Assembly (NCBI RefSeq): GCF_038025025.1
Contig: NW_027117350.1
Coordinates: 620,001 to 684,000, forward strand
Direction: 5' to 3'
From: Phyllosticta citribraziliensis
Lineage: Eukaryota
Length of the DNA stretch: 64,000 bases
Below are positions 1 through 64,000 of this stretch, in pieces. Each line of letters begins with the position of its first letter. The first letter of the stretch is position 1. A program made the translations under genes and the position numbers. The notes under the pieces are model-generated. The model did not search any database and was not told where the DNA came from. It saw nothing but the letters and a program-made list of their open reading frames with translations.

Positions 1-680
1 GTGCGCGCACTCTAGATCCTCAGTTTACCGCTCACCGCGGTGACCCATCTCGCCATGCCATGGACGACGAAGAGCCTCCTCAGGCAGCAGCCGGGGCAGT
101 GCGTCGGTTTCGCAGCGGTTGGAATCCTTCTCCGCCTTGGAGCCTGAGCTAATGTGTCTCTCGCCGGCCATTTGGCGTTGACAGCTTCAAGCCTCATGTT
201 CCAGTCATTGAATTTGCGTCATTGCATTCTTCTTTTCCTCTGCTTGGGGCCTTGCTGCCTCTGTTCCGTGGCCATGACTCCCCAGTTTGAACAATGCTCG
301 ACTTTCCTTCGCAGTCATCGCCAACTCTGCCTTGTCTTGGGGGCTTCCTTGGGGGCCGCTGCCCACGCTCGCACCTTGACACTGCCTCCGGCCTTCACAC
401 CTCAGGCAGCACTGCCAGAGGCCTCTCTACTGCTTGTTCATCCATATCCTCCTCCATATCTATAAATCCCCCAACCCAGCCCCCTCTGTCTAACCGTCAT
501 CATCACCAACACTCATCACTTTAACAATCCTACAAGCCTTCTACGCTTCTTCATATAAAAGTCCAACATCCTCACCCGCATCATCCTCAATTCCTCCCGC
601 AGCCACATCATCACTTTGACTGTACCTCACACAATCTGCCTCCCTCCAAGAACAAGCACTCTACAATCAAATCAACCAAC

Positions 681-890
681 ATGTCTGGCCAATACCTCAA
701 GAGCTCCAAGCCCGCCTACGGCCGCCAAACCATTTCCACAAACTACTCCGGCTCGACCATTGCCACGGCCTCTTCAACCATGAAGCCCACCAGGGGCTAC
801 GGCAGCAAACCCGTCACTGTGCACAACACTGGCGGCACCACCAGGGACCCCTCCACCAGCTCCGGCGCCAACAGCGGCTACTGGAAGTAA
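681..890 (+). CDS. Small (69 aa) Ser/Thr/Gly-rich hypothetical protein
   Basis: Strong fungal start context (AATCAACCAAC-ATG), C-ending codon bias, upstream TATA-like elements (TATAAA near 460 and 554), CA-rich leader and T-rich downstream region. Confidence 0.6.
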   Translation: MSGQYLKSSKPAYGRQTISTNYSGSTIATASSTMKPTRGYGSKPVTVHNTGGTTRDPSTSSGANSGYWK

Positions 891-1546
891 ACTCCTCCAT
901 CATCAAGTTTGGACGTCGTAGCTCCAAGACCACGCTGGGAACCAAGCCCACGTCAGCTATGGCGGCATCACGGCAGGATGAGAGAGCTCTTTCCTGACAC
1001 CATTCAGACCAAGGACTCGAGCATCTCCTGCCTTCCACGACCCGTGGATGTTTTTCCTATTTGTGCTAGGGAGTTAGAAGAGCAGGACCTCAGGGGTCAA
1101 GGATTTCAGTCATTTCTTTGACATGTATAGGTGACGGATGCATCATGGGCGGAGTTTTTTTATGCTTTCGTTCTCATCTGGTTGGGCGGCATGGATGGGG
1201 GCTCTCTCTTTGTATTCCCGCAGCTCTTTGCACTGCATTGCATCATCATCATCATCTCACTATCATGGCATGGGTTTGGTCGGATTGGACGGATTGGTTG
1301 GTTGGATGGGCGGATGGAACGCGACTTACGACTGGATCTGGCTCACTTGTTTCCACTCGCTTTCCTCTCTCATATCTTAGAGAGCTCATCATCGTCGTCG
1401 TCTTCGGACGACTTCAAATCACGAAAATCAATTTTCACACTTGCCGTCCCTCCACCATGAAGAGTCTGGATGCATCGATGTCTGGCCTTTGGGCATGATG
1501 TGCTCGGCTGGCTGCTGCGCGTTGCTTCTTCGCGTGACTTCCACCA

Positions 1547-1587
1547 CCGCCGCCGCCGCCGCTGCAGCCGCAGCCGCAGCCGCAGCC
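1547..1587. repeat. GCC / GCAGCC microsatellite
   Basis: (GCC)n followed by (GCAGCC)4; this explains the poly-Ala and CG-repeat spurious ORFs here. Confidence 0.8.
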
Positions 1588-2391
1588 CGGCGCCTCACCA
1601 CTCGCCCTTGGCTCAAAAACACTCACGAGTAGGACGCCTCCCTCCGCCTTGCCAGTTGTCCCCCCAAGCCACAACTCTTGTTCGTTTTCTCTACCCTCCT
1701 CTCCTCTCCTTCCACCACAGGCCCGCCCAGCCGCAATCCCGCCTCACGCGCCCAATCAGCGGGTCATGTTTGTCTTTTGTCTTTTCCCACTGCCCACGTA
1801 CCAGGAACCAGGTACCAGGGCCCTCTCTTCCTCTCGTAAAAGAACACATGAAGAGACACTTTCCGGGCGCCAGACGCCCACTCGACAGGGAAATAGACGA
1901 CCAATCAACCACATGACGGCGCTTCCTTTGCTGATTTTTTTTTTTTTTTTCTGCCTCGAGCTGCCTCGGCCACGGCTGCGGTCGGGCAGCAGCGAGAGCC
2001 ACTGCACTGCGTGAAGACTGCTCGAGGCTGCAGGTGTGGCGGGCGTGGCTGTGTGGCTGCGACTGCGTTGACAACACGTCGTCGGCGAACCGCAAAAAGC
2101 AAAGACTGGAAAGCGAACCCGAGTGCGGCAGCGCAAGTGGTTTTTGTTGTTTGTGTGTGCTGCGCTATGTCGTTGATGGAGAATTAAGGCCAAGTGAGTC
2201 GTGGCTAATTCTCATGTTGCTCTGGGATGCTCCTCTCAGCTCATCTTGTGTGCATAATTCATGAATGATACATTTTGTTGACTACAGAAACAAGGACGGT
2301 CGCTCCCCACCAATACATCCACCAATCTATCCGTCCATTTGCTTTCTAGCAAGCTTAGTTCGCTCGCCACGCTCGCACTTCTCCTCGCACA

Positions 2392-4665
2392 CTACGTCTT
2401 CCGCCTAACCAAGCCCTTCATGAAATCAAAGCTGTTCGAATCGCTCATCAACTCCCACACCTTCCCCGTAGGGCGGTCCTCCCACCCCAACTCCTCCGCA
2501 ACAAGCATGCCCCAATCGCGCGTGATGCCCTTGACGCGAGCGCGCGCGCCGCCCTCGGCCTCGAGCTCGACGACCTGCCCGCCGTGCAGCCAGGCCGCGT
2601 AGTACAGCGCCTCGAGACTATTGCCGCCGCCGTTGCCGCCGTAGCCGGCCCAGCCCTCGCGGCAGAAGCGCGCGTACAGCGCCTCGAAGACGGATAGGAT
2701 GCGCGCGAGCAGCTTCTCCGTGGCGAAAGGGGCCAGCCCGGCGGCGCGCGCCAGCGCGTTCAGCGACGTGGTGGGCGCCGCGTTGGCGACGTTGACGCCG
2801 ATGCCGGCGACCATCGTGTACTCGGAGCCCTGGAAGGACGAGTTGACCAGCACGCCGCCGATCTTGACGTAGTCTTTGGGCTTGGGCGTGGGTCGCGTTT
2901 CGGCTCCGGACCCAGGCGATGGGAAGCATGGTGACGCCGGGTCGAGGGCGTAGATGTCGTTGGGCCATTTGAGCCTGATGGGGAGTTTGCTGTAGGATGC
3001 GTTGGACGGCTCGTAGCTTTGCACTGCGTGAACCGTGGCGAGCGCGGCAAGGTATTGGACGAAGACGACGGGCGCCGTAGATGAGAGCGCGACGCTGTGT
3101 CGGAGCACCACACTGTACATGAGCGAGCCTGGCGGCGAGACCCAGACGTTGGAACCGCGCCCGCGACCGGCTACCTGAGTTGTGGCTGTGGCGGTGAAGC
3201 CAGTCGGGAGGTGCTTGAGAAGTTTGGGGTTTCTGCCTTCAGTCAGTACAAGCCAGCTCAAGGGATCGGGTCAGGCAAGCTACTTTTCGAGGATCGTGTT
3301 GGTGCTGGTGACGACTTCACCGTAAAGGAGATACTTGCCGAATGCGGCGTCTGGATTCTTATCGATGCGATTGTAGTTCTCGAGGTTGGCGAAAAATGCA
3401 TGGTGGTTCCAATACGGCGTTTCTTTGGTAGATGGGAGTTCCGTTTCGTGGGCGACGAGCCGCTTGACGACCTTGTCATAGTCGAGGATTCTGTCGGCAT
3501 CGGTAGACTCTTCATCAGTCTTGCTCTCATCACCTGAGCCGGGGAGGATGGATGTGACGGCTTTGGCCAGCGAGCTCATGGACCACTGAGATGGCTTTTC
3601 AAGGTGGAACGTATCATTTTCCCCCTTGATGTGCTCCTCGCCGTCCTCAAGCGTGATTATATCGTTCCATGACGACACAATCTCGGCCACATCTGATGCT
3701 TTGGAGGATGATAGATGCAGGCGGGAAAGGGACGGTACCGCTTGTGGTTCTTGATTGACTTTCAAGCCTAGCTTTGTCAAGCAAGCCTTGAGAAAGTCCA
3801 CCCTCTGCTTGTCGTCTTGCGCCAGGGGTTCAATGACTTTTTTGACGTATTCAGGGACGTCCTCCCCCTTGCTCAAATTTGCGGCAGCGAATCTGTGACG
3901 TTAGAGCACAATCTTGCTTGAATGGTTTAGACTTACTCTGGATGGGGTCCAGTGAGAATCACATTTCCATCACCGATCTTGCGATACACAACTGCTGCTT
4001 TGCCCTCTCCAGAGTCAACGTGTAAGTCATCCGTGTAGCTAGCAAGAATCTCAACGCCGCGGTCCTTGAAGTTTTCAGCGTCAACAAACACGCCACCACC
4101 ATTGTAGTAGGATCGAAAAGACTCGGGCACAGCACCTCCCGCACTCAAGGCATCCTTATTCACCTTCAACTCGGCAGCTCTGGCGCCAGCCTCGCTATGG
4201 TAGACGAAACCGGGAAAGGCGAGTCCGCGACAGATGCCAGGGAAGAATCCAAGTTCGCGATCACCAACGACTTCCATTCCCTTGTGACCAACCTCGAATT
4301 CACACTTGCTGCAACCGTAGTACCCACCGGCGCAGAAGCCGATAAAGTTGCCGCCGCGGTTGACGTACTGGCTGATTCGGCGGTTGCCCTCTCCGTCCAG
4401 AGTGCGACAGTAGGCAAGGTCCGCGCCGCCAGGCATGACTAGCAGAGCGCACGAGGCGGTCCAAGGCTCCTTGACGATGGCAGATCCATCGACCGGAATG
4501 ACGGCATAGTTGGGGGAGAGGAGCCGGCGGAGAGTCCACGTGCAGTGGCGGACAGACTCAATAGTACTGCCATTGCCTGGTCAAAATTGAGCTGGGTGTA
4601 CTCGATAGACCTGTAGACTAGTACTCACCGGAGTAAACGAGCACATTTGTACGTTTGCTCGCCAT
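2392..4665 (-). CDS. BPL1: Biotin-protein ligase (holocarboxylase synthetase); exons 4665-4629, 4576-3937, 3892-3284, 3232-2392
   Basis: The spliced N-terminus MASKRTNVLVYSGNGSTIESVRHC...PGGADLAYC matches the BPL_N domain. Catalytic motifs STNT, QVAGRGRGSNVW, KWPND and KIGG are present. Three GT-AG introns restore the frame. Confidence 0.95.
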
Positions 4666-4798
4666 GGTGCGTGACCGACGAGAAGCAGACGACGTTGGTG
4701 GCGACAGAAACGGCTCCGAACCTCAACCGAAACCCGCGTCGACGAAGCAGGACAACGACGGGAAAGCAAACAACAGACTCGAGCAACACGTTGCAGAA

Positions 4799-5250
4799 AT
4801 GTCCAACGAGGAAAAGAGACAGGAAGCTGCGTCGCAAGTCGACGACGATGACGAGCCCGATGACTGGTGCGTGCCAACCGATCAATTCCTCTCCGCGGCC
4901 GCCGCGTTGCTCGCTCACGGTCCCCGAGCTCTTGATGACACTGACTTGGCCCCTACAGGGACAAACGAATCTTTTCCACGGGCTGCTCGGTCGAGAATGC
5001 AAAGATGACCGACTGCTACTACGACAAGAAGGACTGGCGAGCCTGCAAGAACGAGGTGCGCGGGGTGCGGGTTGTTGGGGCTGCAGCTTTTCCGGCTTCA
5101 ATCGCTTGCGGTTTTCGGGGAGCTGTGGTTCCTGCTTACCAAAGCATCAACCACGACGTCTTTAGCTAACTCGGTCAACAGATGGAGGCCTTTAGGGAAT
5201 GTTGGAAGCGGCATGGCAATGAGCAGAGGACCTCATCAAAGGATACTTAG
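4799..5250 (+). CDS. COA4: Cytochrome c oxidase assembly factor 4 (twin CX9C); exons 4799-4866, 4959-5055, 5182-5250
   Basis: Spliced product MSNEEKRQEAASQVDDDDEPDDWDKRIFSTGCSVENAKMTDCYYDKKDWRACKNEMEAFRECWKRHGNEQRTSSKDT has a twin CX9C and the DEPDxWDxRI...GC motif typical of Coa4. Both introns are canonical with CTGAC/CTAAC branch points. Not present in the ORF track. Confidence 0.92.
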
Positions 5251-5385
5251 AGATTCCAAATGCAAAACCTCTTTTCAATCCAGAGGATGGATTTCTATTG
5301 CTCTAATACTGGTCCGCTTTGAAAAGATTCAGAATGAAAGCGGGTACCTCACATCAGGCCACCATGCAGGTGCTCTGAATAAATC

Positions 5386-6650
5386 TCAATAACCGCCTCC
5401 TCCAAACCTCTGCTTCGCCAGCGTCTGGAGCATCTCCATAGTCTGATCCTCCTGAGACCGATACTCCGCAATCCTCTCCTCCCTCTCCGCAGCCTTGGCC
5501 CTCATAATCTCCTCTCGTCTCAGCTCCCTCTCGCTCTTACGGCGCTCTTCCTCCCTCTTCCGTGCCTTCAACGTATCCACGTCATCGCCCATGAGGTCCG
5601 ACTCGCGAATTTCTTCAGCACCGGGCGACTTGGCCTCGCGGAACGACCGCACCGCCGCCGTCTTGTCCATCTTCTTCTCAAGCTGCCGCTCGCGGCTTCC
5701 GGGGTCTGCGCGCGGGACGAGCTCTTCGAGACGCTCTTTCTGCTGCGCGCGGTCTGCTTTGCGCTGGGCGCGGAGTGCTTCGATGCGGGCTTCTTGCTCT
5801 TCTTCTCGCGATTCTAGGTCCCAGTTGTCAGCCTCAACGCTCTTAAATCCGTATATATGATGTTGGCCTACCTTTCTGCATCTCCAAATCATCCAGCCGT
5901 GGCACAGTAGGACCCACCCTGCTGGCTCGTGTGCTCACCTGTCCAGGCAAAGCAGCAGGTCCATATTCATCTTCGCTGTCCTCCTCATCCATGTCGTAAT
6001 CCTGACCATGTGAAGAGACCGCGGCGGCAGCGGCCGCTCGACCCGCGCCATAATCAGGCGAAGCTCTGCGCGCCTGGTCCGACGAGCGCGTCGCAGCGCC
6101 GTGATCCGCAGCCTCCTCGGCAATAGGTGATGAATCAATCGCCTTTTGCAGCGTATTCGTGTCATACCAGCCTTCTGCCAGCTCGCCGCGATTCCTTCCA
6201 GCGTCAGCCGTCGTCCCGACACGCCGAGCGGCATTACATGCGCGGTCGAGGTGTTTGCACTCACCACTTGCCCACGAAGCTCTTCCAGCGCCCCTTTATC
6301 TCCGCCTCGTCCATGTCCTCGAGTATTTTTTGTTTCTGAATGTCTAGGTATAGCGCGAACATGGGCCTGTAGGCGGCGTAGTCGTGCTTTGATAGTTTTC
6401 GCGCGTTGAGCGGGAGAGAAACAGGCTTGGACGGCGCGACGCCGCTGGGGTTGCCATGTCTTCCATGGCTGTCGCGGGACGACTTTTCGATGCGACTGGC
6501 ATGGTGGGAGCGGTGGTGGTGACGGCGATGGGGAGAGCGAGAGCGCGAGCGGTCGCGACGATGTCGGTGGTGCGAAGACGCGTGCGGGGAGCGCGAACGC
6601 GATCGGTGTGTATGGTGTCGCGAAGCATGTGCCGAGCTATGGGACGGCAT
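5386..6650 (-). CDS. Conserved His/Arg/Ser-rich nuclear protein (SCI1-like, probably RNA-processing associated); exons 6650-6265, 6194-5872, 5813-5386
   Basis: RS/H-rich N-terminus, a core ALYLDIQKQK...RWKSFVGKWNRGELAEGWYD across intron 1, and a charged coiled-coil C-terminus. Splice sites restore the frame. Confidence 0.75.
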
Positions 6651-7158
6651 CTTGGCCGTGAGTTGCAACAAAGTTGGATGCAAGGAGCTTGGACACAGGT
6701 GGTGGATACTCAGGGCGTGAAGGCATCCTGAAGAAGCTTGGCGCTGACGGAACTAACAATTTTGTGGTGCAAAAAATGCACAACTCCTTCCTTCAGTCAA
6801 GGCTCAAAATCGGCTTGCTTCATGTAGAGTGTACCTTGCAGACACCAGTGTACTACTTCGGCTTTCACTCTGTCCCACATCGACCGTGCTGTAGTGTAAC
6901 TTTTGGACCGTCAAGCAGCTGACGTCATAGGCTAGTCTGGAAGTCCGCGTATTGTACGTCTTGTCCACTTCGTTTCCAGAGCAGGGGGAAAGTTTAACAT
7001 TGGTCCACACCAGCGGCAACCTGCGCTGACGAGACATGCTTCAAATGTACAGGAAAGTGGGAGTCGGCGTCAAGAAGTGAACAAAACCAGTCGTCAGGCA
7101 TCAAGCGTTTTAACCACGAGAAGAAAATCATCACTACCACCAGATGCCGCTATCCACC

Positions 7159-8084
7159 TCAGTTCCATGCCTGTCCATCAATCTTTCCTTGCCTTTACAT
7201 TGTTAGATGAGAACCCCGGCCAGAGGACTGTCAAGACTTACCAGAGCGCACAGTCCACCCTCTCAGCGAAGCCAATTCCGAGACCAATGCTGCTGCCGCT
7301 ACCAAACATGGCGTCTTGAGCTCCAGAGTCCGAGCAGAGGTCGAAGTTAGCGTTGGCTCCGTACTGGTTCGTAGACTTGAGGTCGGGCATGGCGCAAATT
7401 GGGTTTCCACCCGGTGGGCAAAGGTTGTCGACGACGACAGTAATGGTCTTGGGACCACCAGGGAGCGGGTTCTTTGAGCTGTCCTGCTCGGCGGTGACGT
7501 TCCAACAGTTGCCGCAGGCTGGTCCAGTACCCTGTCCAGCACCAGCACCGTAAATGTTCTGGGAGGCGGCGGCAGAAAATCCAGACTGTGATCATTAGTT
7601 TAGTTTGAAGTGCTGGAGAACTTGTGATACTCACGCTGGCAAAGATTCCGCAGGCCTGCTTCTTAACACAATTGCCGGAGCCATTCTGGTCCTTGGAACC
7701 GTATACCGTCATGGTGACCTTGATGCGTCCCAAATCGGAGCCTGGTCCCTCATTCTTCCCCTTCGTTCCCTTTGGTCCTGGACCTCCTCCTCCGCCGCCA
7801 CCTTGCCCTCCTCCTCCGCCGCCGCCGCCGCCGCCTCGGACTCCGCCACCGCCTCCGCCTCCTTGGTTTCCACCACCTTGAGGGGGAGGTTGCTGCTGTG
7901 GGGGCGGCTTCTGCTCGGGCGGGGGTTGCTTGTTTTGAGGCCTGGATCGAACAACTCCACCTTCATTGTCTTTTACTCGCACAACAGGACGGCGATCACC
8001 GCCGCCGGGCTGCTCGTAGCATTGAGCGCTGACGTAGCCCAGGAGGGCGAGGATGAGCACAAAGACTGCTCTGCTCAAAATCAT
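7159..8084 (-). CDS. Secreted GH45 subfamily C (PcCel45A-like) endoglucanase with N-terminal Pro/Gln- and Gly-rich region; exons 8084-7635, 7585-7242, 7192-7159
   Basis: Signal peptide MILSRAVFVLILALLGYVSA. The spliced domain ACGIFASSGFSAAASQ...GPACGNCW...VVVDNLCPPGGNPIC...NQYGANANFDLCSDSG...VDCALWQGKIDGQAWN resembles PcCel45A. Confidence 0.8.
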
Positions 8085-11000
8085 GTTGAAGGAATGTAGA
8101 AAGGAATGACGGTATAAAGGATTGACTTGCGATGTTCAACACCAGGCTTTGAGGTAAAAGAGAGAGAGTTGACAGATACTATATATGCTGCGCAAATTGT
8201 CGGCTAACGGCCTGAAAGATGTGGCTTCCAAAGCCTTTAGAAATACCCGCTCTTGCGCACTCTGACATAAGTGGAATCATCCAGCAGCCAACCAGCTGCG
8301 CACAGCTGAGTAGGCAAAAGGCCGCGCGACTCTGTCATGCAGATTAACATCCTAACTCTCTCCTAGGCGCCCTGCACTGCAATAATTTCCTCGATTGTGG
8401 AGGCGGGTTCCAAATGCAAGGTTTCCCTGCGTCGTGAACTCACTGCCGTCAGGAGGGGCAGCACCAACGTCACTTCGGCGTTTCGACCGCCTTCCTACTT
8501 TGCGAGCGCCAGATCATTGTGAATGCTACCATATTCCTTTTTCACAGGCGGAGAAGTGCGCACGTGGTCCGCTCAGGTCGTCCCCCGCAATTCGGCTTGC
8601 GACGCTGTCAAGCGCGATTGAAGAATCAATCGAGTTAGGGAAGGGATTCTGCCAGGTACGCCGGCCGCCTTTCTGCTGTGGCTACCAGCACCCAATCAGC
8701 TGGAATCGCACCAAAGAAGGTTATATTCCACATCTGTTTAGCCGCAGGAACAGCCTCATTCATTGGAGCAGCCATCCAGACCCTTCTCCACCTGGTCGCT
8801 GGTGGTGGCTGCTTAAGCCTCAGAGGTGCGTTTCAAGTGGCGCTATACTCTATGAGCCGTTTACCGTGGGTACGTCGCTATCGTCGGGATTTGGGGGTCA
8901 AGTGTACGGCGTTGAAACATTTTCGGTGTTTTCATCCAAAAGAAGTAGTCTGGAGCGACAATCGACTGCTCTACGTGTTTGAGTGTCGTGCTATCTTGCC
9001 CGTTCTCGTACGAATTACCAGCTGTTTGTAGCATCGTGCTAAGTGACAGTCGCGGAGTCCATTGTGACTGTCATAAGCTTTCCTCGGGGACATTAGCCGA
9101 AAGGCGTTGTGTTAGCGACGGTGAGGTTGCATCTGTATAGGGCGAGTTGCCCTTTATCTGCTAGGTAATGCCTATACCATTTCTTCGGCAACAGACTTGG
9201 CTGGACTGACATTGGCACAATGCACCTGATCGACTTCGGTTCCGACAGAGTTGAAAAGAAGACGACAGGAGCTATTCGGTGGCATCGGGTAACGATACCC
9301 CAAAGTCGCTCTCGAGCCGAGCAAAAGAAACACGACAGAGGATCGGTAAGTCAAAGGCTGGTGAACGTAAACATCCCGGAAATTCATGCTGCCGTATTGG
9401 TGTCGTGATGTTTTGAAAAACGAGTTGGAAAACGTTTCGTCCCCGAAGTCGAGGTGTGAGCTGCTCCGTAGTTGCTATTGGCAGACCTGTCTACATTGAA
9501 TCTTGTTTGCTGATTTGGTGACTTGGGCGCAGGATCTGAAGCTTGAAATACCCCGCGACCACATGAAAGGCGGCTTTGCCTTTGTAACACCACAATGCTG
9601 TGGGAGCACCGATCGCGCACGTCGGATCGTGCGGTAACATCAGTAAATGTTTTGCCTAGTCTCCCAGTCCCTACGAAGAACTCGTGGCCCTCGACTCGCA
9701 AGTTTCGGCATCTCATCGAAAAATTGCTGCTGGGCATGGTGAAAATGCAACCCAGGTGTGGAGGCCACAACGTCAGCATGTGGGACCACGGCTAACCTTT
9801 CCGATTCTTGGCCTCGTAACAAGGCTCGTCCTATTCAAAGACTGACCAAAAGTTTTGGTCGCTCATGCGCATGGGACGTACCCATTCTGGCGAGCATACT
9901 GAGTTGATCTCAAACAGTAGATCATATGAGGGTAGGGAACATTCGTGATTAGGAATAAGGTAGAGACTCCGTTGCAGGATTCTTGAATGTCGTATCACGT
10001 CCCGACGAAGCCGGCGTCCATCGGACAGAAAGAAGCTTTTAGCGCTGGCGTTGTTATTGACTGAGAGGGGTATTTGCTCGACCGACTGAAAACAAGAGAG
10101 AAGGCTGCTCAGGGGCACTCATTCGGGGATTTGAATATGGATCGTCAGTGTCGAAAGTCGGTCACTGTCCAAAGACGCGCATGATGGCGACGTGTGGAAG
10201 ATGCTTCGCGTTGACGTTTGTCACCACAACGAAATGTTCCAACGGCGGTGGAGATGGAGGTCCGTGATCGATCCCGCCGACACGAGCCTCTAAGTGCCCA
10301 TTCAGCGCGGGGTATGCACGAACGGTCTCCCGTCTTCAGATTTGTGGCCTGAAAAATGTGATTTTCAACTCACAAATCCTGAATTTGCCAGCAAACCACG
10401 ACTTTGTCTGCTTGGCTTGGCACGATGAGGCCTGACCTTCGACGTTGTTTCGATGCACCATCTGAAACACAGATTCCCAGCATGCAGACATGGAACGCGC
10501 CAGAAGCACGTTTTGCGCTTCTTTGTCTAGCTTACTCGCGAGTCTTTCGCCAATCAGCGATGTCGATCACGATATGGAGAGGGCCAATCAGATTGCTTAG
10601 ACTCGGAGCTAGCTGGACCATCAGTTGAGAGTTCGCACCAGGCGAATTGGGGAGGTGTTGCATCGTCGGTGCGAAAAGCCAGTGCAAAACAGCGGACAAA
10701 TTCGTAGATCGAGACGACGTCGTCAAGACTCTCCTATTCGGCAGTTGAATTTCTCGGGGTTAATGCAGCAATACTACCGGTGTCCCATCATCTCCATCAG
10801 GGGCACAGGGGTTGTGTGGCGGTAGTGCTCGGCATCCAGATAGCGAGAGACAAGAATGAGGAATGGATGGCCAAGCGAGGTTGACACCCCTTGATGCATG
10901 CCGTTTTGTCAGCTCCAACAAGCGAAATGCTTGGTTGAAATTTCTTTCAAACAATGAAGAGACCAAACGAACACGCGAAGAAACACCCGGTCAGAGTTGA

Positions 11001-13016
11001 CCTCGTGTGACAGCCTGGGCAATTGTGCATCTTTGGGGACCAAATTCCAGGCCGCGACACGGGGTGCTTTGCAGATGGTTTGCCCGAGGCTTGTAAGAGG
11101 AGCTCTTGCTGACTGTGACAGTTGTCGTCAATCAAGAAAGCACACCAGACGGGGTATCGAACAGTCCAGGCGTATTGCAAGGTGGCGGCATGGGAGCGGC
11201 GCCATAACCTTGATATCAGCGTACCATGTGGCTTGCTCGAGCCGAGCGGCTTTGCCCAAAGGGTGACGCAGGCACGGCAGCAAAGGTTTCTCAAACTCGC
11301 AGCCCAAGCAGAGCCAAATGTTTGAGCTTGGTAGGCGTGAATTCCACGAAGCAGAATTAGAAACAAAGGGGAACTTCGAGAAACAATCCGAGGAGCTGAA
11401 AAGGTGCTGGACTCGACTCGGAATGGCGACCAGTCCAGTCCAGTCCAGGTCCATCAATGCCGGGCTTGCCAAGCTACGGACATGGCTTGTTGGGCTGTTC
11501 GGAGTAGGCAATTTGAGCATCCAGCGGTACGGCAAGCCTCGAGCCGTTGTGAGCTTGAATTAAGCCGGAGCTTTCCAGCCCACTTGTGACGTAAGGCAGG
11601 ACAGAGGCGTTGGAAAGTGAGCACGATTGAGTGTGCAGTGGACTCGGGTCTCTCTGATTTGATTGGACTCGGTACAGGCCGGATGAGACGTGACCAGTCG
11701 GTGTCATGTCGCTTGGCCAGAACCCGGGAAATGGTGAAATGTGGACGCGGTTGAAAGAAGCTCGAGACCTGTTCAGGACGTCGAGACGTGGCACAGTGTC
11801 TCAGATGAAGCCACGTGATGTATCAATCACAGGTATGGCTCCAAATGCACATCTTGCCATGACAGAAACTGTCAAGTCGCTTGCTGAAGCCGTCGCTCGC
11901 CCTGTTGTTTCTGCAGGAGCGGTGGCGGAGTAGGCCAGAACGAGTCCGGTGATGGCAGCGTTTCGCCGACGATGTTGAGAATTCTGGGCGCATAGCAAAG
12001 GCGAATGCAGGCCAGAAAGGGATACCCAGAAGAGGTCGACGGGGGGAGTGAGGAAAGGATAGGAAGCTGTCGGGCCCGGAGCACGGGAGAAGGTCAAGGG
12101 CGCACCGGACGCACCGAAGCGAGCTGAGTCAGCGCCACACCACACCACACCACACCACGACAGGCGTTGCGCTGCGTGGACGTGGACCATCAAACTGTCA
12201 TCAACACCACGACCCGCCTGTGCCCAGACCGGCATCCGCTTGGCTGCCAGCGCGCCGTTTTCCCCTTGGCTTGGTCAGAACAGGAAAAGACAGGACAGTT
12301 CGGCCGCCGTGGGCCCGCGGCCAACTCAATCGACGCCCCGGCAACTGGCGCATCCTAGTGAGCCGGGAAGCCCAGGAGCGTGCTAAACGTGCCATGTCGC
12401 TGCTGTAACGACGAGCCATGGTGCGCCCCTCCTGTCGGTCGATCTCCCGGTCTGTGGCAAGGACCGTCTCGCCAGCTCCGTCCTCGACTTGGTATGTTTT
12501 TGACGAGCATTCTTCGCATTCCCCCGCGGCATGCCATTCCTGGGTCAATTTCACCATTGTCCCGTCGCTGGACCTGGACGGACGGACGCAGACGATGGCT
12601 CTAGCCCTGCCGAGGAACGCATCATTGAATGGTGTGCCTCAAGCTCAAAACGTTAATGACCCAAATCGCCCGCCGGCCGCCTGTATCTGATGCATTGCTG
12701 GGAATCCGTGCCTGCACCACCAATTAGAGCTGACTGCTGGCTGCCCTTTATTCGCACGCCCGCGGCGCCCTCCAGTCCCCTTTTTGCCCTCTCCAACTGC
12801 TGCATTTTCGCGACCAGGGGGACGCCAGTAATTTTTGTGCCCTGATCCGGCAACCCTGAGGTCGGTTGTTATCACTGTCGCCGTCGAGCCACCCGAGCAA
12901 ATCCAAGCCTGCGCATCCCTTCATGAATCAATCTCCTCCTTGCTTCTGCACGTTCTTGTCTCTCGTCCCGCTCCATAACACCTCACCCTCTCTCGATTAA
13001 AGCCTGTTGCTCCCAG

Positions 13017-14750
13017 ATGTCCCCGCCTTCGCCTCATCGCCCGCCGAACCCTCGCGGACCTACTGGCGAGGAAGCAGCCCCAATGCTGCACGACTACCGC
13101 CGTGTGCCTTCGGGCTCAGAGTCTGGTGACGATCACTGGCCGTCCTCTCCTTTCCAAAACTCGTCCGAGTTCTCCTTCAACGAAAAGTTGTACGATTCCC
13201 CCACCGTCCAGGCAAAGCTCCGCGCTTTCTTCAGGTCGCGGGCCCGCCGGTTGTACGACATGACGAGATTTCTCGCCAGCAAAGGCCTTGGTCCAATTCT
13301 CCCGAGTTTCCTTCTCCCCCACGCCGAGGCCCCCGCGGGACACGCCACCGGCCTAGCGACCCTCGATGGTGTTCGTGGCTTTGCGTGTTTCTTCGTCTTC
13401 AACTTCCACTTTCTCTTCACTTACACGCCGACTTCGTACCGCGGCTACGGCGTCGATCCGACCGGAGAGACCAACCTATGGCTTCACCAGCTCCCATTCA
13501 TCCGCCTCCTATACGCTGGGCGCGCCATGGTCACCGTCTTCTTCGTCCTGTCCGGATACGTCCTATCACGAAAGCCACTGATCGCAATACGCACCAAACA
13601 GTATGATTCGATGCTTCAAGGACTGTCCTCGTCCGTGTTCCGTCGTGGACTGCGTCTCTTCATCCCAACCGTCATCAGCACTTTCATGGTCTTCATTGCG
13701 CTTCGGCTGGATCTCTTCAAAAAGGCCACACGCATAGCACTCGATGGAGTTACGCTGTCCTTTGTCGAGCACCACCCGGTCTGGTTCCCCACTCTCTGGG
13801 AGCAATGGTGGCACTATGTCAACTTTGTCCGGAACTACATTGACTTTACCCGTTGGGAAGAATGGTACAACCTATACGACCCGCACGTATGGACGATCCC
13901 ACTCGAGTTCCGCGCCAGCATGGTCCTGTTCCTTACTCTGGTGTGCCTTGCGCGAGCCAAGACATTCTGGCGACTGTCACTCATTTCCACCCTAATCGTC
14001 TTCTGCAGCCGCTGGAACCGCTTCGAAATCGTCCTCTTCCTCAGTGGCACCTTGATTGCCGAGATTGACCTCATTACCCGCGCTTGGGAAGCTCCCGCTG
14101 GAAGCACTCCTCCGCCGAACCCCACATTGCCTAGCACCAGCGCCGAAGCCGAGACGATTTCCTGGTTCGACCGCTTTGCTCGTGAGCGCGTCTGGTTCAA
14201 CTTCGCTGTCTTTGTGGCCGGTCTCTACGTGCTGTCCTTCCCGGACGAATTCGGCGCCTACACTCCCGGCTTCATGTACCTTGCAACTTGGATCCCCGAG
14301 AACCTGCGCAACAGCCTCGTGTACTACCGATTTTGGCACAGCGTCGGCGCCGTCTTGACCTTGTACGCCATCAACAACACGCCCGTACTACGCCGCCCGT
14401 TCCAAACCCCACTCGCCCAATATCTCGGCAAGATCAGCTACGCCTTCTACCTCGTGCACGGCCCGATCCTGCACAGTCTCGGGTACATTCTGATGCGCTG
14501 GATTTGGGGAATGGCTGGGCGCTACGTCGAGGAGGATGTGATTCCGCCTCCGGACCGGCCGGACGAGACTATCAAGGTGACGGACAGCGGCGAAGTCGGG
14601 CCGCACATGTTCGCCTTTTGTCTGTTCCTGGGCTGGGCCATGGTGCTGCCCATCAGCATCTGGGCGGCCGACTTGTTCTGGCGCTTCGTCGACGTGCCGT
14701 GCGTCAAGTTTGCGCGGTGGGTCGAAAATAAGGTTACGGGGCGTGGCTGA
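13017..14750 (+). CDS. Acyltransferase-3 family multi-pass membrane O-acyltransferase
   Basis: 577-aa intronless ORF with LDGVRG, FFVLSGYVL, RRGLRL, WTIPLEFRAS and YLGKISYAFYLVH motifs and many hydrophobic segments. Confidence 0.9.
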   Translation: MSPPSPHRPPNPRGPTGEEAAPMLHDYRRVPSGSESGDDHWPSSPFQNSSEFSFNEKLYDSPTVQAKLRAFFRSRARRLYDMTRFLASKGLGPILPSFLLPHAEAPAGHATGLATLDGVRGFACFFVFNFHFLFTYTPTSYRGYGVDPTGETNLWLHQLPFIRLLYAGRAMVTVFFVLSGYVLSRKPLIAIRTKQYDSMLQGLSSSVFRRGLRLFIPTVISTFMVFIALRLDLFKKATRIALDGVTLSFVEHHPVWFPTLWEQWWHYVNFVRNYIDFTRWEEWYNLYDPHVWTIPLEFRASMVLFLTLVCLARAKTFWRLSLISTLIVFCSRWNRFEIVLFLSGTLIAEIDLITRAWEAPAGSTPPPNPTLPSTSAEAETISWFDRFARERVWFNFAVFVAGLYVLSFPDEFGAYTPGFMYLATWIPENLRNSLVYYRFWHSVGAVLTLYAINNTPVLRRPFQTPLAQYLGKISYAFYLVHGPILHSLGYILMRWIWGMAGRYVEEDVIPPPDRPDETIKVTDSGEVGPHMFAFCLFLGWAMVLPISIWAADLFWRFVDVPCVKFARWVENKVTGRG

Positions 14751-16559
14751 GCCGTACTTGACACGACACGACACGACGACGCGCCGCGCCGAGGCGGCGC
14801 CAGATTCTCCGATCTCTTTTCATCATCATTCCGTTGGATGTCGCAGCGTTCCTAGACAAGTCTCTTTTCCTTGGGTTTTGCTTTTTTTGGGTTGATGAAA
14901 GAAGAGTTGGCAAAGTTTCATGATGATGGGTGGAGCAGCGTGCTGCGGTCCAAAGGACACGCAAGCAAGAGTGAGATGATGATGATTGAGCAGCAGCGAG
15001 CGATGGTGGGCGAAAGAGAAGAATCAATGCATCAATCTGGCGTCTCAATTGTTTTTTCTTTATTCAGGTCCGTCCTCTACATTCGGCAACTTGTTTTAAC
15101 CCTGCTCTTTTTCTCCTTGCCTTTTTTTGGGGGGTCGACGTTTCTTCCCGAAAATACCTCTTCATCATACATACCCGGACCGGACTTCGAACATCACAAC
15201 ATCTTGCCTACTTGGCTGCCATTACTCACTGCGCGCAACTCGTCGACTGGCTGAAAAGAGGGGGAGTGGTAGTTTTGGATATTGCCAATTAACATCATAG
15301 TATTAGTGTGGGGTAGTCCGACGGCGCTTTGCTGGGAGGGAGCTTTCTATTCGATAGTGTCTTTTTGCGATTAAAGAAGAAACGAAGACAAACATCTTGA
15401 TCAGTTTTTTCCCCTGTACTTTCGTGTGTGTTCCCGTCTTTCTCAGCACAGCTCACTTCATTGGCAGACCGAAGACGCAGCCGCATCGCCTGTCGAGACA
15501 CGCTCACTTTCGCACAAAGCTCGCCACGTTGGCGGACGCAGCCAATCAATCCCCCCTCGGCAAATAAAACAGACGGGCAACAAACGCATCTACTTTGGCC
15601 ACCAACGGTCAATCGATTCCAATTCTCCTGCCAATCCGCCGCCGATCAGCCTTCTGCCTGTCCATCAGTGCTCAGGAGTCGAGGTTCGCAGGCAAGCAGT
15701 CGAGCACGCAGGCAGCACCGTCGTCATTCCATCCGTCGTCATTCCATATTCGCTCCGACGATCGAATCGCTTGAGCTTGGGTTGATGGGTAGTACCTAAT
15801 TCCAGAGCGCGACATGCAGCTACGTCATAATCTCGCCCCCCCCCGAATCGCGCGACTCTCTACCCGTTGACGAGAAGGAGGCTCAGGGGGCAACAGTGGC
15901 GATGCAGGGCCTTAATCCGGCCGGTCACCTTGCACCATTGTCTCGATGTCATGTGGCAAGGCATGGTCAGCATTTCGGACATGACAAATTCATGGCCACG
16001 GACGGACAGGGTACGGCGTGGCATTCTCATCGCCGACATGAGATGCATTTGGGATGGAATTTCTCAATGGTGTGGCATGGAAATCTCGAAGACGAGGGAT
16101 GAATGCAAAAGTACAGACAAATAAAAACAATGGGTGGATGAATGCGAATGCGAAGGGATTGATCAACGTCCATGGTGCGTGTCTCTGTTGCTCGACGGTC
16201 TGGTTTGGTTTGAGGACTTGTGTTGCGGGCGGTGCCCAAGAATGCAGCGATCTCTGGCTGTGAATGGAGTGCGGCGGACTTGCAATAGGGCCTGACTTGA
16301 TAGAGGCCGAGAGGAAGGTGACAGCCGTAGGATGCGCAAAATCACCGGTGTTGAACTCCTAAGACCGAAGAATGTAGTTAGGCGGGTCCGTTCGTGGAAA
16401 CACTTTGGCATTTGGAAAACTATGGAATGGGAAACAGTGATCCTCCATAGACGAACAAAATATGATACATACAGTAGGGCATTTGTCACATAACGTCGTT
16501 CCAAGTACATCTTCGGTGTGGTGAGACAACACGCTCGCTTGCCTTGCACTCTCAGCCTC

Positions 16560-18149
16560 TTACGGCACAGGCACTTCCGCACCCCCTCCACCCCCTTGTT
16601 GCGTTTCCACTCCTCTGGTGGGAGGATTGGCCGCAGCCAGCCGCTCTTGGGCCGCGCGCATCAATTCCCAAGCGCGCTCCTCACTCACATTCGTCAAGCC
16701 GTCCAATCCGCCCGGCAACTCGCGCACGGCAAACGTCTTTGCAGCGACTTCAACGGCGCCAGTCAAAATGTCGTCGTCTCCTACCTCCATCACCTGTGTC
16801 GACGGGAGCGACAGGACCTGCCTCGCCCACGCGCCCCAGCGCTCAAAAGCCGCGCGGCCAATCGTCTCCGGGTGTAGCTCGCCCAGAATCAAGCAGAAGA
16901 CGTGCGGCATGGCTTCCCATTGCTCCCAGCGCACCTTGACGCCGGCGCCGGCGCCCATCTTCTTGGCCACGAGGCTCATCTCGTCGTGCATCAGCTCCTG
17001 GCCGACGACGAAGAGCGTGGGCGGCGCGCCGGCCCAGTTTTGCGTGCGCGTTGCAAGCGGGCTCGCCAGCGGGTGCAGCAGCGCGCTGCCGTCGACGTAG
17101 AGATCTGTGCGCAGTGGATTGGCTGGCCATGCCTCGTCTTTGGGGAAAGGATGGCGCTCTTTCAGCATCTGTGTAGGGCTCTTTTCGGAGCCGGTTTTGG
17201 GCTGCGATAGCTCGTCTGGCGGGGGCAGGTAGTCGTACTGCGTATTCTCAACGAGCGAGGGCAGAGAGCGTGATAGATCTGTCCACGGGGAGAAGGGAGA
17301 TATGCCAGCGGGGAGGGGAACAGACACCATTTCGCCGTGGAAACGGACGGAGGGGACGGCGTCAGCGCTGCCCTGCTCTTCCCGCTCTTTGCGATGCAAT
17401 TGAAGCAGTAATTGTGTGAGGGCAAGTACCAGATTTCCGCCAGCCGAGTCGCCCGCCAGAATGATTTTCGAAGCCGGAACAGCCTTGTGCATCGAACCCG
17501 GCGGCGGATGAAGCAGCGCCAAATACGCAATGAAAGCGTCGAGAAGAGCAGCCGGAAACGGATTCTGCGGAGCTAGACGATAGCGAACAGAAAAGACACG
17601 GCCGCCAATTTGGGGGGCAAGTCGCCCTGTGATGCCTCTGTGACTTGACGGGTCCATGATGAAGAAGGCGCCGCCGTGGAAATAGAGCACCACGGCTTCA
17701 GAAGTTGTCTCTGCCATGAGCTTTTCATATTTGGCTTCTTCGGAGAGGTCTTTCGGCTCAGGAGTATCGGACTTGACGCCTGCCCGAAGACCATGCCATT
17801 CTCCTGTAATGTCCACCGAGTCAGGCACCGTATATGTCTCGTTGCCGGTGATTTTGAGCTCCTCCACCACCTGGAGCAGCTTTTGGCGGGCGTGGTCTTC
17901 GGGCGGTGCTTTGATGGTTGCGCGGCTGCACCACATATTGCCTTTGATGGGTATCTTCCTCCCCCATGCTTTTTGTAGGTCGGTGATTGACTTTTTGACC
18001 GGACTGTCGAATGTAGAGCGGAGGAAGGTGACGAGCAGCGCGGTCTTTATGTCCCACTTGGAAGATGTCGAGGAGAGCGAAAGTGAGTGAAGCAGAGTCG
18101 CCTTGACCACTGATGGCAAGGTGATAGCAACAGTCAGGAGAGTACCCAT
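16560..18149 (-). CDS. Alpha/beta hydrolase, HSL-like / SAY1-like steryl acetyl hydrolase
   Basis: HGGAF oxyanion motif, YRLAPQNPFPAA, GDSAGG nucleophile elbow, SPWTDL and MPHVF. Confidence 0.88.
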   Translation of the reverse strand: MGTLLTVAITLPSVVKATLLHSLSLSSTSSKWDIKTALLVTFLRSTFDSPVKKSITDLQKAWGRKIPIKGNMWCSRATIKAPPEDHARQKLLQVVEELKITGNETYTVPDSVDITGEWHGLRAGVKSDTPEPKDLSEEAKYEKLMAETTSEAVVLYFHGGAFFIMDPSSHRGITGRLAPQIGGRVFSVRYRLAPQNPFPAALLDAFIAYLALLHPPPGSMHKAVPASKIILAGDSAGGNLVLALTQLLLQLHRKEREEQGSADAVPSVRFHGEMVSVPLPAGISPFSPWTDLSRSLPSLVENTQYDYLPPPDELSQPKTGSEKSPTQMLKERHPFPKDEAWPANPLRTDLYVDGSALLHPLASPLATRTQNWAGAPPTLFVVGQELMHDEMSLVAKKMGAGAGVKVRWEQWEAMPHVFCLILGELHPETIGRAAFERWGAWARQVLSLPSTQVMEVGDDDILTGAVEVAAKTFAVRELPGGLDGLTNVSEERAWELMRAAQERLAAANPPTRGVETQQGGGGGAEVPVP

Positions 18150-19322
18150 TTTTGAGGCTCAAAGTCGTCTTGGTGGACACCTGAGCTAGGCAGCCTACCT
18201 AAGAACTGTCAACAAAGATAGGCCCGCGAAGGGAAACATGTAATGATATGTGAGCAACCGGGCGGCGAAGCTTTTCTCTACGTGCGTACGGCGAATGGTT
18301 AAGTTGGGAGAAAGTTGTGTGGTTGCGGGGCATGACCATGTCGCCGAACCAAGTTAAAGAAAGGCCACCGACTACATCATCGACGGCTCGGCTCGGCGAG
18401 TGCCCAGCGCCCTCGGGGGCAAGGCATTCGCGAACCCAATGCAAAGGTGTGTTTGCCCAGGCTGCAAGTTATTGGTTGCTTTTTCTATACTCCCATGGCA
18501 GGCGCACCACGCTTGAATCAGCTTCTGCACGTAGATAAGGCTCCGGACTGGTGATGACTTTGGAGGCTCTGTCAGGCGGGGCGCTGACCAGATTTGGGCG
18601 CCGCTGACAACTTGAACGCTTTTGTCAGCGATTTCAGCCTCAGCCTACCGCTGCAACTTTTGATACAATAATAGGATTGGGGCGGTTTCGAAGAAAGCGA
18701 CTGTTAGAGCTTCGCTACACGTGGCGCCGAGAATGACCACGGGAACGGGAATGCTAGGGAAAAGAATACACCACAAGGAGGCAAGGAGCCGGACGGCGAC
18801 AAAAGAAAGACGGCCTAGCTCAGTCCACCTGATTTCACTCGGTGTAAAGATGGCGTGCGTTTTGCGGCAAAAGAGGCGAGAAAGCTTCACCGTTGCAGAT
18901 GTCTCGGAAACTCGTTTTCCGACGCCAATGCGCCTTACGCACGTTGGTATCCAAGTGCCTCCAATGCTTCGAAGCCATGGCTTGGTTGGAGTGCTCGTGA
19001 ATCATAGGAAATTTCGCTCTGTGTTACGTGATGCCGGATAGCGAGTTGCCGAACGCACAAATACTGGAAGTTGTTAGATCGCAACGAGTATGCGATTCGC
19101 GGCAACCCAAGGTGGAAAATCGCTCGTAAACTGGCCAGTAAGATCGCCAGCCTGATCACCAGTGTTGAGCACGGAAGACCGTCAAGGTGCGCGAGCGGCT
19201 CTCAAAAAACCATAAATGACCCACCGGACCAAAGCTATGGTAACAGCCTGCTACCAACGAATGCCGAGTACGCTTGCTTCATATCACATCCTTTATGCTG
19301 TAATGGCCCTGTACCACCCCGC

Positions 19323-19955
19323 TCAAGGCTCGGCATTCTTTGCCTCGTCGCTCCCCACGGGAACCAACTTGCCGACGACCAAGTACTTTTCCGAAAAGCG
19401 TTCCTCCCAGCCCATCAGCGCCTCCATCTCTTCGTCGCCGAGATCTTCGAGTTTGTCCAGTGGGGCATCCAAGTCTTCCGTAAGCATGCTCCTGTCAAAG
19501 CTACCGCATGCTAGACCGCGGCTGGCATCGCGGCCGGCAAAGTTGGCGTAAGGACCGCCGGGACCATAAAAGTTGCGGCCTGGAGTGACGTCAAAGACGC
19601 GACCCCGCACCGCCAGGTATACAGGCTTGCCCTCCTCGCCATTGAAGGGGAGAAGTGTCTTTGGCGTAAATGTGCGAAATACTACGGGGGCGGGAGCTTT
19701 GGGAAGGGCCGCAGGCGTCTTCGGTCGCAGGCGCAGGTAGACGAGAAAGACGAAGAGCGAGAGGAGGATCATGTTGATGGGCGTCATGACGGACTGGCTG
19801 GGTGGTGGGTCAGACGAAGGCTGAGCTAGAGTGCTGGAGCTCGAGCAACTCACGCTTCAGCGGCCGGAGGAGCAGCATGGGAATCTGTTGCCGCGCGGGT
19901 ATGAGCATGACGCATGTTAGAAGATGGGGCAGGGCTCACCAGAGCTGTCAGCCAT
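19323..19955 (-). CDS. DAP1: Membrane-associated progesterone receptor / cytochrome b5-like heme-steroid binding protein; exons 19955-19940, 19884-19854, 19797-19323
   Basis: Transmembrane helix followed by YLAVRGRVFDVTPGRNFYGPGGPYANFAGRDASRGLA. Two canonical introns at the 5' end. Confidence 0.92.
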
Positions 19956-20951
19956 GGTGTCGCGGGGCGGGTGGACGAGGAGGAATGGGAGAGCGGGACA
20001 GATGGTGAGAAGGAGTGCTGGACAGAAGGTTGAAGTAGTGGTGGATAAATGGGCCGAGTGTGGGGTCCGGTGAGGTGAGCAGTAGGGTCGTGGCCGGAGC
20101 ATAACCGGGCCCTGGAGCTGCCAGAGCGGAGGAGTCGGGGTTGTGGCGGATCGTCCGTGTGGCACAAGCTGTGGCCATGCACTCCTCCTTCTCTTCTGCA
20201 GCTAGCAGCCCAACAACAACTGAACGCCTCGACTTGCATTTGACAAAGCCATCGGCAGTTCGTACATGTCCGTTACGGCGCGATCGGTCATCGAACGCTG
20301 CTAGTCTCTTCTGTTCCCGGATTACCGGATAACCACAACGGCCTGCGAGCGTTTGACACGTTTTCCTATCCGAGTGCACTTCAAAACATCCACCATCGAC
20401 AGTCACCTCCAGGCCTGCCCATGGCTTACTATTACCATGGACGAGCCCTCATCAGCCCGGCCGATGGTTGCGGTCTGCCTGTTGGCTTCAAGAAACAACA
20501 ATTGTCGACTGTCATTTTTCCCTCCGTCATTCATTTCCGCCATCATCACGCACTCAAGCATGTTTTGCGCTTCCCCTGTTTTGACTGAATATCCAAACTA
20601 CATTTGTGGTATTGATGCGTCATTCAAATCAAGAGCCTGGGTATCAAAATGGTTGAGCTCCAACTTTGGGATCCTTTGGAACTAATTACCGCTCATTCAG
20701 AGACCAGGCTCACAGTGCGGTATATCCACGTCTTAAATGCAACGTGGGGCATATTAAGCTGTTGGGGATGAGCCTTTCCTTGGTTCCGCCAAATGACTCA
20801 AGTTGGGACTTGACCGCCTTACTGTGTATAAGACATGAGGTTCTGCTTGACCACCAAGGACTTTAACTGCAGTCAGTCCCGCAACCTCCAGCAGCTCGCA
20901 AACTGAGAACTAAAAGCGCACCAAGGTCAGGTTTAAGTGAATTTCAAAGCC

Positions 20952-22447
20952 ATGGACCATAGTTTGAACATTCACTTCAACAAGGAAGAGTGCAACATTT
21001 TAGCAGATGATGGCATCTTCCTCCCAGGTTCTCAGCCCGGCAAGCGCAAAATTTCTGGGTCCTTCATCTGGGGTTGTCCGGTCCCATCTTTGCCTCCCGA
21101 CAATGGAGAGGGATCCAGTCCACCTACCGTCGTCTCCGTCTGCCATCATCAGCCCCCAACTCAACCAGACCTCGAAATTCCGCAAGAGGTCAGAAGTGCC
21201 GCCGGGCTCGAATTCATTGGGCTCACACCCGACGCCGCAGCGAGGATATTCAGTCGCTGGGACTCTCGGCCACTTCCAAATCCAGACGATCTGATAGATT
21301 ATGTCTGTGGTGACACCGCCCAGCTGAACCATCGTCCCTTGGCAGATTCGGACACGGCGGCCATGAATCGGATCGGAATCGCCAAGTGGCTTCAAGACGC
21401 AATTCTCGATCCAAACTATCGAGACATCTTCCAAACCAACACTCTAAGGTTCTGGCTCGACAAGTCACTCCGAGCCAATTTCTTATCCCTGGACCGCATG
21501 CAAGACCAGCTCAAGGCCTACGTCGAGCAAAGGCGGCAGGGCAGCAGGGCAGCTGCTTCAATTCCTGCTTCTTTGCAAACGACGACAAGCGCAAACAGGG
21601 ATTTTTCCCATCCGCATGTCAAAGTTGGAGCCGCGGAGCCCTTGCTCGAAGACCACGAAGTCTACTACATGGCAACCGCCGTCGACGAGATGGGTTACTT
21701 GACTCCATTCATTACCTCACACAGCTCCTTTGACATGCGGGCCATTTCTACTCATCGTTTAGGAAGAGGAGATTTCAACGGCCGGTCGCTGCAAGAGTGC
21801 TGGTATTGGACTCCTGAGCTGGAGACCGCCACCAGGTACAGAGAGTATGCTCGGCAACGGGTGCCTGCCAGCGACCACTGGATTATTAGGATCCAAGTCT
21901 CCAAAGACTTCTCTTCGCGACTTAATAAGGAGGAGCTTTTCTTCTCTCCAACTTGGGGAAAATACGTCTGGTATTGCCGAAACAGCAGACATGTAAGTCA
22001 ACCATGGATTTTCTTTTCAGCTTCGTCCCACATGGAAGCCTCGATTCTCTGGGTCCATTTCTGGCCCTGCTGCGCTCTCTTGAAACCATTCCAGACTAAT
22101 CGCCGGAGTAGGAAGCCCCCGACGAAATCATCAAGTACTTGAAGCAAAACGAAGGCCGAGTAGACATCATGGTCGGCCACATTTCCACTGGTGTCAGCAA
22201 AAAGTGGTTGCTGCGGAAAAGGAACGCCTCGCACGTTCAACGGAGCCATCTGTATCTCTGCGACACGTACCATCGCGATCGGCAATGGTGGGTGAGGATT
22301 AATGAGGAGAATGTGATGAAAATTGACGGCAAGAAGGCGACGCAGTGGGTCATTATGCACGAGCATGTCGGGAGACTGCTGGCACGCCAAATTCGTGGAA
22401 AGGTGCATATTGACGTTTATTCGAATGGCTGGTGGGCAGTTCGATGA
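20952..22447 (+). CDS. Hypothetical protein with a C-terminal DUF3990/ADP-ribosyltransferase-like pattern; exons 20952-21992, 22112-22447
   Basis: Long ORF joined in frame by a GTAAGT...ACTAAT...TAG intron. Motifs GDFN, WYWTPELETA, WGKYVWYCR, DIMVGHIS and ATQWV. Confidence 0.7.
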
Positions 22448-23191
22448 AGTAGTAGGGACTGTAGTTGAAATGGAGGATCAAAGAGGCTGCTCCAAATTTG
22501 CCGAATGCGGCTAGATGGTGATGTTTTTGGCGTCGGAGCTTGGCGGGGGTGGAGCACGACGGGAGCAGGATCAGCGTCGACGACGGGACTCGATCAATCG
22601 TCGTCATATGAAGAATAGTCGAGGGGTGCAGAGCGGAGCGTGAGCTGAGCACGGCAGAGAGTAGAGTGGTGCCGTGGTCAGTGGGCACCGCGGTCCTGAA
22701 ACACTGGCCATTTCCGCCGGGCTAGCCTCTGCTGCTCGCGCCGCCGTCGGCTCCATCCTCCTCCTCCAAGTCCAGCATCCTCTGCCCTCGAGCCTTATAT
22801 CTGGATATTCGCTACCTTAAACATCCGCGACAGGCACCCGTTGGTTCCCAGGTAAGCCACCCTCCTCCACCACCTTGACCTTGATCCATTCGCGCTTCCC
22901 GTCACCTTCTTCTGCTTAAGCTCCCGGTTGCACGAGCTACAGCATCGTCGCTCGTGCCGGACCTCTCTCCGCCCCCGGAATGAAGGCACGCCTCCGCCCA
23001 AATCCTTGCCCATAAACAAAGACCACCAAGCACTGTTTGTTTCCTCGACCGACGTTGAAAACGGCCTCGTCGTGCATTACTTTTACCGGTACTGCTGCCC
23101 AACCGCCGTCCGTCTGTGCAACCAGCCCATCACATCCTCCCTCGCCGACCTGACCCACTTCTCTGCACCAGTAGCAGACGATACCGCTGAC

Positions 23192-24298
23192 ATGGTCGCC
23201 CTCAGGAAAGCCGCCATGTGGAAAAAGCACTTTCGCGCCCGCGACAAGGAGAACAAGCCCCCACATCATCAAACCTCCCACAAACTGAAACCCCAAGACG
23301 TCTTCGACAACATTCAGAGCCTGCGCCCTCCTCCGCTCAAACCCTTCCACAACCGTTCGCACTCCAAGGCTTCGTCGTCAATCTACTCTCAGCCCTCTCC
23401 TCGTCATCATCACAAGGACCTCTACTCGGCGCATAACTACGGCGACTATCATGTCCCACCAGTAGACGACCACCCGGCAACAAGAGATCCCAACGGCCTC
23501 AACAGCCGCTTCAGCTGGTCCACGCGAGCCACTGAATTTCAGCCCAGCCCACCCCCAAGTCCGCCGCCGGCTATTCCTCCACGATACATGACGGGTCCCC
23601 CGAGGTTGCCCTCTGGTCCAGACACGGGCAGTTTTTCCGGCGGAGTCTTTGGCTCGACCTTGCGCCATGCTCCCAGCATCCGGACCGTCGACACCGAGGG
23701 CACTCACACCACAATCGCAAGCGCCGTCACCACGCGCAAACCCGTCCCGTCACCCAGAGGTCCCGTTGCCAACGTCAAGCGCCAAGAAAGCTTTCCCTCT
23801 CCCCGCGTGAGCCCTGTCCCGAATCCGTACCAGCTCTCGTCATACGGTCCGGTGCGGCGCGAGGTGTCGAGCCCTGTTCCTTCGGGAAGCTCGCGCGCCG
23901 GCACTCCAACCACCAACAAGAACCTGCCTCCCACGCCCGCCTTTCGCAACCTCTCCATCGCCACGGGCAGCTCAGAGGAAAGCGTCTCCGGCCCCAAGAC
24001 CATCGACACGTACCAGGTGCAGATGGACGAGCTATACCGCCGCCGCCACAACATCACCCGCATCATCCAAGACCTCACGCAGTCTCCCGAGCTGACGAAC
24101 CCGCTCACGACCGACTTTGCCACCAAGCGAGCCAACGAGCGGCGCGTCAAGAAACTCGAGGCAGAGCTGGCAGATGTGATTCGCGAGGAGCACGACATTG
24201 GCATGAAGCTGCATCGCATAAGGAAGAGACAGGAGCGGGAAGAGGGCAACGATGGAGGCATGACGGCCTTGTGGGTCAGGCGCGTCACAACACACTGA
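23192..24298 (+). CDS. Pro/Ser-rich hypothetical protein with C-terminal coiled coil
   Basis: Long ORF with coding-like codon usage from ATG 23192. The C-terminus has a helical heptad region ending ALWVRRVT. Confidence 0.75.
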   Translation: MVALRKAAMWKKHFRARDKENKPPHHQTSHKLKPQDVFDNIQSLRPPPLKPFHNRSHSKASSSIYSQPSPRHHHKDLYSAHNYGDYHVPPVDDHPATRDPNGLNSRFSWSTRATEFQPSPPPSPPPAIPPRYMTGPPRLPSGPDTGSFSGGVFGSTLRHAPSIRTVDTEGTHTTIASAVTTRKPVPSPRGPVANVKRQESFPSPRVSPVPNPYQLSSYGPVRREVSSPVPSGSSRAGTPTTNKNLPPTPAFRNLSIATGSSEESVSGPKTIDTYQVQMDELYRRRHNITRIIQDLTQSPELTNPLTTDFATKRANERRVKKLEAELADVIREEHDIGMKLHRIRKRQEREEGNDGGMTALWVRRVTTH

Positions 24299-24966
24299 TC
24301 CGCCGTCTCAGCAAAAGTTGGTGACGACATGGACTCGTCTTTGAAGGCCGGCCATGATCGTAGGGGAGGAGTAATCTGTAGGATACCCAGTGGTCTGAAG
24401 TGGCCTGATTGCGCAATTCCTGGCGAAGCGTGCTGACTGCGTATCTGCTTCTTGGTTTGTTCTTTTCTTTTCATACCCCCTTTTGCGTTGCTTGAGCTGC
24501 AGATGTCGTCTTCACTTTGCGGGCGTCATTCCTAGTCATTTTTGCTTGGTCTCTACATTTGCTGCTCTCAACCAGGATCATGGATAATGCGGGGCAAACT
24601 CATCTTTACAGCGAAGGACCGATGTAGGATAGCTGGTACTCTACCTAGTGCGTTGAAGCAAAATCGAAAGCAAGAAGTTGAATCCAGGAACTGCTCCAAG
24701 GTGACTTGTAGTCGGCGTGTGCATGATACCAGCGAGCCGGTCCGAGACCCTTTGTCTCACAACCTGTGTTTGAAGAATAAAGTCTGCATTTGATTTCGTG
24801 GGATATCATTCCGTCCAATAGCAGGCCAACGAAGGAGACGTCTCGCTACTTGAGATGCTCCTTCCTGCCTCATGCATCATGCAAGTGTCTCGCCCTTGCT
24901 GTTATCGTTGTGGCCGCGACTTTGGATCGGTCGTGGTTCTCGTGCTCAGTGCCGCTCGTTCGACGT

Positions 24967-25336
24967 CTATTTCTTGCCAGACTTCTTGATGCCCTGTTGG
25001 CCGGCGTTGAGCGGGCCCTTCTTGCCCTTGGCCTTGGCCGCCATTTCCTCGCGGGCCTTCTTGTCTGCAAGAAAAGCTCTGTCAGCACACTTTCTCAACG
25101 ACGCATGACCGAAGACTGGGACCCGTCAAGTCGGAGATGATGGTACACACCAGCAATCTGCTTTTGCTTGTAGGCAATGTCGGTCTCGTCGTCGTCGTCG
25201 GCAACCTTCTTCTTGGGCTTCTTGTTGTGGATGGGGTTGGTGCCGGCTAAATGAAACGCGACCGGGTTAGTGTCTGTCGGGAGCAGTGGCTAGCAAGGTG
25301 GAGCAAATGGTACTGACCTCCTTGTCCAGAAGGCAT
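24967..25336 (-). CDS. TMA7: Translation machinery-associated protein 7; exons 25336-25318, 25246-25151, 25064-24967
   Basis: Spliced product MPSGQGAGTNPIHNKKPKKK...DIAYKQKQIADKKAREEMAAKAKGKKGPLNAGQQGIKKSGKK carries the TMA7 C-terminal signature. Not present in the ORF track. Confidence 0.92.
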
Positions 25337-25720
25337 GATTGCGGTAGTCTGTTGGGTTGTGAGGGGTGAGAAGAGTGTGCGACAAAGGCAAGGCAAAAGT
25401 AGCGCGGGCGTGTTGCGGTTGATGTTCGAGATCAGCAGGCGGCCCCCTCCAGCCCGTACGGCAAAGGGTCTCTCTCGGTCTCGGTCCCGGCCCGCAGTTT
25501 CTTCCCTCCGCCGAGTTCTGCCGCTCCGGCGGTGACGGGGATTCGGCGTCCACGCACGTGCAGCGTCGGCGGGCAACAGCCTTCCTATCTGGGCCATAAT
25601 CAAAACAAACAGCCATTTCTCCGTCAACCAGGTCAGCCAAACTCAACACCATCACCACCCGCCCGCACCGTCCCGCGTCCGCCTCACCATCCCAAGCCCA
25701 CCACACCAACTTTTGCGGCC

Positions 25721-28085
25721 ATGTCGCAAGAACCTGGCCTCTTTTCAGTTCGCAGGCCGCGAGAGGTACCGTCACAAACCGCCACGAGCAGCGCCCAACA
25801 GCCGCAGCGCAGCACTCTAAATCGTCATACTGATCGCGACAACATGCAGACCCTCGGCGGCCTCGCCAACAACCTGTCCGCCATCCCCATGCCGAGCTCC
25901 GCGATGAAGCGCTCCAGCTCCAACTCGAACCTCGCGCAAACCCATGGCCGCAACCTCTCCTCCGGCGGCCGCATGTCCTTGGCACCTAGTCGTCCCGCTC
26001 AACCCACATTTCATCGCTCGTCTTCCGGCAACAATCTCGCAGACATGGGTTTCTCCAGCGTCCACCGCAACTCCAACGCAAACGCGTTTGGCAGCGCAAG
26101 TGGCCGGAAAAGCTATGCGCCTAGCGCGACCCCGGCTCACAGCATGGGCGCAATGGACCAAGGATCTCAGAGAAGAAGCAGTGTGTGGAGCAGTGCTAGG
26201 CCTTCTTCAAGCATGCCCGGCCAGATGGGAGGCCACCAGAGCTTCTTCACGACTGCGCCCCCCTCTGCGACGCTTCCTCAGGACCCGCGCAGGCTCAAGG
26301 ACGCGGCCACTCGCGCACAAATGGCGCAGGAACTCATGGAGTACCTGACGCAGTACAACTTTGAAATGGAAATGAAGCATTCGCTTTCGCAAAAGTGCAT
26401 GACTTCACCAACCCAAAAGGACTTCAACTGCATGTTCCAATGGCTCTACCACCGCATCGACCCAAGCTATCGATTCCAAAAGAACATTGACCAGGAGGTC
26501 CCGCCGCTGCTCAAGCAAATGAGATACCCTTTCGAGAAGAGCATCATGAAGTCGCAAATTGCAGCTGTAGGTGGAAACAACTGGCCAACGTTCCTCGGCT
26601 TGTTGCACTGGATGATGCAACTGGCGCGGATGATGGAGCGCTATGCTGCCGGCGAATACGACATGGCTTGCATGGAAGCCGGCTTCGACGTTACGGGTGA
26701 CAAGATCATCTTTCAATTCCTCACGGACGCGTACCGCGACTGGCTCCAAGTGGAGGATGACGCCGAAGACGAAGCCGACCGAATCATTCAAAAGCACGTC
26801 TCCACCATGGCGTCCAAGTTCGACGACGCCAACGCAGAACACCTGAAGCAAGTCGAAATGATGGAAGCCGAGCACAAGGCCCTGCAGGATCAAATCGAGG
26901 AGCTGGGAAAGAACGGACCCCGGATTGCTAGGCTCGACGAGCAAATCAAGATTCTCGAGGAGGACCGCATCAAATTCGAGGACTACAACAAGAAGATGGA
27001 GACCAAGGTCGACAAGTGCCAGAACCGCGTCCAAGTTTTGGACGAGGAAATCAAGAAGATCGAGGCGGAGCTTGAGCAGGTGGAGCAAGAAAAGGGCAGT
27101 CTCCAGGAGATGGTTGACAGGCAAGGCATCACCATCCAGGACATCGACCGCATGAATGCCGAGCGTGAACGTTTGCAAGGAGGCGTCAGGTCTGCCAGCG
27201 AGCGCCTGGACGAGACTAAGAGGAGGATTGCCGACAAGGAGTATGAGGCTACCAGGAAGCTCGATGACCTTGAGCGGACTGTGGAAAAGTACAACACGCT
27301 CGGATACTCGATTGGCATCATGCCCGAAACAGCAACACAGGCCAAGGGCCAGAGTTTTGAGCTCACTCTCACCATCAACGAGACTTCCAACAACTTCAGT
27401 GGCTCGCAGCTTGGCAGTTCGCAGAGCTCAGCGGATCGCCTCCTGAATGAGAGCGGGAATGGGTACCAATATCCTGACGTTCTCAACATCGACCCTCGAC
27501 GAGACCTCAAGGCCAAGATCCTCTCTCTCCGCAACGACATTCGTGACCGCATCAACGCCGCGCAAGAGGCCGACTTTGAAAACAACGAGATGCTCGACAA
27601 GGTCAAGGAAGCCATTGATGACAAGATGGCCGAAGTGGACGCACTCGAACACCGGGTCCGCACTGCCGAGGAAGAATTTGAAAAGACGCGCGAACTCACC
27701 ACGGCCGAGAAGATGCGCCGTGACGCCGAGATTGAGCGCTTCGAGAAGGATTTGGCCAAGCTGCGGGACTCGTTGACGACGAGTCTGCAGATTTTGGAGC
27801 AGCGAGAGATGAACACCAATATCGAGTGAGTTGTTTCGCGTATGGGTTGTAGAGATAAGGGCTAACGTCTGCGATAGGTACGAGCAATTGACTCTGCGCG
27901 CGGCCGAGATTCGCGAGCAGCTGCACACGGAGATTGAGCGCATGCTCAACGACATCATCAAATTCAAGGTACACGTTCAAAAGAGCCTCGAGGACTACGA
28001 GCAGTTTGTCGCCGAGGAGGTGGACAGAGAGTGCGAGGAGCAGCAGCTGGGAGAGGACATGGAAGGTGTCGAAGAGGAGCTGTGA
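25721..28085 (+). CDS. NDC80: Kinetochore protein Ndc80/Hec1; exons 25721-25765, 25850-27825, 27878-28085
   Basis: Disordered N-terminal tail, CH domain ([14 protein letters not shown]...LKQMRYPF...[18 protein letters not shown]) and a long coiled coil. Confidence 0.95.
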
Positions 28086-28597
28086 TTGACTCTCGCTCTG
28101 TGACGACCCTTTTATGTCTCTGGGCATTTTCTTGTCAGCGTGAGCGTTCTCGTTTTGCTGGCCTCTTGTTTTCTTGGTGTGTGGGCTGGTGGTCTTTGTT
28201 TGATTGTTTGATGGATGGATGGATCCTTGACACGGCTTGTCTCTCACGATCTCTGCTTTGCTGGGGGTTTGGCGTTGTAGGGATGGAATTTTCGGAAGGG
28301 ATTGGGTGGGTGGACTTGGATTTGACGATACCTCTTTTCGATTTCTCTCATCATGGCATTGAGAGCTTTCATTCTTCCATGCCTTTGTTTAAAACAACTG
28401 TCGTTTGCTCGTGACCTGGAGCAGATGGTCTGCTGGTGGCGTTTTCCGTTGTTGCTTCCCCAGACGGCGCGGGCCGGCGACGTCACAAACCCATACAGCG
28501 GAACTTGGCCGCCCTCCCTGCTGCCCTGAGCTCCCAGGTCCTGCCCGACAACCTGCCACTCAACATGTAAAACAATTTCACCATACCTCTGTCCACC

Positions 28598-30314
28598 ATG
28601 ACATCGTCAGGCTCGTCCGAAGAGGAGGACGAATACGAGTACCAAAAAGGCGCTCTCACCATCGCCAAGGTACACCACTCCCACCTCGTCGTTTTCCACC
28701 ATCCTTTGACCCCATGCTCAACCGCATCAACCACGTCAAAACACAGGGTCCATGTCAAACATAATAGCTGACATGACATTCTACAGGAAAAACTCCTCCA
28801 ACCCCTTCACATCGCCCTCTCGCCGCCCGCGCGCCGTGCCTACCTCACCACCACTCTTACCCTCATCACATCGACCTTCCTCCTCGTCACCGCGCTCCTC
28901 GCCTACACCCTCTTCTACTACGCCTACATACCCACGCGCGGCTTCAGCATACCTGTCCATTTGCAATTCAATCCTTCGCCTGGCGGCCCCTCGTATCAGA
29001 ACCAGCACGATGAGACCTACAACAATTACAACCAAGGGCAGCTAATGCACCACCCCTTTGGCACGGCGCATTTGCGAGCGGGCCCTGCAGGAGACGGCGG
29101 GCATCGGCTGGTCAGCCAGCAGGCATACGACGTCCGCATCGAGCTGCGCATGCCGCGCACGCGGCGGAATCGCGAGGCGGGCAACTTCATGGTCGAGGTG
29201 GAGCTGTTTGGCCCGGTGCGCCCGCCGATGGTCGACAGCAAGGCGCAACAACAACAAACGGAAGGCTCGGGGGCCGGAGGGTGGGGTGGCAGAGGAGGCG
29301 GCGCCAGGACGAGCGGCGGCGGCTGGGGCACGGCGGTCAGTGCGAGAGGCGCGCCCGCTGTCGAGGGCCGCGATGCGCTGGCGCGCGAGCGTCGGCCGGC
29401 TATCTTGACGTACTACAGCCCGCCGGTGGAGCACGTCATCAAGGCGCTGGAGCTGCCCATGTATCTCGTCGGGTGGCGGCGCGAGGCCGAGACGCTCGAG
29501 GTGCCGATGATGGAGGCGGTGCGGTTTGAGCGCGGCTGGAGGAATCTGCCCGAGGTGGTGCGGGTCGAGGTGCAGGCTGTGGAGAGAGTGCAGGTGTATG
29601 GGTGTGCGGTGGTGTTTGAGGCGCGGTTGCAGGGCTTGCGGTATGTCTCCAGAGTTGGGCGCAGGTGGAAGAGTGAATGCCGTGCTGATACTCTGCGACA
29701 GGTACATCATGTACAACTACCGCGTCATCTCCGTCGTCGTCTTCTCCCTCGTCTTCTGGGCCTTTGAGATGATCTTCATGCTCATCGCCTACTTTGCCCT
29801 TTCCCACTACTTCTCCTCGACGACAGATCCAACCCCCGAGATCAAAAAGGAGGACGGGCAGGGCGACACGGCGACTGTCAAGAAAGAAGCAGAGGACGAC
29901 GAATCCGCCACCGCTACCACCGACGCCCCCGACCTCTCCGACACCCCGCGCACTTTTCCCTCGTACGGCCGCCAACCCACCCTGCGCTACACGTCGCCGC
30001 GCGTCAAGAGCGAGGACGACGCCGAAGGCACCACCACCACCGCCTCCGCCGGCCCTTCTTCCTCTACCCGTCTCGCCGATATTCCACCTCTCGCGCAAAC
30101 GGCGCAGGAAGCCGACGACGAAGACGAGGACGAGGACAACGACGTCTTTATTGATCCCTCGGGCCGCTTCATGGAGCGCGATTCCGGACTCGGCACCAGC
30201 ATGGAGAGTAGTGCTGGTGGTGTGGAGCGCAGAGAGTCGATCCGAAGGCGTCTTTCGGGGCGTTTTAGTGGTAGTGGCTCTGGTGGTGGTGCTGGCGCTG
30301 GTGGGGCGTTGTAG
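28598..30314 (+). CDS. SEI1: Seipin (lipid-droplet biogenesis); exons 28598-28669, 28787-29640, 29702-30314
   Basis: TM1 plus FYYAYIP...PVHLQF, lumenal QAYDVRIELRMPRTRRNREAGNFM, FEARLQGLRYIMYNYR plus TM2, and an acidic tail. Confidence 0.9.
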
Positions 30315-31538
30315 TTGGATGGGAGATGGAATGGTTGGCTGGCTGGTCTGGGGAGAAGAGGGCGGGATGATGAACTGCAATAGTTAATGCTTGTAATTGG
30401 TTCCGCGTTGACGAAAGAACCAAGCGTCTCGTTGTGTATGTATTTGTAGCATGATACCCAGTCGGCAGTAACAGTAGAGAGGTATAACAGTAGAGAGGTG
30501 CAAACAAGCCATTTTCCGTCACTTTAAGTCACTCACTTGCTCTGTTATATGTCCTTACTACTATGCAATTCGACGCGATGAGGAAGCCAACAAACAGGTC
30601 AACCAAGACGGTACAGCAAAGTAAAGGATGATAGCTGCCAGTTTTCACCATTCACACAACCACAACACATTTCTACGCCTCGCTCTGCCAAAATTCAACT
30701 CTGATGGAACCTCTCGTCTGAACATTCACACGTAGCTACATACAGCTCCAACCACACCACACCGCACCGCACCGCATCCTCTGTCCGAACAATTCCAAAA
30801 CACGCAATGCCATTCCACACCTCCCGACTGACTCACCTGCCAGTCCAGTCCAGTCCAGTCCCGTCCACCAACAATGTAAGGCGCAAACGATCCAAGAAAG
30901 CCAGAATGGTCAGCTTACTTCAACTCAACGAAAGTTTTTGGCGATGACGACGAAAGAGAAAATGAGAAAAGAAACGAGAAGAGAGAAGAGAGAGGGAAAA
31001 AAAGGCCAAAGCAGGGTATCACCAAAGCCGCCCGGATTACTCTGTCGAACGTGGAAAACAGGGAGAAAAAGAAGCGAAAAGAACCGGAACATGTGGCTGA
31101 GCTATGTATGTGGTTAGCTTGCTGGTGGTCATCTCGTGTCGTAAACTTCGTGTCTGTACGTTTTTCGTGTCTGCCGTGCCGTCGTGGGGCTGCTGCTGCT
31201 GCTGCTGCTGGGGCGGATGATGCAGGAATAGAAGAACGAACGGGTTGATGGAAATGTAAGGGGGGTATGGTGAGAGGGGAGAGGGGGGAAAGATCTGAGG
31301 AGTACGAGGTGATGTATGCTCCTGGTGTATGCGCGATAGCGGGCATGTACTTGAAGGGTAAGGGCTCCGTGGATTCTTGAGATGATGTCTCCCCTCATGC
31401 TGGCATGCCACGCTGCTGCATGATATGAAGCCTTCTTGACGCATCCCCCGATGCGCAGCGCCGTTAAGATGGCTATCCCCGCGGGAGACCGTGGGCTAGA
31501 TTGACGATGTCGCCGACCTAGAGCAGCAGCCTGCGTGC

Positions 31539-33711
31539 TCAGTACGCCACCCCACTCGCCCTCGCATACCTCCCTTCAACTTCTGCCGGGTCATTCTCCA
31601 CGTGCGCCAGCCACATGCCGATGCGTCCGAGGCCGTTTCTCCTGGCAGTGCCGGCGCCGTCGTCGACAAGGCCAGCCATGACGCTGCTACGTCGCTCGCC
31701 GCCGGACCCCGTCACGCCGGCCATGCCGCGCGCGTACCCCATGCGGCGCGACGGCGCAGCATCCGTCTCCGAGTCCGTCGCGCGGCGGGTCCGCGTCGTC
31801 GTCGTCGTCGTGCGCCGGAGCGTTGCGGGCTCCCGGCGCGACGGGGCTGCAGGCTGGGCAGGGGCGCCAAAGTCGTTCATGTGGTGGTCGGCAGCGTTGC
31901 CGACGTTGATGACCTCGACCGAGACTTCGGTGGGAGGAGCACGGGGAGCAGGCGGGGCTACGCGGCCGCCGTGGGCACGTCGCGGCGCGATGATGTCGTC
32001 GGCTGCGTCGAGAATGATTTGCGTCTGGAGGCGGCGCGCCAGCATCTCGTCGGCGCGCTCGCGCTCACGCTCTCGCATGCTACGTAGCCGTCGGATAGGA
32101 GAGCGCTCCGCGTCGTAAATGGGATGGTGTCGCCGTGGCGCAGGGACCTGGTAGTCTTCCGGAGAGAGCCGTTCCCCTGTTGCCGCTCGTACAGCGCGGT
32201 CTCTTCCACGGCCAGGCTCGTCGTGCTCGATGACGACGTACGGCTCCGGTATTCGCATATCGTGGAGGCGGTCATCGTCTTCCAGACTGGTGTAGTTGAA
32301 CCAGGGACATTCGCACGTTTTCCACTTGGCCCCACAGAGCATGCAGAATTGCGCTTTACAGCGGCAGGTCATATGGTTACATCCTTCTTTTAATTCCACC
32401 ATGGCTTTGCAGTTGTAGCAGCGCTGCCACCCCGCTTCCTTGGCTAGTTCCGTGAAGCGTTGCGTCTCTTCGTCTCGGGGACACTGGCGACGCGTGTGCC
32501 ACTTGCCGTTGCAGAGTACGCACACTTTTGTGCGACAACGCGGACACTTGGCGCACTTGCGACCAGCAACAGAGTCCATTCGAATATGGGAGGGTTTGAT
32601 CCATTCGCCACAGCCACGCGACGGGCAATAGAGGCGATTCTTGGTCGTAAACTCTTGGTACTTTTTGTTCCATAATATCTTGAACTTGGTGTCGAACAAC
32701 CGATCCACATATTTGAGTGGAATGTGGTCTGATGTGCAGCAACGGGGCGGCATGTGTTGCGGGTCTTTGACTGATAGATCAAACTGTCTCTTCAAGCACG
32801 AGTGGCACATTCGATGGCCGCAGGTGAGCTTGGGACATCGTGACGTCCGGACCTCGTCCATGCAAATGACACAATCGTGCTTCTTTTCGGGACTGGGCTG
32901 GGCTGGCGGGACATGGCGAAAGAGGCCGAACAGGCCGCTGTTCCTCCGCTGGTTGGCGGGGGATTCCGAGGATGCGGCGTCGTGGGCGACGGTTGGGACT
33001 TTGGTGGTGCTACTTCTGCGGACTGTGCCTTTGGCCATGACAGGACGCTGGGGATTGCGAGACGAGACGGTTCTGGATCACAAGTCAGCCAGGCAATTCG
33101 CTTCATGTTGGGGAAAGCATGCGGTCCATTACATACCGTCTAGGAGGGTCGGCCCGTGGAGGTGGGGAAGGCTCCCGCTCTACCTCGACAATGTCGACCT
33201 GGTCCAGGCCGTCGTCGACATTGTGTCGTCTGTTGCGCAGGGAGCTCCGGCTGGAGCCCTGGTTGCCGCTGGCTGGAGTGCTGTAGACATAGACGGCGCT
33301 GTCCTTTTCCTCGCGCTCTTTCTTGCTGGGCCGCTTGTCCTTGTCGTCGTCGCGCCGTCTCCGGGTGTAGGCGTACTGGCGCGTCGATCGGCCTTTTTTG
33401 TCTGGCATTTCGGCGGCGGCGGGCTGCTCTCGTCTCCGCTCCGAGGGCGTTGCGCCGTAGTATTCGGCCCTCGCTCGACGCAGCTGGTCAAGGTCCGGGG
33501 CATCGACAATTGGACTCTGGTCACGGCGGCGTCTTTTGTGGTCGTAAGAGTGGCGCTCGCGTTTGGATTTGCGGCGGCGATGGGGTCGGTGGTCGAGGTC
33601 GAGGTCGTCGTAGTAGCTTGGAGGATGCGGATGCTCCTTGCGGCCAAAGAGAGAGGCCACGCCAAACAGGCCACCGGCAGAGGGTCGACGGCCGTGACGG
33701 TGATGGGCCAT
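31539..33711 (-). CDS. RBR (RING1-IBR-RING2) E3 ubiquitin ligase; exons 33711-33137, 33072-31539
   Basis: CVICMD...CGHRMCHSC, YCPSRGC...CPRC...CVLC...H and CYNCKAMVELKEGCNHMTCRC...FCMLC. One GTATGT-CAG intron joins the two ORFs in frame. Confidence 0.92.
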
Positions 33712-34528
33712 GGATGCGTGGTGCTAGCCAGTTGGAGAACAGGAACAGGGCGGTGAGCAGGCGAGCTGCAGATGCAGACCCGGTGCCAGGACTATGACAG
33801 CAATGGCGTGCAGCAGCATCGGGTCGGGCATATAGCAATCGGCAATCCGTCGTTCTTTGTCGGTGGTTTGGGCAACGGCCTCCCAACAGTCTTTTGCTGG
33901 GAGAAAATTCTTTAGTTGATGCACCATGAATGAAACTGGACGTGACATTTCCCTAGACTACTGTAGACCATCCCGCCCACCTCATCCCAGCTTACGGCAC
34001 TCCTCCCGGTTCGCCGAGCGCGTGTAGCGCCATGTCAGCTGAACTCTGCCTCTACTTACCTCAGCGGCTTGCTTCCCGTCGGGCATCCATCGAGAGCAGG
34101 GCTGGGATTCCCTACCACCGACGAGTACGGTAGAATGCAAGTTCCTCCTCCAGGCCCGTTTCGCTGGGTCCACAACGCTAACAAAGACTAGTCGATCCCT
34201 TGCTCCAGTTTATAGGCAGTCCATCTCGTCTGCACCGGCCACCTTGACTTTTACGTACCGTCATGTACAAGGCCAGAGGCATGGCTGCCCCGATTCCTGT
34301 ACAGTGACGTCGAGATACTTAGCATCCCACGCGCAAAAATGCAACTCTCGTTCTTGATTCTCCAATTCCATGCTTGATGTGTTGGCAACCGCTTACCTCG
34401 TGCTTTCAGTCTGCAAAAGGATTCTGCCGGCCCGGGATGCACTCTCCGGTCCGTCCACCGCTCCTCGGCCCCATAGATGCCCAAATGGATCTGATCTCCA
34501 GCCTTGCGGACGGCAAAAAGAAGTGGTT

Positions 34529-34617
34529 TCTCCCCTCCCAGAATCGAACTAGGGACCTTTCGATGGCATTGAATTCCATTACAGTCGAACGTGATAAACC
34601 AACTACACCAAGAGGAG
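34529..34617 (-). tRNA. tRNA-Tyr(GTA) with a 14-nt intron (34565-34578)
   Basis: The reverse complement CTCCTCT-TGGTGTAGTTGGTTTATCAC-G-TTCGA-CTGTAA-[TGGAATTCAATGCC]-ATCGAA-AGGTC-CCTAG-TTCGATT-CTGGG-AGGGGAG-A folds into a cloverleaf. A and B boxes are present, with a T5 terminator about 10 nt downstream and an AT-rich element about 50 nt upstream. Confidence 0.95.
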
Positions 34618-36104
34618 GAACAGCAGTTGTACTGCTGTCTTGGTTGAAGAAGCGCCCCGCTGTTGCAATAAATATACCTAACACTTTTGACGATCTCGCC
34701 TCTGCGATTGTGCTGACACTCATGTGGGTACAAAATCCGTTGAAGAACAACCATGGAACCGATCATGGACTGTGGCGAATGACGGAACCGAGCGTGGTGC
34801 GAGTCGGAGGGATTTTGCTGGTGCTGCTGGGCACAACAACGTAGCCTCTGGGCGGACAGGGGCCAAAAGGCGAATAACTGCTAAACGGTGCAGTAAACAA
34901 ATCTGCTCCTACATTCGGCTGGAAATGGTATTATGCGTTGAAGAGCATTCATAGACAGTGGGGATGCATCTCATGCGTGTCCAGGCGCCGTTTAAAGCAA
35001 GTCGGGACGGCCACAACTAATGCAGCCCTTCTTCATCCTGCAGTCGCAAAACCGTCTCCTTTCATCGCGGCCACTGGATTCAGTCTGCCCTGCCAGCAAT
35101 AGCACCAGCAGAACATGCATAGAGACGCTATCGACATTTGATTCTGCAATCCACATTCGACAACCGTGCCCCCCCAATACAACTCTTCCTCGGCAACAGC
35201 ATGTCTACTCCATACTTTGTCTCCCGTCCTCATTCCCAACACAGCCAAAAATAACCCCCAAGTCATGGGCGTGAAACGCCCAACAGACGCGCCGCGCCGC
35301 GCCGAGCCGTCGAGCTAGTGGGTCATCTGAATGGCATCGGCGAATGCCTTTACACCTGACCTCGATCTCGTGAACTTGACTTTGCTTTTTACCCGTACCG
35401 ACGCGGTTTGCAAAGCTCAGCCAGAAGAATTATCCTAGCGTATCGACAGCAATGCTCAAACGCAAAACACAGTGTTAGGGCTTTTGAGTTCTCTCCGAGT
35501 CTATGCAGTCGCGACAGCGCACAACGTCGACGAGGAAGAGATTACTACTCGCCATTGGTGCCCCCTTCACACAACGAGCAGGCCCACGGAATAAGAGCGC
35601 AATAATATGGCTCTGTATTTGACCGGAAATCCAGGGGTAGAGCCAAGCAGCTTACGCAGTCGTATTCTGGAGCCAAGTGTCGGACATGTCCTATCTCGGG
35701 CTCCACCATGTCGGATAACCTCGCCTCAGGCCGGTGGCCTCAAATATCATATCTGATCATCTGGAAGACAACAACAACGACAACGTCCATCGTCTTTTGC
35801 TCGAGAGTGCGCTTTGCTGAAAGAACCTCCGGTGGTCTGGTTCTGACACAAAAAATCAAAAGAAAAGGAAAAAGAATAAGAAAAAGAAAAAGACTTGTTC
35901 TCCAAAAATCGGCTAGGCTTCCTTTGGAGGAAACGGGGGCTATACCTTTGGAGGCATCACTTCCACCTCATTCAGGCGACGGCGTAGTTCTTCCGTCTGA
36001 CTTTTCTTCGAGAGCGGGGTTTCTAGCTCTCTGGAGTCTCTTGCTTCAACTCGAGCATCAAGGCCTTCCTTTCTCCGCATCGCTCCATCAAGACTGCCAT
36101 CAAA

Positions 36105-37250
36105 ATGGGTTCTCTACCACCATCAACAACAACATCCAAGGTCCTCTTCATCACGGCTGGGCCGCCGACTGCCTCCGCAGAAACGGCCACCCCCACCGTC
36201 ATCGAAAATTGGAACACCAAAATGGAATCCTACCTTCAGATGCCCATCACGCACCTGCGGGAGAGCAGCAACAACACCACAGTAACCATGGCCTCACTGC
36301 TCTCTCCGACCGTCACGCCAGCCTACCTGGCCGCGCAAACGCACATCATCTTCCTCGGCGTCGACTCGTACCACGCGTACCTGCAGCCCTTCATCCGGCT
36401 GCTGACGGCGCTGCTGCCCGCCGCCCAGCGCCTCAACCCCTCGCTGCGCGTCCACAACCCGCCCGCCCTCGTCGCCTGGGACGCAAACAAGACGTACCTG
36501 ACGACGCTGGCAGCTGCCGGCTTCGCTGTCCCGCGCACCACGTTTGTCGAGCCCGGCACGGGGATGGAAGCGCTGGCCCAGCACGTTGCCGCGCAGCACC
36601 CCCACGCCGCAAAGCTGGTCCTCAAGCCCTCGATTGCCGCCAGCGGCGTCGGCACGCACCTGATTGCGGCGCCGCGCGCGCTCAGCGAGGCCGACGGTGC
36701 GGCGCTGCAGGCCATCGGGGCGGCTGCCGCAACCAAAGCGGCCGTGGTGGCGGACGAGGCGGGAAAAGAGAGCGGCACGCGCGCCATGGTCATGGTGCAA
36801 GAGTTCCTACCGGCAATCCAGCCGACGGCGGGAGAGACGGACGAGCGGTGGGGCGAGTGGAGCTTCGTCGTGATCGCGGGCACGGTGGCGCAGGTCGCGC
36901 GCAAGCGGCCGGTGGGCGGCGAGTGGAGGGTCAACTCGGCGTATGGCGGCAGGTCTGAGGTCATGGCCGCGACGGACTCGCGCGTGCCTGCGGCCGGCAG
37001 GGCTGTCGCTGAGGAGCTGTGGCGCTGGTTGGTTCAGCATGAGAAGAGCTTGAAGAGGGGTGGGCCCGCTGAGGGACGCACTGAGCTGCTGTATGCTCGC
37101 GTTGATGGCGTGCTGGGTCTGGATGGCCAGTTTGTTATCATGGAGGCGGAGCTGATTGAGCCGTGGCTCTGGTTGTTTGAAGAAGGGCCAGGCAGGGCGG
37201 GTCTTGATGCCTTTGTGCGAGCAATCCTTGAACCCGAGAAGGAAGCTTAA
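36105..37250 (+). CDS. ATP-grasp ligase, RimK/glutathione-synthetase-like (DcsG-like)
   Basis: Intronless 381-aa ORF with NPPALVAWDANKTYL, VLKPSIAASG, MVQEFLP, GEWS, EWRVNSAYGG, YARVDG and IMEAELIEPWL. Confidence 0.85.
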   Translation: MGSLPPSTTTSKVLFITAGPPTASAETATPTVIENWNTKMESYLQMPITHLRESSNNTTVTMASLLSPTVTPAYLAAQTHIIFLGVDSYHAYLQPFIRLLTALLPAAQRLNPSLRVHNPPALVAWDANKTYLTTLAAAGFAVPRTTFVEPGTGMEALAQHVAAQHPHAAKLVLKPSIAASGVGTHLIAAPRALSEADGAALQAIGAAAATKAAVVADEAGKESGTRAMVMVQEFLPAIQPTAGETDERWGEWSFVVIAGTVAQVARKRPVGGEWRVNSAYGGRSEVMAATDSRVPAAGRAVAEELWRWLVQHEKSLKRGGPAEGRTELLYARVDGVLGLDGQFVIMEAELIEPWLWLFEEGPGRAGLDAFVRAILEPEKEA

Positions 37251-37391
37251 GAGTGTAGTGAAGCGCTTGGGAAACGTACGAGGGGCTCCAGTTCTGGACA
37301 TGGCATACTTTATTAGCAGAGGATTGACAAGGGGAACGTATTCAAATCATTTCTACACACGTATAATCGTAACTCCAGAAGAACAAAGTAT

Positions 37392-39503
37392 CTACGCCTT
37401 GGCGACACACTTGCAAGCACCAACGACAATCTTCGCAATAACCTTCAACAGCATCCCCAGCACAAAAACGACAATCTTGAAAGCCGACTCGACGACCCAC
37501 AGAATCAGCTCGGCCACGAACGGCAACTCGTCCCTCTTCTTCCCGCTCACCTCCTGTCCGGCAGTGCCGGCCTCCAAGTCGCCGCCCTGCTTCCGACTGC
37601 CCTTCGCCGCCGCCTTGCTCCTCTCGCCAAACCACCCTTTGACCTTGACTTTGCCCCTTTCCCTGGCTGCCGTCGTAGGCGGGCCTTCGAAGACGAAATT
37701 GCCTTCTGCGTCGACCCACGGCAGCTGTCCTCCACCGACCCCTTGCGTCTCTTTCGAGCTGCTTGCCTCGCTGTTTGTGCGCGAAAGAGTGGCGAATTGG
37801 CCTTCCCGTTTGCTTTCCGCCACGGCCACGGCCAGCACGGCTGATACTGCAGTGTCGATGATGTACTTGTGGGCGTCTGCGCCCTTGCTCGAAGAAACCG
37901 CCGTCAGTGCAGCGGCATCGATCGTCAGCGCATGAGTCGTCAGGTCAAGTCGGACAAAGATTTCATCTGGAGCAGGAGAATGAGGTTGCTGGGACTGGTC
38001 ATTGGCGCGAGACTTTTGCGAAGGCGAAGATACTTCAGGGGCAGCCTCGTACAAGCTGCTGCGAGGCGTTGCAAACGGGTTGAGGAGGCTGATGGTGGTG
38101 TGTATGGGCGGGAGCGGTCGATAGTAGTGAGGGCTGCCGGATCTGCTGCCTTCCATCGGCCCTTCGCCTTCCCATAGGCTCTGGAGCGCTTTCTTGACAT
38201 CTCCTTGGACGACCACAGGCAGAGCGCCGACCTGCGGATGCCTGAGCTCGTAGGTTGCTGATTTGTTCGTCTCGTATGGTTCCATCAGCTTCTCCGAAAT
38301 CGGACAGAAGAAGAGCTGGCAGCCATATTTCGACTCGGATTCCGCGACTGCAGTGGCAGCCAATTGTGCAGCTGCAGGAGATGATGCGGTGGGGTCGACG
38401 AGTGCGATGCTGGATGCTTCGGGGCTGTTTGCAGCCGCTTCCAGAGCAGACAGGGCTGCAAGCTTCGAGTGAATGTTGGTAACATGCACCGCTGACGTGT
38501 CTTGTATGTCGATTTCAGAAGACGTCCGATGAGGTGGAGGCGTATTCAAGTCCAAATGGGCGACGGGAAGTGCTGGTTTTTCGGATTTTGTTGGGTGATG
38601 TCGACTTATGAGGACCTCGTGCTTCGAACGTGGCTGCGGCTCTCCCGTTGAATTGGGTGATTGCTGAAGCATATACAAAGGCTTGACGGGTGAGGTACCA
38701 AAGACCAAATCTCGTGATCCCAGTGCCTTATCCGAATCTTTGTCTGCTGAGCTACCACCGTGAAGCTGAAGGCTGAAGGTTCTCTTTGCTTCTGGGTCCA
38801 GTTTGTTGTTTGCTGCAGTCCATATGTGGATCAGTTCGAAGATGGGGGTGTAATAGGGAGCTTCCGGAGATTCGCTGCGAGTCCATTTGCCATGCGGAAT
38901 GTAAAATTCCGGAGAGTATGGCGATTTGCTAATCTTCTCCTTGGGAATGTGAGTCGGCGATGCCTGGGTCGGTTTGTATGCTTGCTGAGACAGTCGGATA
39001 TTGGGGTTGTACCGAGGAAAGATTGATCTCATGACCGGAGGACTGCTGTTGTTGATGGTCCCGATCAGTGTAGCGCTTTCTGAGAGAGCCGGCGAGCCAG
39101 TTGTCCTCGGATCCACCTTGGAGGACAACGAAGAAGCGCTCTTGGGAGAGAAAGTGCGTGAGGATTGTGTCGCATTGGATTGCGACCGTTTGCGAGAGCT
39201 TGGAGCATTCGTGTCGGCACTTGAGGCGCACGACGTCTCGATCCTTGGCCTTTGTCGACTGCCATCAGATGCAGCTGCTGCCTGGTACGTTTTGGTATCC
39301 GTAGTGTGAGCCTGTCCGGGCAGTTGTATTTGAGCTGTTGGCTCAGGGTTGATTTTGATGATGAGCTCGTGAAGCTCACCAGGAGCCTTTGCACGCTCTG
39401 CCAATTCGACGGCTGGCTCTGGACTGGCCGGGCTCTGCGCAACAAAAGACGCAGCCTGTTTTCTTGGTTTCCTCGGCGGAGCTGGAAACAGCTGGAACGA
39501 CAT
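37392..39503 (-). CDS. Hypothetical Pro/Ser-rich protein with C-terminal hydrophobic helix
   Basis: ORF of about 700 aa; the likely start is MSFQLFPAPP at 39503. Contains RSIFPRYNP and a C-terminal membrane-like segment. Confidence 0.75.
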   Translation of the reverse strand: MSFQLFPAPPRKPRKQAASFVAQSPASPEPAVELAERAKAPGELHELIIKINPEPTAQIQLPGQAHTTDTKTYQAAAASDGSRQRPRIETSCASSADTNAPSSRKRSQSNATQSSRTFSPKSASSLSSKVDPRTTGSPALSESATLIGTINNSSPPVMRSIFPRYNPNIRLSQQAYKPTQASPTHIPKEKISKSPYSPEFYIPHGKWTRSESPEAPYYTPIFELIHIWTAANNKLDPEAKRTFSLQLHGGSSADKDSDKALGSRDLVFGTSPVKPLYMLQQSPNSTGEPQPRSKHEVLISRHHPTKSEKPALPVAHLDLNTPPPHRTSSEIDIQDTSAVHVTNIHSKLAALSALEAAANSPEASSIALVDPTASSPAAAQLAATAVAESESKYGCQLFFCPISEKLMEPYETNKSATYELRHPQVGALPVVVQGDVKKALQSLWEGEGPMEGSRSGSPHYYRPLPPIHTTISLLNPFATPRSSLYEAAPEVSSPSQKSRANDQSQQPHSPAPDEIFVRLDLTTHALTIDAAALTAVSSSKGADAHKYIIDTAVSAVLAVAVAESKREGQFATLSRTNSEASSSKETQGVGGGQLPWVDAEGNFVFEGPPTTAARERGKVKVKGWFGERSKAAAKGSRKQGGDLEAGTAGQEVSGKKRDELPFVAELILWVVESAFKIVVFVLGMLLKVIAKIVVGACKCVAKA

Positions 39504-40624
39504 GACGAACGCTGTGAGAACGAACACAGAAGGGAGCGTCAAGTGATTACAATAGGTATTGAAGAATGGCGTTTTCTCACAAGATCCAGCTTGCGATGAG
39601 TGACGATAGAAGTAGAGTTCGCAATTGCAATATCAAAAACACGGCATGGCAGTCGACAAAGAAGGCGAGATAGCGAACTTAGCTTTATGGAGGGAGACCG
39701 CTCAGCGGCCCTCAGGCAATGGCGCCTGTGAAGGTCGTGTTCCTGCAGTTGAATGCAAGATGGACCAATGACCAATTTTCAGTGATGGATGCTGGTTGGC
39801 TGCTGACGTTGTCCCTAAGCGCCGGCTTTGCCCATGCACAATTCGCAACGCGGGACTCGCCAGAAGAAGATGTGATTCAGCCGGGAGAAGGCTCAGTTTC
39901 TGCTATTGGTTACCATGAGATGTGGAGACCAGACGGCCTCGTTCACCGCGTGATAGCTGTCCAGGCTCATGGGTGCCGGCATCGCACTCATTCAGGCTCT
40001 TGGCCGGCTTGGTGGTTGTTAGTCGCGCAGATGCTGACGAGGCAACAGTCTCTGATAGCAAGTCCAATTTTAGACCGACTTATCGTCAAATCCCTAAGGT
40101 GGATGTATCTACGGCTGCGGGACCAACACGAACATGAGCATGCGTTTGTCTCCAAGGCAAGCCGATTTCGCGATTCCATAGCCTGAGGACAGCATCAACC
40201 GAATCCAAAAAGTGATGGATTTATGACCACTTCATCTCTTCTTGTCGGTAGACACGCGTCTCTGAATCGTAGGAAGGGCAGTATCCAAGACTTCGCGTAA
40301 GCCAACGGCAGGGAACGTGAGGCCAAACGGTTTGGAGTACGGATGGTCATACTGGGAGGATCAGACAAAGAAAGAGACCAAAGATGAGGCGACTTCAAGG
40401 TAGGTAGTCTCAATTGGCTAGATGACGATGCGAGGCGATGGGCGTTGATTGGATTCGGAAGAAGGTGGCTCGGTGGGAGGTGTAAGATGGACCGGGCATG
40501 CGGGCTACGACTACGACCTCAAACCAAAAATAGGCAGGGCTTATCGATAGGCCCGCACACACGAAAAAGTTGGCCCATGACGCACGCGGAGACTGCACCA
40601 CACCCACTCATCACCAAAGACATC

Positions 40625-42002
40625 ATGGCCACAGAACTCGAAGAGGTGAGTCTCACATACGTCTGATCGCAAAGCCAAAGCTAATCATGCCCAGCTCGTG
40701 GAGTTTCTCCACCACGGAAACTCCCAGATCCGTCAGATTGGTATACCCACCTCCCAACGCAATGCGCCGGCTCCTCTACAGCTCCATCCTGACTCGATCG
40801 AACACCAGCGGCCGAGAACCTGGTTGGATACACGACCGCCCAGCCGTCTCTCTTCAAGCGAAACCAATTGGAGCCCATAAAAGATCTGAAGCTGCTCATA
40901 AAAGACTACACGGTATGGAAGTCGCTGTGGGGACAGTTGTCGGCGCACGCTGAGAAATCCGACAGGACATAGCCAAAAATGCCATCCTCATGCTCATCAA
41001 CTTGACCGATGACGAAGAGGTCCGCGAGAATCTGGCAAAAGACGATGCCTTCCTCGAGGCACTGCTGCTGCGCATAACCGTATGTCGGTTCACCATGATC
41101 TTTACAGTCGACCCTCCATCTGACGCACACTCCAGAGCTCGAAAGAGCCCCATGCAAACGAGCTTGCCATGCTGCTGGCCAACCTTGGAAAGTCGGACTC
41201 GATAACGCGGATATTGACGTTGGAGCGAGCCGTCCCCAAGGAGCTCTCCACGTCCAAGGTGGCCATGGACCAACTCATGGATTGCTTCGTCAAGGGTGCC
41301 GAGGGCCGCTACAACAAGCACGCCGACTACGACTACCTCTCCTATCTTTTTGCCGACATTGCCAAGGTACGAGCTCCACCGCGATCCAAGAGTACACGTC
41401 AAGTCTAACACCGCCGGCAGCACGCCGAAGGCCGCAAATACCTCACGACGCCGCAGCCGTACGACGCGGAGATCATCCCCATCACAAAGCTCATCGTCTT
41501 CACCGAGCACAAGTCGGCCATCCGGCGGCGCGGCGTGGCGTCCACAATCAAAAACACGTGCTTCGACGTCGAGGCGCACCCGGCGCTCATGGACACAGAC
41601 AAGGTCAACCTTATGCCGTATATCCTGCTGCCACTCATGGGGAGCGAAGAATACAACGACGAAGACATGGACGGCATGCTCGACGAGGTGCAGCTGCTGC
41701 CGCCGGACAAGGCGCGCGACTCGCAGCCCGACATCATGAGCATCCACCTCGACACGTTGCTGCTGCTGACGACCACCAAGGCGGGCCGCGACGAGATGCG
41801 CAAGATCAAGGTGTATCCCATTGTCCGCGAGTGCCACTTGCACGTCGAGGATGAAGAGGTCCGCGAGCGCTGTGATCGCATTGTGCAGATGCTGATGCGC
41901 AAGGAGGAGGGTGAGGAAGAGGACATTCCCGAGGGAGCACCAAAGTCGAGGGTCCAAGAGATAGAGGAGGACGAGGAAGAGCAGGTTACGTCGATTTTGT
42001 AG
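40625..42002 (+). CDS. HGH1: Hgh1 (FAM203/DUF383-DUF384), eEF2 chaperone; multi-exon
   Basis: Spliced MATELEE|LVEFLHHGNSQIRQI|AAENLVGY..., MDCFVKG...YDYLSYLFAD, RRRGVASTIKNTCFD and VYPIVRECH. Confidence 0.92.
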
Positions 42003-42176
42003 AGGCTCGCCGCAGCAAAGACGCAGCCGTCAAAACTTCCCCCATGCTCGATGACGGTTTTGGTACCCGAGTCCTCGGGGACCAAAGGATTTCACATGAG
42101 AACGGGAAAGACTTGGATTTTGGAGAAAGCACTTGTGGTTTCCACAGCTCAATACAGAATATTCCGACAAGAAAAA

Positions 42177-43181
42177 TCATACAAGCCCGAGCCTCTTGGA
42201 ATACTCGGCCATTTCAAAGCTCCAACGTATGCTGCCCGACTCGTTGCAACCTGAACTTCTAATACCACGTGCATCGGCGTTGTGCGATATTATCTTCATG
42301 ACGTCATCGGAAGTAAGCGCCAGCCAATTGCGGTCTCCAGGAGAGGCGCAATTGCCCACCCGATGCCACGTCTCAAACTGTACGCAGTGGACCCCGTCTG
42401 GCAGGTATCCCAGTGTGATTTGATAGTCCATATAGCAGAAATCGCAGCTATCCAGGTTCAACACGCGACTACCCAGCTGCCTTGGCCAGATCCTGGGGCT
42501 GCAGACCTGCTCCTTGATGCGCCGGCACAAATGCTTTACGATTCCGAATTCCGTCGTGCGATGCTTGCAGAGTCGGATGGGTTTCTTGGTCTCCAGCGTG
42601 GCGATGATGTCGGGAAAGTGGCCAGATAATGTGTACTCGCCCTTGAGATAGAGCTGACCTTGGACTACTTTTGCCTTCCACATTTGCCTCATCCTGAATT
42701 GATCCGGCCGCTCCAGACCAGGGGGTGGAGGCGATTCGTATGGCATACTCAAGGCGTCAAGCGGAATTCCATGCTCCTTCCCCCATCTGTGTCGATTCAT
42801 GAGGAGTTGGACGTGGCAGAATTTCAACCAGCGGGTACCGAGCAGAACCATTCCTTGTTTCCTTCCGCACTCCAAATGAGGCTCGTCGACATAGTGGTTT
42901 TTGGGAAACTTGCTGTCCATGCTGCGGCTGAAATGGTGAAAACGGTAGCAGTTGTGGCAGAGCAGTCCGTCTGGGTAGTTTTCTTCTCTGGCCGAAACCC
43001 AGGCCTTTTGGTCCGCTGCCGTCCAAGGTACAGGTTTGATTCTGTTCCAAAGGTTCGAGCACGTCATGCGCAAACGCCTGGAGTCTGCGGGCGAGAGCTC
43101 GTCGTTGATAATCTGGAGAAGCTCTGTGGGAAGTGAACGGATCTGAGTTTGAGGGTCCATGGAAAGAGATTGGGAAAACAT
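42177..43181 (-). CDS. F-box domain protein (start at 43181 or 43160)
   Basis: N-terminal SLPTELLQIINDELSPADSRRLRMTC F-box-like motif followed by Cys/His-rich segments; intronless. Confidence 0.7.
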   Translation of the reverse strand: MFSQSLSMDPQTQIRSLPTELLQIINDELSPADSRRLRMTCSNLWNRIKPVPWTAADQKAWVSAREENYPDGLLCHNCYRFHHFSRSMDSKFPKNHYVDEPHLECGRKQGMVLLGTRWLKFCHVQLLMNRHRWGKEHGIPLDALSMPYESPPPPGLERPDQFRMRQMWKAKVVQGQLYLKGEYTLSGHFPDIIATLETKKPIRLCKHRTTEFGIVKHLCRRIKEQVCSPRIWPRQLGSRVLNLDSCDFCYMDYQITLGYLPDGVHCVQFETWHRVGNCASPGDRNWLALTSDDVMKIISHNADARGIRSSGCNESGSIRWSFEMAEYSKRLGLV

Positions 43182-43850
43182 GCTTGCGAGAGATCTAAAA
43201 GGCTTCACGTTTAGCCCGACCAGTCTTTAAACAGCAAGTGACAACAATGGAGTCAGACGCTGCCGGCGTGCCGTGGTCGTTGCTCAAGAGCGGCGCGGGC
43301 ACAACAAAGGGTCTTTGTTCCATCTCTTCAAACTCGTGGTTGAATTCAGCCTCTAGCATCTGCCGACTGCCGTATGCGTTCAATATTTTCAACCGGCGAG
43401 CCTTGAGTGTGATAGGTTCTGAAGATGCTTCATGTCAGCATGAAATGTCAATCACGGTCATTTGGTGGAGTGTGCGTGAGGAACGTGTGCAAGATGCTGG
43501 TGCGAGAAGCTTCATTCTCACAAGACCAAGAAACGAGCAAGGTTGCAACGGTGATGCTGGCTATAATTGTCAATGATAGAGAATTCATAAAATGCTGAAA
43601 GCGAGTGTCATAATCTGGAAACCATGATAGGAGCTGGTTGGGAGTGAGCAAGGCGCTTGAAGCCGAGTGAGGTGGTGAAGAAGGCTGCGCTTGGGCCATC
43701 TTGACCTCATGCTAGCGGCGCGCGCCTTCCCAGCGGCAATCAGGTCCAGACACCAACAACTCCAACCGACGTCCAGATGCGCCGCACAGCTCTAGCAACA
43801 CGCGCACACCCAGTTTGCATGCCCAATTGCGCCTTCCTTTAACAGGCATT

Positions 43851-45050
43851 ATGGCCTTCACCAGGCGCTCTTCCATCTTTTCAAAAAGCACTGCCATCGT
43901 ACATCTCGCTCCTCTCCGACTTGCCTCGCCGCTTCCGCTCCACTTTCGCCGCTCCCGCCACGACAGCCCCGACGGCCCCGACCAATTCTCTATTTTCGAG
44001 GAAGATCTTCCACAAATCCAGACCCCAGACGAGCCATCACGTCCAGTCTGGGGTTGGCACAATCAGCCGGACCAGCCCAAGTCGCAAGTGGGACATAAGT
44101 CACAAAACAGGCGCAGGCCCCAAGATGGACCCAAGTCAGAAGATGGAGTCCAGGCAAAACCCGGGCGGAGACCACCGCCGCTATCCATTGCTCACGTCAA
44201 GGCTGAGCTTGCCGAGACCGAATGGCAGATAAGCAACAATTTGTGCGCCATAGAGCGTAGATACGTCTTCCGCGACTTTGAGAGGGCATTCAAGTACATG
44301 TGCTTGCTGGGGTCACGATGCAGAAAGAGCACCGGTCATTTTCCCATGTCTTCAAACTGGGGCAACCGACTGTTCATACGATGGACATCGTACAACAACA
44401 CTTGCATTACCAAAAGCGACATACAAATGGCGCGCGTCTGCGATCGCCTCTTCAATGATTCCTTAGCTGCGTCGGACACGGAGCAGCCCAACAACCCTTT
44501 CGACCAGATCCCTGACGACCTAGAATGGAAAGAAGATCGACAAATCTCATTTGGACAGGATTACTTCTACCATGCCAGAGACTCCAGAGACTTGTGGCGG
44601 TGGCTCCCGCAAGTGGAGCTGTATACCCAGAAGACTCAGGAGTATCCTCTATGGGCAATATCACACAACCGGCTCGTCTGGACAAGCGTGCTGTGGGATG
44701 GCAAGACGGGCGCTCTGAAAGGCTTGACCAAGGAGGACAGGCAAAAATGGAGGCCGCGAACGCCGATCGAGAGCGTACGTGAACCCCTGTACTGGCTGTC
44801 CAATGTGGCAGATCAGGTCAGCCAAAATTGGAATCGGGAATCGTGGTTCGAAAAGCGGGAGAATCCAAAGCGACTGCCATTGCGTTACTCCATGGCTAGG
44901 AGCGCTGAAAAGCTGGAGATGGAGAAGAGCAATCAAGAGAAAAGGCCGGAGACGGAGAAGAACAAACAGGACAAAAAGCCGAAAAAGGAGAGACCACAAC
45001 CAAACAAGCCACAAGGACGCGTTAAGAGCTTCCGGATCTTTGTAGATTGA
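43851..45050 (+). CDS. Protein with degenerate pterin-4a-carbinolamine dehydratase (PCD/DCoH)-like domain(s) and a probable mitochondrial presequence
   Basis: Arg/Ser-rich N-terminus. IERRYVFRDFERAFKYM...GHFPMSSNWGNRLFIRWTS...ITKSDIQMARVCD resembles the PCD fold. Confidence 0.65.
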   Translation: MAFTRRSSIFSKSTAIVHLAPLRLASPLPLHFRRSRHDSPDGPDQFSIFEEDLPQIQTPDEPSRPVWGWHNQPDQPKSQVGHKSQNRRRPQDGPKSEDGVQAKPGRRPPPLSIAHVKAELAETEWQISNNLCAIERRYVFRDFERAFKYMCLLGSRCRKSTGHFPMSSNWGNRLFIRWTSYNNTCITKSDIQMARVCDRLFNDSLAASDTEQPNNPFDQIPDDLEWKEDRQISFGQDYFYHARDSRDLWRWLPQVELYTQKTQEYPLWAISHNRLVWTSVLWDGKTGALKGLTKEDRQKWRPRTPIESVREPLYWLSNVADQVSQNWNRESWFEKRENPKRLPLRYSMARSAEKLEMEKSNQEKRPETEKNKQDKKPKKERPQPNKPQGRVKSFRIFVD

Positions 45051-45610
45051 AGGAATTACGCCACTGACGATGCAGGAGTTGGCATCGTCGAGTAGCTGGA
45101 ACTCTGGACAGCAGAGGCACAACGTTCCCACCGGACGCACGTCGAATGGCAGTCTCCAGACGATATCTGCGTACGGACGAAGCTCCGGTCTCTTGAGCAG
45201 CTTCCGTTGACAACCTTTCAGGAGATTCGCTCATGGTGCCCGAACAACACAGCAATCGACCATGAACGTGGAGCAACTCGCAGCAGCCGGCGCATTTCTC
45301 CATCAGCCACAGGCTCACAAAAGAGTCTGGCAATAGAATTGAGAGGGAAAAGGAGGAATGACAAACCCTCAACTATGTCCAGTAGGCCACACCACTCTTG
45401 ATACACCCAAAAAACCGTGCCACGAATGGCAACCAAAAGATTAGCAAAGCACGGGGTATAGCGTATAGAAACCCCCTCGAAGCAATAAAGCAGTTCCAAA
45501 AACCCAATTTCATTACAGTCCAGCCCATATATTCCAGAATATTTCCCGTAAAACGTTGAATCGACATGAAAAGCATAGCGACATGAGCAAAGCGTGAGAA
45601 AGATCGTGAC

Positions 45611-46379
45611 CTATTCGTCATCCAGAATGGAACTGGCCAGCGGGCCAAAGAAGGGAACCTCGCATCTATCCAGCGTCTCGGCTGCATTGCACGCGCATTA
45701 GCTGACCCACACGACACAGCGACACAAGACCAAGAATCGGACACTCACCGTCCCTATACGCTCGGACAGTCAACCACGCCATGACGGCCAAATCGGCGAG
45801 CAGTAGCAAGTACGAGACGAAGGCGGTCCACGAGAAGATGACGTGCAGGACGAAGGCAAAGGAGAAGAGCAGGGCGCTCTGCCAGGCGTGGAAGCGCACG
45901 TAGTCGCTGCGGTGCTCGAGGACGAGCAGCAGCACGGCGCCGGCCGGCGGCAGCAGCACGTACGCCGCACACGCCTCGACGTCCATCCGCCAGCCCAGGC
46001 GCGTCTCGAACAGGTCGACCTCCTCGCGCCCGAAGCGCTGGCCCCACCCGCCGCCGGGGCTGCCCCATCCGCCGCGCTCCACGTCTGCGCTGCCGCGTTG
46101 TTGTGCTTGTTGTTGCTGCTGCTGTGGCTGTGGCTGGTCCGGGTTGTCGAAGTACCCCGTCGTCGTGTTGTTGTAGTGCAACCCGCTGCCGGTCATGGGT
46201 GGTGTGGTGATGCCGGGCGATGTGACGCCATTGGCGGTGCGCGGGCCGGGTTTGGGACGCGTCTGCTGCGACGAGGTGCGCGGAGACGAGAGGGCGGGCG
46301 AGCGGACGCGCAGAGGTGGTGAGAAGGCGCGTGCCGTCTCTGGAGCGGCGTCCTGGTAGGGAGCGAAGTTTGTAGCCAT
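45611..46379 (-). CDS. Small membrane protein, UPF0132/DUF4870 (Tic20-like) family; two exons
   Basis: FAPYQD N-terminus, ETRLGWRMDVEACAAY, EHRSDYVRFHAWQS and three transmembrane segments. An intron joins AYRD|AETLDRCEVPFFGPLASSILDDE*. Confidence 0.85.
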
Positions 46380-46840
46380 GGTTGTGATGTCAAGTCGAGA
46401 TGCCGTGGGTGCCAATGTAGATGCGCAGGACGCCGAAGACGGTGATACGGCTTATCGCGTCGAGATCGCAGACGGTGGCTGCTTGTCGTCACGGTCGTTG
46501 GAGGGCACAGAATGGTCGGAGAGAGGTCGAATGAAAGTGAAACATGAGAGTGGTTTGAGGATGCTACCGGTACATTTACCCTGGTGTCACGGTGCAGGCG
46601 GTGTGGCCGGGGAAAGGGCCAAGGAGCCGGACGGAACGTCCATCGTAGGGCTGAGGCCTGAGCTTCTGGAGCTTGGGCCCCCCACGCTTGTGTGCTCAGA
46701 CGGGGTTGCTATTGCACGCTATCGATTTTGAGATTCTGGCAGAGGCTTCCAATGCCCAGATATCGATGAGGTGTAATGATTTCAGTATGTGATTTCCTAG
46801 CCGATTTTCCAGTCAATGCCATATCCATGACCGGCGGCCG

Positions 46841-49126
46841 TCAAATAGCAATGTCCTCCACTCGCAGCAACCCATCTCCCATTCCAGCCGCAGCCCAGCC
46901 AGCGTACTTGATGTTGGGATTCCAAGCACACTGAGTGACGCCCGTTTCTTGTTCGTAAATGGTATTGTATACGACGCCCTCATACTGGTTAGGCAGTCCC
47001 GCCTCCACCCACAGCTTGTAGACCTCGGCTCGGAATCCCTCCAGCATCCTGCTCAACGGGGCCGGGTGGTTGATGATCTTGTCCGGTCTCGCCTGGTCGA
47101 TCCTTGGTGGTGGCTTTTTGGATTCTTCCCGCGAGTTGGCGGCCCCTGACGCCCCTGTCACGACTCCATTCTCGTCCACGGCGCGTCTCCATTCGTGCAT
47201 GAACCACGTTTGGTGCCACATCTCGGCCTTTGCGATTAGTACCTTGCGCATAATATTGGTCGACAGAGCCATGCCGTCTGCGCATGCGACGAGGACAAAG
47301 GGATGCACCGGGCTTGCCGACAAGTCGAGGATGTTGCTGTTGGCGCGTCCGACGCTCATGTTGACGTGGAAGCGTCGAGCCGAGAGGGCGAGAAGCGTGT
47401 AGTTTTCGTCACATGTCAGGAAGCACTGGGAGACCTCGTGCCATTGGAGAGGAGCACTGCCGGTGCGCGATCGCTGGGAGAAGAGAGTGTCTTGGAGCGG
47501 AGCGCGAAGGTCAATCAGTCGCAAGTAGCCGTCCATGCTGCTGGTGGCGACTAGAAAGGGATGCGAGGGGTAGGCGCTGGCGATGGACAGAATGTAGCTG
47601 CTGTGCACGTTTTGGTAGAACCAAGGGCGAGGTGTGTCCACGACGTCCGAAGAAAGAAGAGATTCCGAAATATCCCAGACGGCCATGCTTCCGTTGGCAC
47701 AGCTGACGGCAATTTGATTACTGGAGAGCCATGTCACTGACGTACAAACAGTATCTGGTGGTCTCGACTCAAACGCCGCTTTGGTGATGTAAATGTACTG
47801 AGTCGATGCCTTCTTGGGGTATTTGACATCCAGCACTCTGACTTTGCCATCGCCCCAAATGCCCGCCAGAAGTCCGAGACAGATTTCGCTCTCGTCTTTA
47901 CAGTCTCTTTTTGGTAGCGGACACCACTTGAGTTGCCTCACAGGGCCCCAATCCATGCAGATAACCAACTCTTTTCTTGGGGGAATGCCCATGTCCATCG
48001 TGAGGCCCTTTCCTGGTTCCACTTTCGACGCGAATCCCCATATCTGGACGGGAGCAGGAGTGGAGGGAAGAGGCACGAATGCAGGCGCGCTGTGAGGTTC
48101 TGTAAATGCAGGAAATTTGGATCGTTGCAATGCTGCTATTGCCAGACGTTGAGTACCATCTAACCACGGGGCCCATTCCAGACATTGAATCTTTTTGCAC
48201 AGGTTCAAAGTCCATGCCTGTCTGCCTGAGCTTTTCTTACTGGAGGTTTTGGCATCCCAAAATTGTGCCATGTTTATTGCGTCGTCTGGTTTCAAAGTGT
48301 GCAGCCTCGGTTTGGCTATAGGGCCAAAGAGCACCTCTCGGTCAGGGCCATCCGTTTGTGGCATGTACTTTGCGGCCTCGCTGGCCGACAGCTGCTTGGA
48401 CTTTTGCTTGAATTTGAATGCAAAGGAACCACCCTTGTCGTGGTACCACTCCCAGCCCTTGGAGGCTTCATGTTGGCGGCATTGGTCGGTGTAGTACCGG
48501 TTATACGCAAAACCGCCTTCGCCCCTCTGCTCTTTGCGCGTGGGCAAAGTCGGGCGGTCATGCCATCTGTCCCGGGCTTCCACCGCCGGCCAGACGTCCT
48601 CCTCAGCCGGGCCAAAGAGGTTCATGAAGCGCGTGTCTTTTCCGGTGTTGTGGTACATTTCAGGAACTCCTCGGGATGATAATTTGCGTTCACTCTCTTC
48701 TGCCTGGTGACCTTTTCCAGTAAACTTGGCAAAGCTTCCAGTTTTGAATGCAGAGTTTTCTGCGCGCTCTAGATAGCCGGGCTTGAAGGGTTTCTTGCCT
48801 TGGTTTTTGCCTTTGCGGCGAGGTGCTCCTGGGGCGGCGCCAACGAGCTCTTCATCGTCACTGAACATCATGACAACGCTGTCATCGTCTTCTTCTTCTG
48901 GAGCCGAGCCATTCGAACTCTCGGCAACAGAAGCGTCGTCATCTTCGTCATCCTCTGCAGCGTCGCCGCCGGCAGCGCCGTCAAACTCACCGTCGGCGTC
49001 TGAATCATTTTCCTCGGGCGGTTCACTGCTGGTCGGATCGTCGTCGTCAAGGTCTAGTCCTTCAAAGGCATCGTTGGTGTAGCGTTTTACTGTGCGGGCC
49101 CTTGTCGATGTACGACGAGAGGCCAT
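46841..49126 (-). CDS. TFC6: RNA polymerase III transcription factor TFIIIC subunit Tfc6/Sfc6 (WD40)
   Basis: Acidic N-terminus, WD-like blades (LKWCP...LGLLAGIWGDGKVRV, TSSMDGYLRL) and the C-terminus AWNPN...GWAAAGMGDGLLRVEDI. Confidence 0.85.
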   Translation of the reverse strand: MASRRTSTRARTVKRYTNDAFEGLDLDDDDPTSSEPPEENDSDADGEFDGAAGGDAAEDDEDDDASVAESSNGSAPEEEDDDSVVMMFSDDEELVGAAPGAPRRKGKNQGKKPFKPGYLERAENSAFKTGSFAKFTGKGHQAEESERKLSSRGVPEMYHNTGKDTRFMNLFGPAEEDVWPAVEARDRWHDRPTLPTRKEQRGEGGFAYNRYYTDQCRQHEASKGWEWYHDKGGSFAFKFKQKSKQLSASEAAKYMPQTDGPDREVLFGPIAKPRLHTLKPDDAINMAQFWDAKTSSKKSSGRQAWTLNLCKKIQCLEWAPWLDGTQRLAIAALQRSKFPAFTEPHSAPAFVPLPSTPAPVQIWGFASKVEPGKGLTMDMGIPPRKELVICMDWGPVRQLKWCPLPKRDCKDESEICLGLLAGIWGDGKVRVLDVKYPKKASTQYIYITKAAFESRPPDTVCTSVTWLSSNQIAVSCANGSMAVWDISESLLSSDVVDTPRPWFYQNVHSSYILSIASAYPSHPFLVATSSMDGYLRLIDLRAPLQDTLFSQRSRTGSAPLQWHEVSQCFLTCDENYTLLALSARRFHVNMSVGRANSNILDLSASPVHPFVLVACADGMALSTNIMRKVLIAKAEMWHQTWFMHEWRRAVDENGVVTGASGAANSREESKKPPPRIDQARPDKIINHPAPLSRMLEGFRAEVYKLWVEAGLPNQYEGVVYNTIYEQETGVTQCAWNPNIKYAGWAAAGMGDGLLRVEDIAI

Positions 49127-49415
49127 GGCGCAGCGAGAGTCGACGGCGGAGTCCAGTAGGAACGGAAACAGGGACCTGGACTGGGTTTGGTTTGGGGCTT
49201 GGAACAGAATTGGACCGAGCGCCGAATGCCGCGTGGGTCGGTGCGGCCAACGGCAGATGCCATCATCGCGCCGCCCAACTCCAACTCCAAGTCCACATCA
49301 TCAAACGCTTTTCCTGCAACACCCTCGCCACCTCTCCTGCCGCTGCCCCTTCCATGACGACCTAGCCGCCTTCGCCCTCCCCCCACTCCGCGTATCGCCG
49401 CCGAAGCCGTCTGCC

Positions 49416-51053
49416 ATGGCCTCTCTGCCTCACCACCCCGCCTCTCAGCGGCGATCGTCGCACCGCGAACCGGGCTCCTCATCCGACGCCACTGTGCCAC
49501 CAGCCGATCATGAAGCCTTCTCGACCACCTCTGTTGACTCCGATACCATCCTCTTCAATAGCGCGCGGCAGCTTCCTAGACAAGAAGCTTCGTCCCCCCA
49601 AGCCCAGGCAGCTTCGGCAGCGCCCCGCCAGCCAGCCGCCGACGACGAGGACCTACGGAGATGCTGGATATGCTTCAATGACGAGAATGAAGATGGACCC
49701 GGATCTTCTGCCTGGAGAAGTCCCTGTCCTTGCGCCCTGGTCGCCCACGAGGATTGTCTGCTCGACTGGGTTGCAAGCCAAGAGGCTCCGAATGCACGAC
49801 GACAGGCTGGGTCGGGGAGCAAGATTACCTGTCCCCAGTGCAAGAGCGAGATTCACCTCAAGAGGCCCCGAAGCTTGGTGGTGGAGGGAGTGAGGGGGGT
49901 GGAAAAGTTCGCAGGATACTTTGTTCTTCCTGGCACGGTGGGCGTACTGGGCTACACAGTCTTTCAAGCATGCTTCATGCACGGCGTGAGTACGGTTTAC
50001 GCTGTCTTTGGATTAAGAGATGGCATTCGGATCCTCCAGCCGCTATACCGGAACCCTCTTTGGGATCGCAGGGACCACGAATCGGTGGCCTTGACGGCCA
50101 TGTCTCGCTTTCTCCAACACGCGCGGCTGCATTTTGGCCTGGCGAGTATCCCTCCTATTCTCATCGCTTCGCGTCTGTCAATCGCCGACTCTATTCTCCC
50201 TATCCTGCCCGTTATTTTCCTAGCATCATCGGGACCAGAGGACCTCCTGGATTTCCGCACCGGGAGCTGGCCCCCAAGCGCCTCTCTCTGCTTTTCTCTT
50301 CTCCCATATATCCGCGCCGCTTACAACAAGTACATGGAAAAGGTCTGGGGCAAGAAGCAGCGCCAATGGCTTAAGGAAATCCAGCCACGCGCGGGCGAGA
50401 CGGACGATGCGCAGGCCACCGATGATCTGCATGACAATGACAACCTTCATGGCCAAGACGACGGCATGCTTGGCCTTGACCTCGATGTGCGCATTGATCT
50501 CGTTGACGAGGATGACGCGGACGAGCATTTCCACGACGATTTCCACGTCCTTCCAGGCGAGCCCGTCGACCTCAATGCTGCTCATCCCTTTGATGCCCCG
50601 CCTCTCGCCGACAACGATCCCGCCGCACATGCGGCCGCCCAGCCCGGTCAAGTTCCCGGCCACGATGCGCCGCCGCCGCAGCAAGAACAACAGCCAAACG
50701 CACAACCACGCCCCCGGGCGCGTCCAGCCCGCGAGCGCAACCTCATCTGGCAAGGCACCAATCTCGCCGACACCGTCCTCGGCGCCCTCGTGTTCCCCTC
50801 CATCGCCGCGGCCGTGGGTGAGCTGTTGCGACTAGGGCTGCCAAAGAGCTGGACGACGCCGCCAAACTACTTCCTCAGCCGCCCGACAGGTCTCATGCAG
50901 CAGCGATGGGCACGCAGCCTGGTGGGCGGGTGTCTGTTCGTCGCTGTCAAGGATGCCGTCATGCTTTATGTGCGCTGGCGCATGGCGCAGAGCCATCGGC
51001 GGAGGAAGGTGCTGGATTACGACAAGAGGAAGGGTAGGGTCGTCGAGGTCTAG
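49416..51053 (+). CDS. RING-variant (RING-CH) membrane E3 ubiquitin ligase, MARCH5-like
   Basis: CWIC...WRSPCPCALVAHEDCLLDW...CPQC, several transmembrane segments and RSLVGGCLFVAVKDA. Confidence 0.9.
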   Translation: MASLPHHPASQRRSSHREPGSSSDATVPPADHEAFSTTSVDSDTILFNSARQLPRQEASSPQAQAASAAPRQPAADDEDLRRCWICFNDENEDGPGSSAWRSPCPCALVAHEDCLLDWVASQEAPNARRQAGSGSKITCPQCKSEIHLKRPRSLVVEGVRGVEKFAGYFVLPGTVGVLGYTVFQACFMHGVSTVYAVFGLRDGIRILQPLYRNPLWDRRDHESVALTAMSRFLQHARLHFGLASIPPILIASRLSIADSILPILPVIFLASSGPEDLLDFRTGSWPPSASLCFSLLPYIRAAYNKYMEKVWGKKQRQWLKEIQPRAGETDDAQATDDLHDNDNLHGQDDGMLGLDLDVRIDLVDEDDADEHFHDDFHVLPGEPVDLNAAHPFDAPPLADNDPAAHAAAQPGQVPGHDAPPPQQEQQPNAQPRPRARPARERNLIWQGTNLADTVLGALVFPSIAAAVGELLRLGLPKSWTTPPNYFLSRPTGLMQQRWARSLVGGCLFVAVKDAVMLYVRWRMAQSHRRRKVLDYDKRKGRVVEV

Positions 51054-51763
51054 GCAGGGCTACCTTATGGAAGCATGGACGTTTTTGATCTGTGGCGTAG
51101 CGGCCGTTGGTCGCTTTAGCGGGAGGTCATTCAATTGGACCCGGCATGTTGGCATGGTGTCCGGTGTTGGGCGCGCAAAGGCGCAATTCCGCCTTGAGTC
51201 TAGGTAGTCCCGTGACAATGGCACTCTTCGGGGTCTCAAGTATACTGGAATCGGTATGGCTGTGATGTCTGCCGGGGGTTGTGCAGGCATGTCCTCAAGC
51301 CGACCCAACAGAGTATCGAATCTATGAAGAAAAGCTCAGTTCTCTCAGATTGAATGAATCCATTGTGACCGGCACCACAGCTCTGACAGGTCGCTGGGGC
51401 TTGCGTGCGCTTCCGGCCTACGTATGTAGGTAAGGTAAGGTAGGTGTCGCACCCGCTGCACTCCTCCTGCAGACAGCGGTGGAGCAGCTGCGACATCATG
51501 CGAGTGAGCATCCCACCGTGTTCAATGTTGCCATGCACATGCAACGCTACACTTCACCACGAATGAGACGTCCACCCATCACGCCGTGCAGATAAATAAA
51601 CAACTGAAGCACAGATACCATTCAAAACGACAGCACTATTTCCCTCCCGCAATCCTAAACAGAAAAAGAAAAATGCTTCAACAGACTCCATGGGTATTGC
51701 CATCCCGTCCCAAACGCCGTCCCATGACATGACATGCTACGCTGAAAAGGAGCCGCCAGGCCG

Positions 51764-52751
51764 TCATTTGGGGAAGATGGTCTGCGGCGGACTGCTGATG
51801 CTGTGGCAGTGGCAGCCGAGATCGCGGCAACCAGTCGGACGCGAGGGGTCGTACTTGGGGTAGCCCAAGTCCTCGTCGCTGTCCGTCTCGTCGCCGACGT
51901 CCTCGATTACTTCGGCGGTTGCAAGACTCTTGACTTCGACTTTTGCGAAATCGTCGCCCTTTTCCTCCTCCGCGCCGCCGCCGCCAAAGGCCTTTCTGAA
52001 GCCTCCCTTGGCCGGCACAGGCGGCGTGGGAGCGTCAATGGTCGCTTGTTGCTGCTGCGGTTGCTGTTGCTCATCAACGGCGGGGGCAGACGCCTTGCCA
52101 AAGGCGCTCTTGAAGCCGCCCTTTTTGAAGCCGCCCTTCTTGCTGGGCGGCAGGTCCAGCTTGACGGGGTCCATGGAGATGAGGCCGGCTTCCTCGTCGG
52201 CCTTGCGCTCGGCGCGGCGCGCCTTTTCGGCGGCCTGCGGGTTCTTGGACATTTCCTTCATGTCTTTGAGGCGCTGTTTTGACCGCGTTAGGAGCGTGAA
52301 GGAGACAACAGAGGGTGGTGGCGGCGACGAGTTTGCCATGGGGTGAAAAGTGAAGATGAAATACGGAAAATGGAAAGCTGAGAAGAAGGTGGTGGGGTTC
52401 ATGGTCTTTCCTTCTTGTGCTGGTGGTCGTATGAGGATATGTGTGCTTCAAACTCATTGTGACGCTTGTAGCCCTTGTTGCACAACTCGCCTGTTGCCGT
52501 GAGTTAGTTCTGGATGCTTCGAGTTGCTGAGCAGCAGAGTTTGGACATACAAAAGAAGTTCTTAGCGGCTTCGCGAGCGCTGTCGGTCTGGTTGACATGC
52601 GTCAGTCTCAAAGTTCCAGATATGCTGCTTGGAGGACATAGGACCACGGCGGAGCTGCTTACCAGAGGAGCAGGATTGGTAAAGGCGCGCTGAGACCAAT
52701 TAGCATTCTGCGTGGTAAGGGGCAAATGGGAAATGCACTGACTGGAGGCAT
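51764..52751 (-). CDS. C2H2 zinc-finger protein of the GPATCH8/ZNF804 finger type; exons 52751-52743, 52689-52663, 52587-52551, 52490-52411, 52273-51764
   Basis: Spliced product MPP|RAFTNPAPL|TDSAREAAKNFF|CELCNKGYKRHNEFEAHISSYDHQHKK|RLKDMKEMSK...KKGGFKKGGFKSAF. Introns 1-3 are canonical; intron 4 begins GA. Confidence 0.85.
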
Positions 52752-53031
52752 AGCTGGCCAATTTTGGGCAACGTTTGCGGGGCGTGCTCGAGCTAGTGAC
52801 GAGGATAGACAGGCGGATTGATGATGCGGTGTTGGTTTCTGGATTGGCGGGACGGGACGGCAGCCCAGCCGAATAATGGAAGGATGCCGCGTCTCCGGGC
52901 CGAGAAGCGTCCGTGCGCCCATCGGCCGAGCGCATCAGACGGCGCCCGATTCCGCTGACATCAAAGGCACCTTATTTCCCCGGATTGATCCTCACCATCT
53001 GCCCTCCCCGTCTTTCTCCACACCTCCCACC

Positions 53032-54202
53032 ATGGGTCCTCCGGCTCCTGATGCCGCCTCCGAAGTCTTCAGTCTGCTCGAACTCGACCCGGCTCCCGTC
53101 GACGACGATTTCCGCTCTACGAGGGCCGATGGTGCCCGCCCATCGTCATCATGGTCCGCCAAAGTCCCCGCGCCCTCGCGCATGAGCTCGCTGGGACTTA
53201 GTGGACACAGTCCTGTCTTTTATTGTGAGTACCTTTGCTTGGTCTCTTTCGTATTTCACAGCTTTTTCCAATCTTTCGTCATGTCCACTTCTTTGGGATT
53301 CTTTGTCAAGTCTGAAGCTCCTCGGGAAGGGAGTTCTTGCAAAAGGAAGACACACGCGACTAGCACAATTGCCCTACCAGGATTTCATGAGCAATGGACG
53401 GACTTCAAATGCCAACCCTATCACTTTCTCCAGCTAGCATATATTGACCATGCCCCCAGTAACACGCATCCAAAAATACTCATCCTACGCTTTTACCCTC
53501 TTCGCCGCCGCCCACATAACCAACACCTCGCTCATCCCGCTGACGACGCGGTCCCTCCCTGCCTCCGACACCTACCTCCTCCTGACGCGGCCCTACTACC
53601 AAGACTTCCCCTTCGAGCAACTCCTCGTCATCGCGCCGCTGGCCCTGCACATCCTCTCGGGCCTCGCGCTGCGGCTGTACCGGCGCCGGCAAACGGTGCG
53701 GCGCTACGCGGGCGAAGCGTCGACGCGGTCAGAGCGGCGCCGCGTGCCCTGGCCGGCCGTGAGCGGCACGTCGGCGCTCGGCTTCGCCAGCACGGCGCTG
53801 GTGGGCGGGCACGCGCTCGTCAACCGCGGCGTGCCGCTGCTGGTCGAGGGCAGCAGCGCGGGCATCGGGCTCGAGTACGTCAGCCACGGCTTCGCGCGGC
53901 ACCCCGTGCTGTCGTTTGTCGGGTTCGGCGCCCTCGTCTCCGTCGCCGTCTGGCACGGCGTGTGGGGCGCTGCCAAGTGGAACGGGTGGACGCCCGCGCA
54001 GCTCGTGCGCCCCGGCTACGAGGGCGAGATCAGGCGCAAGCGCAGGTGGTATGTCATCAATGGCATAGCGGCGGCGCTCGCGGGCCTGTGGATGGCGGGT
54101 GGGTTGGGCGTGGTTGGGCAGGGCGGAGCGGCGACGGGGTGGGTTGCGAGAGACTATGACAACCTGTTCAAGAGCATACCACTCGTGGGGCAGTGGCTGT
54201 AA
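53032..54202 (+). CDS. MCP1: Mitochondrial outer-membrane adapter Mcp1 / DUF1691 protein; exons 53032-53224, 53460-54202
   Basis: LTRIQKYSSYAFTLFAAAHITNTSLIP...LLLTRPYYQ...HILSG...HALVNR...YVSHGF...WHGVWG; multi-pass membrane protein. Confidence 0.82.
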
Positions 54203-55895
54203 AGACTGAAGGTTATGGCCATGACGTGGGGACGACAAAGAGTAAAGAAGAGAGAAGAGCTTATATTTGTTCAAAGAACGGCCGGGCGTGCTTTTCCCAT
54301 GGCATCGACGGCGTGGCGGGATTGCTTGCTTGCTTGCTTGACGACCGAAAGACAGAAGACACGCGGTGGATATGTGTGTCTCTCACGCACCACCCCATCC
54401 ACCTACTGTACCCTCTCAGACGACTAGACCTCATTCAACCCACAAACGACGCTCAATTATACAGACCACGACGGCAACGACGGTAGATGAAATCAAGAGA
54501 CATGACTGCCCCCACTCCCGCTCGCACACTGACAGGTGGACATCGAGCCTCGGGAGAGTCGTCGTCGCCGCCGAGAACGAGCAGCAGATGACTGCACTGC
54601 CAGGCGGACGGAGACGGGGCGCGGCGACGAGTAAGAGAAACAGGGCTAGTTGGTCGGTAGGAAGAGCATCAGCACCAGCAGCATCATCACCATGCCACGA
54701 CGAAGTGGCAATTCAACGCCGGCCTGTCAGCCAGTCTCTCTGTTCGTCAGTCTTTGTGCGTGTTGCCAGTCAGTCATCCACCCAACGAGCCAAGTGCGCC
54801 AGCGAGGAGGCGAGCGAGAGTCAGATGGGTGCAAGACAGAGAAGGCGGACAAGATGGCCAACAGGGGAAGCAGGAGAGGAGGAGATTGCTACAAGTGCCG
54901 GGCAGCGCAAACGATGCGTGATCAGATGAAGAGGCAGAAGAGCGGAGGGACTCGGCGCAGTCAGTGGAGGAGAGGCGTGAACAGCCAGCGTACAGCAGCA
55001 CCGCGCAGCGATGACCTACGCGCAGGCACAGAGGTCGGACAAAGGGGAGAGGGGAGAGAGGAGGACATGGATGCATACGAACCGAGTCACGTCGATGAGA
55101 GACCACCTGATAGAGTGAACGTGGACGGTAGTAGTGGTAGACGAGCAGAAGGATCAATCATTGCATTGCATTGCCTCGAAGGAAAAACCGACCCCATGAA
55201 CCCAACCCAACCCAACCCAACCCACCAGCTCCTACCAGCCAGCCAGTCCAGTGCTAATCGGAATGTTGCAAAAGAACCACGAAGAGATACAAGAGCATGT
55301 AGCAGATACAGACAAAGGAAAAACTGAACAACACCCAGTCTGACTACCCCCACCACCACCACCACCAGAGAGAGAACAAACAGCAAAACAGGAAAGAAAG
55401 AAAAAACAGGAGCAGAGCCAGCAGTTGTGGTGTGGAACAAGGCCAGCCGTGGGCACCTGGCTTCATTCCTTTTTTCCTCGTTGCAACACCCCCCCTAAAG
55501 CATGAGAAGGGGTGCGTCGAGGTAGTATGGTAGCTAAGCTAGCTCATGGCATGTCTGCGCAAAGTCTCTGAAAGCCCATCACCCCCATTGCCCGCATTCA
55601 TAGCATTAAAACTCATCATTGGCCTTTCGAAAAAGAAGATGGACCGCGCGCCCGGTCGTCCACACGCACACGGAGGCAAGCAAAGCCAGCCAGCACCTCC
55701 GGACACCCGCCTTGCAAAAGCAAAGGAAAGGACTGCAGATACCGAGTATTGTTTGGTTGTCGTGCGACGACTAGAATGACCCGTGTTCGATGGTCGAGGC
55801 GCCCCAGCAGCAGGAAGCACGAGCATGTTCAGCGGCTGGATCAAGGGACAGGAACAGGATCATTGAAGGAGCGTGCGAGGGAGCCGCGGAGTTGC

Positions 55896-56409
55896 TTACT
55901 CCGAAGCCTCGTCCTCATCATCGGCGCCCTTCTGCAGGTTAGCCAAAAACATTAGGACGTGTTCGCAAGCCAAAGAGGGGAGAGTCAATCCGTTTCAAGG
56001 GCACTCACAGCGGCGTACGCAGCCTTCTCGTCTTCGTAGCGCTTCTTGTCGTTGGCAGCCTTGGCCTCGTAGGGGGCACGCTGCTTCTCGCTGAGGGCCT
56101 TCCACTTCTCGCCCAGGAGCTTGCCAACCTCGCCTGCGTCGACGCGTTAGCAACGGGGAGTCGTCTGATGGTGAGATGGGAACGACGTACCGAACTTGAT
56201 GCCGGGGTTGTCCTCGCGGACCTTCTCACGCTGGTCGTTGGCGAAGAACATGTACGCAGACAGACCACGCTTGGGCGCGTTGGGGTCTGGAGGCATGTTG
56301 TTAGCTGGGGTTGGACGCGCGATGGACAGTGGTGCTTACCCTTCTTCTTCTTGCCGCCGTCGGCCTTGGTAGCCTTGGCCTTGCGGGGCGCGGACTTTTC
56401 CTTGGGCAT
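55896..56409 (-). CDS. NHP6: Non-histone HMG-box chromatin protein Nhp6; four coding exons
   Basis: Spliced [108 protein letters not shown]. Confidence 0.96.
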
Positions 56410-56434
56410 GGTTGCGAGTGTGTAGTGAGGAGAT

Positions 56435-57008
56435 CTGGAGGGCGAATGTTAGAGAGGTTGCTGGTAGCGAGGCGCGCAGTAGCAGCGGACAGGGTGTCAG
56501 AGGACGAGAAATGGTCGCGCAACGCAACGGGCAAACCAAATGGAGTGCAAAGTGAGATGGGGGGTCGATGAGGGTATGCGACCGACTTGACACAATGCGC
56601 GGCGAGGAAAAGGGTGGTGTTCAGTGTAAGGGGGGTTGTTGACGTTGTTGACGTTGTTGACGTTGGCGAAGGGCAGAGGGTTGCAGGCGCGGTCGCAAAG
56701 CACAACAACAGGAAACAAGGAGCGGTGGCGAGGAGAGGGGCTGTTCAGGACTTACTTGACGGAATTCAATTGAATCAAAGAGACTGAGAGAGGACTGGCC
56801 AGAAAGGCTGGGGTTAGCTGTTTGCCGGAGTGGATGAGAGAGTTGATGGAGCTGTGGATGGACGATGGTGGAGGGCGAAGTTGGTGAAAAGCAGGCAAAA
56901 GAGGGCAGAGGGAGGCAGGTGTCGCGTGGAGAAGCGAAAAAAACGCGTGAGTAGTTGTGGTTGTGGGTGATGGAGGTAGGGGGAGCGAGAGGGCAGCTGG
57001 ATACTTAC
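56435..57008 (-). other. Two putative 5'-UTR introns of NHP6 (57008-56808, 56755-56435)
   Basis: Both have GTAAGT donors, CTAAC branch points and CAG acceptors. The last acceptor lies 25 nt before the ATG. Confidence 0.7.
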
Positions 57009-60000
57009 TCGGGCGTGTGTGCGGTGGTGGGCGGGCGAAGATTTGTGAGAGAGAGCAGAGGGTAGGTGAGCAGCTCTACGAGAGACCAGAGGGTGGGAAC
57101 GGGCGCACGGCTGGTTTTGGGAGCCGGCGGGCCTGCCGTAATCTGGGCCAGCGTCACGTGAGACACTACCTAACCGCGTCACTGCCTTCCGTCCTCTCGC
57201 TGAACTGAAGCAAGCAAGCAAGCGCCGCCGCCCACCGACCGACAGCCAGTGCAGACCAGACCACCACCCACCACCCACCACGGCACCACCACACACACTC
57301 CACTCCACTCCACTCCACTACTCCACCCCACACCAGACTGGAAGCAGCTCATCACAGCCCTCACTCCCTCCCTCACTCACTCTCCGTCGCCTCATCATCT
57401 TCTGCACTTCTACAGTACAGCCCATAATGTCCCTCTCACACCCACCCTGCTCTTGTTTACTCATTTGCCGTTGTTGTGAGCCAAGCATCCCGTCCGCAAC
57501 TGGAATTGGCCCAGGGCTGCCGGCCAAAGCCAAAGAAAGGCAGGGCACGCACACGCAGCAGCCAGGCTAGGGCCGGCCAGTGCCAGCCAGCCCGCCAGCC
57601 CGCCAGCCCGCCAGCCCGCCGCCTGACAAGAGCCAAGGGCAAAGCTGCTCCTCACTGTACGCACGCGTCGACTCGGGCGAAATGCGTCGCTGGTCACACC
57701 TCAGCTGCCAATCCCCTCGGTCCATCGTACCATACCTACATGTACCTCAAAGTGCTGTGCTGTCGACGCGCCCGCAGGCAGGGAACAAGTCCAAACCCAA
57801 ACGCGTTGCTGCTGCCGTCTGTTTACCTAGGTACCTGCTGCCGTGCCTGGATGGATACTTGCTTGGGCTTTGTTTCTGCCTTTGGCTTGCCGCTTACGCG
57901 TTATTTTGGCCCTTCGCTTCTCATCCAGCCGTCTCATCCACTCGCCCTCGCCCTCAACCACAGCAGCTTTCCTTGCTCCAGTCTAACTCCGACCAAGGTC
58001 CGCGTGCCGTGGGGGATTGACCGGATGGATGGTGCGGTACTGCATCACGTGTTTGTCCAAACCCTGCCCTGCCAACCGCATTGCCTTCCTTCATCATTAA
58101 TTCTCAGCCCACTGTATTTTTTCTTCGTCTCTCCACAAGTCGGCAACAGTTTGCTTTGACCTCGTAATGCCTTGTCCTTCTCCTTCAAGCACTTCTCGTT
58201 GCATCACGAGTCAGACGGTGCGTTAAATGACGCGCGCCGTTTCTTTGTCTCGCAGTCCAGTCCTTCCTTCCATTACCCCTCCACCAGCGCCGCAACCGCC
58301 GCACCACCGCACCCACCCAGTCCTGCCTGTCCTTGCAACCGCTCACACACCACCACGGCGCCACATTTGACATGTCCACTCGGGCCCCGTACTGGCTGGC
58401 TGATTTTCTCTGCTCATATGTGCATGTAACATGGTCCAAAAGAGAAGGAAATGCTCTTCCGATTGACCGAGTACTCCCGGATGATTAATGGGGCCCTTCG
58501 CCACGCATTTCAAATGGTGAACGAGCGGAACTTCCACTCGACCAGCTTCCGTTCTCCTCCACCGCCGCCCGCCGCCGCCGCCGCCGCCGCCGCTGCCAAC
58601 CGGCTCCCTGCAGTACCTGCTGCCAATTCGTCCGGATTCCCTTGTCTGCGCTCGCAACGGCTCTCCCACTTCCTTCTTCTCCAGCTCCTCGTCATCACCG
58701 TCAGCACCACTGTCCGAATGCTTCTTGTTGGCTTTCATTTTCTCTCTGTAATTTTTCCACGTGCCTTGAGCGAGCCCTTTTTACCGCGGACGTTGATGCG
58801 CCCGCTTGTACGAATCAGCTCAAGGTCGCCCAAGGGACTGAGATTGCAAGCAGAAATGTGAAGAGACGGAAGACCGTGCCAGGTGGAACTGAACTCGACA
58901 TTCTCTAGTTCCGTCGATTTTTTTTGATTTTTTTTCTTGTCCTTCGCACCGCCAGAATTTTCCGCAGGGGGTAGGTGCATTTACCTAGGTACCGATGCAG
59001 CTCACGGCACACGACGACGACTCCTTGGACAGCGAGCGCCTCCCATCCGGATCATGGGGGATGCCACGAGAAGCGACGCTTTTGGGACTGCGGCTGCGAG
59101 TTGGGCCGGGGGGGAGCTGTCGTTCGTTTGCAGGAAGACCCAGGGCCATCATTTCTGCTTAGACCCACGATGCGGTTGACGACATATCAATCCACCGACC
59201 GACCGACTGACTGACTGACTGACTATCAGAAAGGCCCACGGCTCTGGCCTCTCCTCCTTCCCCTCCCCTCCCCTTTCCTCACGTCTGGTGCCCTCTCCAT
59301 TCAGCCTCAACTTGAGCCTCATTCTTGGCACCAGATCCACTTGCAGCAGCAGCAGCAGTAGCAGCATGTGACGTCCGTGTAGAAACAGAGAAAAGCTACG
59401 CGGACTGCTGATGGATTATTCTACGATGGGTCACGGGGTACCAAAGGCAACCCCTCCAAAGAGGAGTGCCGGGGCGGTATCAAGGCTGGTCTGGGATGGG
59501 ACCATTAGTAAAGCTTGAAAATGTCGCTCTGATCGTGACTGTTATTGCTATTTTTCTCTGGAAACGAATCAATCAAAACACCCAAGCCATGCTACCAGCG
59601 TCCCCACGCATGCACGTAGGAATGACGCCCATGTTACCGCTGCCCCTCCCAACCATGTCTTGTGCTCCAGTGATTTCTGCTCCATCCATCCATCCACCAC
59701 GCTCAGCCCATCCAACGACGGGACGCACGCCAGCTCCCTCAATCATATTCTTCCGCTGCCGTCTCTCCCACCTCCTGTCCATCTTGCACGTGTGACCGAC
59801 GCTATGATGCTTGCATTCCTTCCATTCATTCCATTCCGTTCCATTCCTCCATGTCTCCCGTCGCATGCTGCTGCCACGGGCATTCCGACGACCGTGTACC
59901 CGCCGCGCCGCGCACCCCGCCATCATTCCACTGGTGGCGGCGTCCGTGTCGGCAGTAGCCGTGGGAGCGGCGGCAGCTCGTCCATGCGTCCGTGCATCAT

Positions 60001-60135
60001 GACGCCCAAAACTCCATCATGCGGGTATTACCAAAAAGAAAAAGCAAAAGGGTGACTTCTAACGGAGGGTTTGTTGGTCATTGTTGTTCGAATATGCCGT
60101 CGGACCCTTTGCTGCGCTAGTCATGGTTCCTTGTC

Positions 60136-61134
60136 CTATGCGTTGTCTGCCTGGATAGTCGTCTGAGGCCGTCAGCACATCTATGCCTTGAAGGATCGCC
60201 CGCCTTTTGCGGTGTCCTGCTGGCGGAAACTCACCGTCAGCCAGTCCATGCCTTCGTCGATGCCGCGGCCGTCAATCGCCGAGCACGCGACAATGCTCCA
60301 GTTGCGATCGCGCAGCTCGCCCAGCTTGAGCGCTTCGGAAATCTCGCCTGCGCCCTTAGCGCCCGGCTGGTCCTGCTTGTTGGCGAAGACGAGCAGCGCC
60401 GCGTCGCGCAGCTCCTCTTCCGACAGCATCGCCGCCAGCTCCTCCGACGCCGTGCCTAACCGGTCAATGTCTGTCGAGTCGATGACGAAGATGACGGCCG
60501 CCGTGTTGCTGTAGTAGCAGCGCCAGTACTGCGGGACGCGGTTAGCATCATCGTCGTCGTCCGCAACGGCGACCCTGGCTCGTCGCGATGGGAAAGGAGG
60601 AATGAATGGATGAGTGGGGGCGGAGGAGGCGGGGAAAAGGACGAGTCGAAGTTCACGACAGAACGGGGTTTCGTACCGGACGAATCGATGTCTGGCCTCC
60701 AAGATCCTAGAAGTAGTAACTGACGTCAGCGCAGGTCTGCAAAGCAGCGCAGGGCGGGGGAATAGGCGCAAAACATACCCAGACATTGAGGTTCAAGTTC
60801 TTGTACGTCACGCTCTCTACGTTGAACCCGATGGTTGGTATCGTGGTCACAACTTCGCCGATCTGTGCTCCGGGGCCAGCATCAGCAACCTGGTCCCTGA
60901 GGAATAGACACATCTCTGGCCCGATTCAGGGCCGCTTCTCGGGTGAGCTCTGCTCTCTTCCATACCTTTAACCTGTAAAGTAGAGTTGTCTTGCCCGCAT
61001 TGTCCTAAGCCGTGTGAGCATTGCTGGTTGATTCCATGTCAAGGAAAGATGGTCCGTACGAGCCCCAGGATCAGGATGCGAATCTCCTTCTTGGCCCAGA
61101 CTAGCGATGTCAAGCGCGAAAGCCAGCCGCCCAT
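60136..61134 (-). CDS. ARL1: ADP-ribosylation factor-like GTPase Arl1; six exons
   Basis: MGGWLS myristoylation start, [40 protein letters not shown] and CSA. The last exon encodes TTIQADNA*. Confidence 0.96.
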
Positions 61135-61863
61135 TGTTATCCAAGTATCGTGTCGTAGCGAAGAGAAGACGAAGAATCCGCAGGACTTGAGAAGAGGAGG
61201 AGGAGAAGGAGGAGGACTGATTGTTAAGCAGCACAAGGCGGGTCCGTTGTGGCGGCGGCCGGGGGAGGAGGGGCGGGTTTTTGGTGCTAAAAGCGGGCGG
61301 ATCCGAGGAGGGTGTGCGAGGCAAAGGACGAGAGTGGTGAGAGGATCGAAGAGCGCGGTTCCAGGAGAAAGGCTGGTGTTTGAATGGGAGGAGCGTCTGG
61401 GGTTGCTTTGCTGGCTTTTGCAGGTGCCCGCTGACGATGGACGCCCTGGCGCCGGAGTGGGCGATGATCCGAGCTTGCGGTCCCTGCCCCGTCCGGATCG
61501 AGTAACGGGGGGTTCTGCACCGCGCAGATCATGCCGACTCAATTCGTCAACACCATTCAGTCCTGTTGCATTTGGTCGTGTCGAACATTGAATGCGGCTG
61601 AAGCTCCTGCACCTCTCATAGTTCTTCCCTCCACATTATTCCATCTAACTGAATACCCAGCGAATTTCCATCAATCGAGGCATCGTGTCAAAATTCGTGG
61701 TACCTACGAGTCGAAAAGGGGAGAGTTCGTATTGATAGACAAACGGACACGAAGCATTCATAGCCTCAGTCTGCAGAGAATCGGGGAATCTCTAAACGCC
61801 GGAGACAGGGGGCGGTCAAGTGGTGTGGTGTGCCGCAACAAGCCCGGATCCTAGTCAACACTC

Positions 61864-64000
61864 CTACTCTACCTCAGATAGCCCATCTTCGGGTGTCCCC
61901 TTGTTTGATGAACCACCCCTGATCTTGCCCTCGGTATTCCCAACCTGAATCGACGCTTCAAACCTGCGTGCGATTTCCAACAGCTCGGCGTCATTTCTCG
62001 AGCCACTGGCGAACTGGACCCCAAACGGCAAGCTGCCTTCGGCGTCTGGCTTGCCTAAATAGTCGCTCAAGGGGAAAGTTCCTACAGGAACTGAAATTGC
62101 ACAGAGGTCTAGCACGTTTGCGCAGTGCGTGTATTCGCCCAAGACGCTGTTCTTGCGGATTGGATCTGCGACAACCTCTTCAATGGTCCAGTGAATCGGC
62201 GCCGTTGGTGTAACAACCACATCCACTCCGCTGGAATCTGCGCTGAAAACTTGAGCAGCCTGGCGCGTGTAAAGTTCCCTCGCCTGCAAGTCGCGGAAGA
62301 GTTCAACTGCCGTGCCCTGCCGGGCGACAACCTTGTCCATCAGCTCTACGATTGTTGGGTGGAGATGCGAACGATTCCTGTCCAGCCAGTCATCTGGTAA
62401 GTTTGCTAGGCGCTCGTTGACAAGTGTGCCATCATATAGAAGCTTCCCTGCCTTGTCGAATGGTGCCCAGTCAATCGGACGAAGGATCCCGCCGATGGAC
62501 ATCAGCTTTCGAATGACGTGGGAGAATATCTTGCGATAGAGAGGGTGACATGCCCCGAGAGCCTCTGGAGGCGGTACTCCAAACCGGAACGATTTTTGTC
62601 GGGGGCCACTGGCTTCAACGTGCCGCTCATGAGTACAAGGAGGCTTCGAGTACCGGTCTTGCGGGTCGTAGCCTTCGAGGACCTGCCATACAGTTCGTGC
62701 TTCACTGACCGTTCGCGCAAAGACGGCGATACAATCAAGAGACAGGCAGGCCGGCGTTATGCCGCGCATGGACACAAGTCCTCGAGTGGGCTTGTAACCA
62801 ACGACATCGTTGTACAAGGCAGGCACTCTTCCAGATCCTGCAGTATCTGTGCCAATTGAGAAGGACACTAGCCCTGCCCCGACACTGACAGCACTGCCAC
62901 TGCTGGAGCCACCGGACGTGTAGTCTTTGCTATAAGTCGAATGCGGTATTCCGTAGGGACTACGGCATCCCGTCAGGCCCGTCGCTATTTGATCCATGTT
63001 GGTCTTGCCGATAAAGATACCTCCGCTATCAATGATCTTGTCGTATACCGGGGCGGAAGTTGATGGCACGTGAGCCATTGGAGGACACGCTGTTGTCGTT
63101 GGGAGTCCAGCAACATCGATCGAGTCCTTGACGCTGAAAGGAATTCCGAACAGAGGTGGTCGTTCCTTGGGGTTTGGCCATTTGGCTTGCACCGCTTGGG
63201 CTTGTCTGAGTACGGAATCCTTGCTCACAAGATGGATCCAAACTGCCGACGAATGCTCCTTGTATTCCTCAATTTTGCAATACAATTGTTCCATGACGGT
63301 CTCTGGTGATACCCCTGAGCGGTATGCGGCTTGCAAACGCCGGATGCGACAGCCTGAAATTTGGCGATATCTCTCATCGCGACCCTTGAGAGAAAGTGCA
63401 TCCTGCACTAGTGCTGGCAACAGACTGCCCATTTCGGTCACAACTCCACACAATCCGTAGTATCGGATGACGTCCAAAGCTGACTGCTTCAGCTGCGCAT
63501 CATAGCTTGCCGTGCAATCGACGATGGTGCCTGCAAGGTCTTAGTATCTTCATCTCAAGCTAGGGCCCAGGGAGTATTCATACAGCATTCAAAGCCCCGG
63601 TCACTAGCTTCTCGAAGAGTAGTAGTCAAAGATCCCTCAGTCGTGATTCCAGCCAACAAGAGGCGCGTGATGCCATTGGCTTTGAGCTTGTGGAGGAGCT
63701 CAGTGTTCCAAAATGCCCCGGCTCCTTTTTTCTCTATGATGATCTCGCCTGGAATAGGCCGCAACTCATTGACAAAGTCCGACATGGGCTCGCCTCTGAT
63801 CAAGAACCGCCCTAGAGGACCAGTGTCGCCAACAGTCCGCGCTGATGATTTTGAAAGAACGATGCTGCTGCCATACACATTCAATTTCGAGGAGGGGCAG
63901 TCGGAGAGATCCGGCGCGTAGCACTCTTTTGCGTGAACAATGGTCAAGCCTGCGTCTCGGCATTGTCTAAGAAGCATTCGCAACGACTTGATGGCGGATT
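61864..64000 (-). CDS. Fusion of an isochorismatase-family cysteine-hydrolase domain (BiuH/TrtA-like) with an allophanate-hydrolase amidase domain; 5' end outside the window; intron 63583-63531
   Basis: Amidase signature FSVKDSID, GKTNMDQ, GGSSSGS and GTDTAGSGRVPA. The upstream domain PDLSDCP...GPLGRFLIRGE...REASDRGFEC is joined in frame by a GTATGA...ACTAAG...CAG intron. Confidence 0.88.

Follow-up and report, generated by a model that had tools for sequence, protein, structure and literature searches.

A GA-AG intron, spliced and partly retained, in a C2H2 zinc-finger gene of Phyllosticta citribraziliensis

GA at positions +1 and +2 is among the rarest of donors. The 64,000-nt stretch of Phyllosticta citribraziliensis DNA analysed here (the window) carries, on its minus strand, a gene for a small zinc-finger protein in which one intron is written with this dinucleotide. 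Is this intron real and removed as written, and what is made when it stays in the transcript? The first-pass annotation had read it as a GA-AG intron on which the full-length protein depends, and had named a base-call error or a strain mutation as the alternative.

To place the exon junctions, positions 52000-52800 of the window were compared, at 80% likeness, with the assembled contigs of four sequencing runs (X1, X2, X6 and X18) of 24 indexed. None of these runs is recorded as RNA, ‘RNA’ being a guessed label. Several of the contigs lack GT-AG introns and must therefore derive from spliced RNA whatever the label of the run; a cDNA origin was assumed on this ground. The contigs are unstranded, carry one mean depth each and have lost rare variants, so that they show presence and not absence; stretches without contig cover were used as evidence only where a contig bridges them.

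Joining the exons by coordinates gives a gene at 52751..51764 of the minus strand, in which five exons form a 663-nt ORF of 220 aa. Its features are:

52743..52751, minus strand: exon 1, ATG CCT CCA, with the start codon at 52751-52749; joint 52689|52743 in X1 and X2 contigs
52690..52742, minus strand: intron 1, 53 nt, GT-AG, CCA|GTCAGT; skipped in X1 and X2, no unspliced contig kept
52663..52689, minus strand: exon 2, 27 nt, from sequence and contigs
52588..52662, minus strand: intron 2, 75 nt, GT-AG, CTG|GTAAGC, from sequence and contigs
52551..52587, minus strand: exon 3, 37 nt, from sequence and contigs
52491..52550, minus strand: intron 3, 60 nt, GT-AG, TTT|GTATGT; skipped in X1, X2 and X6
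52411..52490, minus strand: exon 4, 80 nt, which holds most of the C2H2 finger; its last residues are ...YDHQHKK (TAC GAC CAC CAG CAC AAG AAG)
52274..52410, minus strand: intron 4, 137 nt, GA-AG, from sequence and contig joints
51764..52273, minus strand: exon 5, beginning RLKDMKEMSKNPQ, 169 codons, stop TGA at 51766-51764
51723..52797, minus strand: approximate extent of the mRNA, from a 776-nt X2 contig, with adapter after 52797

The lower bound of the mRNA was obtained by arithmetic, 277 letters of the X2 contig falling below 52000. The first Cys codon of the finger is split by intron 3, and exon 5 opens, from 52273, with the codons CGC CTC AAA GAC. Each of introns 1-3 carries a CTRAY-type branch motif 10-14 nt from its CAG acceptor, and all three are GT-AG, as the first-pass annotation had stated. 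The coordinates and letters of its gene model were also right; its exon 1 was one base too long, intron 1 being of phase 0.

Intron 4 reads AAG|GAAAGA...CTAAC...CAG|CGC on the minus strand and lies in phase 0. Directly after the end of exon 4 (52411) stand the bases GAAAGACCATGA (52410..52399). Its signals are:

52405..52413, minus strand: 5′ splice site AAG|GAAAGA, matching CAG|GTAAGT at 6/9 positions (-2, -1, +1, +3, +4, +5)
52399..52401, minus strand: in-frame TGA, closing the frame of the retained intron after 54 aa (...HKKERP, stop)
52287..52291, minus strand: branch-site consensus CTAAC, its branch A 14 nt from the 3′ splice site, with the CAG ending at 52274

By this count the donor of intron 4 reaches 6/9, against 6, 7 and 5 of 9 for the donors of introns 1, 2 and 3. 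Signals of the U2 type are present throughout, in a donor of consensus type but for +2, a CTRAY branch site close to the acceptor and the YAG acceptor itself. The CTAAC, which is the fungal consensus, and the CAG were found where they had been announced, ahead of the RLKD exon. U12-type donor or branch motifs, as generally known, were not visible in the intron 4 sequence. The GT dinucleotides closest to the donor lie 43 nt upstream and 46 nt downstream, and the closest GC dinucleotides 10 nt upstream and 32 nt downstream, in line with the earlier claim that neither occurs between the end of exon 4 and the in-frame TGA. As no GT is near, the GA site stands alone and is the sole donor seen for intron 4. 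The RNA of intron 4 and its flanks folds no better than chance (z = +0.75; an equal or better fold in 149 of 200 shuffles), and no Rfam RNA family was found within the 64-kb window. In the minimum-energy fold the donor pairs over 7 bp with intron positions 22-28; this pairing was dropped because the stretch differs in X6.

Contigs of X1, X2 and X18, that is three of the four runs, from three studies, skip exactly 52274-52410 and join 52411 directly to 52273, the very junction that had been predicted. The ends of the skip read CT..TC on the plus strand, hence GA..AG on the minus strand, and the joint 52273|52411 has a depth of 541 in X1, 102 in X2 and 391 in X18. The most complete picture comes from X2, which bears the same organism label as X1; its 776-nt contig lacks all four introns (skips 52690-52742, 52588-52662, 52491-52550 (cut +1) and 52274-52410), matches the window without a single difference and runs into sequencing adapter. 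In X1, a 58-nt contig bridges 52273|52411 and a 174-nt contig bridges introns 1-3. The 52273|52411 bridge recurs in X18, which carries a different organism label and is 95-99% alike. With GA in the genomic sequence, the exact skip in the contigs and the frame restored, the proposed GA-AG intron is real.

The joined ORF is further matched by proteins of related fungi. From residue 1 to residue 55, a stretch that crosses the junction, it agrees fully with P0002, P0003 and P0004, and over 220 aa the identities amount to 205 with P0002 (Phyllosticta citrichinensis), 192 with P0003 and 176 with P0004 (P. citriasiana). P0003 is itself cDNA-like, since its 974-nt contig encodes 222 aa in one unbroken ORF. 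Splicing at GA is the sole route seen to the 220-aa product, and in this sense the full-length protein does depend on the GA donor, as had been proposed.

Not all transcripts have lost the intron. An unspliced intron 4 contig was kept in three of the four runs, with depths of 397 in X1, 181 in X18 and 112 in X6. Taken roughly, from contig depths, the unspliced form makes up ~42% in X1 (397 unspliced versus 541 in the bridge) and ~32% in X18 (181 versus 391); X6 has the unspliced form of intron 4 only, and X2 the spliced form only. For introns 1-3, which contigs do bridge, no unspliced contig was kept in any of the four runs. This suggests that the intron 4 donor is used less efficiently than its three GT neighbours; some of the unspliced pieces may instead be of antisense or read-through origin. 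A stop-containing, unproductive isoform (unspliced contigs in three of the four runs) coexists with the productive one. Its frame closes after 54 aa, little beyond the finger, which would give the truncated, finger-only product expected from retention.

The unspliced contigs also tell whether GA belongs to the DNA of this strain alone. The 195-nt unspliced contig of X1 (52246-52440) has 0 differences from the window, so it reads GA at 52410-52409. X1 and X2 possibly come from the assembled strain, which leaves X6 and X18 as independent at the level of the organism. X6, under a further organism label and 90-95% alike, provides a 3207-nt contig from which intron 3 is removed and in which intron 4 is present. 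The interior of its intron 4 (52311-52396) differs by 16 substitutions and 5 indels, and no differences occur at 52397-52413 nor over the 37 nt at 52274-52310. The unspliced form of X18 has 59 other nt in place of 93 interior ones and departs from the window at 2 letters of 52399-52440. Within 52411-52440 the two bridging contigs have equally many differences, and the ambiguity of the joint grows from 2 to 5 letters; for these reasons we infer that the two differences are exon positions 52414 and 52413 (...HKQ), none falling in GAAAGACCATGA.

To see what other fungi have at this place, metagenome contigs were scanned for the coding pattern of EAHxxSYDHQH, with nothing presupposed about what follows it. 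The scan gave 38 loci in 28 distinct contexts. There is no intron in 16 of the 28 contexts (21 loci), where HK(K)|R(L/F).. is contiguous. The other 12 have an intron at the phase-0 position: 11 begin with GT (15 loci), 1 with GC (2 loci) and 0 with GA. Given 16 intronless contexts and 11 with GT, the intron position is old, has been lost repeatedly and is normally of the GT type. The GC context (L001 = L018) has a 70-nt intron with the donor AAG|GCAAGC. AAG at +3 to +5 is common to the GA site and this single GC site, but is found in only 1 of the 11 introns that begin with GT here, a pattern expected if a defect at +2 must be compensated.

Protein models offer a second, indirect view, as an intron translated in error can reveal its first codon. 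Among 263 proteins examined, the end of the finger could be recognised by its motif in 163 and was absent in 100. The 163 continue with R... in 146 cases, with V (GTN) in 13, with S in 1 and with E (GAR) in 3. The three E models are those of Diplodia seriata (P0006, HKK-EREPH), Neofusicoccum parvum (P0008, HKK-ESNPL) and a Phyllosticta-like, finger-only model of 67 aa (P0193, HKK-ERPVLF), so that among the 163 motif-bearing proteins E after the finger exon is confined to Botryosphaeriales. These protein models, read in place of DNA, suggest that GA, probably as GAAAG, is common to Phyllostictaceae and Botryosphaeriaceae, with the ascertainment bias that only anomalous models can reveal a GA. 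The split between the two families is dated in Table 3 of PMC9961722 to ~81 Mya (61-102). The TGA directly following the donor is kept in X6 and X18 and missing from the source of P0193 (HKKERPVLF...) as well as from the Diplodia and Neofusicoccum models. Models of N. ribis and Aplosporella prunicola are distorted at this place too, in a way that does not reveal the dinucleotide.

With these data, the trivial explanations of the GA-AG junction can be weighed. A base-call or assembly error, or a mutation private to the strain, would mean that the true donor is GT. Nothing was found in its favour; X1 and X2 could share a strain with the assembly. The unspliced X1 contig agrees with the window at every letter; X6 (unchanged at 52397-52413) and, as deduced above, X18 (52399-52410 kept) retain the GAAAGA start under other organism labels and at 90-99% likeness; and P0193, P0006 and P0008 all read E after HKK. 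As the unspliced contigs of X1, X6 and X18 carry GA, it is neither a base-call error nor a private mutation, and we give this alternative of the first-pass annotation next to no credence.

Hardly more probable is that the junction does not reflect spliceosomal removal of the intron, being either an artefact of template switching by reverse transcriptase or the result of an Ire1-type cleavage or of a two-step twin-intron reaction. Non-canonical junctions are often template-switching artefacts, and the joint is indeed ambiguous by 2 letters (AG) in X1 and X2 and by 5 letters in X18. Yet the joint recurs in three runs of three studies at depths of the same order as those of the exon contigs, it restores the residue sequence that intronless orthologues encode contiguously (16/28 contexts), an intron with GT or GC occupies the same place in the 12 other contexts, and the skipped segment itself contains a CTAAC branch site with a CAG acceptor. 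In a spliceosomal twin intron, as described in PMC5639578, removal of an internal intron completes a canonical donor, branch site or acceptor. The internal GTs of intron 4, at +46, +82, +101, +104 and +127, form no GT..AG pair whose removal puts T after G(+1), and intermediate joints were not found in the contigs. Since the region folds no better than shuffles and no internal pair rebuilds GT, the Ire1-type and twin-intron routes were rejected.

What is encoded by the spliced transcript was examined by profile and structure searches. The protein has a single C2H2 finger, probably of the JAZ/U1 (RNA-type) class, residues 23-50 of which come near the Pfam family zf-C2H2_jaz (21.7 bits on P0002 versus a cut-off of 22.6; 23.8 bits on P0193); zf-met reached 19.0 bits versus a cut-off of 21.2. 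No G-patch was found by Pfam at E<=0.1 in P0002, P0012, P0024 or P0193, which agrees with the earlier statement that the fungal protein lacks this domain. A profile search gathered 1061 representatives at E<=0.001. Conserved in the family are the finger, a RLKDMK..AEKARRAERKA stretch, the motif GGFKKGGFKSAFG and a C-terminal YDPxxPTGC motif. The best 150 of the 1061 all have <=406 aa and include no long metazoan relative; searches among long proteins returned 3 long matches, all fungal fused gene models, and again no long metazoan relative. Nothing better than E = 0.09 came from a profile search of the PDB, and the AlphaFold model of P0002 (alignment A1; mean pLDDT 55.1, pTM 0.17) was too poor for a fold search.

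Two leads connect the finger with metazoan GPATCH8/ZNF804: the NCBI name of the Diplodia seriata orthologue P0006 (‘Zinc finger protein 804A, partial’), and a protein atlas in which a ‘G patch domain-containing protein 8’ cluster comes at rank 8 with a score of 0.86, graded as a lead. On these leads it may be the GPATCH8/ZNF804 finger. ZNF804A and GPATCH8 have one C2H2 finger each and bind splicing factors, and metazoan GPATCH8 has conserved poison exons, according to the relevant passages of PMC6811834. An analogy of the fungal protein to ZNF804A/GPATCH8 seems reasonable, with membership of that family unproven.

How does intron 4 compare with known GA-AG introns? The best-described are those of human FGFR1-3 (Twigg 1998, Brackenridge 2003, as cited in PMC4176328 and PMC7072748), whose GA site, these citing papers report, relies on downstream intronic elements and on a canonical GT located 6 nt upstream. 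As portrayed there, they share with intron 4 a U2-like character, evolutionary conservation, a GA 5′ splice site and productive removal. They differ in the setting of the donor: with its closest GT dinucleotides 43 nt upstream and 46 nt downstream, the fungal GA site is not a ‘parasitic’ donor in the sense of those accounts. In the animals Eurytemora affinis and Oikopleura dioica, GA-AG introns are abundant (~3.2% of supported sites in E. affinis), GA is preceded by AG and followed by A, and a variant U1 has been proposed, as set out in the pertinent sections of PMC7072748. The fungal site, AAG|GAAAGA, likewise has the upstream AG and the downstream A. Unlike the genome-wide occurrence presented for these two animals, a single intron of one gene is known here, flanked by three neighbours with GT.

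Among fungi, Table 1 of PMC11590231 gives 35 GA-AG sites of ~92,000 (0.038%) for Ganoderma lingzhi, and GA-AG is listed among the 0.31% ‘other’ sites of Fusarium graminearum in PMC3577648. Where they treat these sites, the two reports provide counts, without the cross-species conservation or gene-specific retention seen for intron 4. No published account of intron 4 itself was found among titles and abstract openings on GA-AG introns in fungi and on Phyllosticta splicing, a weak sign of novelty. Intron 4 thus adds a new and conserved case from fungi to the known, rare class of GA-AG introns.

Two further comparisons concern its strength and its consequences. GC is a common and efficiently used +2 variant, GA a much rarer one. 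Like GC-AG introns, intron 4 has a U2-type donor that is variant at +2 and would be compensated by a strong consensus elsewhere, and a GC-AG intron occupies the very same position in the metagenome lineage L001 = L018. The presence of an early-stop isoform beside the productive one recalls splicing regulators with poison exons or retained introns, among them metazoan GPATCH8 as presented in PMC6811834. By comparison with the poison exons described there, the mechanism here would be a weak donor and not a cassette exon, and the fungal protein has no G-patch.

We consider it highly probable that intron 4 is a genuine U2-type GA-AG intron which arose in Botryosphaeriales from a GT ancestor by a T-to-A change at +2, and which, as a weak site, is partly retained. 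It would descend from the older GT intron that lies at the same phase-0 position, after the HK(K/Q) codons of the finger, and the T at +2 would have become A in an ancestor within the order. Recognition would still be possible because the remaining signals are close to consensus, with AG preceding the cut, G at +1, AAG from +3 to +5 and the CTAAC located 14 nt from CAG. It weighs against this that the 6/9 match of the donor is no better than the matches of introns 1-3. The pairing of U1 and U6 with the positions of the donor is established, and by this logic the defective +2 could be compensated by their pairing at the other donor positions. Removal of the intron by the spliceosome would then be the only way to the 220-aa protein. 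The GA site would be weaker than the three GT donors, a sizeable share of the transcripts keeping intron 4 and stopping after 54 aa. Retention would be the tolerated cost of a weak site, lowering protein output, and probably not a designed switch.

The other reading that deserves discussion is that GA has been kept by selection. Intron 4 would then act as a detained or poison intron, whose removal follows the capacity of the spliceosome or, as in the autoregulatory splicing-fidelity sensor of the first-pass annotation, the finger protein itself, and thereby sets the dose of the protein. The sensor has one precondition, a substantial pool of RNA that retains intron 4, and such RNA was seen as contigs in three of the four runs. 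Selection of this kind is possible but unlikely in our view. It would fit with GA being present in at least three Phyllosticta-type organisms and, as judged from protein models, also in Diplodia and Neofusicoccum, across the family split of ~81 Mya given in PMC9961722. It would fit also with an intron interior that has diverged freely between two congeners and leaves the first 14 nt and the last 37 nt unchanged, with a balance between spliced and unspliced forms that varies by run (X2 spliced, X6 unspliced, X1 and X18 both), and with the poison exons of metazoan GPATCH8 and the binding of splicing factors by ZNF804A and GPATCH8, as far as PMC6811834 reports them. At the overall rate of change of the intron, however, simple arithmetic gives an unchanged 14-nt block a chance of ~0.1. 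The immediate TGA is missing from the source of P0193 and from the Diplodia and Neofusicoccum models, the differences from run to run may come from the assembler and not from biology, and membership in GPATCH8/ZNF804 is a lead, with the G-patch absent. Equally doubtful is the longer-term form of this idea, in which selection in Botryosphaeriales would have held GA over tens of millions of years, the lone weak donor serving as a throttle through which the output of a ZNF804/GPATCH8-like RNA-binding finger protein would follow spliceosome capacity or the protein's own level.

Under the preferred reading, a weak but genuine GA-AG intron derived from a GT ancestor, the locus has several uses. The intron is short, its GA donor seems to function unaided, and the fungi concerned are genetically tractable, all of which makes intron 4 a compact natural substrate for asking how GA sites pass both catalytic steps. 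Should retention prove to be regulated, it would offer a simple case of dose control by a non-canonical donor. There is also a practical consequence for annotation. Gene finders that admit no donors other than GT and GC mis-annotate this gene throughout the order, as is seen from the public orthologue models of Diplodia seriata, Neofusicoccum parvum, N. ribis and Aplosporella prunicola, which go wrong exactly at this junction.

The distortion of public gene models is located precisely at the equivalent of window 52411|52273, the exon 4/exon 5 junction of the finger gene, in four orthologous database proteins (P0006, P0007, P0008 and P0010). A fifth entry, P0193, carries the finger only. The models read as follows:

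Diplodia seriata (P0006): junction reads HKKEREPH..
Neofusicoccum ribis (P0007): junction reads HISSCSHMH..
N. parvum (P0008): junction reads HKKESNPLTTPTG..
Aplosporella prunicola (P0010): junction reads DHQSQVRNLPT..
Phyllosticta-like entry (P0193): finger-only model, 67 aa

In all five of these odd models, the non-canonical donor of intron 4 has probably led the annotation astray.

The same intron position was found in a GC-AG form in one metagenome lineage, represented by two loci with the finger coding pattern (L001 and L018). At both loci, the matched H-R-K codons lead straight into a 70-nt intron (AAG|GCAAGC). The GC-AG form in this lineage indicates that the +2 base of intron 4 has been altered at least twice, to C in the L001/L018 lineage and to A in Botryosphaeriales. 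In both changes, AAG occupies positions +3 to +5.

In the organism of the X18 contigs, the final two codons of exon 4 appear to be AAA CAG (K Q), versus AAG AAG (K K) in the window, differing at 52413-52414. This apparent reading was obtained from the listed change at 52414 together with the 5-letter ambiguity of the joint; exon 4 would then terminate in a full consensus, CAG|GA.

Two genes flank the finger gene:

53438-54202, + strand: divergent upstream neighbour, MCP1_TM domain (PF07950, E = 4e-43)
49083-51053, + strand: convergent downstream neighbour, open frame with a RING-variant domain (RINGv, PF12906)

Because PF07950 and the finger protein are joined in a single 521-aa model of Alyxoria varia (P0124), this entry suggests a fused gene model and a gene neighbourhood conserved in a distant ascomycete class. 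An Ophidiomyces ophidiicola entry named pyruvate dehydrogenase E1 beta (P0123, 576 aa), with 69% identity to the finger protein over 34% of the query, is probably a further fused gene model. On the downstream side, a 3207-nt contig of X6 starts in exon 3 of the finger gene and ends ~2.7 kb beyond 52000; it probably represents two convergent transcripts, those of the finger and RINGv genes, merged by unstranded assembly.
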